IMG/VR virus record: IMGVR_UViG_2534681658_000022
Direction: 5' to 3' (one strand)
DNA length: 38,034 bases
Source of the DNA: a virus
Taxonomy: Duplodnaviria > Heunggongvirae > Uroviricota > Caudoviricetes
Part shown: piece after piece, positions 1-38,034 of the stretch
How positions within the stretch are numbered: the stretch's first letter is position 1
Layout of the letters: each line of letters begins with the position of its first letter
Program-made: the position numbers and the translations under genes
Notes under the pieces: generated by a model
Database searches by the model: none
Seen by the model: the letters and a program-made list of their open reading frames with translations, nothing else
Told to the model about the DNA's origin: nothing

Positions 1-483
1 ATGACGAAGAAAAAAGCACATAAACCTGGTTCAGCGACCATCGCGCTTAACAAGCGCGCCCGTCACGAATACTTTATCGAAGAAGAGTTCGAAGCGGGAC
101 TTGCCCTGCAAGGCTGGGAGGTTAAATCCCTGCGCGCAGGAAAAGCCAATATCAGCGACAGCTACGTCCTTCTGCGTGACGGAGAGGCATTTCTGTTTGG
201 CGCTAACATCACGCCAATGGCCGTGGCCTCCACGCATGTGGTGTGCGATCCTACCCGTACCCGCAAGTTACTTCTCAACCAGCGCGAACTGGACTCATTG
301 TACGGTCGCGTCAATCGAGAAGGCTATACCGTAGTGGCGCTCTCCCTGTACTGGAAAAATGCCTGGTGCAAAGTGAAAATCGGCGTCGCCAAAGGTAAAA
401 AACAGCACGATAAACGTTCAGATATCAAAGAACGCGAATGGCAGGTGGATAAAGCACGTATCATGAAAAACGCCCACCGTTAA
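1..483 (+). CDS. smpB: SsrA-binding protein SmpB
   Basis: 160-aa ORF that I recognise as enterobacterial SmpB; sits immediately upstream of the tmRNA gene, the conserved host arrangement. Confidence 0.95.
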
Positions 484-697
484 ACCTGCACTCCAATTAT
501 TGACCAGTTCCTCACCGCGCCTCCCTCTCCGGCGGCGCGAATGAACATCTTATTGGCTATCACATCCGACACAAATGTTGCCATCCCATTGCTTAATCGA
601 ATAAAAATCAGGCTACATGGGTGCTAAATCTTTAACGATAACGCCATTGAGGCTGGTCATGGCGCTCATAAATCTGGTATACTTACCTTTACACATT

Positions 698-1060
698 GGG
701 GCTGATTCTGGATTCGACGGGATTTGCGAAACCCAAGGTGCATGCCGAGGGGCGGTTGGCCTCGTAAAAAGCCGCAAAAAATAGTCGCAAACGACGAAAA
801 CTACGCTTTAGCAGCTTAATAACCTGCTTAGAGCCCTCTCTCCCTAGCCTCCGCTCTTAGGACGGGGATCAAGAGAGGTCAAACCCAAAAGAGATCGCGT
901 GGAAGCCCTGCCTGGGGTTGAAGCGTTAAAACTTAATCAGGCTAGTTTGTTAGTGGCGTGTCCGTCCGCAGCTGGCAAGCGAATGTAAAGACTGACTAAG
1001 CATGTAGTACCGAGGATGTAGGAATTTCGGACGCGGGTTCAACTCCCGCCAGCTCCACCA
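698..1060 (+). ncRNA. ssrA: tmRNA (SsrA, transfer-messenger RNA)
   Basis: 363 nt starting GGGGCTGATTCTGGATTCGACGGG and ending GGTTCAACTCCCGCCAGCTCCACCA (tRNA-like 3' end with CCA). Internal tag frame at 781-813, GCAAACGACGAAAACTACGCTTTAGCAGCTTAA, encodes ANDENYALAA-stop. Confidence 0.93.
1016..1060. repeat. attL core: 45-bp direct repeat (3' end of ssrA), identical copy at 36244-36288
   Basis: ATGTAGGAATTTCGGACGCGGGTTCAACTCCCGCCAGCTCCACCA occurs twice in the window and brackets the phage gene set. Confidence 0.85.
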
Positions 1061-1070
1061 AATAAATCAA

Positions 1071-1103
1071 GGGGTTACGTGAAAGCGTAGCCCCTTTTTC
1101 TTT
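1071..1103 (+). terminator. Rho-independent terminator after ssrA
   Basis: GGGGTTACG / CGTAGCCCC stem (one mismatch) with loop TGAAAG, followed by TTTTTCTTT. Confidence 0.55.
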
Positions 1104-1183
1104 GGTAGTGGCGGCAAAATGGCGACAAACTTTTGCGTCTATCTTGCCTGTCGCCATCTTGAAATCATGCAAAGAGGTTTCAC

Positions 1184-1666
1184 ATGGAAGAACTTCACTT
1201 TGTTTACATCAATGCAAATGGTCGTATCGGTGTTCACTCTATACAGGGCATCAGTTATAGCGAAAATCATATACAGGGCATTTGTAAGAACACCGATCGA
1301 ATAAAAACCTTCCGAAAAGACCGCATTCTTAAACAGTACGATTCACCAGAACAAGCCATTCAGGAATGCGCGTCATTCCTCCCCGAAAACTACTCACATC
1401 TCACTAAGCAGTCTGGTCCGAAAAAAAATACATTCGATGTGTGTTTCACCGGATTTAAGAAAGCAGATAAAGAAAGATTGGTTGATAAGGCGAATGAACA
1501 AGGATTAACGGTAAGAACCTCTGTAACCCAAAGCCTTCAGATGCTCTGTTGCGGTTACAATGCAGGCCCATCAAAAGTATCGGCAGCCAGGATGAAAGGC
1601 ACAATCATCATAGATGAGCCTGGCTTTATACATTTTCTTGAAACGGGTGAGATCCCAGATGAATAA
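1184..1666 (+). CDS. Hypothetical cargo protein with WYL-like N-terminal segment and BRCT-like C-terminal domain
   Basis: 160-aa ORF with AGAGG 7 nt upstream of the ATG. N-terminus has a QGICKNTDRIKTFRKDRI segment resembling the conserved WYL-domain core. C-terminus (FDVCFTGF...KERLVDKANEQGLTV...AGPSKVSAARMKGTIIIDE) resembles the BRCT domain of NAD-dependent DNA ligase. Domain calls are by eye. Confidence 0.6.
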   Translation: MEELHFVYINANGRIGVHSIQGISYSENHIQGICKNTDRIKTFRKDRILKQYDSPEQAIQECASFLPENYSHLTKQSGPKKNTFDVCFTGFKKADKERLVDKANEQGLTVRTSVTQSLQMLCCGYNAGPSKVSAARMKGTIIIDEPGFIHFLETGEIPDE

Positions 1667-1692
1667 AAACCTGCCGTAGCAGGTTCTCTTTC

Positions 1693-1911
1693 TCAAAAAT
1701 TCATATGCCCCTGACCACCTGGCAATGGATGTGGAGGAGCAGTAGCAATCAGTGCGGGTGTCACAATAAACCGGACCACTGTTTCATGGGTAACAAAAGT
1801 GCTCCCGCAGTTAATATTTTGGCACTGGCAGTAACGCTCTTTGGTGCTTTCAGTTACTTGAAAACTGCTCCTTGTGTGTGCCGCATGACCACACTTTGGA
1901 CAATTCATCAT
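1693..1911 (-). CDS. ogr: Late-gene transcriptional activator, Ogr/Delta zinc-finger family
   Basis: 72-aa product MMNCPKCGHAAHTRSSFQVTESTKERYCQCQNINCGSTF... with the C-x2-C...C-x4-C Ogr zinc finger. Start set at the internal ATG; the tracked ORF extends to 1956. Confidence 0.85.
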   Translation of the reverse strand: MMNCPKCGHAAHTRSSFQVTESTKERYCQCQNINCGSTFVTHETVVRFIVTPALIATAPPHPLPGGQGHMNF

Positions 1912-1979
1912 ATCCAGATCCCTACCTTTGCTATCAGAATCATTGTAATGATACACAAAATACCAATATTGAGAACCTT

Positions 1980-3080
1980 TTATTCCATTTCAAGATCATC
2001 AATCTTCACTTCGAGTTCAATACTGGTTGTAAAACCGTTATCCGGGCTGACGGTATGTGTCAGAGTCGTAATGGTCCATTCCGCATCATCTATCGGCTGT
2101 TTAAAACCACTGACTTTCACTGGCATTTCCGTGTAGAGATCTGCCCGACCTTCCGCCAGTTGTAGCGAGAATGACGCAACGCCGCGTTGCAGGCGTTCCC
2201 ACTGCATTTTCGCTGCCCGTTCAGCGTTGCTCCGGTTGGCATAAGTGCGATTAAGTACCAGCACGTTTTCATCCGTACCCACCAGGTAATCGCCCTGCTT
2301 CGCTTCCGGCTCTTTCTTCTGATTCTTAGTCCTGCGCTTACGCTTCACCGTTGTGCTTTCTTTCTTCGCGGGTTCGCGGGTATGCAACCAACTGGCAATT
2401 ACGCCCGTATAGGCTCCGCGATCTGCCAGGGTAAAGCGGTGACTGTCGCCGTCCTTACGTGTGATAGTGATCACCGGTAGTGGTTTACCGCTGGCACTTT
2501 TACCCTGTCCCTGCCGGATGAATAACAGATTGCCATTTTTCACCGACGCAATAGCACCGTACTGGCGCGCCAGCCGCATCAAAAAACTGCCGTCACTCTC
2601 ATTAGTCTGGTCTATATGCTCCACGGGTTTATCCGACAAGTCTTTAGCCAGTGCCATCTTCAGTTTGTGCCGCGCGGCTATTTCCTTCACCACTTCCCCG
2701 ACCGTGGTCTTGTGCCACGACTTTTCACGGCGGGTATTCAGCGTTTCCCGAAAATCAGCACTTCGCGCCCGGATAGTCAGGCGGTCCGGTGCGCCAGTGT
2801 GTTCAATCTCGTCCACCGTGAATGCCCCTTTCGGGAAAAGCGGCTGCCCCTTCCAACCCAGCGCCAGCGTAATGACCGCACCACGGCGCGGCAGCACGAT
2901 TTTTCCGTCAGCGTCGTCCAGCTCCAGATCAAGCTGGTCCGCTTCAAAGCCCCGGTTATCCGTCAGCGTAAGCCCCATCAGGCGGTTGTCCAGCACAGTA
3001 GTGATATCCCTGCCCTCAATACTGATGCTGAATGCGGGAGTTTTGTTGCCCTTATTAAGCAGTTCAGAGCTGAAATTCAC
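1980..3080 (-). CDS. D: Tail protein D (late control gene D family)
   Basis: 366-aa ORF at the P2 gpD position, adjacent to ogr and downstream of U; sequence character matches the gpD family. Confidence 0.88.
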   Translation of the reverse strand: MNFSSELLNKGNKTPAFSISIEGRDITTVLDNRLMGLTLTDNRGFEADQLDLELDDADGKIVLPRRGAVITLALGWKGQPLFPKGAFTVDEIEHTGAPDRLTIRARSADFRETLNTRREKSWHKTTVGEVVKEIAARHKLKMALAKDLSDKPVEHIDQTNESDGSFLMRLARQYGAIASVKNGNLLFIRQGQGKSASGKPLPVITITRKDGDSHRFTLADRGAYTGVIASWLHTREPAKKESTTVKRKRRTKNQKKEPEAKQGDYLVGTDENVLVLNRTYANRSNAERAAKMQWERLQRGVASFSLQLAEGRADLYTEMPVKVSGFKQPIDDAEWTITTLTHTVSPDNGFTTSIELEVKIDDLEME

Positions 3081-3562
3081 GACAGCAGCCCTCCCACCGT
3101 TTTACTGATATCGCTTAAAGCAGATGTTGCCGTTTCCTGCAGATTATTCAGTTGCGCACTGAGATCACCGAACATATCGGACAGGGATTCATCCACTCGT
3201 TTGAGCGACAGGGGGAACTCAATCCGGCGCGGCATACCGTCGCGGAAAAACTCCGTTTTAGTCTGATTCAGTCCCTCAATCACATACATGCCGTAAATCG
3301 TGCCGCTGCCTTCAATCAGGGGCCATGCTTTCCCCTGTTCTGCCATCTGCTCCAGTGCCAGCAACGACAGCCTGCCGCCTGTTATCTCCGGCATAAGAAC
3401 GCCAGAAAGCGTCAGCATGTCGTTATCCGGTCCCAGAAACTGCGTTGACGGGCGTCGGTTAACCCGGCTGTTTGCCGCATGTCGCCAGCTGCGTTGATAC
3501 TGCAGTTCCTGATACGGAACGGTGCGCAGCATAAACACGTACAATCCCAGCACCATCATCAT
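3077..3562 (-). CDS. U: Tail protein U
   Basis: 161-aa ORF between the tape measure gene and D, overlapping both by 4 nt; P2 gene order. Confidence 0.82.
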   Translation of the reverse strand: MMMVLGLYVFMLRTVPYQELQYQRSWRHAANSRVNRRPSTQFLGPDNDMLTLSGVLMPEITGGRLSLLALEQMAEQGKAWPLIEGSGTIYGMYVIEGLNQTKTEFFRDGMPRRIEFPLSLKRVDESLSDMFGDLSAQLNNLQETATSALSDISKTVGGLLS

Positions 3563-6500
3563 GCGTCGTATCCCCCCTGATCGCTGTAGTTACTCCTGGC
3601 TTTTGCCTTCAGCCTGCGTTCACGTTCATCAAGCTGGCGTGCCACCTCCCGCGCAATATCCTGCGCACTTTGTCCTGGCTGCGTCTGAATGATGATCTGC
3701 GTCGGTGCCTCAATCCGTTGAACGAGCGGCACAGTGGCTGCGCGACTCACAATTGCTTCTCCACCTTTCGCGGGAAGTGCCAAAGGGTGCAACGGTGGAA
3801 GCTCTGCTGGCGCGGCAGCAACGCCCATCATTCCGGCAACAACGGCAGCCAGTGCAGCTGTATTTCTCCGGCTGGTCACATTTGCCGGGCCGTTAACAAT
3901 TTCCGGCCCGTTTTCACCGACGATGCCAAACTGCCCGCGCGGGATATACCCGCCGCTGTCATACAACCCCGCAAAGCCATATCCCCATGACGGAAAACCA
4001 CCCGATGTCATCATCACTTTACCGTCTGCATTCACCGTCGCAGGTTGCTGACGCGTCACGCTTTCCGGCAGTTTTGCCTTTGCGGCTTCTTTACTGACAA
4101 TGCCGAGTTTTTCCAGCAACCAGGATACGCCGGATTTGAGGGAGTCCAGCGGATGCATAACCATATTCAGCCCTTCCGCCAGCGCCTCCCCGAATCGTCG
4201 CCCCATTTCCGCTGCGCTCTGCAGTTCGGCAGAAGTCGACTTAACGGGTGTCAGCAGATCAGTAAACCAGCCCCACAACGCCTGCACTTTATCGCCAATC
4301 CACTGGAACACAGGCTTAAGTGGTTCGAACGCGGCACTGACGGGACCTGCCGCTGCTTTGAATCCCTCCACCACACCACCGAGAAACGCGGTGATGGGTT
4401 GCCAGTATTTCCAGACAACCAGCGCCACACCCGCCAGTGCAGTAACCACAAGACCTATCGGACTGAGCAGAGCACCTAACAGACCAGACACGGCATACAG
4501 GGCAACGCGCAGCATCGCCAGTGGACCAGATGCCAGTACTCGCAGCACCGTGCCTGCGGCGGCCAGTCCACCGCGCAGTACCGCCAGAGGATTCATAAAC
4601 ATCACAGCAACAGCACGTAAACCGGATAATCCAGACCGCAAAAGTGCAACCGGCGCACCTGCTACAGTTTTCAGGACATTTCCCGTCAGTGATGCCGTGC
4701 GGCGCAAAGACGACAACGGCGCAGTAAGTAAACCTGCGGCGTTGCCCGATGAAGCAAGCCCGCGTCGCAGCAGTGCCAGTGGTGCGCCAGCCAGCCAGGA
4801 CAACGCGCTGCTGGTTCGAGTTACTGCTGCCGTAACGGAAGATAACGTTTTGATACCCAACACAGAGAATCCCAGACGGATCACTGCCAGCGGCCCCAGC
4901 ACTGCAGCCAGCGCCACCGCTAAGGTGCCGAGGCCGACGGTAACCGCAGCCACAACAGCCGATGCTTTCATCAGTGTGCCTGTCAGTTCCGGGTTAGCTT
5001 CCACCCAGCGACGCAACGCCCCCGTGACGCTTTTCACCGTGTACAGAATATCCATCAGCGGCTGGCGCAGCGTTTCGCCCAGGCTGCTGAAGGTGTTCTG
5101 CGCTCCGGTTTTGGCCAGCAACCACTGCGCAGAAAGTGAATCCTTGTTAATGTCGGATTCTTTCTGCATGGAGCCGAGCGCATCATTGCCCGCTGTCAGT
5201 TTTAACTGACGCTGCAGTTCCGGCAGGTTGTTTGCCAGTTTCGCCGCGTCATCGCCAAACTCTTTACCAAACAACATAGTCATGGCAGACAGGCGCTTGT
5301 CCTGCGGCAGCGCGTTTACCTTCTCCAGCACGCGCTGGATGGTTCCCATCGCATCCTTCGTCATCTGCTTTTCAATCACTTCAGGATTGAGTTTCAGCAG
5401 ATTCATCCCTTCAAAGAAACTCTTGCTTTGCATGGTGGCAATGGACAATTCACGCACCATCGCGTTTGCTGCACTGGCTGCAACCTCTGGCGCAGCGCCC
5501 AGTGTCAGGAAGGTGGAACCCAGCGCCGCCGCTTTACGATAATCCAGACGGTCAGCCACACCGCCCAGACGTTGCATCACATCAATGATGTCTGCCCCTT
5601 TCGACATGGCGTTATCATCCAGATAGTTCAGCGCATCACCGAGCTGTTCAATATTGCGGGTGGGGATTTTGTAGAGCTGGGCGATTTTCCCCAGACTTTC
5701 TGACAGTTCATCCGCTGGCAGCTCAAAGGCTGTTGCCGCCTTTGCTGCCGTACTGGCGAAGGCCAGCAGGTCACGTTTCTGATCTTCCCAGCTGTCGTCA
5801 GGGTTTGCGACGTTCATGCGCGCACCACCTTCAACCAGTGCAGCGAAGTCCACCGCACCGTTTTCCATCGGCAACTGTTCGCTGGCAGCCTTGATGGCAT
5901 CCTGCATTTCATAAAAACGTGCAGTGCGGTTGCCATTATCGTCACGCAGACCATTGACCTGCTTTGCCACACCTTTCATGGCATCTTCCATGCTGGTATA
6001 GCTTTTTACTGCCGCCATCACTGGCGCACCCATTGCCAGCCCTGCAGCCGTGGTGGTGGCTCCGGCACCTGCAATACGATCACGCACCTCCAGCGAACGG
6101 GCATAACTGGCACGCGCTGCATTCATCCTGCGCTGAGCTTCCCCCAGTCGCTTCAGCCGCGCCTCCTGTTTCGAAAGTTCCTGGTTATAACGTGATGTTT
6201 CACGGGCTAAACGGGCAGTTGCTCCCGCATCGTCTTTCGCAGAAATTCCCGCCCGGTACAGTTCAGCACGCACAAGCGCCGTCTGCTGCTGCAGCTTTTT
6301 CTTGCGTTCTTCCAGGCGCTGAACAGCCAGCCGTTGACGGCCCAGAGCAACAACCTGACGTTGCGAAGGCGGCCCCATCGCTCCCAGTTCCTGACTGAGC
6401 AAATTTGCACGCTGGCGGGCATAGTTCAGACTGTCGCCTAATTTCTGATTTTCTGCCTGCAGCTTTCGGAAGCTGTCCAGACTGCTCCCGGCCTGATCAA

Positions 6501-6636
6501 GCTGCTTTATTGCATCGCGGGATTTTTTGACAGCAGCAGCCAGTTCTCTTGAACTGGCCTGCGCAGATCGAAATGGGCGGGGGAGCTTGTCAACCGCATT
6601 AAGAATGACCTGCAGACGCAGGTTGTTATCACTCAT
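3559..6636 (-). CDS. T: Tail tape measure protein
   Basis: 1025-aa ORF with coiled-coil N-terminal region, a long Ala/Gly/Leu-rich hydrophobic repeat region and a C-terminal domain; follows E/E'. Confidence 0.92.
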   Translation of the reverse strand: MSDNNLRLQVILNAVDKLPRPFRSAQASSRELAAAVKKSRDAIKQLDQAGSSLDSFRKLQAENQKLGDSLNYARQRANLLSQELGAMGPPSQRQVVALGRQRLAVQRLEERKKKLQQQTALVRAELYRAGISAKDDAGATARLARETSRYNQELSKQEARLKRLGEAQRRMNAARASYARSLEVRDRIAGAGATTTAAGLAMGAPVMAAVKSYTSMEDAMKGVAKQVNGLRDDNGNRTARFYEMQDAIKAASEQLPMENGAVDFAALVEGGARMNVANPDDSWEDQKRDLLAFASTAAKAATAFELPADELSESLGKIAQLYKIPTRNIEQLGDALNYLDDNAMSKGADIIDVMQRLGGVADRLDYRKAAALGSTFLTLGAAPEVAASAANAMVRELSIATMQSKSFFEGMNLLKLNPEVIEKQMTKDAMGTIQRVLEKVNALPQDKRLSAMTMLFGKEFGDDAAKLANNLPELQRQLKLTAGNDALGSMQKESDINKDSLSAQWLLAKTGAQNTFSSLGETLRQPLMDILYTVKSVTGALRRWVEANPELTGTLMKASAVVAAVTVGLGTLAVALAAVLGPLAVIRLGFSVLGIKTLSSVTAAVTRTSSALSWLAGAPLALLRRGLASSGNAAGLLTAPLSSLRRTASLTGNVLKTVAGAPVALLRSGLSGLRAVAVMFMNPLAVLRGGLAAAGTVLRVLASGPLAMLRVALYAVSGLLGALLSPIGLVVTALAGVALVVWKYWQPITAFLGGVVEGFKAAAGPVSAAFEPLKPVFQWIGDKVQALWGWFTDLLTPVKSTSAELQSAAEMGRRFGEALAEGLNMVMHPLDSLKSGVSWLLEKLGIVSKEAAKAKLPESVTRQQPATVNADGKVMMTSGGFPSWGYGFAGLYDSGGYIPRGQFGIVGENGPEIVNGPANVTSRRNTAALAAVVAGMMGVAAAPAELPPLHPLALPAKGGEAIVSRAATVPLVQRIEAPTQIIIQTQPGQSAQDIAREVARQLDERERRLKAKARSNYSDQGGYDA

Positions 6637-7065
6637 CGTTGGCCCCGCTTCTCTGAATCGCTTTATACCGCCATTCCAGCACTTCGGTCAGCGGCATAAC
6701 GTCAGTAACGGATGGCGGCCAGGGAAAAATGGTGGCGATATCTGCCACCAGATCGTCAACCGTCAGGCTGTCGGTAAACCGGCAAGCACCGACTTCTTCA
6801 ACAAAAAAGTGACAACCTCAACCGACATGGCAGTGAGATCTGCCGGGTCCATCTCTGCAATTTCCTGTGCAGTCAGTGCCGGACTGGAGATGCGGGGGAT
6901 CACGGTCATCATCGCGTTTACATCCATATCCATAATGGCCTGCAGGCGTGTACCGCGCAGCGCACCGGACTGCGGTTTACGCAGCACAATTTCGGTGATT
7001 TCTGTTTTACCGCGCTTGATGGGGGTATCCAGTTGAATGGTCTTTTCAGTCTGCTTATCACTCAT
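6629..7065 (-). CDS. Tail assembly chaperone E+E' (predicted -1 frameshift product)
   Basis: Slippery heptamer T_TTT_TTG on the minus strand (plus coordinates 6808-6802) lies in the E frame. My hand translation of the -1 frame continues about 58 codons to a TGA at 6629-6631, overlapping the T start codon. Confidence 0.55.
6763..7065 (-). CDS. E: Tail assembly chaperone E
   Basis: 100-aa ORF immediately upstream of the tape measure gene and ending ...VVTFLLKKSVLAGLPTA across the slippery site. Confidence 0.8.
   Translation of the reverse strand: MSDKQTEKTIQLDTPIKRGKTEITEIVLRKPQSGALRGTRLQAIMDMDVNAMMTVIPRISSPALTAQEIAEMDPADLTAMSVEVVTFLLKKSVLAGLPTA
6802..6808 (-). promoter_or_regulatory. Programmed -1 ribosomal frameshift slippery site (TTTTTTG)
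   Basis: Heptamer in X_XXY_YYZ phasing relative to the E frame, in the position expected for the E/E' (lambda G/GT-like) chaperone frameshift. Confidence 0.55.
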
Positions 7066-7119
7066 TTTTCTGTCCTGTAAATTGGGTTCTGGCGCGGCAT
7101 TCCGCGCCGTTCAGATACA

Positions 7120-7635
7120 TCAGAGGCCGAGGGCGTTGCGGTGCGCTTCCATCAGGTCCACACCGTCCACAATTTCCACCATGTTGATAAGGTCCACTTC
7201 ATAGAGCACCTCACCATTGATAGTCAGCTTCGCGTAACTGTTGGTACTGGTCACTTTGGTGGTGTTGCTTTCGCCCGTCTTCCACTCGCCGGAGTCCACT
7301 TCTTTGTGACGTCCACGCACCACAAGCTCCACGGCCTGTACTTCCCCGGTATCATCACGCTGGATAGAGCCGGTAAAGCGCAACTGGATGCCATCCACCG
7401 TGGCTTTGCCCATCTGTTTAAACAGCAGCAGTTCAGTACCACCAATGGAAAATTCTGTGTCCAGAGCACTGTCATCAAGCCCCAGATCCACATCCACTGC
7501 ACCCGGCATTCCGCCGCCGCGATACTTCTCATATTTGCGGGTGAATTTCGGCAGCGTCAGCGACTCTACGATCCCCTGCCAGTTGTTCCCGTCGTTAAAC
7601 AGGTTCAGATGTTTTAATTTGCGTGGTAAAGCCAT
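7120..7635 (-). CDS. FII: Tail tube protein FII
   Basis: 171-aa ORF directly downstream of the sheath gene; conserved sheath-tube pairing in contractile tails. Confidence 0.88.
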   Translation of the reverse strand: MALPRKLKHLNLFNDGNNWQGIVESLTLPKFTRKYEKYRGGGMPGAVDVDLGLDDSALDTEFSIGGTELLLFKQMGKATVDGIQLRFTGSIQRDDTGEVQAVELVVRGRHKEVDSGEWKTGESNTTKVTSTNSYAKLTINGEVLYEVDLINMVEIVDGVDLMEAHRNALGL

Positions 7636-7644
7636 GTTGTCCCC

Positions 7645-8817
7645 TTACGCGCTGACCTGGCTGGCAAAATTCACCAGGTACTGATCGGTGATGCGCTGGC
7701 GCAGCATCAGATTTTCAAGTGGCGGCACTGGCGTGTAGTCATAGTCGATGGTGAGTTTTCCGGCTTTCAGCGTGTCTTTGTCGTTCACCGACTCATCCAG
7801 CCAGCAATCACCACCAATGAGATAGCCCTGACTGACCAGGCTGCGCATTTTGGCGCGGATACCTTCGATAATGTCGCGGGCCAGCGACGGGTTAAGCGGT
7901 TTATCCACTGCCCACATGTGCGCTTCTGCCATTGTGTCCGTCAGCACCTGCGCCGTGCGGGTGTAGTTTTCGAAGGCAAAGAGCGGGTCATCACTCAGGC
8001 AGCGGGAACCCCAGAAGCGGAAACCGTCTTTACGCACAAGCGTGGTGACGTCGTTCTGGTTCAGCAGACCTGCATCGGTTGCCGGGTCCTGCAGATCCCA
8101 GAACACATCTGCAGAAATTCCGGTGACACCGTTCACGCCCACGTTGGACAGGCTTTTGTGCCACCCGGTCTGCTCATCAATTTTGGCACGCAGACCAAGC
8201 GCACGGGCGGTGGCATATGCCGTTGCTTCGGCATTCAGCACCGTGTCCCAGCCAGTAAAGTCGGGCCAGATCAGCATTCCTTCGCGCTGGCTGAAGTTTT
8301 CACGGTAAGTGATCGCCTCCTGTACCGTCTTGCAGCCATACGCTGACAGGTAAGCAAACCCACGCAGGCTTTGCGCCACGCTCAGCAACTCAGTCGCAAC
8401 GGCTTTGTTATCGTGACCTGGCACGCCGAGAATGCGCGGTTTAACGCCGAGCTGTGACTGGGCAGATAGCAGGGCTTTCATGCCTGTTTTTTTACCTTCA
8501 GCAGTCACAGCGCCGATGATATTGGTCGTGGTTTCGTCTTCCGTTTCACCCTGCGGCACACGCACAACAACGGTCACGGGTTTTGCCTGGTCAGCGATGG
8601 CATCCAGCGAACGGGCCAGAGTACCGGACTCACCCGCTTTACCGCTGGCAGTCAGCACATCAGTGATCAGCACGGGTTTATTAAGAGGAAACATTTTTGC
8701 ATCGGCATCATCGCCCGTGCAGACCATACCCACGATGGCGGTGCTCACCGTGGTAATGGATCGGGGGCCTTCGTTGACTTCAACAACGCGCACCCCGTGG
8801 TGGTAATCCTGAGCCAT
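7645..8817 (-). CDS. FI: Tail sheath protein FI
   Basis: 390-aa ORF with tail-sheath character, upstream of the tube gene. Confidence 0.9.
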
Positions 8818-8949
8818 AAGGCAGTCTCTCCGGTAGTAGAGGGGGTCTGCCTATGTTCTGGTTGATACGAGCAGGATGCACGTTATGTGGTTTGTATGAA
8901 AAATGGCACAACGGCGGATACAGGAATCCCCGCAGACGCGGGGATGTAT

Positions 8950-9384
8950 TCAGACTTCTGGTGATAAAGGCCAGACTATATCCGGGGCATCACTTACATT
9001 AATATTTTCAAGTAACTCAAGATAATCCAGCATCGCATTAAATCTGGTTGTCTCCATTTCGTTCAGCCTGCCAAGCTGTAATTTTGATGGCCATTGTTTT
9101 TCATTAATCAGGTTGTTAGCCTCATTAATGCGCATCTGTTTCATCATTTCTGCCTGTTCCACCTGTTCCTCATGGGTCAATGGTGGACGTTCTTCCCATG
9201 ATGGCTGGTTATCAGTGCCTGCAACCATTTTGTACCCTTCCCGATAACCAAGATAAAACTCCTGATAGACTGCATCACTTACCTCAATACAGTCATCCGG
9301 CCACGCATCGAGAGCATCGTAATAATCAGATTTCAGTTCACTGTTATAAAATGCATTTCTTGATGGACTGTAAAAATAACTCAT
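8950..9384 (-). CDS. G: Tail fiber assembly protein (chaperone)
   Basis: C-terminus ...NVSDAPDIVWPLSPEV matches the conserved end of Tfa/gpG-type tail fiber assembly proteins. Start codon overlaps the fiber stop (TGATG); the tracked ORF has an upstream extension to 9417. Confidence 0.75.
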   Translation of the reverse strand: MSYFYSPSRNAFYNSELKSDYYDALDAWPDDCIEVSDAVYQEFYLGYREGYKMVAGTDNQPSWEERPPLTHEEQVEQAEMMKQMRINEANNLINEKQWPSKLQLGRLNEMETTRFNAMLDYLELLENINVSDAPDIVWPLSPEV

Positions 9385-11114
9385 CAGACCCCCTCCGCAA
9401 TAAACCCAATATTCCATCCACCGTTATCTCCGGTGATGCTCAGAGTAAAGCCAGTTGCAGTAATAGCTGTAATGGCGACACCCTCAACACTCCCACCGTG
9501 TGACGAACGGAAAACGGGGATCACGTACCAGCACTGACGGGCAAATGGTGTCGGAAAATTCACCTGATACTCTTTATTCACCACACCAGTTGCCCCGGAA
9601 AAATAACTGTTAAAAAACTGCTTCAGCACACCGCCAGTTATTCGGTGATGATTGCTGCCAAATGAAAATTCATCTTCACAAACACCCCGACGCCATAGTG
9701 TTGTATTGTCTTTAACCGTATCAGAGCCGCTGAAACGGTGATACATTTCCCCTGCTCCGGTGATGAAAATCTGCGCGCGTCTGTTCTTGTTATACGCAGC
9801 CTGAAAACCTGCACCATTCGATGGCACTTCATCTGCATTACCTGAATATGCAAGAAACTGTGAAACCTCACCCATTTCGTAGTTATTATTGCTACCGATT
9901 CCGTATGCTCCCTGTTGCAGAGCACTTTCAGCCTTATCAACCGTCGGTTTAAGTCCCAGATTCTGAATAAACAAAGTCGGGTCAGGAATATCAGCACCAT
10001 TGCGGTCCTTTGCCAGTCTCGCGCTGGCGTTGTCCATCGCAATTTTTACCGCTTTCAATGTCGCCGCAACATTTTCTGACACGCTGTTTACCTCGTTCCC
10101 CAGTTGCACCATTCCTTTAACACTCACTGATGCTTCTGGATAATGTGCACTGGTGAACACCTGATTCCACGGTGTTTCATCATCGGCAATTTTCGATAAC
10201 ATGCTGAATCGACAGTACATCTTGCCATCATTAGCGACATAAATTTGTGCACGTCGATTGTCGTTGTAACAGGCCTGGAAACCAGCACCATGTGTTGGCA
10301 CTTCTGGATAGCCGACAGCTGTACCATAAGCAAAAAATTGCGATTTGGTTCCCATGGTTTTCAGATAAGCCAGGCCAATTCCATAATCTCCTGGCTGAAT
10401 CGCTGATGCAGCTTTATCAACAGTCGTTTTCAATCCCAGATTCTGAACAAACAGTGCCGGATTGGGAATATCAGAACCATTGCGGTCTTTTGCCAGTCTG
10501 GCGCTGGCATTATCCATCGCTATTTTCACTGCTTTTGGCGTTGCAGCGACTGTTTCATCATTGCTTTCCACACCGCTATACAGACGTACAAATCCCTTTT
10601 CTGTCAAAGACGCAGAAGGATGGCGGCGCGATTGCTCATGAATTTCTATTTGTTGATCTACATAATGACGGGTTGCCAGCACGACAGCAGGGTCGATTTT
10701 CAGGGGGATATTGTCCGTGCTGCTGGTAATCAGCACCATGCGCACGGTCTGGGTGCGCCCGCTGCCTTCAGCCAGTTGCGGCTTATAGCTTTCCGGGCAG
10801 TTGCCCACGGCAATCAATGCCCCGGACTCATCAAACAAGCCCACTTCACGTATCCACCAACCGCCCTCGTTTTCAGGGATCACCTGTTCGGCAATAATCT
10901 GACTGCTGTTCTGCGGGTCGATATAGAGCATATTCAGCGCAGCCCGGCGTTTCTCATTTACCAGTGCAGTCTGCTTTGAGTCTGGCGTTGGCAATACTCC
11001 GCCGCCATCGCCGACCGCCATATGGGTAATTTTTAGCGGCACACCGAGCGCGGCGGCGCTGGCAAGTTTCGCCGCGCCAATATCCGTCAGCAGGGTATAA
11101 AATTTTGTGCTCAT
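9384..11114 (-). CDS. H: Tail fiber protein
   Basis: 576-aa ORF between baseplate gene I and the fiber assembly gene; contains an internal tandem duplication of about 60 aa. Confidence 0.85.
   Translation of the reverse strand: MSTKFYTLLTDIGAAKLASAAALGVPLKITHMAVGDGGGVLPTPDSKQTALVNEKRRAALNMLYIDPQNSSQIIAEQVIPENEGGWWIREVGLFDESGALIAVGNCPESYKPQLAEGSGRTQTVRMVLITSSTDNIPLKIDPAVVLATRHYVDQQIEIHEQSRRHPSASLTEKGFVRLYSGVESNDETVAATPKAVKIAMDNASARLAKDRNGSDIPNPALFVQNLGLKTTVDKAASAIQPGDYGIGLAYLKTMGTKSQFFAYGTAVGYPEVPTHGAGFQACYNDNRRAQIYVANDGKMYCRFSMLSKIADDETPWNQVFTSAHYPEASVSVKGMVQLGNEVNSVSENVAATLKAVKIAMDNASARLAKDRNGADIPDPTLFIQNLGLKPTVDKAESALQQGAYGIGSNNNYEMGEVSQFLAYSGNADEVPSNGAGFQAAYNKNRRAQIFITGAGEMYHRFSGSDTVKDNTTLWRRGVCEDEFSFGSNHHRITGGVLKQFFNSYFSGATGVVNKEYQVNFPTPFARQCWYVIPVFRSSHGGSVEGVAITAITATGFTLSITGDNGGWNIGFIAEGV
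9941..10080. repeat. Tail-fiber internal repeat, copy 1 (about 85% identical to 10421-10560)
   Basis: Nucleotide blocks TCCCAGATTCTGAA...GAATATCAG.ACCATTGCGGTC.TTTGCCAGTCT.GCGCTGGC repeat 480 bp apart in frame, giving two VAAT.KAVKIAMDNASARLAKDRNG.DIP protein segments. Confidence 0.7.
10421..10560. repeat. Tail-fiber internal repeat, copy 2
   Basis: Second copy of the 140-nt block described for 9941-10080. Confidence 0.7.
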
Positions 11115-11716
11115 GGATTCACTCTCATTGTGTCAATAACATGGACCGCCCCGCCTTCATGCGCGGTGCCGCCAGAAATAATTGTTTCGTTGATATACGG
11201 ATAGATCGTGATTTCTTCGCCAAGATAGCTGGCGGCTCCCACCCAATGCGGGCCGCTGGTCTGCAGGTTGATGGACATGCCGATCATGTGACGGCTGCAT
11301 GGTTTGGCATCGCTTATCAGTCGCTCAAGTTCCAGATAGGTATCTTCAGTGATGCCCTGGTCCTGCACGCCGATATCCAGACGAAACGTGCCCGGTGTCT
11401 CTCCGGTCTGCCACCACTCAATAATGCGGATCAGAAAGCCGAACGGCTCCACCACCCGCCGCACGGCACTGGTGGTCCCTTTATGCTGATGAATATAAAA
11501 AGCATCCTTCACCACCTGGCGCTTGACACTTTCTGTCCAGTCCTCGTCCCAGCGATCCACAGAGAACGCCCAGGCGAGATAAGGCAGGAAACTGACCGGA
11601 CAGGTCGCCGGATTCCACAAGTCACGAAGCGGCACCTGCAGATCAGAAATCCCGCTGCAGGTTTGCGCCAGTCGGCGCTCCAGTGGTGTTGAACCCGGTG
11701 GCAGCAGACTATTCAT
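11111..11716 (-). CDS. I: Baseplate/tail protein I
   Basis: 201-aa ORF with the conserved LWNP.TCP...LP.LAWAFSVDRWDE motif of P2 gpI; overlaps J by 8 nt. Confidence 0.85.
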   Translation of the reverse strand: MNSLLPPGSTPLERRLAQTCSGISDLQVPLRDLWNPATCPVSFLPYLAWAFSVDRWDEDWTESVKRQVVKDAFYIHQHKGTTSAVRRVVEPFGFLIRIIEWWQTGETPGTFRLDIGVQDQGITEDTYLELERLISDAKPCSRHMIGMSINLQTSGPHWVGAASYLGEEITIYPYINETIISGGTAHEGGAVHVIDTMRVNP

Positions 11717-12617
11717 CCGTTCCTCCGTTGGTTACGCTCCACTGCGTACATGATGCCGCCTGTGTTTTGTTCAGGACCACATCCGCCAGAGGAGAAGCCA
11801 GCTCTACACGCTGCACTCCCTCAACATGAAGGGCGGCAAAGATGGCGCTACGGCGAATATCCCGACCAAGACGCGTCTGACTGGCGATGTACTTCTGCAG
11901 GCTGGCTTTTGCCGCTGCCATTACCGGCTCTGCTTCCGGTCCCGGATAGAGAAAAATAGTGGCTTCCACGCGGTACGGGATGATTTCTGCGCTGCGAACC
12001 GTCAGACGGTCAGCCACCGGGCGGACGTTCTCACTGTTCAGGGCTTTCTCCACCACATCCAGCAGGTCTTTTTCTGCAGTTCCATCGCCTTCGCGGCTAA
12101 GGACAGTCAGCACCACCTCTGCAGGTGCCGGGCTGGTTGCACTGGCATCCGCCACCCGACCGTCGGCGCTTCGGGCATGAAATTCATAAGCTGCAGTTGG
12201 CCCCGCAACAGAAAGCCCTTCAAAGGCTGCAGGCACACGCAGGCGTAACGCTTCATCGCTTTCCATCACAGCCGCAACGGGTGGCACTGCGTCATTATCA
12301 GCAGGCGTCACCGTCAGGCGTTTCACGTTGTAGTTGGCAGCGAGCTGGTCAAGATCGCCGCCCATCGCGTAAGCCACCATCACAGCATGCGCGGCTTCGT
12401 TAATGCGCTGGCGCAGAAGCAACTCACGGTAAGCGTTCTCCTGAAGCAATTTGGTGACGGGTTCAGATTCCAGTTCCAGCGTGCGGATCACTGCTTCCTG
12501 CTCATCTTTCGGATGAAGCGCAACAAATTCGGCCTTGCGTTCGGCAAGCAGCGTCTCAAAGTCCGGCACATCCACAATCTGCGGCGCAGGCAACTGCGAA
12601 AGGTCAATCACTGCCAT
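11709..12617 (-). CDS. J: Baseplate assembly protein J
   Basis: Start set at the internal Met (MAVIDLSQLPAPQIVD...), which matches the gpJ N-terminus; the tracked ORF extends to 12656. Confidence 0.85.
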   Translation of the reverse strand: MAVIDLSQLPAPQIVDVPDFETLLAERKAEFVALHPKDEQEAVIRTLELESEPVTKLLQENAYRELLLRQRINEAAHAVMVAYAMGGDLDQLAANYNVKRLTVTPADNDAVPPVAAVMESDEALRLRVPAAFEGLSVAGPTAAYEFHARSADGRVADASATSPAPAEVVLTVLSREGDGTAEKDLLDVVEKALNSENVRPVADRLTVRSAEIIPYRVEATIFLYPGPEAEPVMAAAKASLQKYIASQTRLGRDIRRSAIFAALHVEGVQRVELASPLADVVLNKTQAASCTQWSVTNGGTDE

Positions 12618-12963
12618 TCTCTGCTCCTGTTGATACGGAAAGGGAAACAGGTACACCGTTATTCCGCCGCCCGGTCAGCTCCACCACCATAGAACCGTCA
12701 AAGTTGCTGTTGATGGTGATGGAATCCAGCGTCAGCCGTGGCTCCCAGCGACTCAGCGCCACATACACTGCCGACATGACCTGCAGGCGTAATGCCGGAT
12801 TTTGTGGCTGATCTATTAAAACCGACAGGAGGGAACCATATTCCCGGCGGGCAATGCGGCTACCCTGCGGTGTCAGCAGAATGTCCCGCACCGACTGGCG
12901 CAGATGATCAATATCAGTAATGACTTTGCCGCTGGTATTGTTCATCCCGCTATAAAGCGTCAT
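12604..12963 (-). CDS. W: Baseplate wedge protein W
   Basis: 119-aa ORF with the gpW/gp25-like segment REYGSLLSVLIDQPQNPALRLQ; position between V and J. Confidence 0.85.
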   Translation of the reverse strand: MTLYSGMNNTSGKVITDIDHLRQSVRDILLTPQGSRIARREYGSLLSVLIDQPQNPALRLQVMSAVYVALSRWEPRLTLDSITINSNFDGSMVVELTGRRNNGVPVSLSVSTGAENGSD

Positions 12964-13538
12964 ACCGGGCCTCCGGTTGTATCGCCGCCTTTCAGGACAC
13001 CAGTATGCTGATGCGCATCAACCACAATCCCGTTAGAACTCATCGCACCGCCGCCCTGGGTAACGCCACCATTGATCACTACTTCGCTGTTAATTCGCGT
13101 GCGGTCAGCCTCCAGCACAAACTCACTGGTTTTCATGGTGATATTGTCAGCGGCCTCAATGACCATTGATTTGATGCCCCTGACATACCAGCGCCCGGTG
13201 GCGGGTTCGTATTCAAACCAGCTACCGTCAGGATGTTCTGTCACGCAGGCGTCCGCCGACGTCGACGGTGGTGCGAACTGATTCGAATAGACAGCGGGCA
13301 GCGCAAAGGCAGTCTCCAGATTACCGCCCAGACTCAGCAGCACCACCTGCTCACCTTCCGATGGTCGCCACCATGTGCGGGCATTACCGGCACGCAGCGT
13401 CAGCCAACTGATCCAGTTAGTTTCAAGGTCGCCCGTTTTCACCCGGCAAAGCCAGTTCTCCCGGTCCACTTCGGTGACTACACCAGTGCGGATCAGATTG
13501 GTGATAAGGCGCATGATTTCGGTTAATTGTGCGTTCAT
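12960..13538 (-). CDS. V: Baseplate spike/assembly protein V
   Basis: Start set at the internal Met (MNAQLTEIMRLITNLIRTG...). Contains the TWWRPSEGEQVV...AVYSNQ motif and a C-terminal HTG...GG.TTGGPV end typical of gpV. Confidence 0.8.
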   Translation of the reverse strand: MNAQLTEIMRLITNLIRTGVVTEVDRENWLCRVKTGDLETNWISWLTLRAGNARTWWRPSEGEQVVLLSLGGNLETAFALPAVYSNQFAPPSTSADACVTEHPDGSWFEYEPATGRWYVRGIKSMVIEAADNITMKTSEFVLEADRTRINSEVVINGGVTQGGGAMSSNGIVVDAHQHTGVLKGGDTTGGPV

Positions 13539-13626
13539 GCTGACAATATTGTTTCTTAAACTGAGTGATTGCATCGAAGTGGTTTTGTATGATTGCAGGC
13601 ACAAGTTGTAACTAAGGAGGCGATTG

Positions 13627-14064
13627 ATGAAATCTTGGAAAAACCGAGGATTTAAAAAAAGGGTTCTTGAATATGTTTACTGTTTCTCCGCTGCTCCATT
13701 TTTAGCCATGTTCTACACGTTGTCAGAAAACCAGCTGACAATGTTTATAATTTTCTTCACTGTGAGTTTTTATCTCACTCTGATGGCATCCGTTTTTTTA
13801 ACAAAACGAGGATTTAACAAAGTATTCAAAGAATTCTTTAATTTATTATGGAACTATGAAACGGCCTTCGTTTTTTGCTATGGCCTTTATACTTATCTTT
13901 ATAGAATTGATGGGCAGAAAACTTTATCAAACCTCCTTACCATTATGTTTTCAGCTCACCCATGGACACTTATTTTCGGCATCGGACTCTTGGTTTTCAC
14001 AGTAATTTTCAGGTTTGCTCTGAGTGTTGCTGACTTGCTAGTTGAAGTTAAGTCAGATATATAA
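13627..14064 (+). CDS. Hypothetical multi-pass membrane protein (moron, opposite strand within the late tail operon)
   Basis: AAGGAGG 6 nt upstream of the ATG at 13627. Markedly AT-rich. About four hydrophobic helices (e.g. LTMFIIFFTVSFYLTLMASVFL, WTLIFGIGLLVFTVIFRFALSV). Lies between S and V on the opposite strand. Confidence 0.6.
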   Translation: MKSWKNRGFKKRVLEYVYCFSAAPFLAMFYTLSENQLTMFIIFFTVSFYLTLMASVFLTKRGFNKVFKEFFNLLWNYETAFVFCYGLYTYLYRIDGQKTLSNLLTIMFSAHPWTLIFGIGLLVFTVIFRFALSVADLLVEVKSDI

Positions 14065-14088
14065 TGAAACAATACAACCATAGAATTT

Positions 14089-14538
14089 TTAGCTATTTAC
14101 CAGCCAATCACATAATATATCCTTGGTGAAATCTAAAACATCTTTGTTGCTTCCTAACAATTTCCGCTCTGCATAACGGACCTCAGGTCCTTTGCGACTG
14201 ACGCGATCACGCAAGCCGTAATGGTGAACGCGTGCAATGCGCTGCACCTTACCTTCAAACTGTACGCTGGCAGAATCAGCGCTGGCGGCAGTTTTCAGGT
14301 ATTTTGTGGTACGAAGCTTTGTAAACATCTGGCGTTTGATGCGCCCCTTTTTACTGCGTGCTGTTACCCGTCGCGGTTCATAGCTGCTGCCGTCAGGGTT
14401 GCGCTGCATCCTGATATTCTGCTGCTGTGTCCGGCGCAGTTCCTGCGCCAGCTGACGCATCATGCGAATTCTTGCGGCTGGCTCCAGATTCGCCAGCAAG
14501 GCACTCAGCCAGTCGTCCACTTTCTGCAGTTCAGCCAC
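14089..14538 (-). CDS. S: Tail completion protein S
   Basis: 149-aa basic protein at the P2 gpS position downstream of R. Confidence 0.8.
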   Translation of the reverse strand: MAELQKVDDWLSALLANLEPAARIRMMRQLAQELRRTQQQNIRMQRNPDGSSYEPRRVTARSKKGRIKRQMFTKLRTTKYLKTAASADSASVQFEGKVQRIARVHHYGLRDRVSRKGPEVRYAERKLLGSNKDVLDFTKDILCDWLVNS

Positions 14539-14983
14539 GTTTCACCGTCCACATTTCTTCAGGTTCATCGGGTTCCGTTATCGCTTCAACGCTCGACACA
14601 CTTCCGTCAGTGCTGACCAGCACACGTTCCGTCAGTTGCAGGTTCAAGCTGATATCACAGACATCGTTGCGCAGAATATCCACCTCAAAGGTGAATAGTT
14701 TTTCCCGTAACGCCGGGTTATTGATGGCATCGGGCTGGTTATCCCTCAGCCACAGCAAAACCGGGGCCATCAACAGATTCTGGTCGCCGCTGAAATCCTC
14801 AATCACCGCGTTCAGGGTGTAACGGTACTCCCACGACATGGAGCTGGCCCCCGTGGCAACCAGCGAACCGTTATCCACAAACAGATGCAGTTTGTCCGGG
14901 TTATTGCGGACATAAGGCACCGCTTTATTGAGGGCGTGGCGCAGGGATTGTGGTTTGTTCACTGTTTCGCTCCTGACAGGCAA
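14531..14983 (-). CDS. R: Tail completion protein R
   Basis: 150-aa ORF following the lysis cassette; overlaps S by 8 nt. Confidence 0.8.
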   Translation of the reverse strand: MPVRSETVNKPQSLRHALNKAVPYVRNNPDKLHLFVDNGSLVATGASSMSWEYRYTLNAVIEDFSGDQNLLMAPVLLWLRDNQPDAINNPALREKLFTFEVDILRNDVCDISLNLQLTERVLVSTDGSVSSVEAITEPDEPEEMWTVKRG

Positions 14984-15215
14984 TAATCATGTCCACTTTG
15001 TCTGCACAGACCGCCCAGGCGGCCTCCGTTTCATCCAGCAACGCGTTCAGATCACCGTTAGTGCGCAGCGCTGTCTGATCCAGCCGACACGGCGTCACTC
15101 GCGGACAACCACTGACGGTAAGCTGCACCTCCGGTGAGTGCCGGACGTTCCCGCAGCCGGATAATGTCAGCAGGCAAAGGAATATCAGCCCAGCGGCGTA
15201 AATCCTCGTTCTCAC
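14925..15215 (-). CDS. lysC: Outer-membrane spanin lipoprotein (Rz1/LysC-like)
   Basis: N-terminal lipoprotein signal with lipobox LTLSGC; out-of-frame overlap with the 3' end of the i-spanin gene and the start of R. Confidence 0.6.
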   Translation of the reverse strand: MRTRIYAAGLIFLCLLTLSGCGNVRHSPEVQLTVSGCPRVTPCRLDQTALRTNGDLNALLDETEAAWAVCADKVDMIIACQERNSEQTTIPAPRPQ

Positions 15216-15486
15216 GTTTCAGTTCCTCGATCCGGTGTTGTCGTTGTCTCAGCAGCGCGCTGGTCTGTTCTGATTCGGCATAGAGCCGCGCCTGCTCCCG
15301 GTTATTGGTTTCAGTCAGAATGGACAGGCTGATAAGCTGGCTGTTGCTCTTTGCCAGTGCCTGGCTTTTGCTCTGCAGCTCGTCTGCCTGCGTGCTAATG
15401 GTCTGGCTGGCATCAGCCAGCCGCCACGCCTGCCAGCCCAGCGCCGCCAGTAATAACGCCAGCACAACCAGCAGCAACCGGTTCAT
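15058..15486 (-). CDS. lysB: Inner-membrane spanin (Rz/LysB-like)
   Basis: N-terminal transmembrane helix (LLLVVLALLLAALGW) followed by a coiled-coil periplasmic domain; downstream of lysA and the endolysin. Confidence 0.7.
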   Translation of the reverse strand: MNRLLLVVLALLLAALGWQAWRLADASQTISTQADELQSKSQALAKSNSQLISLSILTETNNREQARLYAESEQTSALLRQRQHRIEELKRENEDLRRWADIPLPADIIRLRERPALTGGAAYRQWLSASDAVSAGSDSAAH

Positions 15487-15860
15487 GCTGCTACCTGTTG
15501 CGCCATCTGATTACGGGTGATCCAGAAGGCAATAACGGTCAGTAGATAAAAGACCAGGGTAATAGCCCACCCCGTCCAGGCGAGACTTACGACAATCAGC
15601 AATCGCATCACCCAGCTGATAAATACGTTTTCTTTTCGGGTTATTGTCTTCAGCAAAGATGCCCTCAACTCCTGCCAGAGCGGGCCATTCTTAATTAACG
15701 CAGCCAGTGCTACCGGAATTACCGCCCATGTCAGCAGACAGGCTACCCAGACACCGGACGCTGCCAGTACCGGAAAAATCCCCTGCGGATACACCATTGC
15801 TTCGATTAACAGCCCCATCCATAACATCAGAAACAGCCCGCTGATTACTTTCTTTTTCAT
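15483..15860 (-). CDS. lysA: Lysis timing membrane protein LysA-like
   Basis: Start set at the internal ATG (MKKKVISGLF...), whose codon overlaps the K stop codon by one base (15860-15862); GGGAG lies about 10 nt upstream. Multi-pass membrane protein. Confidence 0.65.
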   Translation of the reverse strand: MKKKVISGLFLMLWMGLLIEAMVYPQGIFPVLAASGVWVACLLTWAVIPVALAALIKNGPLWQELRASLLKTITRKENVFISWVMRLLIVVSLAWTGWAITLVFYLLTVIAFWITRNQMAQQVAA

Positions 15861-15861
15861 T

Positions 15862-16374
15862 TCAGTTTGCTCCCTGTAAACACCAGGCCATCTCCCGCGC
15901 ACGGCGGTTATCCAGCCCCTGATTAAACACACCTTTCACATAAACCCAGCGCGGCAACTGTCGGCACGCATCCGCCCAGCGCCGCTGATTGAGCAATTTC
16001 ACCAGCGTGGAGCTGCAGGCATTGCCTGTCCCCACGTTGAAGGCAAACGACACCACCGAGTCATACACCTTTTGTGGCGGCTGTTGCTTCACACATCTTT
16101 CCAGCGCCCGCTCCACACGCAGCACGTTGGAGATCAGCCCTTCCGCTGCCTGTCGTTCCGTAATGGTTTTGCCTGGAATGACGCCAGATGTATTACCAAT
16201 GCCGTCGGTCCAGACACCCGCGCTGCACTGATACGGCTGCAGACGACAGCCTTCGTAATCGGCAATCAGTTTCAGCCCCTCCACGGAGGTGTGAAGCTGC
16301 TGAAAACCCGGCAGCGTGGCAGCAATAGCCAGCACGGCCCCGACAAGGCAGCGTTTAACGATTGATGGATTCAT
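15862..16374 (-). CDS. K: Endolysin (lysozyme-like, signal-arrest-release type)
   Basis: 170 aa with an N-terminal hydrophobic SAR-like segment and an EG...D...GIG.T lysozyme-type catalytic region; follows the holin. Confidence 0.85.
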   Translation of the reverse strand: MNPSIVKRCLVGAVLAIAATLPGFQQLHTSVEGLKLIADYEGCRLQPYQCSAGVWTDGIGNTSGVIPGKTITERQAAEGLISNVLRVERALERCVKQQPPQKVYDSVVSFAFNVGTGNACSSTLVKLLNQRRWADACRQLPRWVYVKGVFNQGLDNRRAREMAWCLQGAN

Positions 16375-16570
16375 AGTCCTCCCGCGAGATCTGCCCGTCG
16401 CGCAGAAGCTGGTAGGCTTTGTGTTTGTAGTACCAGTTGATAGCCAGCATCAGCACACCAATCATCAGGCCGCCCAGCGTTGAGGCATCCTTGATGGACA
16501 AATCGCCCAGCCAGGCCAGCACGACGGCGATGCAATACGTGATAAAGGCGCTGATTCGCTCAAGCGTCAT
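16355..16570 (-). CDS. Y: Holin
   Basis: 71-aa protein with two hydrophobic helices and a charged C-terminus, directly upstream of the endolysin. Confidence 0.7.
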   Translation of the reverse strand: MTLERISAFITYCIAVVLAWLGDLSIKDASTLGGLMIGVLMLAINWYYKHKAYQLLRDGQISREDYESINR

Positions 16571-16573
16571 AAT

Positions 16574-16777
16574 TCAGTCCCATAGCTGGACGGTCTGCAC
16601 GGTGGTGGTGGTCGGAATGTCCGGCAGCTCCACCTGCAGCCCGTGAGGTAAAAAGGGGCCGTATTCGGCAAGCCCCGGATTTGCCTTCAGTACCTGCTCC
16701 GTGACACCCTGCGTGCGCCCGTAATGACGCCAGCAAAGTGCGTCCACCGTGTCATACTGATGCGCACGCACTTTCAT
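16574..16777 (-). CDS. X: Tail protein X
   Basis: 67-aa ORF between L and the holin, the P2 gpX position. Confidence 0.75.
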   Translation of the reverse strand: MKVRAHQYDTVDALCWRHYGRTQGVTEQVLKANPGLAEYGPFLPHGLQVELPDIPTTTTVQTVQLWD

Positions 16778-17241
16778 CAGATAAGCTCCACTGTGCAGTG
16801 CGGCGCATCCTGCACCCGGCTGATGGCCCTGCGGGCGTCACGCCATAAATCACCGCTTGCTTCCGCCAGTTCCTCGCCCCGCTTCGCACCGGATGCCGTG
16901 GCGTCATAGTCCTGGTAACGTTCGTTGAGCATGGCGCGTGCCCAGCAGTAAACCGCGTTGAAATAGTGCTGAACGCGCTCACTTTTGCCGTCCAGCTGTT
17001 CCGCCGGAACCTCTGCCAGCGAGGCATACCCCAGCATCTGCTGGCATCTGCGAAACTCATACAGCTCTGCGTTGACCTCCGAAATTGCCGACAGCGCAAC
17101 CTGCTTTAAACGCGGCTGCGTCACCGTACCGTCAGTGCGCATCACACTGCGGAACTCCGACAGATCCACATCAGGCCAGAACGGCGTATTCCTGATGATT
17201 TCCGCCTGTTCCGGAGCCTGTTCTGGCGCAACAAACTTCAT
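16777..17241 (-). CDS. L: Head completion/stabilisation protein L
   Basis: Start set at the internal ATG (MKFVAPEQ...) with AGGAGA upstream; the tracked ORF extends to 17304. Position after M. Confidence 0.8.
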   Translation of the reverse strand: MKFVAPEQAPEQAEIIRNTPFWPDVDLSEFRSVMRTDGTVTQPRLKQVALSAISEVNAELYEFRRCQQMLGYASLAEVPAEQLDGKSERVQHYFNAVYCWARAMLNERYQDYDATASGAKRGEELAEASGDLWRDARRAISRVQDAPHCTVELI

Positions 17242-17336
17242 GCTGCTTTCTCCTGAGATAGAGGGCGGTGGACGGGGGTTTGATGTGGCAGTGCCTTTCG
17301 CCACCCCGTGCCGCCCGTGCGCGGGGGCACGTTCTG

Positions 17337-17987
17337 TCAGCGGCTGTCATTGCGCAGTCTGCGCTCCAGCTGCTGTTTGTCTTTTTTCACGCCACAGCGG
17401 GGATCGAGCTGTAACGCATGGTTGAGATGATTAAGGGCGGAAGCCGGATTACTTTCACTCAGGACAGCGCCAATCGCTTTATGCAGACGCGCCCGTGACT
17501 GGTCCGGCATGTCCAGACCGTCTGTTAGCTCCAGCGTCTGCAGCAACAGATCGACATCAAAGCCGGTAGTGGCAAGCATTGCGCTCTGTGCCGCGTCTGC
17601 CATTTCCTCTGCCAGCACGGTTTGCACATTGCGGTTACCCAGCGGCATCACCCAGCCATGACGCAGGGCATGACGCCCGATCTCCAGCGCCCCGGCATAA
17701 TCTCCGGCATCAATGCGCCACAGCATCACGTACATCAGCACGTCATCCTGTTGAGCGCCTCCGGCAGCCAGAACACCCTCTGCCCAGGCGGCGTATTTCG
17801 GCAGCAGCTCCACCTTGATTTCCGCTTTTTTGACCGTGGACTGAACGCCCTTGAGACGGCGGCGATCTTCCGCCAGTTGCAGCAGCATCAGGTCATAGCC
17901 CGACGCGTGGCGAACGCTGCCGCCCTCACGGGCGGCCTGTTCAGCCTGAACGCGCAGGCGATGCTGCCGTGCGGGACTCAGGCTCAT
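17337..17987 (-). CDS. M: Terminase endonuclease (small) subunit M
   Basis: 216-aa ORF between the major capsid gene and L, the P2 gpM position. Confidence 0.85.
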   Translation of the reverse strand: MSLSPARQHRLRVQAEQAAREGGSVRHASGYDLMLLQLAEDRRRLKGVQSTVKKAEIKVELLPKYAAWAEGVLAAGGAQQDDVLMYVMLWRIDAGDYAGALEIGRHALRHGWVMPLGNRNVQTVLAEEMADAAQSAMLATTGFDVDLLLQTLELTDGLDMPDQSRARLHKAIGAVLSESNPASALNHLNHALQLDPRCGVKKDKQQLERRLRNDSR

Positions 17988-17990
17988 GAA

Positions 17991-19049
17991 TTACGCTCCG
18001 GTTTCTGCTGCGGCGGCGCTAAAATCGCCAATCTGGATGTTTTCCACCAGTGCAGCGCAGCGGTAGTCCTCAACCACATAGGCTTCGTTAACGGATTCAA
18101 AGTTTTCAATCCGGTCACGTTTCGGGTTGTCGATAACTGAACGGCGGCGGGGGTCTTCCTGCCAGTAGATGGACAGGTTATCCAGACGGGTGATCAGCAG
18201 TGCATTCGGCGGGAAGAACGGCGCACGCACGGCCTGCAGGCCACCCATGCGTTTCTGACTGATGATCATATCGGCAGCCAGTTTTTCACTGTTTTCCTGC
18301 TCTTTGTTGACCAGCGGGAAATACTTGTCAGACAGCAGTTCACGACCGCAAATCACCACCAGATCGTCATCGTCCTGGTAGACCACGTCGATAAGCTCAT
18401 TGACGGCATCCATCACCACAGCGTCCAGGTTGGCATATTCGCCACCTTTACCGACTTTCACCGCGCCCGGTGTGGTTTCACCGCCCGTGGTGGTGCTGCC
18501 CATGACGTGATCCGGTGCATCCTCACGGATTTTCTGCAGCCAGCCTTTGTTCACATCCTGCAGCAGCGGGTTTTCGCTACGGTTGGAGGTTTTCGCACGC
18601 TTCACGCCGTTAAAGCCGATCATGATGCGGTCCAGTGCCTGACGTTTCACGATGGCGTTACGGATACGCACCTGGAAATCCTGAAACTTCGCCCACAGGT
18701 CCAGCTTCGCGTAGGTCAGCACCGTGTCAAAGTTGGTCTGTTCGCATTTGTATTCCACATCGACCATCAGCGTCGGATCGACAGGTTCTCGCTCTTTCGC
18801 GGTGGTATCAGTGGTTCCGGCAATGGTGCTGCCAACACCCAGCCCCAGCAACTGACCAGACTGCTCAGTCACTGGCGTGACGTTAATCAGCGTCAGGAAA
18901 GAGGCGGACTGCTGGATCTGGTCTTCCAGCGTCTGCTGCACGGACGGCTCTACGGTGAACTTGCTGGACAGTTCTTCAACTGCCACACCGTTCAGACGCG
19001 CCAGCTGCTGCAGGTAAGCGTTAAAAGCAAAGCGGGTATTCTTCTTCAT
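17991..19049 (-). CDS. N: Major capsid protein N
   Basis: 352-aa ORF; N-terminus (RFAFNAYLQQLARLNG...KFTVEPSV...) matches my recollection of P2 gpN. Confidence 0.92.
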   Translation of the reverse strand: MKKNTRFAFNAYLQQLARLNGVAVEELSSKFTVEPSVQQTLEDQIQQSASFLTLINVTPVTEQSGQLLGLGVGSTIAGTTDTTAKEREPVDPTLMVDVEYKCEQTNFDTVLTYAKLDLWAKFQDFQVRIRNAIVKRQALDRIMIGFNGVKRAKTSNRSENPLLQDVNKGWLQKIREDAPDHVMGSTTTGGETTPGAVKVGKGGEYANLDAVVMDAVNELIDVVYQDDDDLVVICGRELLSDKYFPLVNKEQENSEKLAADMIISQKRMGGLQAVRAPFFPPNALLITRLDNLSIYWQEDPRRRSVIDNPKRDRIENFESVNEAYVVEDYRCAALVENIQIGDFSAAAAETGA

Positions 19050-19065
19050 CGGGTTTTGTGCTCCG

Positions 19066-19899
19066 TCAGCAATTGGTCAGAATGTCAGCGGGGGCGTTAC
19101 CGCCTGTTGCACGCTGGCGGTAGTCCTGGCGGCTGTCTTCATGACTCAGCTTATTCACCAGTTCGTTAAAGGCGGTCTGCTGTGCCTGCAGGGCAGTCTC
19201 CAGCTCAGACAGGCGTTCTTCCTGCTCAGACAGGGATTTTTCGGTGCGCGCACTCAGGTTCTGCTGCTCAGTGGCGACCAGTTCCACGGCCTTATGCACA
19301 TCAGAGAACCGGGCGTCATCGGACTGCTCTTTTTTGGTGAACAGCGCCGTGACACGGGCAAACAGGGACGGTTTGTCATCCTGGATTTCTTCCAGTTCGA
19401 TCACCGTTTCCTCTGCAGCGGTAAAAAGATTGGCGGGATTCTGCTTGCGGTTTGCCAGCGGGTTATGGGCTGCACTGGCGCTGAATGTCAGCATTTCAGT
19501 GCCCAGACTGGCAGGGTCATCAGTGGCAGCCAGGCCGACCAGGGAGGCTTTGCCCGTATCAGCAAACTTCGGGCTGACTTCCATAGAGGTGAATAATTTC
19601 TGGCCTTTTTTCACCAGTTCCACCAGGGACTCCGTTGGCTCAACGTCGGCATACAGCGCCATCTTGCCTGCCAGCGGGCCTTCCGTGATTTCTTCAGCAA
19701 ACAGCGCCGTCACCTTGCCGTAACGGTTAAAGGTGCTGTCCGGGAGATAAGACTTGATGTGCTCAAGGTTAATCAGCGCGGTATACACCGCCGGGTTGTA
19801 GCTGGCTGCCATCTGTTCCAGCCATTCACGCTGGATTTCGCGTCCGTCGGTGGTGGCACCTTCCACCCCGATGCGAAAACGCTTTGCTTTCACTGTCAT
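19066..19899 (-). CDS. O: Capsid scaffolding protein O
   Basis: 277 aa with FRIGVEG.T.DGR...INLEH near the N-terminus and ATGG...NC at the C-terminus, as in P2 gpO. Confidence 0.88.
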   Translation of the reverse strand: MTVKAKRFRIGVEGATTDGREIQREWLEQMAASYNPAVYTALINLEHIKSYLPDSTFNRYGKVTALFAEEITEGPLAGKMALYADVEPTESLVELVKKGQKLFTSMEVSPKFADTGKASLVGLAATDDPASLGTEMLTFSASAAHNPLANRKQNPANLFTAAEETVIELEEIQDDKPSLFARVTALFTKKEQSDDARFSDVHKAVELVATEQQNLSARTEKSLSEQEERLSELETALQAQQTAFNELVNKLSHEDSRQDYRQRATGGNAPADILTNC

Positions 19900-19977
19900 G
19901 AGCCGTGCTCCGTTAGAAATAACTTACTGGAGCCTTATGGTTGCGGTGATGGGGGTAGTGAAACAATGCGCGGTATT

Positions 19978-19995
19978 TGTACCGACAACCACACA
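19978..19995. promoter_or_regulatory. Candidate Ogr-type late-promoter activator site (TGT-N12-ACA)
   Basis: TGTACCGACAACCACACA in the divergent O/P intergenic region, about 45 bp upstream of the P start codon. Confidence 0.35.
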
Positions 19996-20041
19996 AACCG
20001 CAGGCGGGGAAAGCCTTCATTCAAGGCTGTAGGTTTGTGCC

Positions 20042-21808
20042 ATGAACACCACACTGACACCCGCAGATCTCGATCCCCGTCGGCAGGCCATGCTGCTGTA
20101 CTTTCAGGGATACCGCGTAGCCCGCATTGCTGAAATGCTGGGCGAGAAAGTTGCAACCGTTCACAGCTGGAAAAAACGCGACAAGTGGGGTGACTATGGG
20201 CCGCTGGATCAGATGCAGCTCACCACCGCCGCACGCTACTGCCAGCTCATTATGAAGGAGCACAAAGAAGGGAAAGATTTCAAAGAGATTGACCTGCTGG
20301 CGCGCCAGTCGGAACGCCACGCGCGGATCGGCAAGTTTAACAATGGCGGTAACGAAGCCGACTTAAACCCTAACGTCGCCAACCGCAACAAAGGCCCACG
20401 CCGTCAGCCGGAAAAGAACGTTTTCACCGATGAACAAATTGAGAAGCTGGAAGAAATTTTCCATTCCTCCATGTTCAACTACCAGCGCCACTGGTGGGAA
20501 GCCGGAAAAACCAACCGCATCCGCAACCTGCTGAAGTCTCGCCAGATCGGCGCGACCTTCTATTTTGCCCGTGAAGCCCTGATTGACGCCCTGCTGACCG
20601 GACGTAACCAGATTTTCCTTTCCGCCAGCAAGGCACAGGCCCACGTCTTTAAGCAGTACATCATCGACTTCGCCAAAGAAGTGGAGGTGGAGCTGAAAGG
20701 CGATCCGATGGTGCTTCCTAACGGGGCCACGCTTTACTTCCTCGGCACCAATGCCCGCACGGCCCAGAGTTATCACGGCAACCTGTATCTGGATGAATAT
20801 TTCTGGATCCCAAAATTCCAGGAGTTGCGCAAAGTGGCTTCCGGTATGGCTATTCACAAGAAATGGCGGCAGACCTATTTTTCCACACCATCCAGTCTGA
20901 CCCACAGTGCTTATCCGTTCTGGTCCGGTGCGCTGTTCAACCGTGGGCGCAACAAAGCTGACAAGGTGGACATCGACCTGTCCCACAGCAATCTGGCCCC
21001 CGGCCTGCTGTGCGCAGACGGGCAATACCGCCAGATAGTCACCGTGGAAGATGCGGTGCGCGGCGGCTGTAACCTGTTCGACCTTGACCAGTTGCGCATG
21101 GAGTACAGCCCGGACGAATACCAGAACCTGCTGATGTGCGAGTTTGTTGACGATCTCGCGTCCGTGTTCCCGCTCAGCGAGCTGCAGGCGTGCATGGTGG
21201 ACAGCTGGGAAGTCTGGACCGACTTTCATGCACTGGCTCTGCGCCCGTTTGGCTGGCGCGAAGTGTGGATCGGTTATGACCCGGCAAAAGGTACGCAGAA
21301 CGGCGACAGCGCCGGGTGCGTGGTGGTGGCACCGCCAGCCGTGCCTGGTGGTAAGTTCCGCATTCTTGAGCGTCACCAGTGGCGCGGGATGGACTTCCGC
21401 GCCCAGGCTGACGCCATCAAAAAACTGACCGAGCAGTACAACGTGACCTACATCGGCATCGACTCGACCGGCGTCGGCCACGGGGTTTACGAGAACGTGA
21501 AAGCGTTTTTTCCAGCCGTCCGGGAGTTTGTCTACAACCCCAACGTTAAAAACGCTCTGGTACTCAAGGCCTACGACATTATCAGCCACCGCCGTCTGGA
21601 GTTTGACGCCGGGCACACCGACATTGCGCAGTCATTCATGGCAATCCGTCGCGCCACCACCGCCAGTGGCAACCGCCCAACCTATGAAGCCAGCCGCAGC
21701 GAAGAAGCCAGCCACGCCGATCTGGCCTGGGCAACAATGCACGCACTGTTTAACGAACCGCTGCAGGGCGAGTCCGCCAATACCAGCAATATTGTGGAGA
21801 TTTTTTGA
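20042..21808 (+). CDS. P: Terminase ATPase (large) subunit P
   Basis: 588-aa ORF divergent from O, upstream of the portal gene. Confidence 0.92.
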   Translation: MNTTLTPADLDPRRQAMLLYFQGYRVARIAEMLGEKVATVHSWKKRDKWGDYGPLDQMQLTTAARYCQLIMKEHKEGKDFKEIDLLARQSERHARIGKFNNGGNEADLNPNVANRNKGPRRQPEKNVFTDEQIEKLEEIFHSSMFNYQRHWWEAGKTNRIRNLLKSRQIGATFYFAREALIDALLTGRNQIFLSASKAQAHVFKQYIIDFAKEVEVELKGDPMVLPNGATLYFLGTNARTAQSYHGNLYLDEYFWIPKFQELRKVASGMAIHKKWRQTYFSTPSSLTHSAYPFWSGALFNRGRNKADKVDIDLSHSNLAPGLLCADGQYRQIVTVEDAVRGGCNLFDLDQLRMEYSPDEYQNLLMCEFVDDLASVFPLSELQACMVDSWEVWTDFHALALRPFGWREVWIGYDPAKGTQNGDSAGCVVVAPPAVPGGKFRILERHQWRGMDFRAQADAIKKLTEQYNVTYIGIDSTGVGHGVYENVKAFFPAVREFVYNPNVKNALVLKAYDIISHRRLEFDAGHTDIAQSFMAIRRATTASGNRPTYEASRSEEASHADLAWATMHALFNEPLQGESANTSNIVEIF

Positions 21809-22836
21809 TGGGAAAGAGTAAGAAGAACCGCGCTGCGTCGACGAAACAGATTCAGCATAAAAGCCAGACTTCAGCCGAAGCATTCAGCTTCGGTGATCCC
21901 GTTCCTGTTCTGGACCGCCGCGAATTGCTGGACTATGTGGAATGCGTACAGATGGATCGCTGGTATGAGCCGCCCGTCAGCTTTGACGGACTGGCACGAA
22001 CCTTCCGCGCCGCCGTGCATCACAGCTCACCGATTGCGGTGAAATGCAACATTCTGACCAGCACCTACATCCCTCACCCGCTGCTCAGCCAGCAGGCTTT
22101 TTCACGTTTTGTGCAGGACTATCTGGTATTCGGTAACGCCTACCTGGAGAAACGCACGAATCGATTCGGTGAAGTTATCGCCCTTGAGCCTGCGCTGGCA
22201 AAATACACCCGACGCGGATTAGATCTGGATACCTACTGGTTTGTGCAATACGGCATGACTACGCAGCCGTATCAGTTCACGAAAGGCAGCATCTTTCATC
22301 TGATGGAACCGGATATCAACCAGGAGATCTACGGCCTGCCCGGTTATCTTTCTGCCATTCCGTCAGCCCTGCTCAACGAGTCCGCCACGCTGTTCCGCCG
22401 CAAGTATTACATTAACGGCAGTCATGCAGGCTTCATCATGTACATGACCGATGCAGCGCAGAACCAGGAGGATGTGAACAACCTCCGCAATGCGATGAAA
22501 AGCGCCAAAGGTCCAGGCAACTTCCGCAACCTGTTTATGTACTCACCTAACGGCAAAAAGGATGGTCTTCAGATTATCCCGTTGTCAGAAGTCGCGGCGA
22601 AGGATGAATTTCTGAATATCAAAAATGTCAGCCGCGACGACATGATGGCTGCGCACCGCGTGCCGCCGCAAATGATGGGGATTATGCCTAATAATGTTGG
22701 AGGGTTTGGGGATGTAGAGAAAGCTAGTAAGGTTTTTGTTATAAATGAACTGATACCTTTACAAAAACGGTTACAAGAACTAAATTATTGGATAGATGAA
22801 GATATAATCCAATTTGAAGATTATAGTTTAACTTAA
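21805..22836 (+). CDS. Q: Portal protein Q
   Basis: 343-aa ORF overlapping the P stop by 4 nt; the P2 gpQ position. Confidence 0.9.
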   Translation: MMGKSKKNRAASTKQIQHKSQTSAEAFSFGDPVPVLDRRELLDYVECVQMDRWYEPPVSFDGLARTFRAAVHHSSPIAVKCNILTSTYIPHPLLSQQAFSRFVQDYLVFGNAYLEKRTNRFGEVIALEPALAKYTRRGLDLDTYWFVQYGMTTQPYQFTKGSIFHLMEPDINQEIYGLPGYLSAIPSALLNESATLFRRKYYINGSHAGFIMYMTDAAQNQEDVNNLRNAMKSAKGPGNFRNLFMYSPNGKKDGLQIIPLSEVAAKDEFLNIKNVSRDDMMAAHRVPPQMMGIMPNNVGGFGDVEKASKVFVINELIPLQKRLQELNYWIDEDIIQFEDYSLT

Positions 22837-22873
22837 ATAATGATAACACAGGGCCTAGAATCGGCCCTAAAAA

Positions 22874-23545
22874 TTAAAAACCAAGCTCATCTCTGATTCT
22901 TGGGAATTTTTTCATTACTCGAATATCAGTTAATAAATGCCAACGCCAAAAAACAGAAAATGGATATGATACATTACACATTGGCTTTAGCTTATTCTTG
23001 GCCTCTTGGATTTCTTGTTCTGTGCTTCGATCACTGACAAGTTTCATTCTCCAACCAGTAAAGTAAAACAATTCATCTTGTAACTTCTCTGAGAGATTTG
23101 CTCTTGTAATGCCCCTCAACCCCGTACTCGAAGAGTTAAAACACTTATCTAATAATTTGACTGTATTTAAAACCTTTCTACTTGGTCTTTTTCTTCTTGG
23201 GTATACTTGAACACCACTCGTTATAGCGTTCCCTGCGAGATGAACAATCTCACTGAAAACATCAACATCACTCTTTGTGCAATCAAGTAAGTTTTCAAAA
23301 GAATCACTTTTAATACTATTGCATCGACTGCAAGCTAAAAATAGATTGTTCCAATCATATTTGAGCTCATCAAGATCACGATGTGGAATAAAATGTTCTA
23401 TCTCTGGATCCATAAGATTACCTTGCTCACAGAGATAACATTTTCCATGAAATATTTCGTCTAAAGCATTTACAACTGTTTTATGGTTATATACTTTTCT
23501 CGACAAGCATTGAGGTGCAGGAATATTTCTAGTAACATTAAACAT
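22874..23545 (-). CDS. HNH endonuclease, Septu PtuB-like
   Basis: 223 aa with an N-terminal HNH motif (HGKCYLCE...EIEHFIPH...NLFLACSRCNSIK). AT-rich. Overlaps the upstream ATPase gene by 8 nt. Confidence 0.75.
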   Translation of the reverse strand: MFNVTRNIPAPQCLSRKVYNHKTVVNALDEIFHGKCYLCEQGNLMDPEIEHFIPHRDLDELKYDWNNLFLACSRCNSIKSDSFENLLDCTKSDVDVFSEIVHLAGNAITSGVQVYPRRKRPSRKVLNTVKLLDKCFNSSSTGLRGITRANLSEKLQDELFYFTGWRMKLVSDRSTEQEIQEAKNKLKPMCNVSYPFSVFWRWHLLTDIRVMKKFPRIRDELGF

Positions 23546-24776
23546 CGTCTTCCCTTTCGCTATAATCTAAATATTTACTCTTAGCGATCATAAAAGCTGC
23601 TTTTGAACTTTTATCAAGAAAATCAATACTCTTCTGTAACGTTTTCATTATAGAATGAAATCTATCGTCGAAGACATTATTTTCTACTAAAGTCATTAAT
23701 TCTTTAACTAATGCATTTAGCTTATCCGAAGATACATCCTCACCCAACAATCCCTTTATAATTGCTGTGTAAGAATACAATGATAAATCACCCATCTGAT
23801 CCAATGTTGAGAGATTAAATATAATCGCATCAGATACTGATTGGATTACGAAAGGTGAATGCGTAGAAACAATAAATTGTATTTGCGGAAAAGATGATGA
23901 AAAAAAACTAAATACTTTCTTTTGCAATGTTACATGAAGATGAGCATCAATTTCATCAATAAGTACTATCCCTGTCATATCATGTTTTCTGATTTTATCA
24001 AGCTCTGCTTTTATCAATAAATCAGTATAAATAGAAAGAATTGATGAAAAACCAGATGACAACTTATCAAGTCCAAATGGTTCCTTATTATTTTGTAAAA
24101 GATAGATTTTCAACTTGTCGAGATCAAAATCCATTCTAATACTTTCATCTTCAAAAAGTTCTTTTAAGTCATCATTAATACTCTCAATAATATCAAAGGC
24201 TCTTTTATAGTCATCATCCTTGCCCACTCCCTTACTGACTAAAGCATAATTCCACAATGTAACTATGTATCTTTCAAAATACATACCAGCATCAATCTTA
24301 GAATTATTTCTCTGTGCGTTCCCATACTCAGTTAACAACAAATCGAGGCTGCTAATCTTACCATCATTTTTTATTTTCGCTTCTCGAATAGCAGGAAATA
24401 ATCTTATAATTGATTTTTTCTTTTTTGCAGCAACCCTGAAATCAACCACATCATTAAAAGTAATATCAAAGCTCTCAAATTCTTTTAATTTTTCTTTCAG
24501 TCTCTCAATTTCTTCGTTTAAATAGCTATAATTACCATCCCCTCTATTTGAATACTTTAAGTTTTCTTGACTGGAATTCAATTCCTTTTGTAGCTGCTCC
24601 TTAGTATAAGGATCATGTGAATTAATCGATTTTTCTATAAACTCATAAATATTCTCGATCAACCTAGTTTTACCAGAGCCATTATCTCCTGATATTATTA
24701 GATTCTTACCATCAAGATTTAATGTGTAAGGCTCATCGTTCCTTTTAAAGAAGATAGTTTCGATGAAATGTCGCAT
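23538..24776 (-). CDS. ABC/AAA-type ATPase, Septu PtuA-like
   Basis: Walker A GDNGSGKT, Walker B/D-loop VLIDEIDAHLH, and STHSP motif. Start set at the ATG preceded by GGGAGG; the tracked ORF starts at 24791. Confidence 0.75.
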   Translation of the reverse strand: MRHFIETIFFKRNDEPYTLNLDGKNLIISGDNGSGKTRLIENIYEFIEKSINSHDPYTKEQLQKELNSSQENLKYSNRGDGNYSYLNEEIERLKEKLKEFESFDITFNDVVDFRVAAKKKKSIIRLFPAIREAKIKNDGKISSLDLLLTEYGNAQRNNSKIDAGMYFERYIVTLWNYALVSKGVGKDDDYKRAFDIIESINDDLKELFEDESIRMDFDLDKLKIYLLQNNKEPFGLDKLSSGFSSILSIYTDLLIKAELDKIRKHDMTGIVLIDEIDAHLHVTLQKKVFSFFSSSFPQIQFIVSTHSPFVIQSVSDAIIFNLSTLDQMGDLSLYSYTAIIKGLLGEDVSSDKLNALVKELMTLVENNVFDDRFHSIMKTLQKSIDFLDKSSKAAFMIAKSKYLDYSEREDDV

Positions 24777-24866
24777 TATTCCTCCCGTCATACTTAATAG
24801 CTTTTAGATAATATGACATTACATGTTAGATTTCATCCGTTTTGTGAACATATCCACTGCCGCGCG

Positions 24867-24885
24867 CTCGTATCCCCGCCACGCC
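24867..24885. other. Putative cos site (cohesive end)
   Basis: Minus-strand GGCGTGGCGGGGATACGAG; the first 13 nt match the 186/P2-type 19-nt cohesive end as I recall it (GGCGTGGCGGGGAAAGCAT). Sits in a GC-rich patch inside the AT-rich hotspot. Confidence 0.45.
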
Positions 24886-25228
24886 TGCCCGCTTTATGTA
24901 GTGGTTTTCATGCGCCTGCATGACATAAGAAAAAGCCCGCCACTCCTGGCAGGCCTCAGCAAAAACGATCCTCTAACGATCATGCGATCTCATTCGTCAT
25001 AGTCATGCACAGCCAAGGGAAGCGTAAATCCGTATCTGAATGACCGCTGAAAAGCTAATCATACGGGTTTACAAAGATGAAAGTCCGCTGTGAGCGAAAA
25101 GCGGATATTTCCATTGTTTTATCTTGATCTAGTAAAAACAATACCCTCTTTACAAACAAAAATAATGAGTTACTATTTGCAGCACCTTTTAACCCAAAGG
25201 TTTATAATTAAAAAGGAATGGCATACCG

Positions 25229-25882
25229 ATGAATAAATACAAACTTTTCGCACAGCTATCAAGATATTCATTTGAAGCGCAGATTGATGATTTCGAAAAA
25301 TATATCCTAGGAGCAGGCGGCCAAAACAGAGTTGACTTATCGGAATTAAAAAAAGCATATGAAGATGAAAAAAAGAATGCTCCTGACGATTATATTAATT
25401 ACTTAGAAGACTATTATTCAGAGCAATATGATTTCTTAGTTAACATACAACCAAATATTTTTAATAAATCTGCTTTGGTATCTTTATACTCATGCTTAGA
25501 GCACAACCTAAACGACTATTGCAATATATGTCAAAGGATTGTAAACACCAATATATCAGTAACCGATTTTAATGGTGATGGCATCCACAAAGCAAAAAGA
25601 TATTTAACAAAATTAATGGATATAAACTTTGGCCTGTCACAAGAGTGGCGATTCATGACAGAGTTTAACAAAGTAAGGAATTGCATAGTTCATGCTAATG
25701 GAGACATTAAAAAAATGAGCACAGCTGTAGCCTTAAAAGATATCATTGATAAAACACCTACTCTTTCATTAAACAATGAAAATAATATAATAATCTCCTT
25801 AAATTATTTAAAAGATACTATCACAAAAATTAGAAAACTCTTTCAATGGTTATATACACATCTGGATCAATCATCGAAATGA
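25229..25882 (+). CDS. Hypothetical protein with HEPN-type RNxxxH motif (candidate abortive-infection effector)
   Basis: 217-aa AT-rich ORF with TATAAT at 25203-25208 upstream. Motif RNCIVH at residues about 151-156. No recognisable phage function. Confidence 0.55.
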   Translation: MNKYKLFAQLSRYSFEAQIDDFEKYILGAGGQNRVDLSELKKAYEDEKKNAPDDYINYLEDYYSEQYDFLVNIQPNIFNKSALVSLYSCLEHNLNDYCNICQRIVNTNISVTDFNGDGIHKAKRYLTKLMDINFGLSQEWRFMTEFNKVRNCIVHANGDIKKMSTAVALKDIIDKTPTLSLNNENNIIISLNYLKDTITKIRKLFQWLYTHLDQSSK

Positions 25883-25982
25883 ATACGATAACATCTCAGT
25901 TTGTTATTGGTCTATTTTTGAAAACAGCTATCGATGATATTAGTCTGTTCTTCGTCAATTAATATGCAATCCGTTCATGACA

Positions 25983-26004
25983 CAGGGCTGCTGTTACAGC
26001 CCTG
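25983..26004. terminator. Hairpin between convergent hotspot genes (possible bidirectional terminator)
   Basis: CAGGGCTG-CTGTTA-CAGCCCTG perfect 8-bp stem; no strong T-tract. Confidence 0.3.
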
Positions 26005-26134
26005 ACAACCTTAGACTTCAATCGATTCAGAGATCTCTAACGCATCATCACCCGTTGAACTCACAGCGATAAGTAGACGCTGGCGGCAATAACACAGAAG
26101 TGTAGCGGGAATTTGAACCACATAATTTGGTTTG

Positions 26135-27001
26135 TTAGATGGCTTTGCTTCGATATTCAATTTCTAAAATCGCCTTTGTCATTGCCGCAATAGTTATAGC
26201 TTCTACCATAGTCAATTCAGGCTTGTTCAAGCTTCCGTGTCCAGCAGTAGGTAATTTGTTACGTAAATCATAAATATCTTTAACAGCATCAATAAGATTC
26301 TTAGGTAATTTTGACATTTTTTCGAACTGTTTAAAAAAACCACCCAATGACTCATTTGCCACATTCGGGTTTTGAGTGATTTCCTTAGCCATAGTTTCTA
26401 AAACATTAGAGGCTGCGTGCAGTGCACCTGCCGGATCATTATTATCCAAGCAATTATTCATTCTATCTATTTGCTGAACGATATTTGGGTGCAATCTCTT
26501 TAAGTAATCACTAGCCAATTCTTCATTGAAATTTTTGACACTTTCAAAAACATCGCAATCTAAATAAAATTTAGGATTGACTGACATCCATGTATATTTC
26601 CAATCATTTTCTAAATTATCTTTTTCCGCAATACGCCTGCCAGTGTCCTGATCTATCTCATCAACATATTTACACATATAATCGGCGTAGTAGTGTAAAT
26701 ATCTAAATGATATTTCTGGGCAAAAATTACTAACTGATGCAAGGCCGCCATATTCTTTTGTAGTAACTGTAGGGACTTCTTCATCACATAAAGATGAGAA
26801 AGTGGTTCTTTCCCAAAATTCGCCCAACTCTTTTTCTTTCCTAGTTGCCATACCAGCTATCATATTGATGCTTGAGAGCAAAACTACACTCTGATAGTAT
26901 CGAGGACATCTGTATGAACTAGCATATGGGCATATTGATGATGCTTTACGATTAATACGCTCTTTTTCCCACCAATTTTTATCAGGAATAATTCTTTGCA
27001 T
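26135..27001 (-). CDS. Hypothetical protein, Cys-rich N-terminus (uncharacterised hotspot cargo)
   Basis: 288-aa AT-rich ORF, convergent with the 217-aa gene. N-terminal cysteines (CPY...C.RYY...CPE...CKY); C-terminal region with LRNKLPTAGHG. No recognised family; the true start may be a downstream Met. Confidence 0.55.
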   Translation of the reverse strand: MQRIIPDKNWWEKERINRKASSICPYASSYRCPRYYQSVVLLSSINMIAGMATRKEKELGEFWERTTFSSLCDEEVPTVTTKEYGGLASVSNFCPEISFRYLHYYADYMCKYVDEIDQDTGRRIAEKDNLENDWKYTWMSVNPKFYLDCDVFESVKNFNEELASDYLKRLHPNIVQQIDRMNNCLDNNDPAGALHAASNVLETMAKEITQNPNVANESLGGFFKQFEKMSKLPKNLIDAVKDIYDLRNKLPTAGHGSLNKPELTMVEAITIAAMTKAILEIEYRSKAI

Positions 27002-27489
27002 AATTTAGCTACTATCTCACGAGTGAATGAATGTTTAGCCTTCTGCACAGTTTATCAGTTCCGGCATGCCTACTGCTACCCCACTGATTCAACTTCAAGT
27101 TATGAGTTAAAGCGATTCGGTTTCGCTAGATGACACACTAGTGTTAATTTATGGATAAAAATTTATCACTTAAAATTAACTAATGCCTGTTGCGACCAAA
27201 AGTGTGCTGGAATATTATTTTCGTCTGGCCTATTATCAAGCTAATTATCCAAATTAGAGTTACTCTCATTCATCAGCAACAAATAAATACACCTGTTCAC
27301 TTTCTCAAAGTGTTCCTGTTTTATTTTTAAAGCAAACAACGCCGCCTATTCGTCCGAATGTACAACAAACATCAGGTTCTGACACAAAGTGGACGATCAC
27401 TTATCAAAATGACCGCCCACCTTACACCTCATTTCACTCGTTGCCCAAACTCCCCCCAACAGGATAAATCCTCTTGGGGGCAACGTTTC

Positions 27490-27723
27490 TTAATGCAGCC
27501 AGCTGTCGTCTTCCCACACCTTCTGCATAATTTTCAGCACTTGTTTTCTTTCTTCGTCCAGTTGCAGTCCGGTCAGTTCCACACCGTTAGAGCTACCTTT
27601 GCGGATACGAATTACCGTTTTGGGATACAGGGGGCGCAGATTGCGGTAAAGCTCGGATTCAAGGGCATCCAGGGTAGACTGGCTAATCTTCTGCTCTTTA
27701 TCGATCATTATTTCAATGCGCAT
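27490..27723 (-). CDS. DinI-family protein (Tum C-terminal-like)
   Basis: 77-aa product MRIEIMIDKEQKISQSTLDALESELYRNL...VWEDDSWLH matches the DinI fold signature. GAGGTGA RBS. Hairpin terminator just downstream, about 27455-27485. Confidence 0.75.
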   Translation of the reverse strand: MRIEIMIDKEQKISQSTLDALESELYRNLRPLYPKTVIRIRKGSSNGVELTGLQLDEERKQVLKIMQKVWEDDSWLH

Positions 27724-27733
27724 AAAAGTCACC

Positions 27734-27922
27734 TCAGCTGATGACATCCATTGAGCGGTTGTATTCGTGGGTTCTGATTTTTGCCATGAGTTCATCAGTC
27801 AATTCAGAAACCCACTGCAGAGCCAGCCCCTTCTCTTCATCACTACACTCACTAGCCGCTACAAGCTTAAGAAAAAAATCAATGCGCTGGAGCTTCAAAG
27901 ACTCCAAAAAATAGTCCTGCAT
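27734..27922 (-). CDS. Small SOS-regulated protein (possible Tum N-terminal-like antirepressor segment)
   Basis: 62-aa ORF starting MQDYFLESL with GGAGGAAAG RBS, directly downstream of a LexA box; its end overlaps the dinI-like start in another frame. Confidence 0.45.
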   Translation of the reverse strand: MQDYFLESLKLQRIDFFLKLVAASECSDEEKGLALQWVSELTDELMAKIRTHEYNRSMDVIS

Positions 27923-27965
27923 CTTTCCTCCTATAACACCACGAGCAATACTGTATACATGACCA

Positions 27966-27981
27966 CTGTTTATATTTACAG
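27966..27981. promoter_or_regulatory. LexA (SOS) box
   Basis: CTGTTTATATTTACAG fits the CTGT-N8-ACAG consensus and overlaps a TATA-rich -10-like region for the minus-strand small ORF/dinI-like operon. Confidence 0.6.
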
Positions 27982-28075
27982 TATATAATAATCTTACTGA
28001 TGTAAAACGTTTTTTTACGTTCATCAGCCTGATATGCCTGGTATTATTAAGAGCACGAATTGTTAATCCGCGTAA

Positions 28076-30490
28076 TTAATACAGGTTCCGCCACTTATCA
28101 TCTTCCTGTAAACGCTGATTCCGATAGAAGATACGCAGGCCAGCCCCTGACGGAATACTGCCTCCGCGAAGGAGTAAATCGACCTCTTTCTCGCTGCCAT
28201 CAAATCCTCTGGACTTCAGTTCATAGACGAGCTGCTGTCGCTGATGGTCTGTAATTCGCTGTTTGTAGTCTTTGCGCCGTTTCGGTTTCACCTGGCGTAA
28301 CCTTGCAGCCAGTTCCCGACGCTCTTTTTTGCTCATACTGTGCAGATAATCGTGCAACTCCTTGTCATCCTGGCGGGTAATGTCAGTTCTGGTGTCCCCA
28401 TCAGCTGATTTATCTTTCTCCTGTTGGTTCAAATTTTCAGCAAGGGGACAGTTATTGCCACGAGTCCAAGGGGCGCAAGCGCCCTTGTCGGCTGCCGCCT
28501 CCTGAACGTCAACGGCCTTACGAACCATTTTCCACTTCACTGCATGAGTGCAGATCTTGCCCTCTGCAATGGGTGACCAGATGCCATAAATACGAATACC
28601 GTGATCGCCATAGGCGGTCGGCTCTTCGTTGATTTCATAAGCAGTTCTGATGAGGTGATATTTGCGGGGAACCAGTACGCCGCCCTGCTTCATGATGTAG
28701 GTGGCAAAACAACCAGCATCAGCAGCAGCCAGGATTGCATCAAGGCGCGGGTTATCCAGTACCGGCGCACCTGCTTTTTTGTCCCCCTGCTGCCTTGCCG
28801 CCTGACCAGCCAGCAATCGCAGTTCACGGTAAGCCTGACGCCCCGGAATGCCAAAGAAGCGGAATTGCTGAACACGATGCAGAGACGCCCAAGCATTAAC
28901 GTATTCAGCGTTATCACGCAGGGATTTACCCGTTTCCTTGCTGATCTCGCCAGCCAGACCACGCCCGTCAATGTTCTTACTGATGTATTTCGCGATGTAG
29001 CTTGTTGGCGTACCTTTGCGCGGGTTTATCAGCTCGGACTTAAAGCGTGGTCCCGTGTTATTACCCAGCTCCTCGCGGTCTTCACGAATGGCAAACTTAC
29101 GCAACAAAGCAGTAATGGCGCGGCGATCTTTTTTGCGCATAAAACACAACAGGTGCCAGTGAACTGTACCGTCGTGATGCGGCTCAGCCACCCGCACGCC
29201 ATACCAGCGCAACCCGGCTTTGTGCATCGCCTTACGAAATGCAGCAAACATACCGACCAGATAATCACTGCTTTGTCTTACCGTCGCATTTGTCCAGGTT
29301 GGGTTGGGCCTGCCGTTATTTAGCGTGGAATGGAAACGTGACGGACAGGTGATGGTGTAGAAAACGGCGCAGTCACCGCGCATTTCCGCGATAAGCTCCA
29401 GACCTTTAACACAGGCCATCATCTCATTGCGGCGATGCGCAGGGTTGCTGCTGCTGGCGTTTACCACATCCTCCATGTCCAGCGTGTCGCCGTCTTCGTT
29501 CACCAGTTCATGAGAACGGAAAAACTCCAGCGACTTACGGCGCTGCTCACGTTTATGCATCACGGCTTCATAGCTGACATAAGGAGATGCTTTTTTGCTA
29601 ACCAGGCAGACAGCGCGCAACTGCTCTTCCCGCCATTCGCAACGCATCTTCCATAATTTCCGATACCACCAGTCGGCGCACAACATACGCGCCAGCGAAC
29701 CCGGAATGAGTTCATAGGGCACGGGTTTACGGCGGTTTCTTTTCCGACGGAGTTGCTCAAACGCAGGCGGGATAACATCCAGACGCAGGGTTTCCGCTGC
29801 CACCTTTTCCCACGTCTTGCGGATTTCTTCTGGCTTAACGTCATCGGTGGCATACAAATCACCACAAGCGGCATCAAGGCACATGCTCATATGCGCAGCA
29901 ACAAGGGTAGACAGACGCTTCACCTGATCCTGACTCATTTCAGGCAGGATCAGCAGGCCGTCCAGCCCTTCATGGCTTGCCATAAAGCGAAAAGAAGTGG
30001 ATAGCTGACAGTCGCGTACATGCTCCAGTCGTTCCAGACATGGCTTAATCGTCTCACGCAAATAGCGGGAATAAGCCTTTGGCCTGCCCAGGCTGCTGAA
30101 GTATTCAATACGTTGCATCAGCGGCTTGCTGATATGGGAAGGCTGGGCATTGACGTCCGCCAGAATGACCATATCTGGATTAAAACGCTGCTGCTCATGC
30201 GCCAGCTTTGCCCGGCTAATGAGTTTATCCTGCTCCATTTCGCGTTGGACAGGATCACGGGATTCATTAAAGAAATAACGCTCCCAGACCTGATCACTCA
30301 GTGCCTCGCGGCGCAGTTGTTCCAGCTCGTTATCGACAGCGTACAGAGTGATCAGGTTTGAAAGCGCAGAAACCGGCGCAACTTCCGCCGGGTCCAGATA
30401 AGGGTTAATGGCCTTTTTCGGGCTGTTCCATGAGAATGCTGCGGCGACCTCGTTAAAGCCGCTGCAGTTGTTCATATCAGCATGGCTCAT
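28076..30490 (-). CDS. A: Replication initiation endonuclease, P2 gpA family
   Basis: 804-aa ORF at the end of the early operon, the position and size class of the P2/186 A protein. Confidence 0.88.
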
Positions 30491-31233
30491 GCACGCACTC
30501 CGTACACGGCAGAACTATCCACTCCACGCGAAGGATCAAATCCCACCCAGCAGCGCGGCCCGGAAACAGCGATGATTTCTGTTGCAGATTTACTCTCACC
30601 AGCTGCTACGCCGATGCTGCGTTTTGCCTTGATGTAGTGGTGAGTAAAATTGCGATACAGCGAACGGATCAGGGATGTGTCACTGTTAGAAACAATGACC
30701 GGATGTCCTTCTGATGACCGATGTTCAAGAACGGATGCCAGGTGATACTGGTCATCTTCAGTGAAACCATCAGTGTGATAGCCGGAAAACGTACCGTCAT
30801 ACGGCGGATCGCAATACACCACATCCCCCACCTGCAGCATCGCCAGCGTTTCATCAAAGCTCGCGCAGATAAACGTTGCCCGCTTGGCTTTCTCTGCAAA
30901 TGCGCGAATTTCTTTTTCAGGGAAATACGGATTTTTATAATTACCGTAGGGAATATTGAAATGCCCGCTCTTGTTATAGCGACATAAACCACGGTAACCG
31001 TGACGATTGAGATACAGGAAATATACCGCTTTCATGAAATCAGTAATTTCAGTTGAGTAATTAAACTCCTGCCTTATGTTGTAATAAGCCACCTCCCTGT
31101 TTGCGATCTCAAATAAAACTCTGGCGCGAGATATAAACGATTCACAATCAGCGGCAACCTTTTTATAGAGGTTGATTAAATCAGGATTAATATCCGCAAC
31201 CAGATAACTGGGATAATCCGTCTCCATCATCAC
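30487..31233 (-). CDS. dam: DNA adenine methyltransferase (Dam-like), C-terminal frame of a frameshifted gene
   Basis: Contains the DPPY catalytic motif and [16 protein letters not shown]. The Dam-like N-terminus (MSTILKWAGNKTAIMSELKK...) is encoded from ATG 31345 in another frame and stops at about 31256 after a run of 7 A (plus-strand T7 at 31285-31291). Confidence 0.7.
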
Positions 31234-31341
31234 AGCACAGGAACCCGCGAAAGGTTCAACCAGTCGCGGGCCAGCAGGAAGATGTTTTTTTCAGTTCTGA
31301 CATTATGGCAGTTTTATTTCCCGCCCATTTCAGGATGGTGC

Positions 31342-31569
31342 TCATACAGCACCTCCGTTGTAATGTTTGCCTTTCAGCTCTGCGATTTCCTGACAGGTAA
31401 TGCAAAGCTGCACACCCGGAATGGCACGGCGGCGTGCTGGCGGAATTGGCGCTTCACACTCAATGCAAAGCACGCGGGACACGCCCGGCGTTTTGGCACG
31501 GGCAGCATGGATATGACGCTGGCGTTCTTCTTCAACGCGCTGCTGTACGAGATCCATTGCATCAGCCAT
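31342..31569 (-). CDS. TraR/DksA-family C4 zinc-finger protein
   Basis: 75 aa with CIECEAPIP...CITCQ; its stop overlaps the dam start (ATGA). Confidence 0.75.
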   Translation of the reverse strand: MADAMDLVQQRVEEERQRHIHAARAKTPGVSRVLCIECEAPIPPARRRAIPGVQLCITCQEIAELKGKHYNGGAV

Positions 31570-31808
31570 TAGTGGATCTCCTGCGCTTCGTTCTGGATTG
31601 CTTCAGCAGTCACACGAAGCAGTTCTGCCGCTTCGACGTGGTTTAGCTGGCGGGATGTGATATGACACGCCAGGCTATCAAGGCGAGCTGCCATTGCTTC
31701 AGCCCTTGCCCGGCGTTCTTCCAGACGAGCCTCTGTCAGTAAAATATTAAGCCCTGCGTCATCCGGTCCGGTTTTGGTCGTGAGGGTTTCAATATTACGC
31801 ATAATCAA
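31569..31808 (-). CDS. Hypothetical early protein
   Basis: 79-aa ORF in the early operon, contiguous with the zinc-finger gene. Confidence 0.55.
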   Translation of the reverse strand: MIMRNIETLTTKTGPDDAGLNILLTEARLEERRARAEAMAARLDSLACHITSRQLNHVEAAELLRVTAEAIQNEAQEIH

Positions 31809-31869
31809 TTCTCCTGAATTTAGATAAAGGGATACCCGGCGGGTTTACGCCATTAATTTCATTAGTTGG

Positions 31870-32211
31870 TTAATTCGGCATGGTTAGCCGTCTGGGAAAT
31901 AAGCTCACCACTGCACGAAAATGATTCATTGCTTTAATCAACTCCCGCTTTTCGTCAGTGGTCAGCTCATTAATGCTGATGCTATGACGTTCAGCTGGAA
32001 TTTTTGCCATAAAGAATATAGCAGCCAGTGCCCGTTTATTTTGTTCGTTATTGATATCCCGTGGATCACGCATATCTTTAATAAACCGCTCAAGCTCTGA
32101 CTCAATATTCAGGCCAAATACTTTCGCCCTTAACTCCGCAATGTGATTAAGTCCATTCAGGCGTTCACCGGGGCTTAATGGAACAGTCGCCGCAGCGCTT
32201 TCAATAGCCAT
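31870..32211 (-). CDS. Hypothetical early protein
   Basis: 113-aa ORF in the early operon. Confidence 0.55.
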   Translation of the reverse strand: MAIESAAATVPLSPGERLNGLNHIAELRAKVFGLNIESELERFIKDMRDPRDINNEQNKRALAAIFFMAKIPAERHSISINELTTDEKRELIKAMNHFRAVVSLFPRRLTMPN

Positions 32212-32293
32212 TTATGCATCCCCACAACACATCTACTAAAAAATTTTTGATATGATCCATTACCAACATATTGATAGCTAGAAGGAATCATCA

Positions 32294-32542
32294 ATGTTGA
32301 ACCCGGTTGAAAGAGAGCGTATAGAGCAACTTGAAAACGAGATCTCCAGTCTTCGCGATGAGGTTGCTGTTCAACGAATTCTTGTTTCAGGTCTGATCCA
32401 CTCCTTATTTCGAACTGACTCAGCAAATCAATCAGCATTTTTTGAGCTCCTCCGCGAAGAATTAAACAAACTTCCTTTAGGTTCGGTTAAACAACAAGAA
32501 TTCACTCATCTGATACAGACACTGATAGATCGTTACCGATAA
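32294..32542 (+). CDS. Hypothetical coiled-coil protein (opposite strand within the early region)
   Basis: 82-aa ORF with AAGGAA 7 nt upstream of the ATG and an AT-rich promoter-like region at about 32225-32290. Preferred over the low-complexity minus-strand ORF 32175-32438. Confidence 0.45.
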   Translation: MLNPVERERIEQLENEISSLRDEVAVQRILVSGLIHSLFRTDSANQSAFFELLREELNKLPLGSVKQQEFTHLIQTLIDRYR

Positions 32543-32757
32543 ATATTTCGCCGATAACGTTCAAGAGGTGATGTCTTTATACGCATCACTTCTTGTACTT
32601 TTTCACCACGTATAAAGGTTCCATCCTTTAGCGTGAAAAAGTAGCTACCATCGCCCGACAACGACGGATAGCAACAGAGCAAATCATCTTCAGGTACTGA
32701 ATAATTCTCCCCTCTGTAACGAAAGTGATAAACCACTTCATTTTCTGCCGCATACAT
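32533..32757 (-). CDS. Hypothetical early protein
   Basis: 74-aa ORF with GGAG about 9 nt upstream; overlaps the upstream ORF in a different frame. Confidence 0.5.
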   Translation of the reverse strand: MYAAENEVVYHFRYRGENYSVPEDDLLCCYPSLSGDGSYFFTLKDGTFIRGEKVQEVMRIKTSPLERYRRNIYR

Positions 32758-32924
32758 TTGGACTTTCTCCGTTTCCTCGTGATCAATTCAGACAGCAATT
32801 CATCTTGTGAACGGCACGGATGCCAGCGTTTACCATCCTCCCCCATGATCCAGCCGTGACCGTAGTGCATTGCCGGGCTTTGTTTTACCAGCAGCGATGC
32901 AAATGATGGTTCTTTCGTCAGCAT
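32628..32924 (-). CDS. Hypothetical early protein (downstream of cII; 3' portion possibly out of frame)
   Basis: Start set at the ATG (MLTKEPSF...) preceded by GAGGTG. The frame runs 130 nt into the next gene and its C-terminal 40 residues look non-protein-like. Confidence 0.35.
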   Translation of the reverse strand: MLTKEPSFASLLVKQSPAMHYGHGWIMGEDGKRWHPCRSQDELLSELITRKRRKSKCMRQKMKWFITFVTEGRIIQYLKMICSVAIRRCRAMVATFSR

Positions 32925-32931
32925 AAGCACC

Positions 32932-33441
32932 TCACAGCAAACCGAATGAAGCACCGAGGCCAGTCACGGTATCAACTGCACTCGCCATCGCAGGATTAGC
33001 CTGTAAACGGGCCTGCAATGAAACAGCCGCCAGCGCCATCAGTCGTGTTACAGAGTTAATGCTGCTGATAGCATCACGACGACCGGCACAGGTTTTTACA
33101 TCGCCAGATACCGCACCTGCAGCAACACGCCCGATCTCTGCGGTTGCACTCATGACGTAATGTGGCAGTTTCTCTTTTGCCACCTCATTAATCGGTACAC
33201 ATGGCAGACAATGAATCTGTGCCAGAAAACCATCTACCAGCGTTGAATCTTCAGTCAGATCGGTAAGCAGCCAGATTTCTGGTGCGGTTAATAAATGAGG
33301 CTGAGCTGGGTTCAGCTTGTTCCGCAGAATCTGCACATTCATGCCTGCACGTTCTGCCAGTTGCACCAGGTTGTGACGCAGTGCAAAAGCCCTACAGGCT
33401 TCATCGAAATGCGGATGTTTGGAAATCTTGTAATCAAACAT
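32932..33441 (-). CDS. cII: Transcriptional activator CII (186-type)
   Basis: 169 aa; sequence ([16 protein letters not shown]...[24 protein letters not shown]...[14 protein letters not shown]) closely resembles coliphage 186 CII as I recall it (not searched). Confidence 0.85.
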
Positions 33442-33473
33442 GGTGCCCCCTTAGAAAGTTCCCATAATTGAAC

Positions 33474-33716
33474 TTACTTACCAACAATGACGCGGAAGTT
33501 GGAATGACCGAGGGATTCACGGACCTGATCAGTTTTGTACATCAGATAACGAAGGCTTACGCGGCCTTTATTTTTTTCTTTCTTGACCATGTACTTAGCA
33601 AGTTGACCATGGTGAATTTTTTGGTAAACAGAGCCACGGGAAATGCCCTCCCACTCTGCGAACTCTGCAGGCGTAGCCATCTCTTTTGGTACACGAATTG
33701 AAATATCAGTACTCAT
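33474..33716 (-). CDS. Apl/Cox-like excisionase and transcriptional regulator
   Basis: 80-aa ORF transcribed divergently from cI, first gene of the lytic operon; HTH-like segment ATPAEFAEWEGISRGSVYQKIHHGQL. Confidence 0.65.
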   Translation of the reverse strand: MSTDISIRVPKEMATPAEFAEWEGISRGSVYQKIHHGQLAKYMVKKEKNKGRVSLRYLMYKTDQVRESLGHSNFRVIVGK

Positions 33717-33803
33717 AGTGCAGTATCTCTTACTTTGTGTGCGTGTTAGTTCGTTTTAGCTCGTCTCTTTAACTCTCATATCAAGAGACATGAAGACATT
33801 ACG

Positions 33804-33818
33804 ATCTTGATTCAAGAT
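33804..33818. promoter_or_regulatory. Candidate operator palindrome in the cI/apl switch region
   Basis: Perfect 7-1-7 palindrome ATCTTGA-T-TCAAGAT, plus a third half-site ATCAAGA at 33780-33786. Confidence 0.4.
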
Positions 33819-33837
33819 TGTCAAATGGAGATTACCA

Positions 33838-34470
33838 ATGTTAAACATCAGAATGGGTTCCGATACGGGAGGTAAGGCAGCTATTGAGAGGCTGCTTGAG
33901 GCTTATGGATTCACAACTAAGCAGGCATTAAGCGAGCACCTGAATGTCTCAAAAAGTACTATGGCAAACAGAGTGTTACGTGACAGTTTTCCTGCTGACT
34001 GGATAATTCAGTGTGCACTAGAAACCGGTGTTTCGTTACTTTGGTTAGCCACAGGACAGGGAAGCATGAAAGAAGGATACGAGCCTGAGAAAAGATCTCA
34101 TAACGAGAACAAACAAGCAATTAAACCGTTATCCAAACTCATAACTCCATCTATTCCTAAAGGAACCTTGGAAAATGGACAACTCAGTATTGATGAAGAG
34201 ATTTTCCTAGACCACAGCATATTACCTGCAGATTATGAAGAATCGATGTTCTTAGAAACCCCTACTGATTGTTATCTCATCGATAAATCAGTTAAACAAG
34301 TCAGCAATGGATTCTGGCTTATCAATATTGATGGAATGATTATTATTGCAAAAATCATGCGGATTCCCGGCAATAAGATTGTAGTAAATCAAGATGAAGC
34401 ATCTTTCGAGTGCTCTGCTGATGATGTGGAAGTTATTGGGCGTGCAGTCAAAGTAATAAAGAGTATCTAA
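33838..34470 (+). CDS. cI: CI-type immunity repressor
   Basis: 210 aa with N-terminal HTH region and C-terminal domain; GGAG RBS; divergent from apl and immediately upstream of int, as for 186 cI. Confidence 0.8.
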   Translation: MLNIRMGSDTGGKAAIERLLEAYGFTTKQALSEHLNVSKSTMANRVLRDSFPADWIIQCALETGVSLLWLATGQGSMKEGYEPEKRSHNENKQAIKPLSKLITPSIPKGTLENGQLSIDEEIFLDHSILPADYEESMFLETPTDCYLIDKSVKQVSNGFWLINIDGMIIIAKIMRIPGNKIVVNQDEASFECSADDVEVIGRAVKVIKSI

Positions 34471-34472
34471 AC

Positions 34473-35489
34473 ATGACTGTCAGAAAACAGCCAAACGGTA
34501 AATGGTTGTGCGAGTGCTATCCCAATGGACGCAATGGCAAGCGCGTGCGTAAGCAATTTGCTACGAAAGGCGAAGCCATTGCTTTTGAAAGCTTCACAAT
34601 GGAAGAAGTGAACAAAAAACCATGGCTGGGGGAAAAGGAAGATCGGCGACACCTATCAGAATTAATTGAGCAGTGGTATTCCCTGTATGGTCAAACACTC
34701 GCAGACCCCAAGCGCCTCATGGCGAAACTTAGAATTATCTGTAATGGTCTAGGCGATCCCATCGCTTCAGAACTGACAGCCGGTGACTTTACGAAATACC
34801 GCGAAGCACGGTTAAAAGGTGAAGTACGAAATGAAGATGGCACGTTTATGTCGCCCGTTAAGCCCCGCACGGTAAACCTTGAACAGCGCAATCTATCATC
34901 TGTTTTTGGTACACTGAAAAAGTTGGGCCACTGGTCAGCCTCCAACCCGCTTGCTGGGCTGCCAACATTTAAAATTGCTGAGAGTGAATTGGCGTTCCTG
35001 ACCCCGGAAGAAATTAAACGTCTGCTGGATGCCTGCGCCGATTCTCAAAGCTCCAGCCTGCTTTTGATTGCAAAAATATGCCTGGCCACCGGCGCACGCT
35101 GGAGCGAAGCCGAAAACCTGCAGAGTCATCAGGTATCAAAATACCGTATCACTTATACCAAGACCAAAGGCAAGAAAAACCGAACTGTGCCTATTTCTAA
35201 GGATTTATATGAAGAACTGCCTAAGAATAGGGGGAAGTTATTCACCCCATGCAGAAAAGCCTTTGAGCGTGCAGTAAAGCGGGCTGGTATCGATCTGCCA
35301 GAGGGTCAATGTACTCACGTTCTGCGTCATACATTCGCTAGCCATTTTATGATGAATGGTGGAAACATATTGGTTTTGCGGGATATCCTAGGACATTCAG
35401 ATATAAAAATGACCATGGTCTATGCACACTTCGCCCCAGACCATTTAGAAGATGCCGTAACTAAAAATCCTTTATTTAATTTGAGGTAA
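34473..35489 (+). CDS. int: Tyrosine integrase (P2/186 type)
   Basis: 338 aa with the conserved R...HxLRH...Y catalytic region (VLRHTFASH...MTMVYAH); follows cI. Confidence 0.92.
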   Translation: MTVRKQPNGKWLCECYPNGRNGKRVRKQFATKGEAIAFESFTMEEVNKKPWLGEKEDRRHLSELIEQWYSLYGQTLADPKRLMAKLRIICNGLGDPIASELTAGDFTKYREARLKGEVRNEDGTFMSPVKPRTVNLEQRNLSSVFGTLKKLGHWSASNPLAGLPTFKIAESELAFLTPEEIKRLLDACADSQSSSLLLIAKICLATGARWSEAENLQSHQVSKYRITYTKTKGKKNRTVPISKDLYEELPKNRGKLFTPCRKAFERAVKRAGIDLPEGQCTHVLRHTFASHFMMNGGNILVLRDILGHSDIKMTMVYAHFAPDHLEDAVTKNPLFNLR

Positions 35490-35499
35490 GTAGTAATTT

Positions 35500-36168
35500 A
35501 TGAATAGCGAACTAGAGTTACTTATAAAAATATTATTCCCTTCCCTATCTGCCATTATATCCTTATTAGGGCTTAAAACAGGGTGGACTTATAAAAAAGA
35601 CAAACTATTCACATCACGTAAAAACATTAGCGAATTTTCATATCAGATGTATAAAAGCAGTGAAGATCCGACCTTCAAAAAACTGGCGGAAGATTACGGC
35701 ATTGCTGCATTAACCAAAGATAACACATTGACAAAAAAACAAAGATTAATATTACTCAACACAACAAACCCCGTTAGCGATATAGATAATTATTCCAAAT
35801 GTCAAAGTCTAATTTCCATTACCACCCATAAAGAAATATTCGCATGGAATAAAAAAAGATATAAATACAGCATATATAGAAAATTAATAAAAATCATAAC
35901 AACTCTAATTTACTTCATGAGCAGTCTCATCGTAGCACTTCCTTTCAGTTATTCTGTTGTAGTAAGTGCTAAGATGATGGAGAAGATAAACCATCTAACT
36001 ACTTGGCAATACTTTGGTTTAAGCAGCTATTTTGTGGTATCGGGAGTAGCAATATGCTTTATCTGCCTAGATAAGCTCTCCAAGATTAAGATCGCCGAGA
36101 GATTAATCGTTTCGAATAGGCGTTTAGGCGACAAATGCAGTGGCGGCACTTTGGCGGCAGAAAGTTAA
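35500..36168 (+). CDS. Hypothetical membrane protein between int and attR (candidate lysogenic-conversion cargo)
   Basis: 222-aa very AT-rich ORF starting 11 nt after the int stop on the same strand. N-terminal TM helix, Lys-rich cytoplasmic region, then two C-terminal TM helices. Confidence 0.55.
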   Translation: MNSELELLIKILFPSLSAIISLLGLKTGWTYKKDKLFTSRKNISEFSYQMYKSSEDPTFKKLAEDYGIAALTKDNTLTKKQRLILLNTTNPVSDIDNYSKCQSLISITTHKEIFAWNKKRYKYSIYRKLIKIITTLIYFMSSLIVALPFSYSVVVSAKMMEKINHLTTWQYFGLSSYFVVSGVAICFICLDKLSKIKIAERLIVSNRRLGDKCSGGTLAAES

Positions 36169-36243
36169 AAACCCATAAAACGGACAGACACCGTATAAAT
36201 CTAACCAACTGAAAATCAAAGCAAATCATTGTTTTTACAGACA

Positions 36244-36288
36244 TTGAAATGCTATGTAGGAATTTCGGACGCGGGTTCAACTCCCGCC
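36244..36288. repeat. attR core: second copy of the 45-bp ssrA 3'-end repeat
   Basis: Identical to 1016-1060. Confidence 0.85.
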
Positions 36289-36322
36289 AGCTCCACCACT
36301 TTTTAGTTGTTTGAAGTTCAAT

Positions 36323-36356
36323 GAAGTCTACTAAGCCCACACAGCACAAGCTCTGC
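36323..36356 (+). terminator. Rho-independent terminator downstream of the displaced ssrA 3' end
   Basis: Imperfect hairpin AAGCCCACACAGC / GCTCTGCGGGCTT followed by TTTTTT. Confidence 0.4.
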
Positions 36357-36463
36357 GGGCTTTTTTACGTCTATTGTCGTCCAGTGAGAATTGCTGAGAA
36401 CTACGAGTTATGGCACCCTGAATGGGACCCACTAAGAAGGGTCCAAAAACCGAGGGTCCCAAA

Positions 36464-37249
36464 ATGGCAAAAATCGCTAAGAAGCTCACTGACACTGAAA
36501 TCAAAAGCACCAAGCCAGCCGATAAAGAAATCAACTTGTTTGACGGTGATGGTCTGATTCTACGAATCGCTCCTTTGGCGAAAGGAGGCAAGAAAAATTG
36601 GTATTTCAGGTATGCAGTACCAGTGAGCAAGAAAAGAACCAAAATGAGCCTTGGGACATATCCTCACCTTACCCTTGCAAGAGCCAGAGCCTTACGTGAT
36701 GAATATCTCTCCTTTCTGGCAAATGGTGTTGATCCCCAAATCCATAACAACGATAAGGCGAAGGCATTAAAGAGTGCTACTGAGCACACTCTCCAAGCCG
36801 TAGCGCGGAAATGGTTAGATGAGAAGGTAAAGACATCAGGTATCTCACAAGACCATGCAGCAGACATCTGGCGCAGCTTAGAGAGAAATGTCTTTCCCGG
36901 TCTGGGTAATGTCCCTATCAATGAGATCCGACCTAAGCTCTTAAAACAACACCTTGATCCTATTGAGCAACGAGGCGTATTGGAAACTCTACGCCGTATC
37001 ATTTCACGTCTGAATGAAATCTTCCGGTGGGCAGCTACTGAAGAACTTATTGAGTTCAACCCGGCTGACAACCTTGGTCAAAGATTCAGTAAACCAAAAA
37101 AGCAAAATATGCCTGCCCTTCCCCCAAGCGAATTGCCAAGGTTTATGGAATCTTTGACGAATGCGTCAATCCGGTTGGAAACACGTATGCTAATTGAATG
37201 GCAATTGTTGACATGGGTTCGTCCGGGTGAAGCCGTTCGCGCAAGGTGA
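36464..37249 (+). pseudogene. intA: P4-type (IntA-like) integrase, 3'-truncated by IS insertion
   Basis: N-terminus (TDTEIKSTKPADKEINLFDGDGLILRIAP...) and internal segment (ESLTNASIRLETRMLIEWQLLTWVRPGEAVRAR) track the CP4-57 IntA family. The frame ends in a TGA created at the IS629 left end. Confidence 0.8.
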
Positions 37250-37300
37250 ACCGCCCCGGGAATCCTGGAGACTAAACTTCCTGAGAAAGAGGTAAACAGG

Positions 37301-37627
37301 ATGACTAAAAATACTCGTTTTTCCCCCGAAGTCCGTCAACGGGCAGTCCGTATGGTTCTGGAAAGTCAGAGCGAATATGACTCACAATGGGCGACAATTT
37401 GTTCCATTGCTCCAAAGATTGGCTGTACGCCGGAGACTCTGCGTGTCTGGGTTCGCCAGCATGAGCGGGATACCGGGGGCGGTGATGGAGGGCTCACCAC
37501 CGCTGAACGTCAGCGTCTGAAAGAGCTGGAACGTGAAAATCGTGAACTGCGCCGCAGTAACGATATCCTTCGCCAGGCTTCCGCTTATTTTGCGAAGGCG
37601 GAGTTCGACCGCCTCTGGAAAAAATGA
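37301..37627 (+). CDS. IS3-family transposase OrfA (IS629-type)
   Basis: 108-aa product [41 protein letters not shown]... recognised as IS629/IS1203 OrfA. Confidence 0.9.
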
Positions 37628-38034
37628 TGCCACTGCTGGATAAGCTGCGTGAGCAGTACGGGGTCGGACCGCTATGCAGCGAACTGCATATTGCCCCGTC
37701 AACGTATTACCACTGTCAGCAACAGCGACATCATCCGGATAAACGCAGTGCCCGTGCGCAGCGCGATGACTGGCTGAAGAAAGAGATACAGCGCGTATAC
37801 GATGAAAATCACAAGGTATACGGTGTGCGTAAAGTCTGGCGTCAGTTGTTACGGGAAGGTATCAGAGTGGCCAGATGCACTGTGGCACGTCTCATGGCGG
37901 TTATGGGACTTGCCGGTGTTCTCCGGGGTAAAAAGGTCCGTACGACCATCAGCCGGAAAGCCGTTGCCGCAGGCGACCGCGTAAACCGTCAGTTCGTGGC
38001 AGAACGACCTGACCAGCTGTGGGTGGCTGATTTT
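37624..38034 (+). CDS. IS3-family transposase OrfB (IS629-type), 5' partial
   Basis: Open frame from ATG 37624 to the window end ([30 protein letters not shown]...), overlapping the orfA stop. Confidence 0.85.

Follow-up and report, generated by a model that had tools for sequence, protein, structure and literature searches.

The window, the whole stretch of 38,034 nt analysed here, derives from contig AQDL01000055.1 of assembly GCA_000354995.2 of an ETEC strain and carries a P2/186-type prophage integrated next to ssrA. Its genes follow the P2/186 order (int, CI, apl/Rha, CII, fil ... TraR, dam, gpA ... portal, terminase, capsid, tail, gpD, ogr), and the window is colinear, at 99.9% identity, with annotated prophages of the same order beside ssrA/smpB. 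The region around dam comprises the following features.

31342..31569, minus strand: TraR/DksA-type zinc-finger gene upstream of dam, annotated from near-identical loci
30487..31345, minus strand: predicted dam pseudogene in its whole extent, 859 nt against 858 nt for the intact gene
31285..31291, minus strand: A7 homopolymer (T7 on the plus strand), in which the +1 insertion lies; the wild-type A6 encodes Lys19-Lys20
31256..31345, minus strand: N-terminal remnant of 29 codons (MSTILKWAGNKTAIMSELKKTSSCWPATG) plus a premature TGA at 31258-31256
30487..31233, minus strand: C-terminal ORF, 248 aa from the GTG at 31233 or 247 aa from the ATG at 31230
28076..30490, minus strand: replication endonuclease gpA, 804 aa, downstream of dam, with Pfam Phage_GPA recorded for the same gene

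The dam start codon, the minus-strand ATG at 31345-31343, overlaps the TGA of the TraR/DksA-type gene (ATGA), and the dam TGA likewise overlaps the ATG of gpA (ATGA), which has its own GGAG 7 nt upstream. Reading from the native dam ATG yields MSTILKWAGNKTAIMSELKK, followed by TSSCWPATG, before the stop at TGA 31258-31256. The preliminary description had placed a Dam-like start at ATG 31345, a stop at about 31256 and the A7 run at 31285-31291, and all of these coordinates are as it gave them. It had further claimed that removing one A from the run restores a continuous Dam; this is borne out, with a repaired protein of 285 aa and a repaired 858-nt DNA that matches the intact dam (WP_001399245.1) of ETEC strain 120899 at 100% identity.

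Profile searches place the repaired protein firmly in the Dam family. It matches Pfam PF02086 with 256.8 bits (cut-off 22; E 3e-76) over profile positions 1-253, which is the whole profile, and TIGR00571 (dam) with 322 bits (cut-off 114.85); judged by these two matches, the Dam-like reading frame cannot be a product of chance. Against the chromosomal Dam equivalog NF008152 it scores 286 bits, under the 441-bit cut-off, which by this measure identifies the window dam as a phage paralogue and not the host enzyme. The chromosomal Dam of E. coli (PDB 2G1P and 4GOL), a GATC N6-adenine methyltransferase, belongs to the same family (TIGR00571, PF02086) and aligns with the repaired protein over residues 4-263, with an E-value of 6e-73. 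Conserved between the two are the DPPY motif, the FxGxG loop and the equivalents of K9, L122, R124 and P134. The alignment and the conserved DNA-contact positions suggest that the repaired protein would share the GATC N6-adenine specificity. Unlike the gene of the chromosomal enzyme, however, that of the window paralogue is broken.

The frameshift distributes the conserved motifs over separate reading frames. Motif X (KWAGNK) falls in the 29-codon stub, and motif I (PFAGS) is in the downstream frame, past the premature stop and ahead of the internal start. The catalytic motif IV DPPY, which coincides with that of E. coli Dam in the alignment, lies in the ORF 30487-31233 together with the ADIN motif. 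No single ORF at the locus joins motif X (KWAGxK), motif I (the FxGxG AdoMet loop) and DPPY. The downstream ORF matches only positions 37-253 of PF02086, and alignment to E. coli Dam puts K9/W10 and the FxGxG loop in the portion that it has lost; moreover, no obvious Shine-Dalgarno sequence precedes the 247/248-codon ORF. Independent translation of this ORF as a functional enzyme from an internal start, which the preliminary description had considered, is thus unlikely: with profile positions 1-36 missing, including the DNA-contact and AdoMet-binding motifs KWAGNK and EPFAGS, the product is almost certainly inactive as far as its sequence can tell. As these motifs are absent from the downstream ORF, the locus is best described as a Dam-family pseudogene and not a functional member.

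The intact counterpart of this gene is found in P2/186-type prophages and phages, including ETEC 120899 and ETEC-2265 (WP_001399245.1), Salmonella phage RE2010 and Klebsiella phage 4LV2017, where it occupies the same place in the early operon, flanked by the TraR/DksA-like gene and that of the replication endonuclease gpA. The phage records show 96-97% identity to a query of 1,051 nt that covers dam and part of the gene on either side, and the name "retron EC67 DNA adenine methylase" is carried by a protein from the same 90% cluster. The window copy differs from the intact genes in having A7 instead of A6, and consequently a 29-codon stub and a 247/248-codon remainder. Comparison with homologous prophages, as the preliminary description had proposed, included ETEC 120899 and ETEC-2265, whose prophages are 99.9% identical to the window over 36.8 kb; both have A6 and an intact 285-aa Dam. 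The sole indels against these two are the dam A-run and an in-frame difference in repeat number in gpA. The window holds just one copy of this gpA hexamer, and Tandem Repeats Finder reported no repeats in 28000-31500.

A sequencing or assembly error was among the explanations first offered for the extra A, and the consensus quality of the window assembly is questionable, because its 10 private substitutions relative to two independent relatives each lengthen a homopolymer. Nine of the 10 are A:T to C:G changes in GGT-to-GGG-type contexts, and all six coding changes are nonsynonymous, which looks like systematic consensus error. A mutT-like mutator lineage is an unlikely source of these A:T to C:G changes, as the sister assembly shares none of them. 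In addition, the frameshifts in the same gene of genome ERP001 are plainly errors, with neighbouring genes broken too. Nevertheless, three further data sets, which come from at least one other project, also show A7 in this prophage: IMG/VR UViG_2529292835_000026, NCBI GCA_049980605.1 and the Logan assembly of SRR11281128. Where they overlap the window, these data sets lack its private substitution. General homopolymer noise is also absent from the assembly, since none of the other 14 homopolymers of at least 7 bases in the window differs from its relatives by an indel. The exact 247-aa truncated product is encoded on 14-24 public contigs, compared to 129 for the intact protein, and the exact 29-aa stub peptide on four, with close variants on more than 80 others. 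For the window's own isolate, A7 rests on agreement with the sister assemblies. It is therefore very improbable that the isolate truly has A6 and that the extra A is a consensus error; assembly error is largely excluded by the sequence comparisons, which indicate a real and inherited frameshift.

The same defect is already known from a related prophage lineage, in which the RefSeq pipeline calls dam "frameshifted". The pseudogenes of E. coli ETEC4089, ETEC1702, A37 and M2 have the same A6-to-A7 insertion, at identical codons of this prophage gene; the records of ETEC4089, A37 and M2 were inspected and carry this NCBI PGAP flag, and ETEC1702 is an exact 41-nt A7 match. This lineage differs from the window, however, in carrying another allele, with 32 substitutions across the gene, and so represents an independent event. 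E. coli strains from Belgium, China and Russia share it with 100% identity across 3 kb.

Searches of wider collections showed that such alleles are rare. In complete E. coli genomes, the frameshift was found in four of about 1,270 copies (about 0.3%). These are the four records that exactly match a synthetic 41-nt A7 query in the CACC background, the main alternative to that of the window; the window-type A7 61-mer had no exact blastn match among 1,238 complete E. coli records, A7 in the CATC/TCC background gave no clean case (the single near-match, ERP001, is an error-ridden assembly), and A5 was absent from both TCC backgrounds that were tried. A pattern scan of IMG/VR recovered A7 to A9 on one contig, of the same prophage lineage, A6 on at least 120 and A5 on none. 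Scans of species-representative genomes and of JGI metagenome contigs contained no A7, and the A6 pattern had 12 matches in the former, some of them by chance in unrelated phyla. At the peptide level, the A7 product ...KKTPSCWPATG, which belongs to the related "frameshifted" lineage, was present on 79 contigs, and A7 was also found in two other backgrounds; A5 products amounted to 14 distinct peptides on about 49 contigs, and A8 products were not found. As A5 and A7 each occur in more than one background, the tract appears from these sequences to be a modest recurrent indel hotspot in the dam family, without a dedicated switch.

Among intact alleles the tract itself is largely uniform. In a sample of 80 IMG/VR alleles, ranked by full-length match and hence composed of intact copies only, so that it shows intact tracts and is no census, 72 have A6, four have AAAAAG and four have an in-frame CTA AAAAAA (A7). 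A sample of 111 complete A6 copies from IMG/VR gave proteins of 272-288 aa without exception; because these copies are otherwise intact, the A-run is the commonest inactivation route seen in the P2/186-type dam family. Over 99% of homologues keep the frame, and the E. coli and phage matches listed are all one base shorter than their query. Short-query searches of two further related loci gave A6.

The preliminary description had also raised slippage-prone switching of the methyltransferase, in which the Lys-Lys A-run would act as an ON/OFF contingency locus similar to phase-variable mod genes. The phasevarion mod genes of Haemophilus, Neisseria and Moraxella are likewise methyltransferase ORFs whose frame is set by the length of a simple repeat, and several observations agree with such a role: the A5, A6 and A7 alleles that exist span several sequence backgrounds, with indels recurring in both directions; within the exact allele of the window, the gene is OFF on 14-24 contigs and ON on 129; and with all 111 A6 copies intact, the tract is the main route by which the gene is seen to be lost. 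The presence of A6 and A7 in one otherwise identical allele, together with two-way indels, is also the pattern that low-rate switching would leave. However, phasevarion mod genes have long repeats, high switching rates and ON/OFF mixtures within strains, whereas here the tract is A6 or A7 and the OFF alleles are rare, each apparently clonal. Homopolymers known to act as switches generally have 8 nt or more. Measured against this general length, neither the A7 of the window nor the wild-type A6 is a hypermutable repeat of switch-competent size. Furthermore, the tract is interrupted (AAAAAG) in some intact alleles and altered without loss of frame (CTA AAAAAA) in others, OFF alleles make up about 0.3% of the copies from complete E. 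coli genomes, and A8 products did not turn up. The widespread A7 lineage consists of one allele, and its uniformity over 3 kb points to stable inheritance instead of switching. Our search for literature on the dam A-run or on phase variation of P2-type dam returned nothing. Hence, although indels do recur at the tract, switching finds no support as a designed mechanism, and we consider a contingency locus quite unlikely.

Quite unlikely, too, is a leaky A7 allele that yields some full-length Dam, either by RNA polymerase slippage on A7/T7 or by +1 ribosomal slippage of tRNA-Lys on AAA-AAA-A. Slippage of both RNA polymerase and the ribosome on A-runs is established in E. coli, and the local sequence would permit it, as tRNA-Lys in the P site, paired with the second AAA, can shift by +1 and pair with AAA again, with the next codon, CAT, in the Dam frame. 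Nevertheless, the codon that follows the tract is ACA and not a stop, and only a low yield is expected from a 7-nt run. A conserved out-of-frame architecture, as would accompany programmed frameshifting or transcriptional slippage, was not found across homologues, nearly all of which are in frame. Nothing positive was found for programmed frameshifting or designed phase variation. A combined version, in which the A6 run is a selected low-rate ON/OFF switch that keeps a Dam-minus subpopulation while residual slippage on A7 trickles enzyme, appears very improbable.

We therefore favour, with a probability of roughly 0.8, a genuine inherited +1 frameshift from A6 to A7 by replication slippage, an ordinary event that left a dispensable prophage dam as a pseudogene. 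Replication slippage on the A6 run of Lys19-Lys20 would have added one A, so that translation from the native dam ATG is predicted to end after 29 codons. The host presumably provides its own Dam, and the early lytic operon would be repressed in the lysogen; the loss of dam was thus probably near neutral and may have been inherited clonally. Apart from the extra A, dam shows no decay, since after repair its DNA equals that of the intact allele. A recent inactivating mutation, the remaining option of the preliminary description, is accordingly the one that is supported, the rest of the gene being base-for-base identical to intact alleles.

Because the frameshift is real and not an assembly error, the window dam should be annotated as a pseudogene, and not as a 247-aa "methylase". 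As the commonest inactivation route seen, the A6 run is also useful to consider when methylomes are predicted from genomes. If high-rate switching of the tract were true, it would represent a phase-variable phage orphan methylase in Enterobacteriaceae, which the evidence disfavours; if the run were a selected low-rate switch, Dam-minus cells might avoid mutagenic overproduction of Dam on induction, or alter the methylation of phage DNA. The biological weight of the pseudogene itself is little. It indicates that loss of its own Dam does not keep a P2/186-type prophage from persisting and spreading in lysogens, which fits redundancy with the host Dam.

In the window, dam, the prophage DNA adenine methylase gene (minus strand, 30487-31345), belongs to the early operon, where it is flanked by a TraR/DksA-like gene and the gene for the gpA replication endonuclease. 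It is divided into the following parts:

start ATG 31345, minus strand: N-terminal dam frame, encoding MSTILKWAGNKTAIMSELKK before the tract
31285-31291 (plus-strand T7), minus strand: A7 run, crossed by the N-terminal dam frame
GTG 31233 or ATG 31230 to stop 30487-30489, minus strand: downstream dam ORF of 248 or 247 aa, with a 10-letter motif stretch (letters not shown)

Past the A7, the N-terminal frame reads TSSCWPATG and ends at TGA 31258-31256, leaving a 29-codon stub. Removal of one A fuses both pieces into a 285-aa protein, and the repaired gene of 858 nt shows no base difference from the intact dam of ETEC 120899 (WP_001399245.1). The repaired protein covers the entire Pfam profile PF02086 (E 3e-76), scores 322 bits against TIGR00571 (dam) and reaches an E-value of 6e-73 in the alignment with structures of E. 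coli Dam. From the frame, repair, identity and profile results, the preliminary description of a dam frameshift is therefore exact, including the start at ATG 31345, the A7, the premature stop and the restoration of Dam by a one-A deletion. In the alignment to E. coli Dam, both K9/W10 (KWAGxK) and the FxGxG AdoMet loop fall within residues 1-38. The downstream ORF lacks these residues and matches PF02086 over profile positions 37-253 only. One extra A causes the early stop and splits these N-terminal motifs from the catalytic core. Direct reading of the sequence revealed no Shine-Dalgarno-like sequence ahead of the internal starts GTG 31233 and ATG 31230, and the A7 product would be inactive.

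The window is a P2/186-type prophage adjoining ssrA/smpB, with 99.9% identity over 36.8 kb to the prophages of ETEC 120899 (Gambia) and ETEC-2265 (Bangladesh), both of which carry the intact A6; the window derives from contig AQDL01000055.1 of GCA_000354995.2, to which it is 100% identical over 21 kb. Only 12 differences separate the window from these two relatives: the extra A, an in-frame change in the number of hexamer repeats in gpA, and 10 substitutions private to the window with respect to the two independent, near-identical prophages:

3214, 6582, 6723, 8766, 10706, 17278, 18152, 19544, 24930, 32841: private substitutions

A:T to C:G changes in GGT-to-GGG-type contexts make up nine of the 10, and eight of these nine read as A to C ahead of C or CC on the minus strand. 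All 10 extend a homopolymer, and the six coding changes are all nonsynonymous (five Thr ACC to Pro CCC, one Tyr to Ser); among public contigs, the capsid variant T300P is unique to the window. In a sister contig (IMG 2529292835), three private changes, each T-to-G-after-G, lie opposite window 26633, 31435 and 34820. The private substitutions reflect either consensus error specific to the project or a mutT-like signature.

This suspicious pattern raised the possibility that the A7 is a consensus error as well. However, the IMG/VR contig of IMG genome 2529292835 holds the same prophage with A7, which also occurs in NCBI GCA_049980605.1 and the Logan assembly of SRR11281128, although the latter two may be one isolate. 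Moreover, the A7-bearing data sets lack the substitution at 32841 where overlap exists, and the window's 14 other homopolymers of at least 7 bases all match those of the relatives. The presence of A7 in other assemblies of the same prophage thus largely excludes the assembly error considered at the outset, which we regard as highly improbable. The exact 247-aa truncated product is found on 14 contigs in one index and 24 in another, and the intact Dam protein on 129 contigs in the former. From these sequence comparisons, we conclude that A7 is a genuine allele, inherited within a single ETEC prophage lineage.

The +1 event is also seen in further allele backgrounds, with the stub peptide ...KKTPSCWPATG on 79 contigs, beside two more +1 stub variants. 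Among complete RefSeq E. coli genomes, this type of A7 allele is carried by ETEC4089 and ETEC1702 (pig), A37 (cattle, China) and M2 (Russia). The alleles of ETEC4089 (Belgium), A37 and M2, which form a second A7 lineage, are mutually 100% identical over 3 kb, differ from the window dam by 32 nt, and are all three labeled "frameshifted" by PGAP. RefSeq already annotates the identical frameshift in another dam allele. In M2, the adjacent gpA is likewise flagged frameshifted. The -1 allele A5 accounts for 14 distinct 37-aa peptides on ~49 contigs, and no +2 products of the tract were found.

Such tract indels are rare. A7 occurs in 4 of ~1,270 copies in complete E. coli genomes and clean A5 in none; the window-type A7 is absent from all 1,238 complete-genome E. 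coli records. IMG/VR contains at least 120 A6 copies, a single A7 (the window's lineage) and no A5, and A7 was found neither in species-representative genomes nor in JGI metagenome contigs. Of 80 intact alleles, 72 have A6, four an interrupted AAAAAG and four an in-frame A7 (CTA AAA AAA). All 111 complete A6 copies sampled encode 272-288 aa, and the tract is therefore the main inactivation route seen. In ERP001 (NZ_CP063214.1, 42-4282), nearly all early-region genes of the homologous prophage are flagged frameshifted and dam is split into several small ORFs; this complete genome illustrates how frameshifts from assembly error could pass for tract variation, and was rejected as an additional case.

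The slippage-prone switching proposed in the preliminary description is not supported. A designed phase-variation switch seems most unlikely, given the shortness of the tract, its lack of conservation as a tract and the rarity of the OFF (frameshifted) alleles, which look clonally inherited. Slippage on A7, transcriptional or +1 ribosomal, is mechanically possible and might give a leaky rescue of Dam, but the out-of-frame architecture is not conserved, which leaves this reading equally doubtful. By contrast, the base-for-base identity of the repaired dam to an intact allele supports the remaining option, a recent inactivating mutation, in which replication slippage would have added an A to the tract.

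ATGA start/stop overlaps flank dam on both sides, at 31342-31345 with the TraR/DksA-like gene and at 30487-30490 with gpA, an arrangement suggestive of translational coupling within the early operon. The premature stop in dam could reduce expression of gpA, although gpA has its own GGAG 7 nt 5' of the ATG and hence does not have to rely on translation of dam; a degree of polarity of the broken dam on gpA may occur. Within gpA (28076-30490, minus strand), an in-frame hexanucleotide repeat ACTCGG (Thr-Arg) at ~28460-28467 is present in one copy in the window, four in ETEC 120899 and five in ETEC-2265, giving proteins of 804, 810 and 812 aa, respectively. A Septu anti-phage system is encoded in a variable region that separates gpA from the portal gene:

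within 22874-24776, minus strand: PtuA, 412 aa (PADLOC E 7e-122)
within 22874-24776, minus strand: PtuB, an HNH protein, 223 aa (PADLOC E 2e-82)
26135-27001, minus strand, and 25229-25882, plus strand: two ORFs without assignment beside Septu

At 393-2194 of the ETEC 120899 locus (opposite window ~36833-36837), IS100 (istA/istB) splits an integrase-like gene beside the prophage; this gene is uninterrupted in the window and ETEC-2265.

A 1,051-nt query comprising dam and parts of both neighbors matches Salmonella phage RE2010 and Klebsiella phage 4LV2017 at 96-97% identity, and for one member of the Dam protein cluster the source gives the name "retron EC67 DNA adenine methylase". A literature search on the dam A-tract found nothing. 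Altogether, the window dam is a pseudogene of the well-known P2/186-type phage Dam, and its frameshift is ordinary. Loss of dam would be near neutral, since lysogens repress the early operon and the host possesses a Dam of its own.

What the first reader, a model, noticed from the sequence alone, without database searches (positions are those of the whole stretch)
35500..36168. Membrane protein immediately downstream of int, before attR
A 222-aa AT-rich ORF starts 11 nt after the integrase stop on the same strand, so it is likely co-transcribed with cI-int in the lysogen. It has an N-terminal TM helix, a Lys-rich cytoplasmic middle and two C-terminal TM helices. P2 has no gene between int and the attachment site as far as I recall, and lysogen-expressed genes beside int are often exclusion or defence functions.
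Basis: partly seen in the sequence, partly recalled or inferred. Interest (0 to 1): 0.6.

Follow-up and report, generated by a model that had tools for sequence, protein, structure and literature searches.

The report
Uncharacterised membrane cargo gene beside prophage integrase
A real, conserved but uncharacterised three-helix membrane protein sits as swappable cargo between the integrase and the attachment site of a P2/186-like E. coli prophage, a slot that in sister phages is empty or holds anti-phage genes, so it is a good but unproven candidate for a new single-gene phage-exclusion protein.

Summary
ORF 35500..36168 (+, 222 aa) starts at the 11th nt after the int stop. It has three hydrophobic helices and a basic ~95-aa middle domain, and lies inside the prophage: an exact 45-bp ssrA-derived core is repeated at 1016-1060 (attL) and 36254-36298 (attR). 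The prophage is 186/Fels-2-like and inserted in ssrA.

The gene is cargo in a variable slot bounded by the int stop and a pair of TGGCGRCA repeats, probably Int arm sites. Among 46 loci with near-identical integrases the slot is empty in 15, as it is in Fels-2. The others hold one of at least five unrelated genes, including a known dCTP-deaminase defence gene. A 2026 paper already lists int-att as a minor P2 defence hotspot.

The protein matches no Pfam, NCBIfam, PADLOC or PDB entry; its only match is phrog_21256, function unknown. It is under strong purifying selection. Relatives occur as lone genes in two other prophage types, in an integron-like cassette array and as chromosomal singletons.

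The best reading is a lysogen-expressed, stand-alone inner-membrane anti-phage protein. Function and expression are inferred, not shown. It is a new cargo family in a known kind of locus; interest is moderate.

The parts
35500..36168 (+). The finding: a 222-aa predicted inner-membrane protein (WP_001083625.1, 'hypothetical'; phrog_21256). TM1 is about 5-27, the conserved basic cytoplasmic domain about 28-127, TM2 about 128-156, a short periplasmic loop follows, TM3 is about 170-198, and there is a basic C-terminal tail.
35490..36140 (+). Cargo module. This sequence is absent from 'empty-slot' relatives. It is bounded on the left by the int stop codon and on the right by the conserved attP-arm repeats.
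34473..35489 (+). Tyrosine integrase (Int_N + Phage_integrase), 92-95% identical between phages whose cargo and cI differ.
33838..34470 (+). 186-type CI repressor (Phage_CI_repr + Phage_CI_C). It is the first gene of the presumed lysogenic cI-int-cargo transcript.
36141..36159 (+). Two TGGCGGCA repeats with 11-bp spacing, conserved in all relatives immediately after the cargo, or after the int stop when the slot is empty. They are inferred to be arm-type Int-binding sites. They encode the last residues of the ORF.
36254..36298 (+). attR core: a 45-bp duplicate of the ssrA 3' end.
36348..36372 (+). Terminator-like hairpin plus T-run, presumably the original ssrA terminator. It is the first terminator-like site downstream of cI-int-cargo in the lysogen.
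698..1060 (+). Intact tmRNA gene (ssrA). Its last 45 bp (1016-1060) are the attL core.
1109..1156 (.). Three TGGCGRCA repeats on the other attP arm (1109 +, 1120 +, 1149 -).

Best explanation
The ORF is a moron: an accessory gene inserted exactly between the int stop codon and the arm-type Int-binding repeats of a 186/Fels-2-like, ssrA-integrating prophage. It has no promoter or terminator of its own. It is most likely transcribed in the lysogen as the third gene of the cI-int message, which would run through attR to the old ssrA terminator. The product is a stand-alone inner-membrane protein with the topology N-out, TM1, a ~95-aa conserved basic cytoplasmic domain, TM2, a short loop, TM3, C-in. 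I judge its most likely role to be protecting the lysogen against other phages at the membrane. The conserved cytoplasmic domain has no invariant catalytic-type residues, so it would bind a partner: an incoming phage protein or the cytoplasmic face of a host membrane protein used for DNA entry. The three helices would then either block genome entry (superinfection exclusion, slightly favoured) or perturb the membrane once triggered (abortive infection). Shown here: the gene's location, the slot's variability, its membrane architecture, purifying selection, and repeated independent capture by mobile elements. Inferred: expression, topology, any anti-phage activity and its mechanism.
For: (1) Location. 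The ORF lies inside the att sites, 10 nt after int, with no terminator or promoter between them. (2) Slot variability. Integrases at least 89% identical are followed by 152 bp of nothing (15 loci), by this family (2), or by unrelated single genes of 343-364 aa (8), 395-408 aa (12) or 490-514 aa (6). One locus carries a dCTP deaminase that matches PADLOC PDLC02373 at 2e-146. Cartapus and RE2010 share cI-int and att at 90% identity but carry a 401-aa 'RES' gene in the slot. Fels-2 has an empty slot. (3) Published work lists int-att as a minor defence hotspot holding 3% of P2 systems (PMC13586616). (4) In Siccibacter the gene shares the slot with a 577-aa deaminase-family gene. (5) The family acts alone and is mobile. 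There is no conserved neighbour. Relatives are opposite-strand morons between the capsid and portal genes of P22-portal-type prophages. One lies in another prophage beside a SNIPE nuclease and ABC-3C-type genes. One lies in an integron-like cassette array. (6) Int is 92-95% identical between phages, whereas cargo alleles are 48-67% and cI 52-59% identical, so the cargo diverges and is exchanged like an immunity module. (7) Purifying selection is strong and conservation is highest in the soluble domain. (8) The same prophage carries Septu in the classical GpQ-GpA hotspot, so it is a defence carrier.
Against: There is no homology to any known defence or exclusion protein: PADLOC best E is 0.007-0.012, which is noise, and hhalign against P22 SieA and SieB gives probability below 1%. 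No informative fold match was found. PHROGs lists the family as unknown function. Several relatives are chromosomal singletons beside metabolic or transport genes, for example in Klebsiella quasipneumoniae, Janthinobacterium and a Desulfobacteraceae bin, which is not typical defence context. Most other occupants of the slot are also uncharacterised, so guilt by location rests on one validated family plus a literature statement. The periplasmic loops are tiny, which fits poorly with a classical injection blocker acting in the periplasm. Expression was not measured. The Shine-Dalgarno spacing of 13 nt is long.
Confidence: 0.45

Rival explanations
1. The gene is a lysogenic-conversion factor unrelated to phage defence. 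In this reading it is a membrane protein that alters host envelope physiology, stress tolerance, transport or colonisation and so benefits the lysogen directly.
For: Genes next to int-att in other temperate phages include envelope-modifying membrane proteins, for example P22 gtrABC beside attP/int. Several family members are stable chromosomal singletons next to transporters or metabolic genes: a TrkA-type K+ channel, PntAB, and a LysR/monooxygenase pair. The K. quasipneumoniae copy has ameliorated GC (45%) and 245 member sequences, which suggests long residence.
Against: There is no similarity to GtrA, Oac or any transporter or enzyme family. No catalytic-type invariant residues are present. 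The gene has no conserved partner genes. The other occupants of the slot look like conflict genes: a dCTP deaminase, a gene annotated as RES-like by its depositors, and a ~500-aa protein whose sequence suggests to me, untested, a possible PD-(D/E)xK-type nuclease motif.
Confidence: 0.2
2. The gene serves the phage's own life cycle. Examples would be a membrane-anchored modulator of integration/excision, of induction, or of lysis timing (holin/antiholin-like).
For: It is translationally close-packed with int and overlaps the putative Int arm sites. It has three TM helices, as class I holins do.
Against: The function is dispensable. Fifteen of 46 sister phages and Fels-2 lack any gene here, and others carry unrelated genes. 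It is not in the lysis cassette. At 222 aa with a 95-aa soluble domain it is unlike holins. Relatives occur outside phages. The overlap with the arm repeats involves only a non-conserved tail.
Confidence: 0.08
3. The gene is a selfish or near-neutral passenger, or an addiction-type membrane toxin, that hitch-hikes in a recombination-prone spot without benefit to phage or host.
For: It is AT-rich foreign DNA (34.7% GC) in a recombination hotspot. It is rare: 31 of 5426 complete E. coli genomes and 76 clusters in 1.8 billion representatives. It is absent from 50,697 deposited phage genomes.
Against: Strong purifying selection operates across genera, and the architecture is conserved down to ~17% identity. 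Independent capture by at least three phage types and an integron-like array argues for a selectable function. No antitoxin-like partner is present.
Confidence: 0.12

Closest known systems
Cargo of the integrase-att defence hotspot of P2-like prophages (Nucleic Acids Res 2026, PMC13586616), in the wider frame of P2/P4 hotspots (Rousset et al. 2022, PMC9122126)
   Same: The position is the same: between int and the att site of a P2-family prophage. The slot is hypervariable between near-identical integrases, and a known defence gene (dCTP deaminase) occupies it in a sister phage.
   Different: This protein is not recognised by any defence HMM and has not been tested. The classical P2 hotspot (GpQ-GpA) is elsewhere in this prophage and carries Septu.
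Prophage superinfection-exclusion membrane proteins (P22 SieA; also T4 Imm and HK97 gp15, from my own knowledge)
   Same: It is a small, prophage-encoded, stand-alone predicted inner-membrane protein that is presumably expressed in the lysogen.
   Different: There is no sequence or profile similarity to SieA or SieB. The conserved part faces the cytoplasm and the periplasmic loops are minimal. It has no promoter of its own, whereas sieA has one.
Transmembrane abortive-infection effectors (RexB, CBASS/Pycsar TM effectors, SLATT-type proteins; from my own knowledge and PMC9122126)
   Same: A soluble cytoplasmic domain is fused to two or three TM helices in one short polypeptide, found in conflict-gene contexts.
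   Different: It has no partner sensor or signal-generating gene. It gives no hit to PADLOC or Pfam models of these effectors. No toxicity data exist.
phrog_21256
   Same: It gives a full-length match, 1-222 of 222, E 6.6e-155, so it is a member.
   Different: The PHROG has no assigned function, so membership says nothing about mechanism.

Membership tests
P2-like int-att accessory/defence hotspot cargo | Lies between the integrase gene and the att site, inside the prophage boundaries | tested here: met
   int 34473-35489; ORF 35500-36168; attR core 36254-36298; attL core 1016-1060
P2-like int-att accessory/defence hotspot cargo | Content of the locus varies between closely related phages, including an empty state | tested here: met
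   46 loci with integrases at least 89% identical: 15 empty, at least five unrelated gene families, and Fels-2 empty
P2-like int-att accessory/defence hotspot cargo | Recognised as a known defence system | tested here: not met
   PADLOC v2 gives only noise-level hits (E 0.007 and 0.012)
P2-like int-att accessory/defence hotspot cargo | Confers phage resistance when expressed | not testable with these tools
   Needs plaque or liquid infection assays
Superinfection exclusion proteins (P22 SieA / SieB) | Sequence or profile homology | tested here: not met
   hhalign of family profile A5 against SieA and SieB: probability 0.4% and 0.8%
Superinfection exclusion proteins (P22 SieA / SieB) | Inner-membrane protein expressed from the prophage | tested here: inconclusive
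   Three hydrophobic helices and positive-inside bias are predicted. Expression is inferred only from the absence of a terminator.
Superinfection exclusion proteins (P22 SieA / SieB) | Blocks DNA entry of superinfecting phage without killing the cell | not testable with these tools
   Needs injection and survival assays
TM abortive-infection effectors (SLATT, RexB, Cap/Pyc TM effectors) | Match to family HMMs | tested here: not met
   No Pfam or PADLOC hit for the query or for 62 family members
TM abortive-infection effectors (SLATT, RexB, Cap/Pyc TM effectors) | Genetic linkage to a sensor or signal-producing partner | tested here: not met
   No conserved neighbour across 12 different contexts
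Holins (class I, 3 TM) | Small (under ~150 aa), encoded in the lysis cassette next to the endolysin | tested here: not met
   The protein is 222 aa with a 95-aa soluble domain and is located beside int. I did not annotate the lysis genes in the window; by synteny with Fels-2, whose endolysin and holin sit among the late genes, they should lie far from int.
Gtr / Oac serotype-conversion membrane proteins next to int-att | Homology to GtrA/B/C or acyltransferase families | tested here: not met
phrog_21256 | Full-length HMM match | tested here: met
   E 6.6e-155, residues 1-222 of 222; function unknown

The most novel reading that the evidence does not exclude
The ORF founds a previously unrecognised family of single-protein, membrane-embedded anti-phage (exclusion or abortive-infection) factors. 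Its cytoplasmic recognition domain would have a new fold, and the family would be spread as a one-gene module by P2/186-like phages, P22-portal-type prophages, other prophages and integron cassettes across Proteobacteria.
Probability: 0.4. Interest if true: 0.6.

Novelty: new member of a known kind. Interest (0 to 1): 0.42.

Why it matters
If the gene protects the lysogen, it adds a compact 0.65-kb single-gene membrane defence or exclusion family with no detectable relatives among known systems. Its mode of sensing would therefore be new. The locus also gives a clean natural experiment. Near-identical integrases are followed either by nothing or by one of at least five interchangeable genes, with junctions defined to the base (int stop on one side, TGGCGRCA repeats on the other). 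Three of the other occupants, of about 350, 400 and 500 aa, are also uncharacterised and could be tested in parallel. If the gene has no phage phenotype, the finding is an ordinary moron of unknown function.

Tried and rejected
Searches that gave nothing useful:
- Pfam, NCBIfam and PADLOC scans of the ORF gave only noise. These were Man-6-P receptor at E 0.039, Cas2_II at 0.007 and 1TM-TIR at 0.012 with 13 bits.
- A Pfam scan of 62 family members found nothing.
- tblastn against 50,697 phage records found no match, and blastn against plasmids found none.
- A PDB sequence-profile search had a best E of 0.16.
- The afdb50 library was unavailable.
- Literature searches for the accession, the PHROG id, and P2-like/ssrA/moron/exclusion terms found nothing on this protein.

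Ideas I rejected:
- I first thought the helix-helix-helix-hairpin of residues 57-116 might be a winged helix. The fold searches do not support it, so I dropped the idea.
- hhalign against P22 SieA and SieB was negative.
- Longer family members (P0055, P0060 and others) offered no informative domain fusions. Their extensions look like mis-called starts or low-complexity tails.
- I checked whether the gene belongs to the downstream CP4-57-like island and rejected that, because it lies inside the att repeats and the downstream islands differ between strains.
- Fels-2's known exclusion of P22 gene-17 mutants (annotation note) cannot be due to this slot, because the slot is empty in Fels-2.

Full report
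1. What is there

The window is an E. coli chromosomal segment. Positions 35400-36320 are 100% identical to ETEC strains 120899 and ETEC-2265, where the ORF is WP_001083625.1, 'hypothetical protein'. It carries a P2-family prophage of the 186/Fels-2 type. The late genes resemble those of P2. The control region is 186-like, with CI (Phage_CI_repr + Phage_CI_C), CII/CP76, a Fil remnant and Apl/Rha-like genes.

The prophage is inserted in ssrA. An intact tmRNA gene lies at 698-1060. Its last 45 bp recur exactly at 36254-36298, with none expected by chance. These two copies are the attL and attR cores.

ORF 35500..36168 (+, 222 aa) therefore lies inside the prophage, between int (34473-35489) and attR. 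Its ATG is the 11th base after the int stop. Beyond attR come a CP4-57-type integrase remnant and an IS element, which make up a separate island.

2. The ORF is a real gene for a membrane protein

Hydropathy gives three hydrophobic helices, at about residues 5-27, 128-160 and 170-198. The segment between TM1 and TM2 has 20 K+R against 10 D+E, and the C-terminal tail is also basic. By the positive-inside rule this gives N-out, cytoplasmic domain, C-in.

AlphaFold2 with a 38-sequence alignment gave mean pLDDT 78 and pTM 0.62, and it reproduced these helices. The soluble part consists of four helices and a beta-hairpin. The last 11 residues are disordered.

Homologues at 47-84% identity exist in E. 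coli, Siccibacter, Cronobacter and Klebsiella. A profile search of 1.8 billion representatives found 76 clusters. Nearly all are 200-230 aa with the same layout, and named members come from Desulfomicrobium, Photobacterium, Janthinobacterium and other genera.

Conservation is highest in the cytoplasmic domain. Invariant positions across both branches are F46, G67, A70, L86, R127 and P148, with no set of catalytic-type residues.

Synonymous sites are saturated (pS about 0.8), while pN is 0.19-0.36. The one unsaturated pair gives dN/dS 0.07. The gene is therefore under strong purifying selection.

3. It is cargo in a precisely bounded, hypervariable slot

Phages Cartapus and RE2010 share cI-int and the att arm at about 90% identity but carry a 401-aa gene in this position, annotated as RES-like. 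Klebsiella phage ST437-OXA245phi4.1 carries a 516-aa gene there.

I fetched 80 IMG/VR loci whose integrase is at least 89% identical to this one, and measured the distance from the int stop to the att core. In the 46 loci where the core was present, the slot contents were as follows:
- 15 loci: empty, with only 152 bp between int and att
- 12 loci: a 395-408-aa protein
- 8 loci: a 343-364-aa multi-TM protein
- 6 loci: a 490-514-aa protein
- 2 loci: this family
- 1 locus: a 585-aa dCTP deaminase on the opposite strand
- 2 loci: IS-disrupted

The dCTP deaminase matches the PADLOC defence model PDLC02373 at E 2e-146. Fels-2 itself has the empty arrangement.

Alignments of the junctions show that all variants diverge right at the int stop codon. 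They re-converge at a tandem pair of TGGCGRCA octamers spaced 11 bp apart, at window positions 36141 and 36152. The same octamer occurs three times next to attL, at 1109, 1120 and 1149. The window has 13 matches against 3.3 expected by chance, and the only clusters are at the two att arms. I infer that these are arm-type Int-binding sites.

The ORF's last ~9 codons read into these repeats. This explains its non-conserved, disordered tail, which the 207-209-aa homologues lack.

Int is 92-95% identical between phages in which the cargo alleles are only 48-67% identical and CI only 52-59%. One locus, L015, has the identical cargo with a heteroimmune cI. The cargo is thus exchanged independently of the immunity region.

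4. Expression

The consensus scan found no sigma-70-like promoter on the + strand after 34346. It found no terminator-like site between cI and the hairpin at 36348, which lies beyond attR and is presumably the displaced ssrA terminator. The int-ORF junction RNA has no significant structure (z = -0.46). A GAGG lies 13 nt upstream of the ATG.

Co-transcription with cI-int in the lysogen is therefore the simplest reading. It is inferred, not shown.

5. What the protein resembles

It resembles nothing that has been characterised. Pfam, NCBIfam and PADLOC gave only noise. The one real match is phrog_21256, full length at E 6.6e-155, with function unknown.

6. Context of relatives

Close relatives (P0008, P0004, P0012) sit in the same cI-int-X slot in different genera, with different islands downstream. 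In Siccibacter the slot holds X plus a 577-aa deaminase-family gene, both upstream of the TGGCGRCA pair.

Distant relatives occur in several settings:
- as opposite-strand morons between the capsid/scaffold and portal genes of P22-portal-type prophages, seen twice
- as a gene in another prophage, next to a SNIPE/T5orf172 nuclease and DUF2326/CTD12/MC8 conflict-system genes
- as one ORF in a same-strand array of small genes separated by ~100-nt repeats, which looks like an integron cassette array; integron cassettes are reported to be rich in defence genes (10.1101/2024.07.02.601719)
- as chromosomal singletons beside unrelated genes

No neighbour is conserved, so the protein works alone. It has been captured independently by several kinds of mobile element.

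7. Interpretation

The most likely role is a lysogen-expressed, single-protein, inner-membrane factor that protects the lysogen from other phages. My confidence is about 0.45. I favour exclusion at entry slightly over abortive infection.

Four things support this:
- The slot is a published minor defence hotspot, holding 3% of P2 defence systems (PMC13586616).
- A validated defence family occupies the same slot in sister phages.
- The cargo is exchanged and diverges like an immunity module.
- The family has moron-like mobility.

Four things count against it:
- There is no homology to any known system.
- Several relatives sit in non-defence chromosomal contexts.
- The periplasmic loops are tiny.
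- No expression or phenotype data exist.

The rivals are lysogenic conversion unrelated to phages (0.2), a selfish or neutral passenger (0.12) and a phage life-cycle function (0.08). The last is unlikely because the gene is dispensable in sister phages.

8. Novelty and verdict

The locus type is already known: accessory or defence cargo beside int in P2-like prophages. The protein family is uncharacterised and has no detectable relatives among known systems. I rate it a new member of a known kind.

Interest is moderate. The finding is not surprising to a specialist. It is, however, a well-delimited and cheap-to-test candidate, and it comes with three equally uncharacterised sister cargos.

Noticed in passing
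window 22874-24791 (-): A Septu defence system lies in the classical P2 hotspot between portal gpQ and replication gene gpA. PtuA is the 417-aa ORF (PADLOC E 7e-122) and PtuB is the 223-aa HNH protein (E 2e-82).
   Followed up: partly
window 25229-25882 (+), 26135-27001 (-), 27358-27741 (+): There are further ORFs of unknown function in the same gpQ-gpA hotspot. The 217-aa one has a weak PADLOC 'RTasHEPN' hit (E 5e-5). The others have no hits.
   Followed up: partly
window 36141-36159 and 1109-1156: TGGCGRCA octamers cluster on both sides of the att cores: tandem with 11-bp spacing on the int side, and two direct plus one inverted on the other side. They are conserved in Fels-2, Cartapus, RE2010 and the Klebsiella and Cronobacter relatives, and are probably arm-type Int sites. 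They mark the exact right-hand junction of every cargo variant.
   Followed up: partly
window 1184-1666 (+): A 160-aa ORF lies just inside attL, on the other side of attP from the finding. The same gene in Cartapus is annotated 'putative exonuclease'. It has a weak PADLOC PDC-S48 hit (E 2e-7). It may be a second att-adjacent cargo gene.
   Followed up: no
window 36422-38034: A CP4-57-type integrase (Arm-DNA-bind_3 + Phage_int_M) lies directly after attR and is truncated at ~37249 by an insertion sequence. The ALIL frameshift pseudoknot is at 37582-37698. This is the remnant of a second ssrA-targeting island in tandem. Strain 120899 has an IS100 in the corresponding integrase instead.
   Followed up: partly
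L009/L010 6001-6624 (Klebsiella quasipneumoniae): A 50%-identical homologue sits alone between a FAD monooxygenase gene and a LysR regulator gene in a metabolic neighbourhood, with no prophage around it. Its GC is 45% and its cluster has 245 member sequences, so it looks like a long-resident, possibly domesticated copy.
   Followed up: partly
L109 1-9001 (metagenome contig): A distant family member (P0104) is one of about ten same-strand small ORFs (GFA, acetyltransferases, beta-lactamase-fold and others). They are separated by ~100-nt repeats, some ending in GTTAG-type motifs, and the whole looks like a chromosomal integron cassette array.
   Followed up: partly
L017, L027, L045 and related loci (int-att slot): Three other cargo families occupy the same slot: a 343-364-aa multi-TM protein, a 395-408-aa protein that depositors called RES-like, and a 490-514-aa protein. 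None has a Pfam or PADLOC hit. All are read in the same direction as int.
   Followed up: partly
window 32294-32542 (+): An 82-aa ORF lies on the strand opposite to the early operon, between the DUF5347 gene and the fil remnant. It is annotated hypothetical (WP_000934004.1), is present in some relatives (L006) and absent in others (L005), and has no family hits. It may be another small moron.
   Followed up: no
L107 28414-28725 (phage P22 gene 17): The P22 record notes that gene 17 'allows growth on phage Fels2 lysogen', so Fels-2-type prophages exclude P22. Fels-2 has an empty int-att slot, so that exclusion must map elsewhere.
   Followed up: no

Follow-up and report, generated by a model that had tools for sequence, protein, structure and literature searches.

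Tandem arrays of islands at tRNA and tmRNA genes were reportedly described by Williams ('Traffic at the tmRNA gene', published 2003 in J Bacteriol 185:1059). According to Islander, no target is more enriched for islands than the tmRNA gene, and 125 tandems are found among 3919 islands, a tandem being defined such that each member must have its own integrase as well as its own tDNA fragment (PMC4383910). In E. coli, the tmRNA gene is hotspot #9 and is occupied by prophages, P4-like satellites and other elements (PMC10121019).

Two described elements at ssrA, the tmRNA gene of E. coli, are closest to the one analysed here. CP4-57 from strain K-12 has a size of 22 kb, with a P4-type integrase (IntA) just downstream of ssrA. 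It carries alpA, rnlAB, abpAB and others as cargo, and has retained a distal ssrA fragment (psaA). The other one is found in the O111 strain 1639/77, beside the cryptic Stx1 prophage CP-1639, which is integrated at ssrA. The sequence record AJ304858.2, the source of which is Creuzburg et al. (2005, Microbiology 151:941, doi 10.1099/mic.0.27632-0, as cited in PMC8065619 and PMC13596339), annotates there a 'remnant integrative element', as its depositors have termed it, with an IS629 that abuts intA. This annotation lists intA and genes for three proteins (a 138-aa hypothetical one, one of 582 aa and a histidine-kinase-like one), after which come ygaQ and csiD. The insertion element, IS629, consists of orfA, the ALIL pseudoknot and orfB; its complete copies have 1310 bp and are found with 3-bp duplications. 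IS1203 is a close relative of IS629 within the IS3 family.

We have analysed a stretch of 38,034 nucleotides (IMG/VR record IMGVR_UViG_2534681658_000022), referred to as the window. It represents the end of contig AQDL01000055.1 from E. coli 2860050 (assembly GCA_000354995.2), minus the last base. ARAGORN detects one tmRNA gene in the window. We propose that the ssrA hotspot of this strain has a history of three layers, a remnant of an island, a P2-family prophage and a hit by IS629, and assign a probability of about 0.85 to this reading. The features on which it is based are collected in Table 1. As in the tandem arrays of Islander, successive elements share a single tDNA. The proximal element has both an integrase (34473-35489) and a 45-nt ssrA fragment (36254-36298) of its own, while the integrase of the distal element is truncated and no distal ssrA repeat was found in the closest complete relatives.

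Table 1 Features at the ssrA locus in the window. All positions refer to the window.
Feature	Position	Strand	Details
ssrA (tmRNA gene, integration target)	698-1060	+	ARAGORN; tag peptide ANDENYALAA
45-nt repeat, copy on the attL side (3' end of intact ssrA)	1016-1060	+	exact direct repeat D2
P2-family (Peduoviridae) prophage, ~35.2 kb	1061-36253		between ssrA and the older island
Tyrosine integrase of the prophage, 338 aa	34473-35489	+	Pfam Int_N and Phage_integrase
Displaced ssrA 3' fragment	36254-36298	+	100% identical to 1016-1060
Island integrase, 5' part, 783 nt (261 of 409 codons) with IS-supplied TGA	36464-37249	+	
IS629, left 788 nt (complete element 1310 bp)	37247-38034	+	IRL TGAACCGCCCCGGGAATCC
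IS629 orfA, 108 aa, HTH	37301-37627	+	Pfam HTH_Tnp_1; transpos_IS3 profile positions 1-86
ALIL pseudoknot, programmed -1 frameshift signal	37582-37698	+	Rfam RF01497
IS629 orfB, first 137 codons, open at the window end	37624-38034	+	no stop

The element behind the prophage is the same island that occurs beside CP-1639, with the integrases being 91.9% identical. In both strains, the integrase is located behind a prophage that has integrated into ssrA, and it is cut by an abutting IS629. However, the prophage is a lambdoid Stx1 phage in strain 1639/77 but P2-type in the window, and IS629 resides at about codon 87 in the former but at codon 262 in the latter. Also, the 5' part of the integrase and the displaced ssrA fragment are missing in strain 1639/77, whereas the 5' part and attR are intact in the window. 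With CP4-57, the island shares a P4-type integrase that is located just downstream of ssrA and agrees in orientation and in its three domains, with 48% sequence identity over 408 aa between the intact protein and IntA from K-12. The sequence-only reading had described the integrase as IntA-like and of the kind found in CP4-57-type islands. The assignment to the P4/IntA type stands but the island is not CP4-57, which is ruled out by the differing cargo (relatives lack the alpA, yfjI, rnlAB set) and by an integrase that is only 48% identical. The relatives also lack a distal repeat, which is present in CP4-57.

The last 45 nt of ssrA have a single exact recurrence in the window. This copy is both the attR that belongs to the prophage and the att on the proximal side of the older island. 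A set of prophage-free strains (L005, L006, L008-L010) joins window position 1060 directly to position 36299, the flanks being 99.8-100% identical, and judged from this comparison they represent a precise empty site for the prophage. As the integrase directly follows ssrA in these strains, the island was the resident element and the prophage arrived later; for the same reason the possibility that the integrase is a part of the prophage was discarded. E. coli 103605 (L001) combines the prophage with an uninterrupted integrase of 409 aa and thus provides the empty site for the IS. Its ssrA region is 99.92% identical to positions 1-37248 of the window.

In strain 103605, the prophage is annotated with P2-type capsid, terminase and tail genes as well as gpA, Ogr, CI/CII and Fil genes, and the counterpart of the prophage integrase is annotated as a site-specific integrase. 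Among named phages, Escherichia phage Cartapus comes closest (72% coverage, 95.4% identity). P2-type phages are known for variable defence cargo among accessory genes of the kind that is found here between the replication and portal modules. One of these accessory genes gives a faint match to Abi_C in the source contig (L007 1-538, approximately window 26464-27001), and in strain 103605 the accessory genes include an AAA ATPase and an HNH endonuclease (L018 19504-23631). The prophage also contains a direct repeat of 239 nt (9895-10133 and 10375-10613, family D1), the copies being 70% identical and 480 nt apart. Between the prophage integrase and attR there is an A+T-rich ORF with hydrophobic stretches, which codes for 222 aa (35500-36168) and for which neither Pfam nor PADLOC gave a match. 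This ORF may represent a moron, carried as cargo by the prophage at its att-proximal end. At 36348-36372, about 50 nt past the displaced ssrA fragment, there is a hairpin with a T-run behind it. In prophage-free strains this sequence comes after the intact ssrA, and there it may serve as a terminator that is supplied to ssrA by the island. In the window, intact ssrA runs into prophage DNA instead.

The island integrase is read from an ATG at 36464, which is 166 nt past the ssrA 3' fragment, while an alternative in-frame ATG at 36422 would give a form that is longer by 14 aa. From 36299 to 37248, the window is 100% identical to the region with the intact allele in strain 103605 (L001; WP_001341819.1). 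The intact allele has all three domains of the family, with PF00589 at aa 219-383, and scores 440.6 bits on NCBIfam NF007246 (cut-off 434). In the product from the window, Arm-DNA-bind_3 (PF13356, DUF4102) is detected at aa 8-95 (E 9.7e-23) and the central core-binding domain Phage_int_M (PF22022) at aa 111-204 (E 1.5e-23). The N-terminal domain also matches solved 'CP4-like integrase' domains (3ju0, 3jtz). The catalytic domain PF00589 gave no match in a Pfam search with the 261-aa product.

Tyrosine recombinases have the catalytic set Arg-Lys-His-x-x-Arg-His-Tyr, with the tyrosine as nucleophile. The box I arginine, which we take to be R253 (TWVRPGE) from the known motifs of tyrosine recombinases, is kept in the window product. 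This product ends after R253...R261 and is devoid of HGMR (342-345), H369 and Y379, which were placed on the intact allele by alignment to IntA. The truncated integrase is considered inactive because everything else in the catalytic domain has been lost, and the tyrosine with it. Without the Lys, the His-x-x-Arg, the His and the Tyr nucleophile, the 261-aa product is, as judged from these motifs, catalytically dead and incapable of recombination. The gene can be assigned to the P4/IntA-type family by its arm domain, its core-binding domain, the similarity over the whole protein and its position beside the tmRNA 3' end, with the window product lacking the C-terminal catalytic domain. Integration and excision at ssrA are predicted for the intact protein as a trait of this family, and the copy in the window is classified as a pseudogene.

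The element that follows is an IS3-family element and is assigned to IS629, based on a terminal inverted repeat that starts with TG, on sequence identity and on the -1 frameshift arrangement of orfA and orfB. It is 100% identical to copies annotated as 'IS3-like element IS629 family transposase' in RefSeq and to the initial 788 nt of a copy that is complete (1310 bp) and has a 3-bp duplication, while five full-length copies of IS1203 show only 96.3-96.7% identity. The orfB, which is in the -1 frame relative to orfA, covers positions 93-223 of the NCBIfam transpos_IS3 profile, and the ALIL pseudoknot scores 120.2 bits against a gathering score of 50. The window covers only the left 60% of the element, as it stops at nt 788 of the IS, where its contig ends as well. 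A DDE (rve) catalytic domain, a right inverted repeat and a 3-bp target duplication are further traits expected of such an element.

The window can be aligned with the intact allele as far as 37248, and the left inverted repeat begins at 37247. Where the intact gene reads ...CGCGCAAGG TGG TCT GAT..., the window reads ...CGCGCAAGG TGAACCGCCCCGGGAATCC..., and the stop codon of the integrase frame, TGA at 37247-37249, consists of the first three bases of the IS629 left inverted repeat. The IS resides in codon 262, just past the box I arginine. The sequence-only reading had claimed that attR adjoins an integrase gene, that its frame ends exactly at the left inverted repeat of an IS629-like element, that the integrase of the older island is inactivated, and that two elements have used the ssrA 3' end. 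These observations were confirmed to the base, and the ssrA loci of related strains, which it had suggested for comparison, agree: they supply empty sites for the prophage (L005, L009) and for the IS (L001), the 1060-36299 join and the intact 409-aa allele. Its interpretation is partly supported, as detailed below for the mobility of the island.

Contig AQDL01000055.1 ends inside IS629. It is normal for short-read drafts that contigs end within an IS, and an assembly might also have joined the unique end of a contig to a repeated IS in a chimeric way, in which case the true integrase would be intact. The source is indeed a draft short-read assembly in which the junction is close to the end of a contig, and 5426 complete E. 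coli genomes as well as the GTDB species representatives lack the exact left junction. The only near match is from strain UTAK-13, where an IS1203 is inserted 38 nt further downstream. However, the identical left junction was read in a separate Logan contig (L012), and contigs from several other NCBI and Logan assemblies end at most 2 nt from the junction (L008-L010, L013, L014). The exact 261-aa product is found on 12 contigs and under four NCBI protein accessions. Also, the integrase and the IS meet precisely where the inverted repeat of the latter begins, as it results from real transposition. An artefact is thus very unlikely, with a probability close to nil, and the insertion of IS629 into codon 262 is considered genuine but rare.

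The right flank of IS629 lies beyond the available sequence. We expect a simple insertion in which 3 bp of the target are duplicated and the 3' part of the integrase comes right after the IS, because five other copies of IS629 or IS1203 are simple insertions with 3-bp duplications. Four of them are in the same or in related integrases and one is in the neighbouring response-regulator gene (L002). For strain 2860050, this model would imply ...GGGGCGGTTCA followed by AGGTGGTCTGATATTGAT at the right junction, and the expected right end would read ...GGGGCGGTTCA-AGG-TGGTCTGAT, that is GGTTCA-AGG-TGGTCT. The predicted junction (IS end, 0-8 nt, integrase remainder) had no match among JGI metagenome contigs, and neither of the two IS junctions was found on a contig from this set, in the 5426 complete E. 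coli genomes or in the GTDB representatives. A look-up with the 131-aa C-terminal ORF retrieved only point-mutation pseudogenes, which have no IS context. An integrase that continues past the IS, which the sequence-only reading had regarded as a sign of an assembly artefact, is just what is expected from a simple insertion and would not restore function.

Alternatively, IS629 could mark a rearrangement, in which recombination between two IS629 copies or an IS-mediated adjacent deletion has removed the 3' part of the integrase or moved it elsewhere, perhaps along with the remaining island, so that unrelated DNA would follow the IS in strain 2860050. A contig that stops within the IS is compatible with this, and relatives of the strain carry several identical copies of IS629 on chromosome and plasmids. 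In addition, such events have precedents: in O111:H8 strain 7-27 20A and in CP-1639, IS1203 or IS629 joins the integrase to prophage genes and there is no target duplication. In the O111:H8 strain, these are prophage tail genes, and as the duplication is absent it must be concluded that IS-mediated rearrangement does occur at this locus. On the other hand, the five simple insertions argue against it, as do, to a lesser degree, at least 12 contigs from other samples which begin at most 2 nt from codon 262 and then run through the 3' part of the integrase into the island. The latter contigs (including L022-L031) were found by an exact-sequence look-up, which introduces a bias, and sister contigs start at many other codons. 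We consider a rearrangement unlikely and retain the simple insertion as the expected structure.

Insertion of IS629 is not the only way in which this integrase has been broken at codon 262. In two strains (L005 10784-10786, L011 5454-5456), Trp262 is changed from TGG to TAG, and in a third (L006 10784-10786) it is changed to TGA, which corresponds to window positions 37247-37249. These TAG and TGA codons, which occur in prophage-free and IS-free strains, give a product of 261 aa that does not differ from the one left by the IS629 insertion. In other strains, the N-terminal pieces of the integrase have 245, 247, 263, 267 or 271 aa, and IS629 or IS1203 are inserted at codons ~87, 168, 207, 252 and 274 of the same or of related integrases. 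In complete E. coli genomes, such elements occur independently in this integrase family at no fewer than five positions besides that of the window (sites include L003 5563-6872, L004 5968-7277, L015 4803-6092, L016 4712-6021 and L017 4002-5311). These other IS copies all have 3-bp duplications, except for the rearranged O111:H8 copy. Three IS sites, including the one from the window, are between codons 252 and 274. This clustering may indicate a mild target preference or simply reflect strains that are rich in IS elements.

When three independent events (TAG, TGA, IS629) result in an identical product that has both DNA-binding domains intact, it might be argued that the 261-aa stump is retained as a functional DNA-binding regulator or as a decoy against ssrA-targeting P4-type elements. 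An expressed stump would then occupy ssrA-proximal att or arm sites, and truncation at codon 262 would have been selected rather than resulting from decay. If true, the stump might interfere with integration or excision of other P4-type elements that target ssrA. However, the three events were retrieved by searching with the exact protein sequence, so the coincidence is built into the search and is not read as selection. Nonsense mutations arise most easily at Trp codons, and fragments of 245-271 aa together with IS hits at many codons look like unselected decay. A retained function is highly improbable, both for the stump as such and for its action at att sites. A search with the 261-aa fragment mostly returned full-length representatives and is not a length census of truncated alleles. 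The truncations at codon 262 probably represent recurrent decay as seen through a biased look-up, and the variety of breakages in this integrase is in line with relaxed selection.

The remainder of the island would lie downstream of the window and has been analysed in relatives. Behind the integrase, strain 103605, O103:H2 strain CEC12044 and others have genes for a 138-aa hypothetical protein, a Response_reg_2 protein and a HEF_HK/HATPase_c protein, and then directly a 5'-truncated ygaQ. In the sequence from strain 103605 (L001 7533-11489), the Response_reg_2 (582 aa) and HEF_HK/HATPase_c (572 aa) genes are convergent. This cargo is kept in many E. coli, and PADLOC gave no match for it. The search for a distal ssrA repeat was based on perfectly matching 14-mers, on a 20-mer in which as many as 3 mismatches were tolerated and on a 16-mer with a tolerance of at most 2 edits. 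In strain 103605, L002 and L005, no distal repeat was found, the matches being restricted to ssrA and the attR of the prophage, while the same search recovers psaA, the distal repeat of CP4-57, in strain K-12. The right end of the island thus seems to be deleted in the relatives. As these have no distal ssrA repeat and the island ends there at a truncated ygaQ, the island had probably become immobile by the time the IS came in, a view that is based on the relatives and not on strain 2860050 itself. The sequence-only reading had proposed that the disrupted integrase locks the island in place. While the integrase is indeed dead, IS629 would add little to an immobility that had already been caused by loss of the distal att.

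The 45-nt repeat, the position of the break, the assignment of the insertion element to IS629, the loss of the catalytic domain and both empty sites are directly seen, while the following order of insertions is what we infer. The oldest layer would be a small island that is headed by a tyrosine integrase of the P4/IntA type. It would have entered the 3' end of ssrA and would already have been a remnant in this lineage, its far end including the distal att repeat having been deleted into ygaQ. Subsequently, the P2-family prophage would have integrated into ssrA via the 45-nt identity block, thus displacing the remnant 35.2 kb downstream and leaving the 45-nt ssrA fragment at the new boundary. 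As the third layer, IS629 would have transposed into codon 262 of the integrase, with its first bases, TGA, terminating the reading frame. The prophage-free contigs L008-L010, however, end at the IS junction. In some lineages the IS may be older than the prophage, or the prophage may come and go.

For annotation, this means that 36464-37249 should be described as a pseudogene and that the immobility of the island should not be ascribed to the IS alone. The boundary of the prophage is best set at 36253/36298, as predictions will otherwise take in the adjoining integrase. The record for 'Escherichia phage phi467' (LN997803.1 33002-38226, L021) ends with an intact integrase, which is 100% identical, and with island cargo. 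In this record, the prophage boundary appears to overrun attR into the adjoining island remnant.

In summary, the island wreckage at ssrA is of an ordinary and previously described kind, with the insertion site at codon 262 being new but of no special consequence. Beyond annotation the significance is limited: the locus is a textbook case of layering at the tmRNA gene, with an old island, a later prophage and an IS, and it comes with empty-site controls for each step of the layering.
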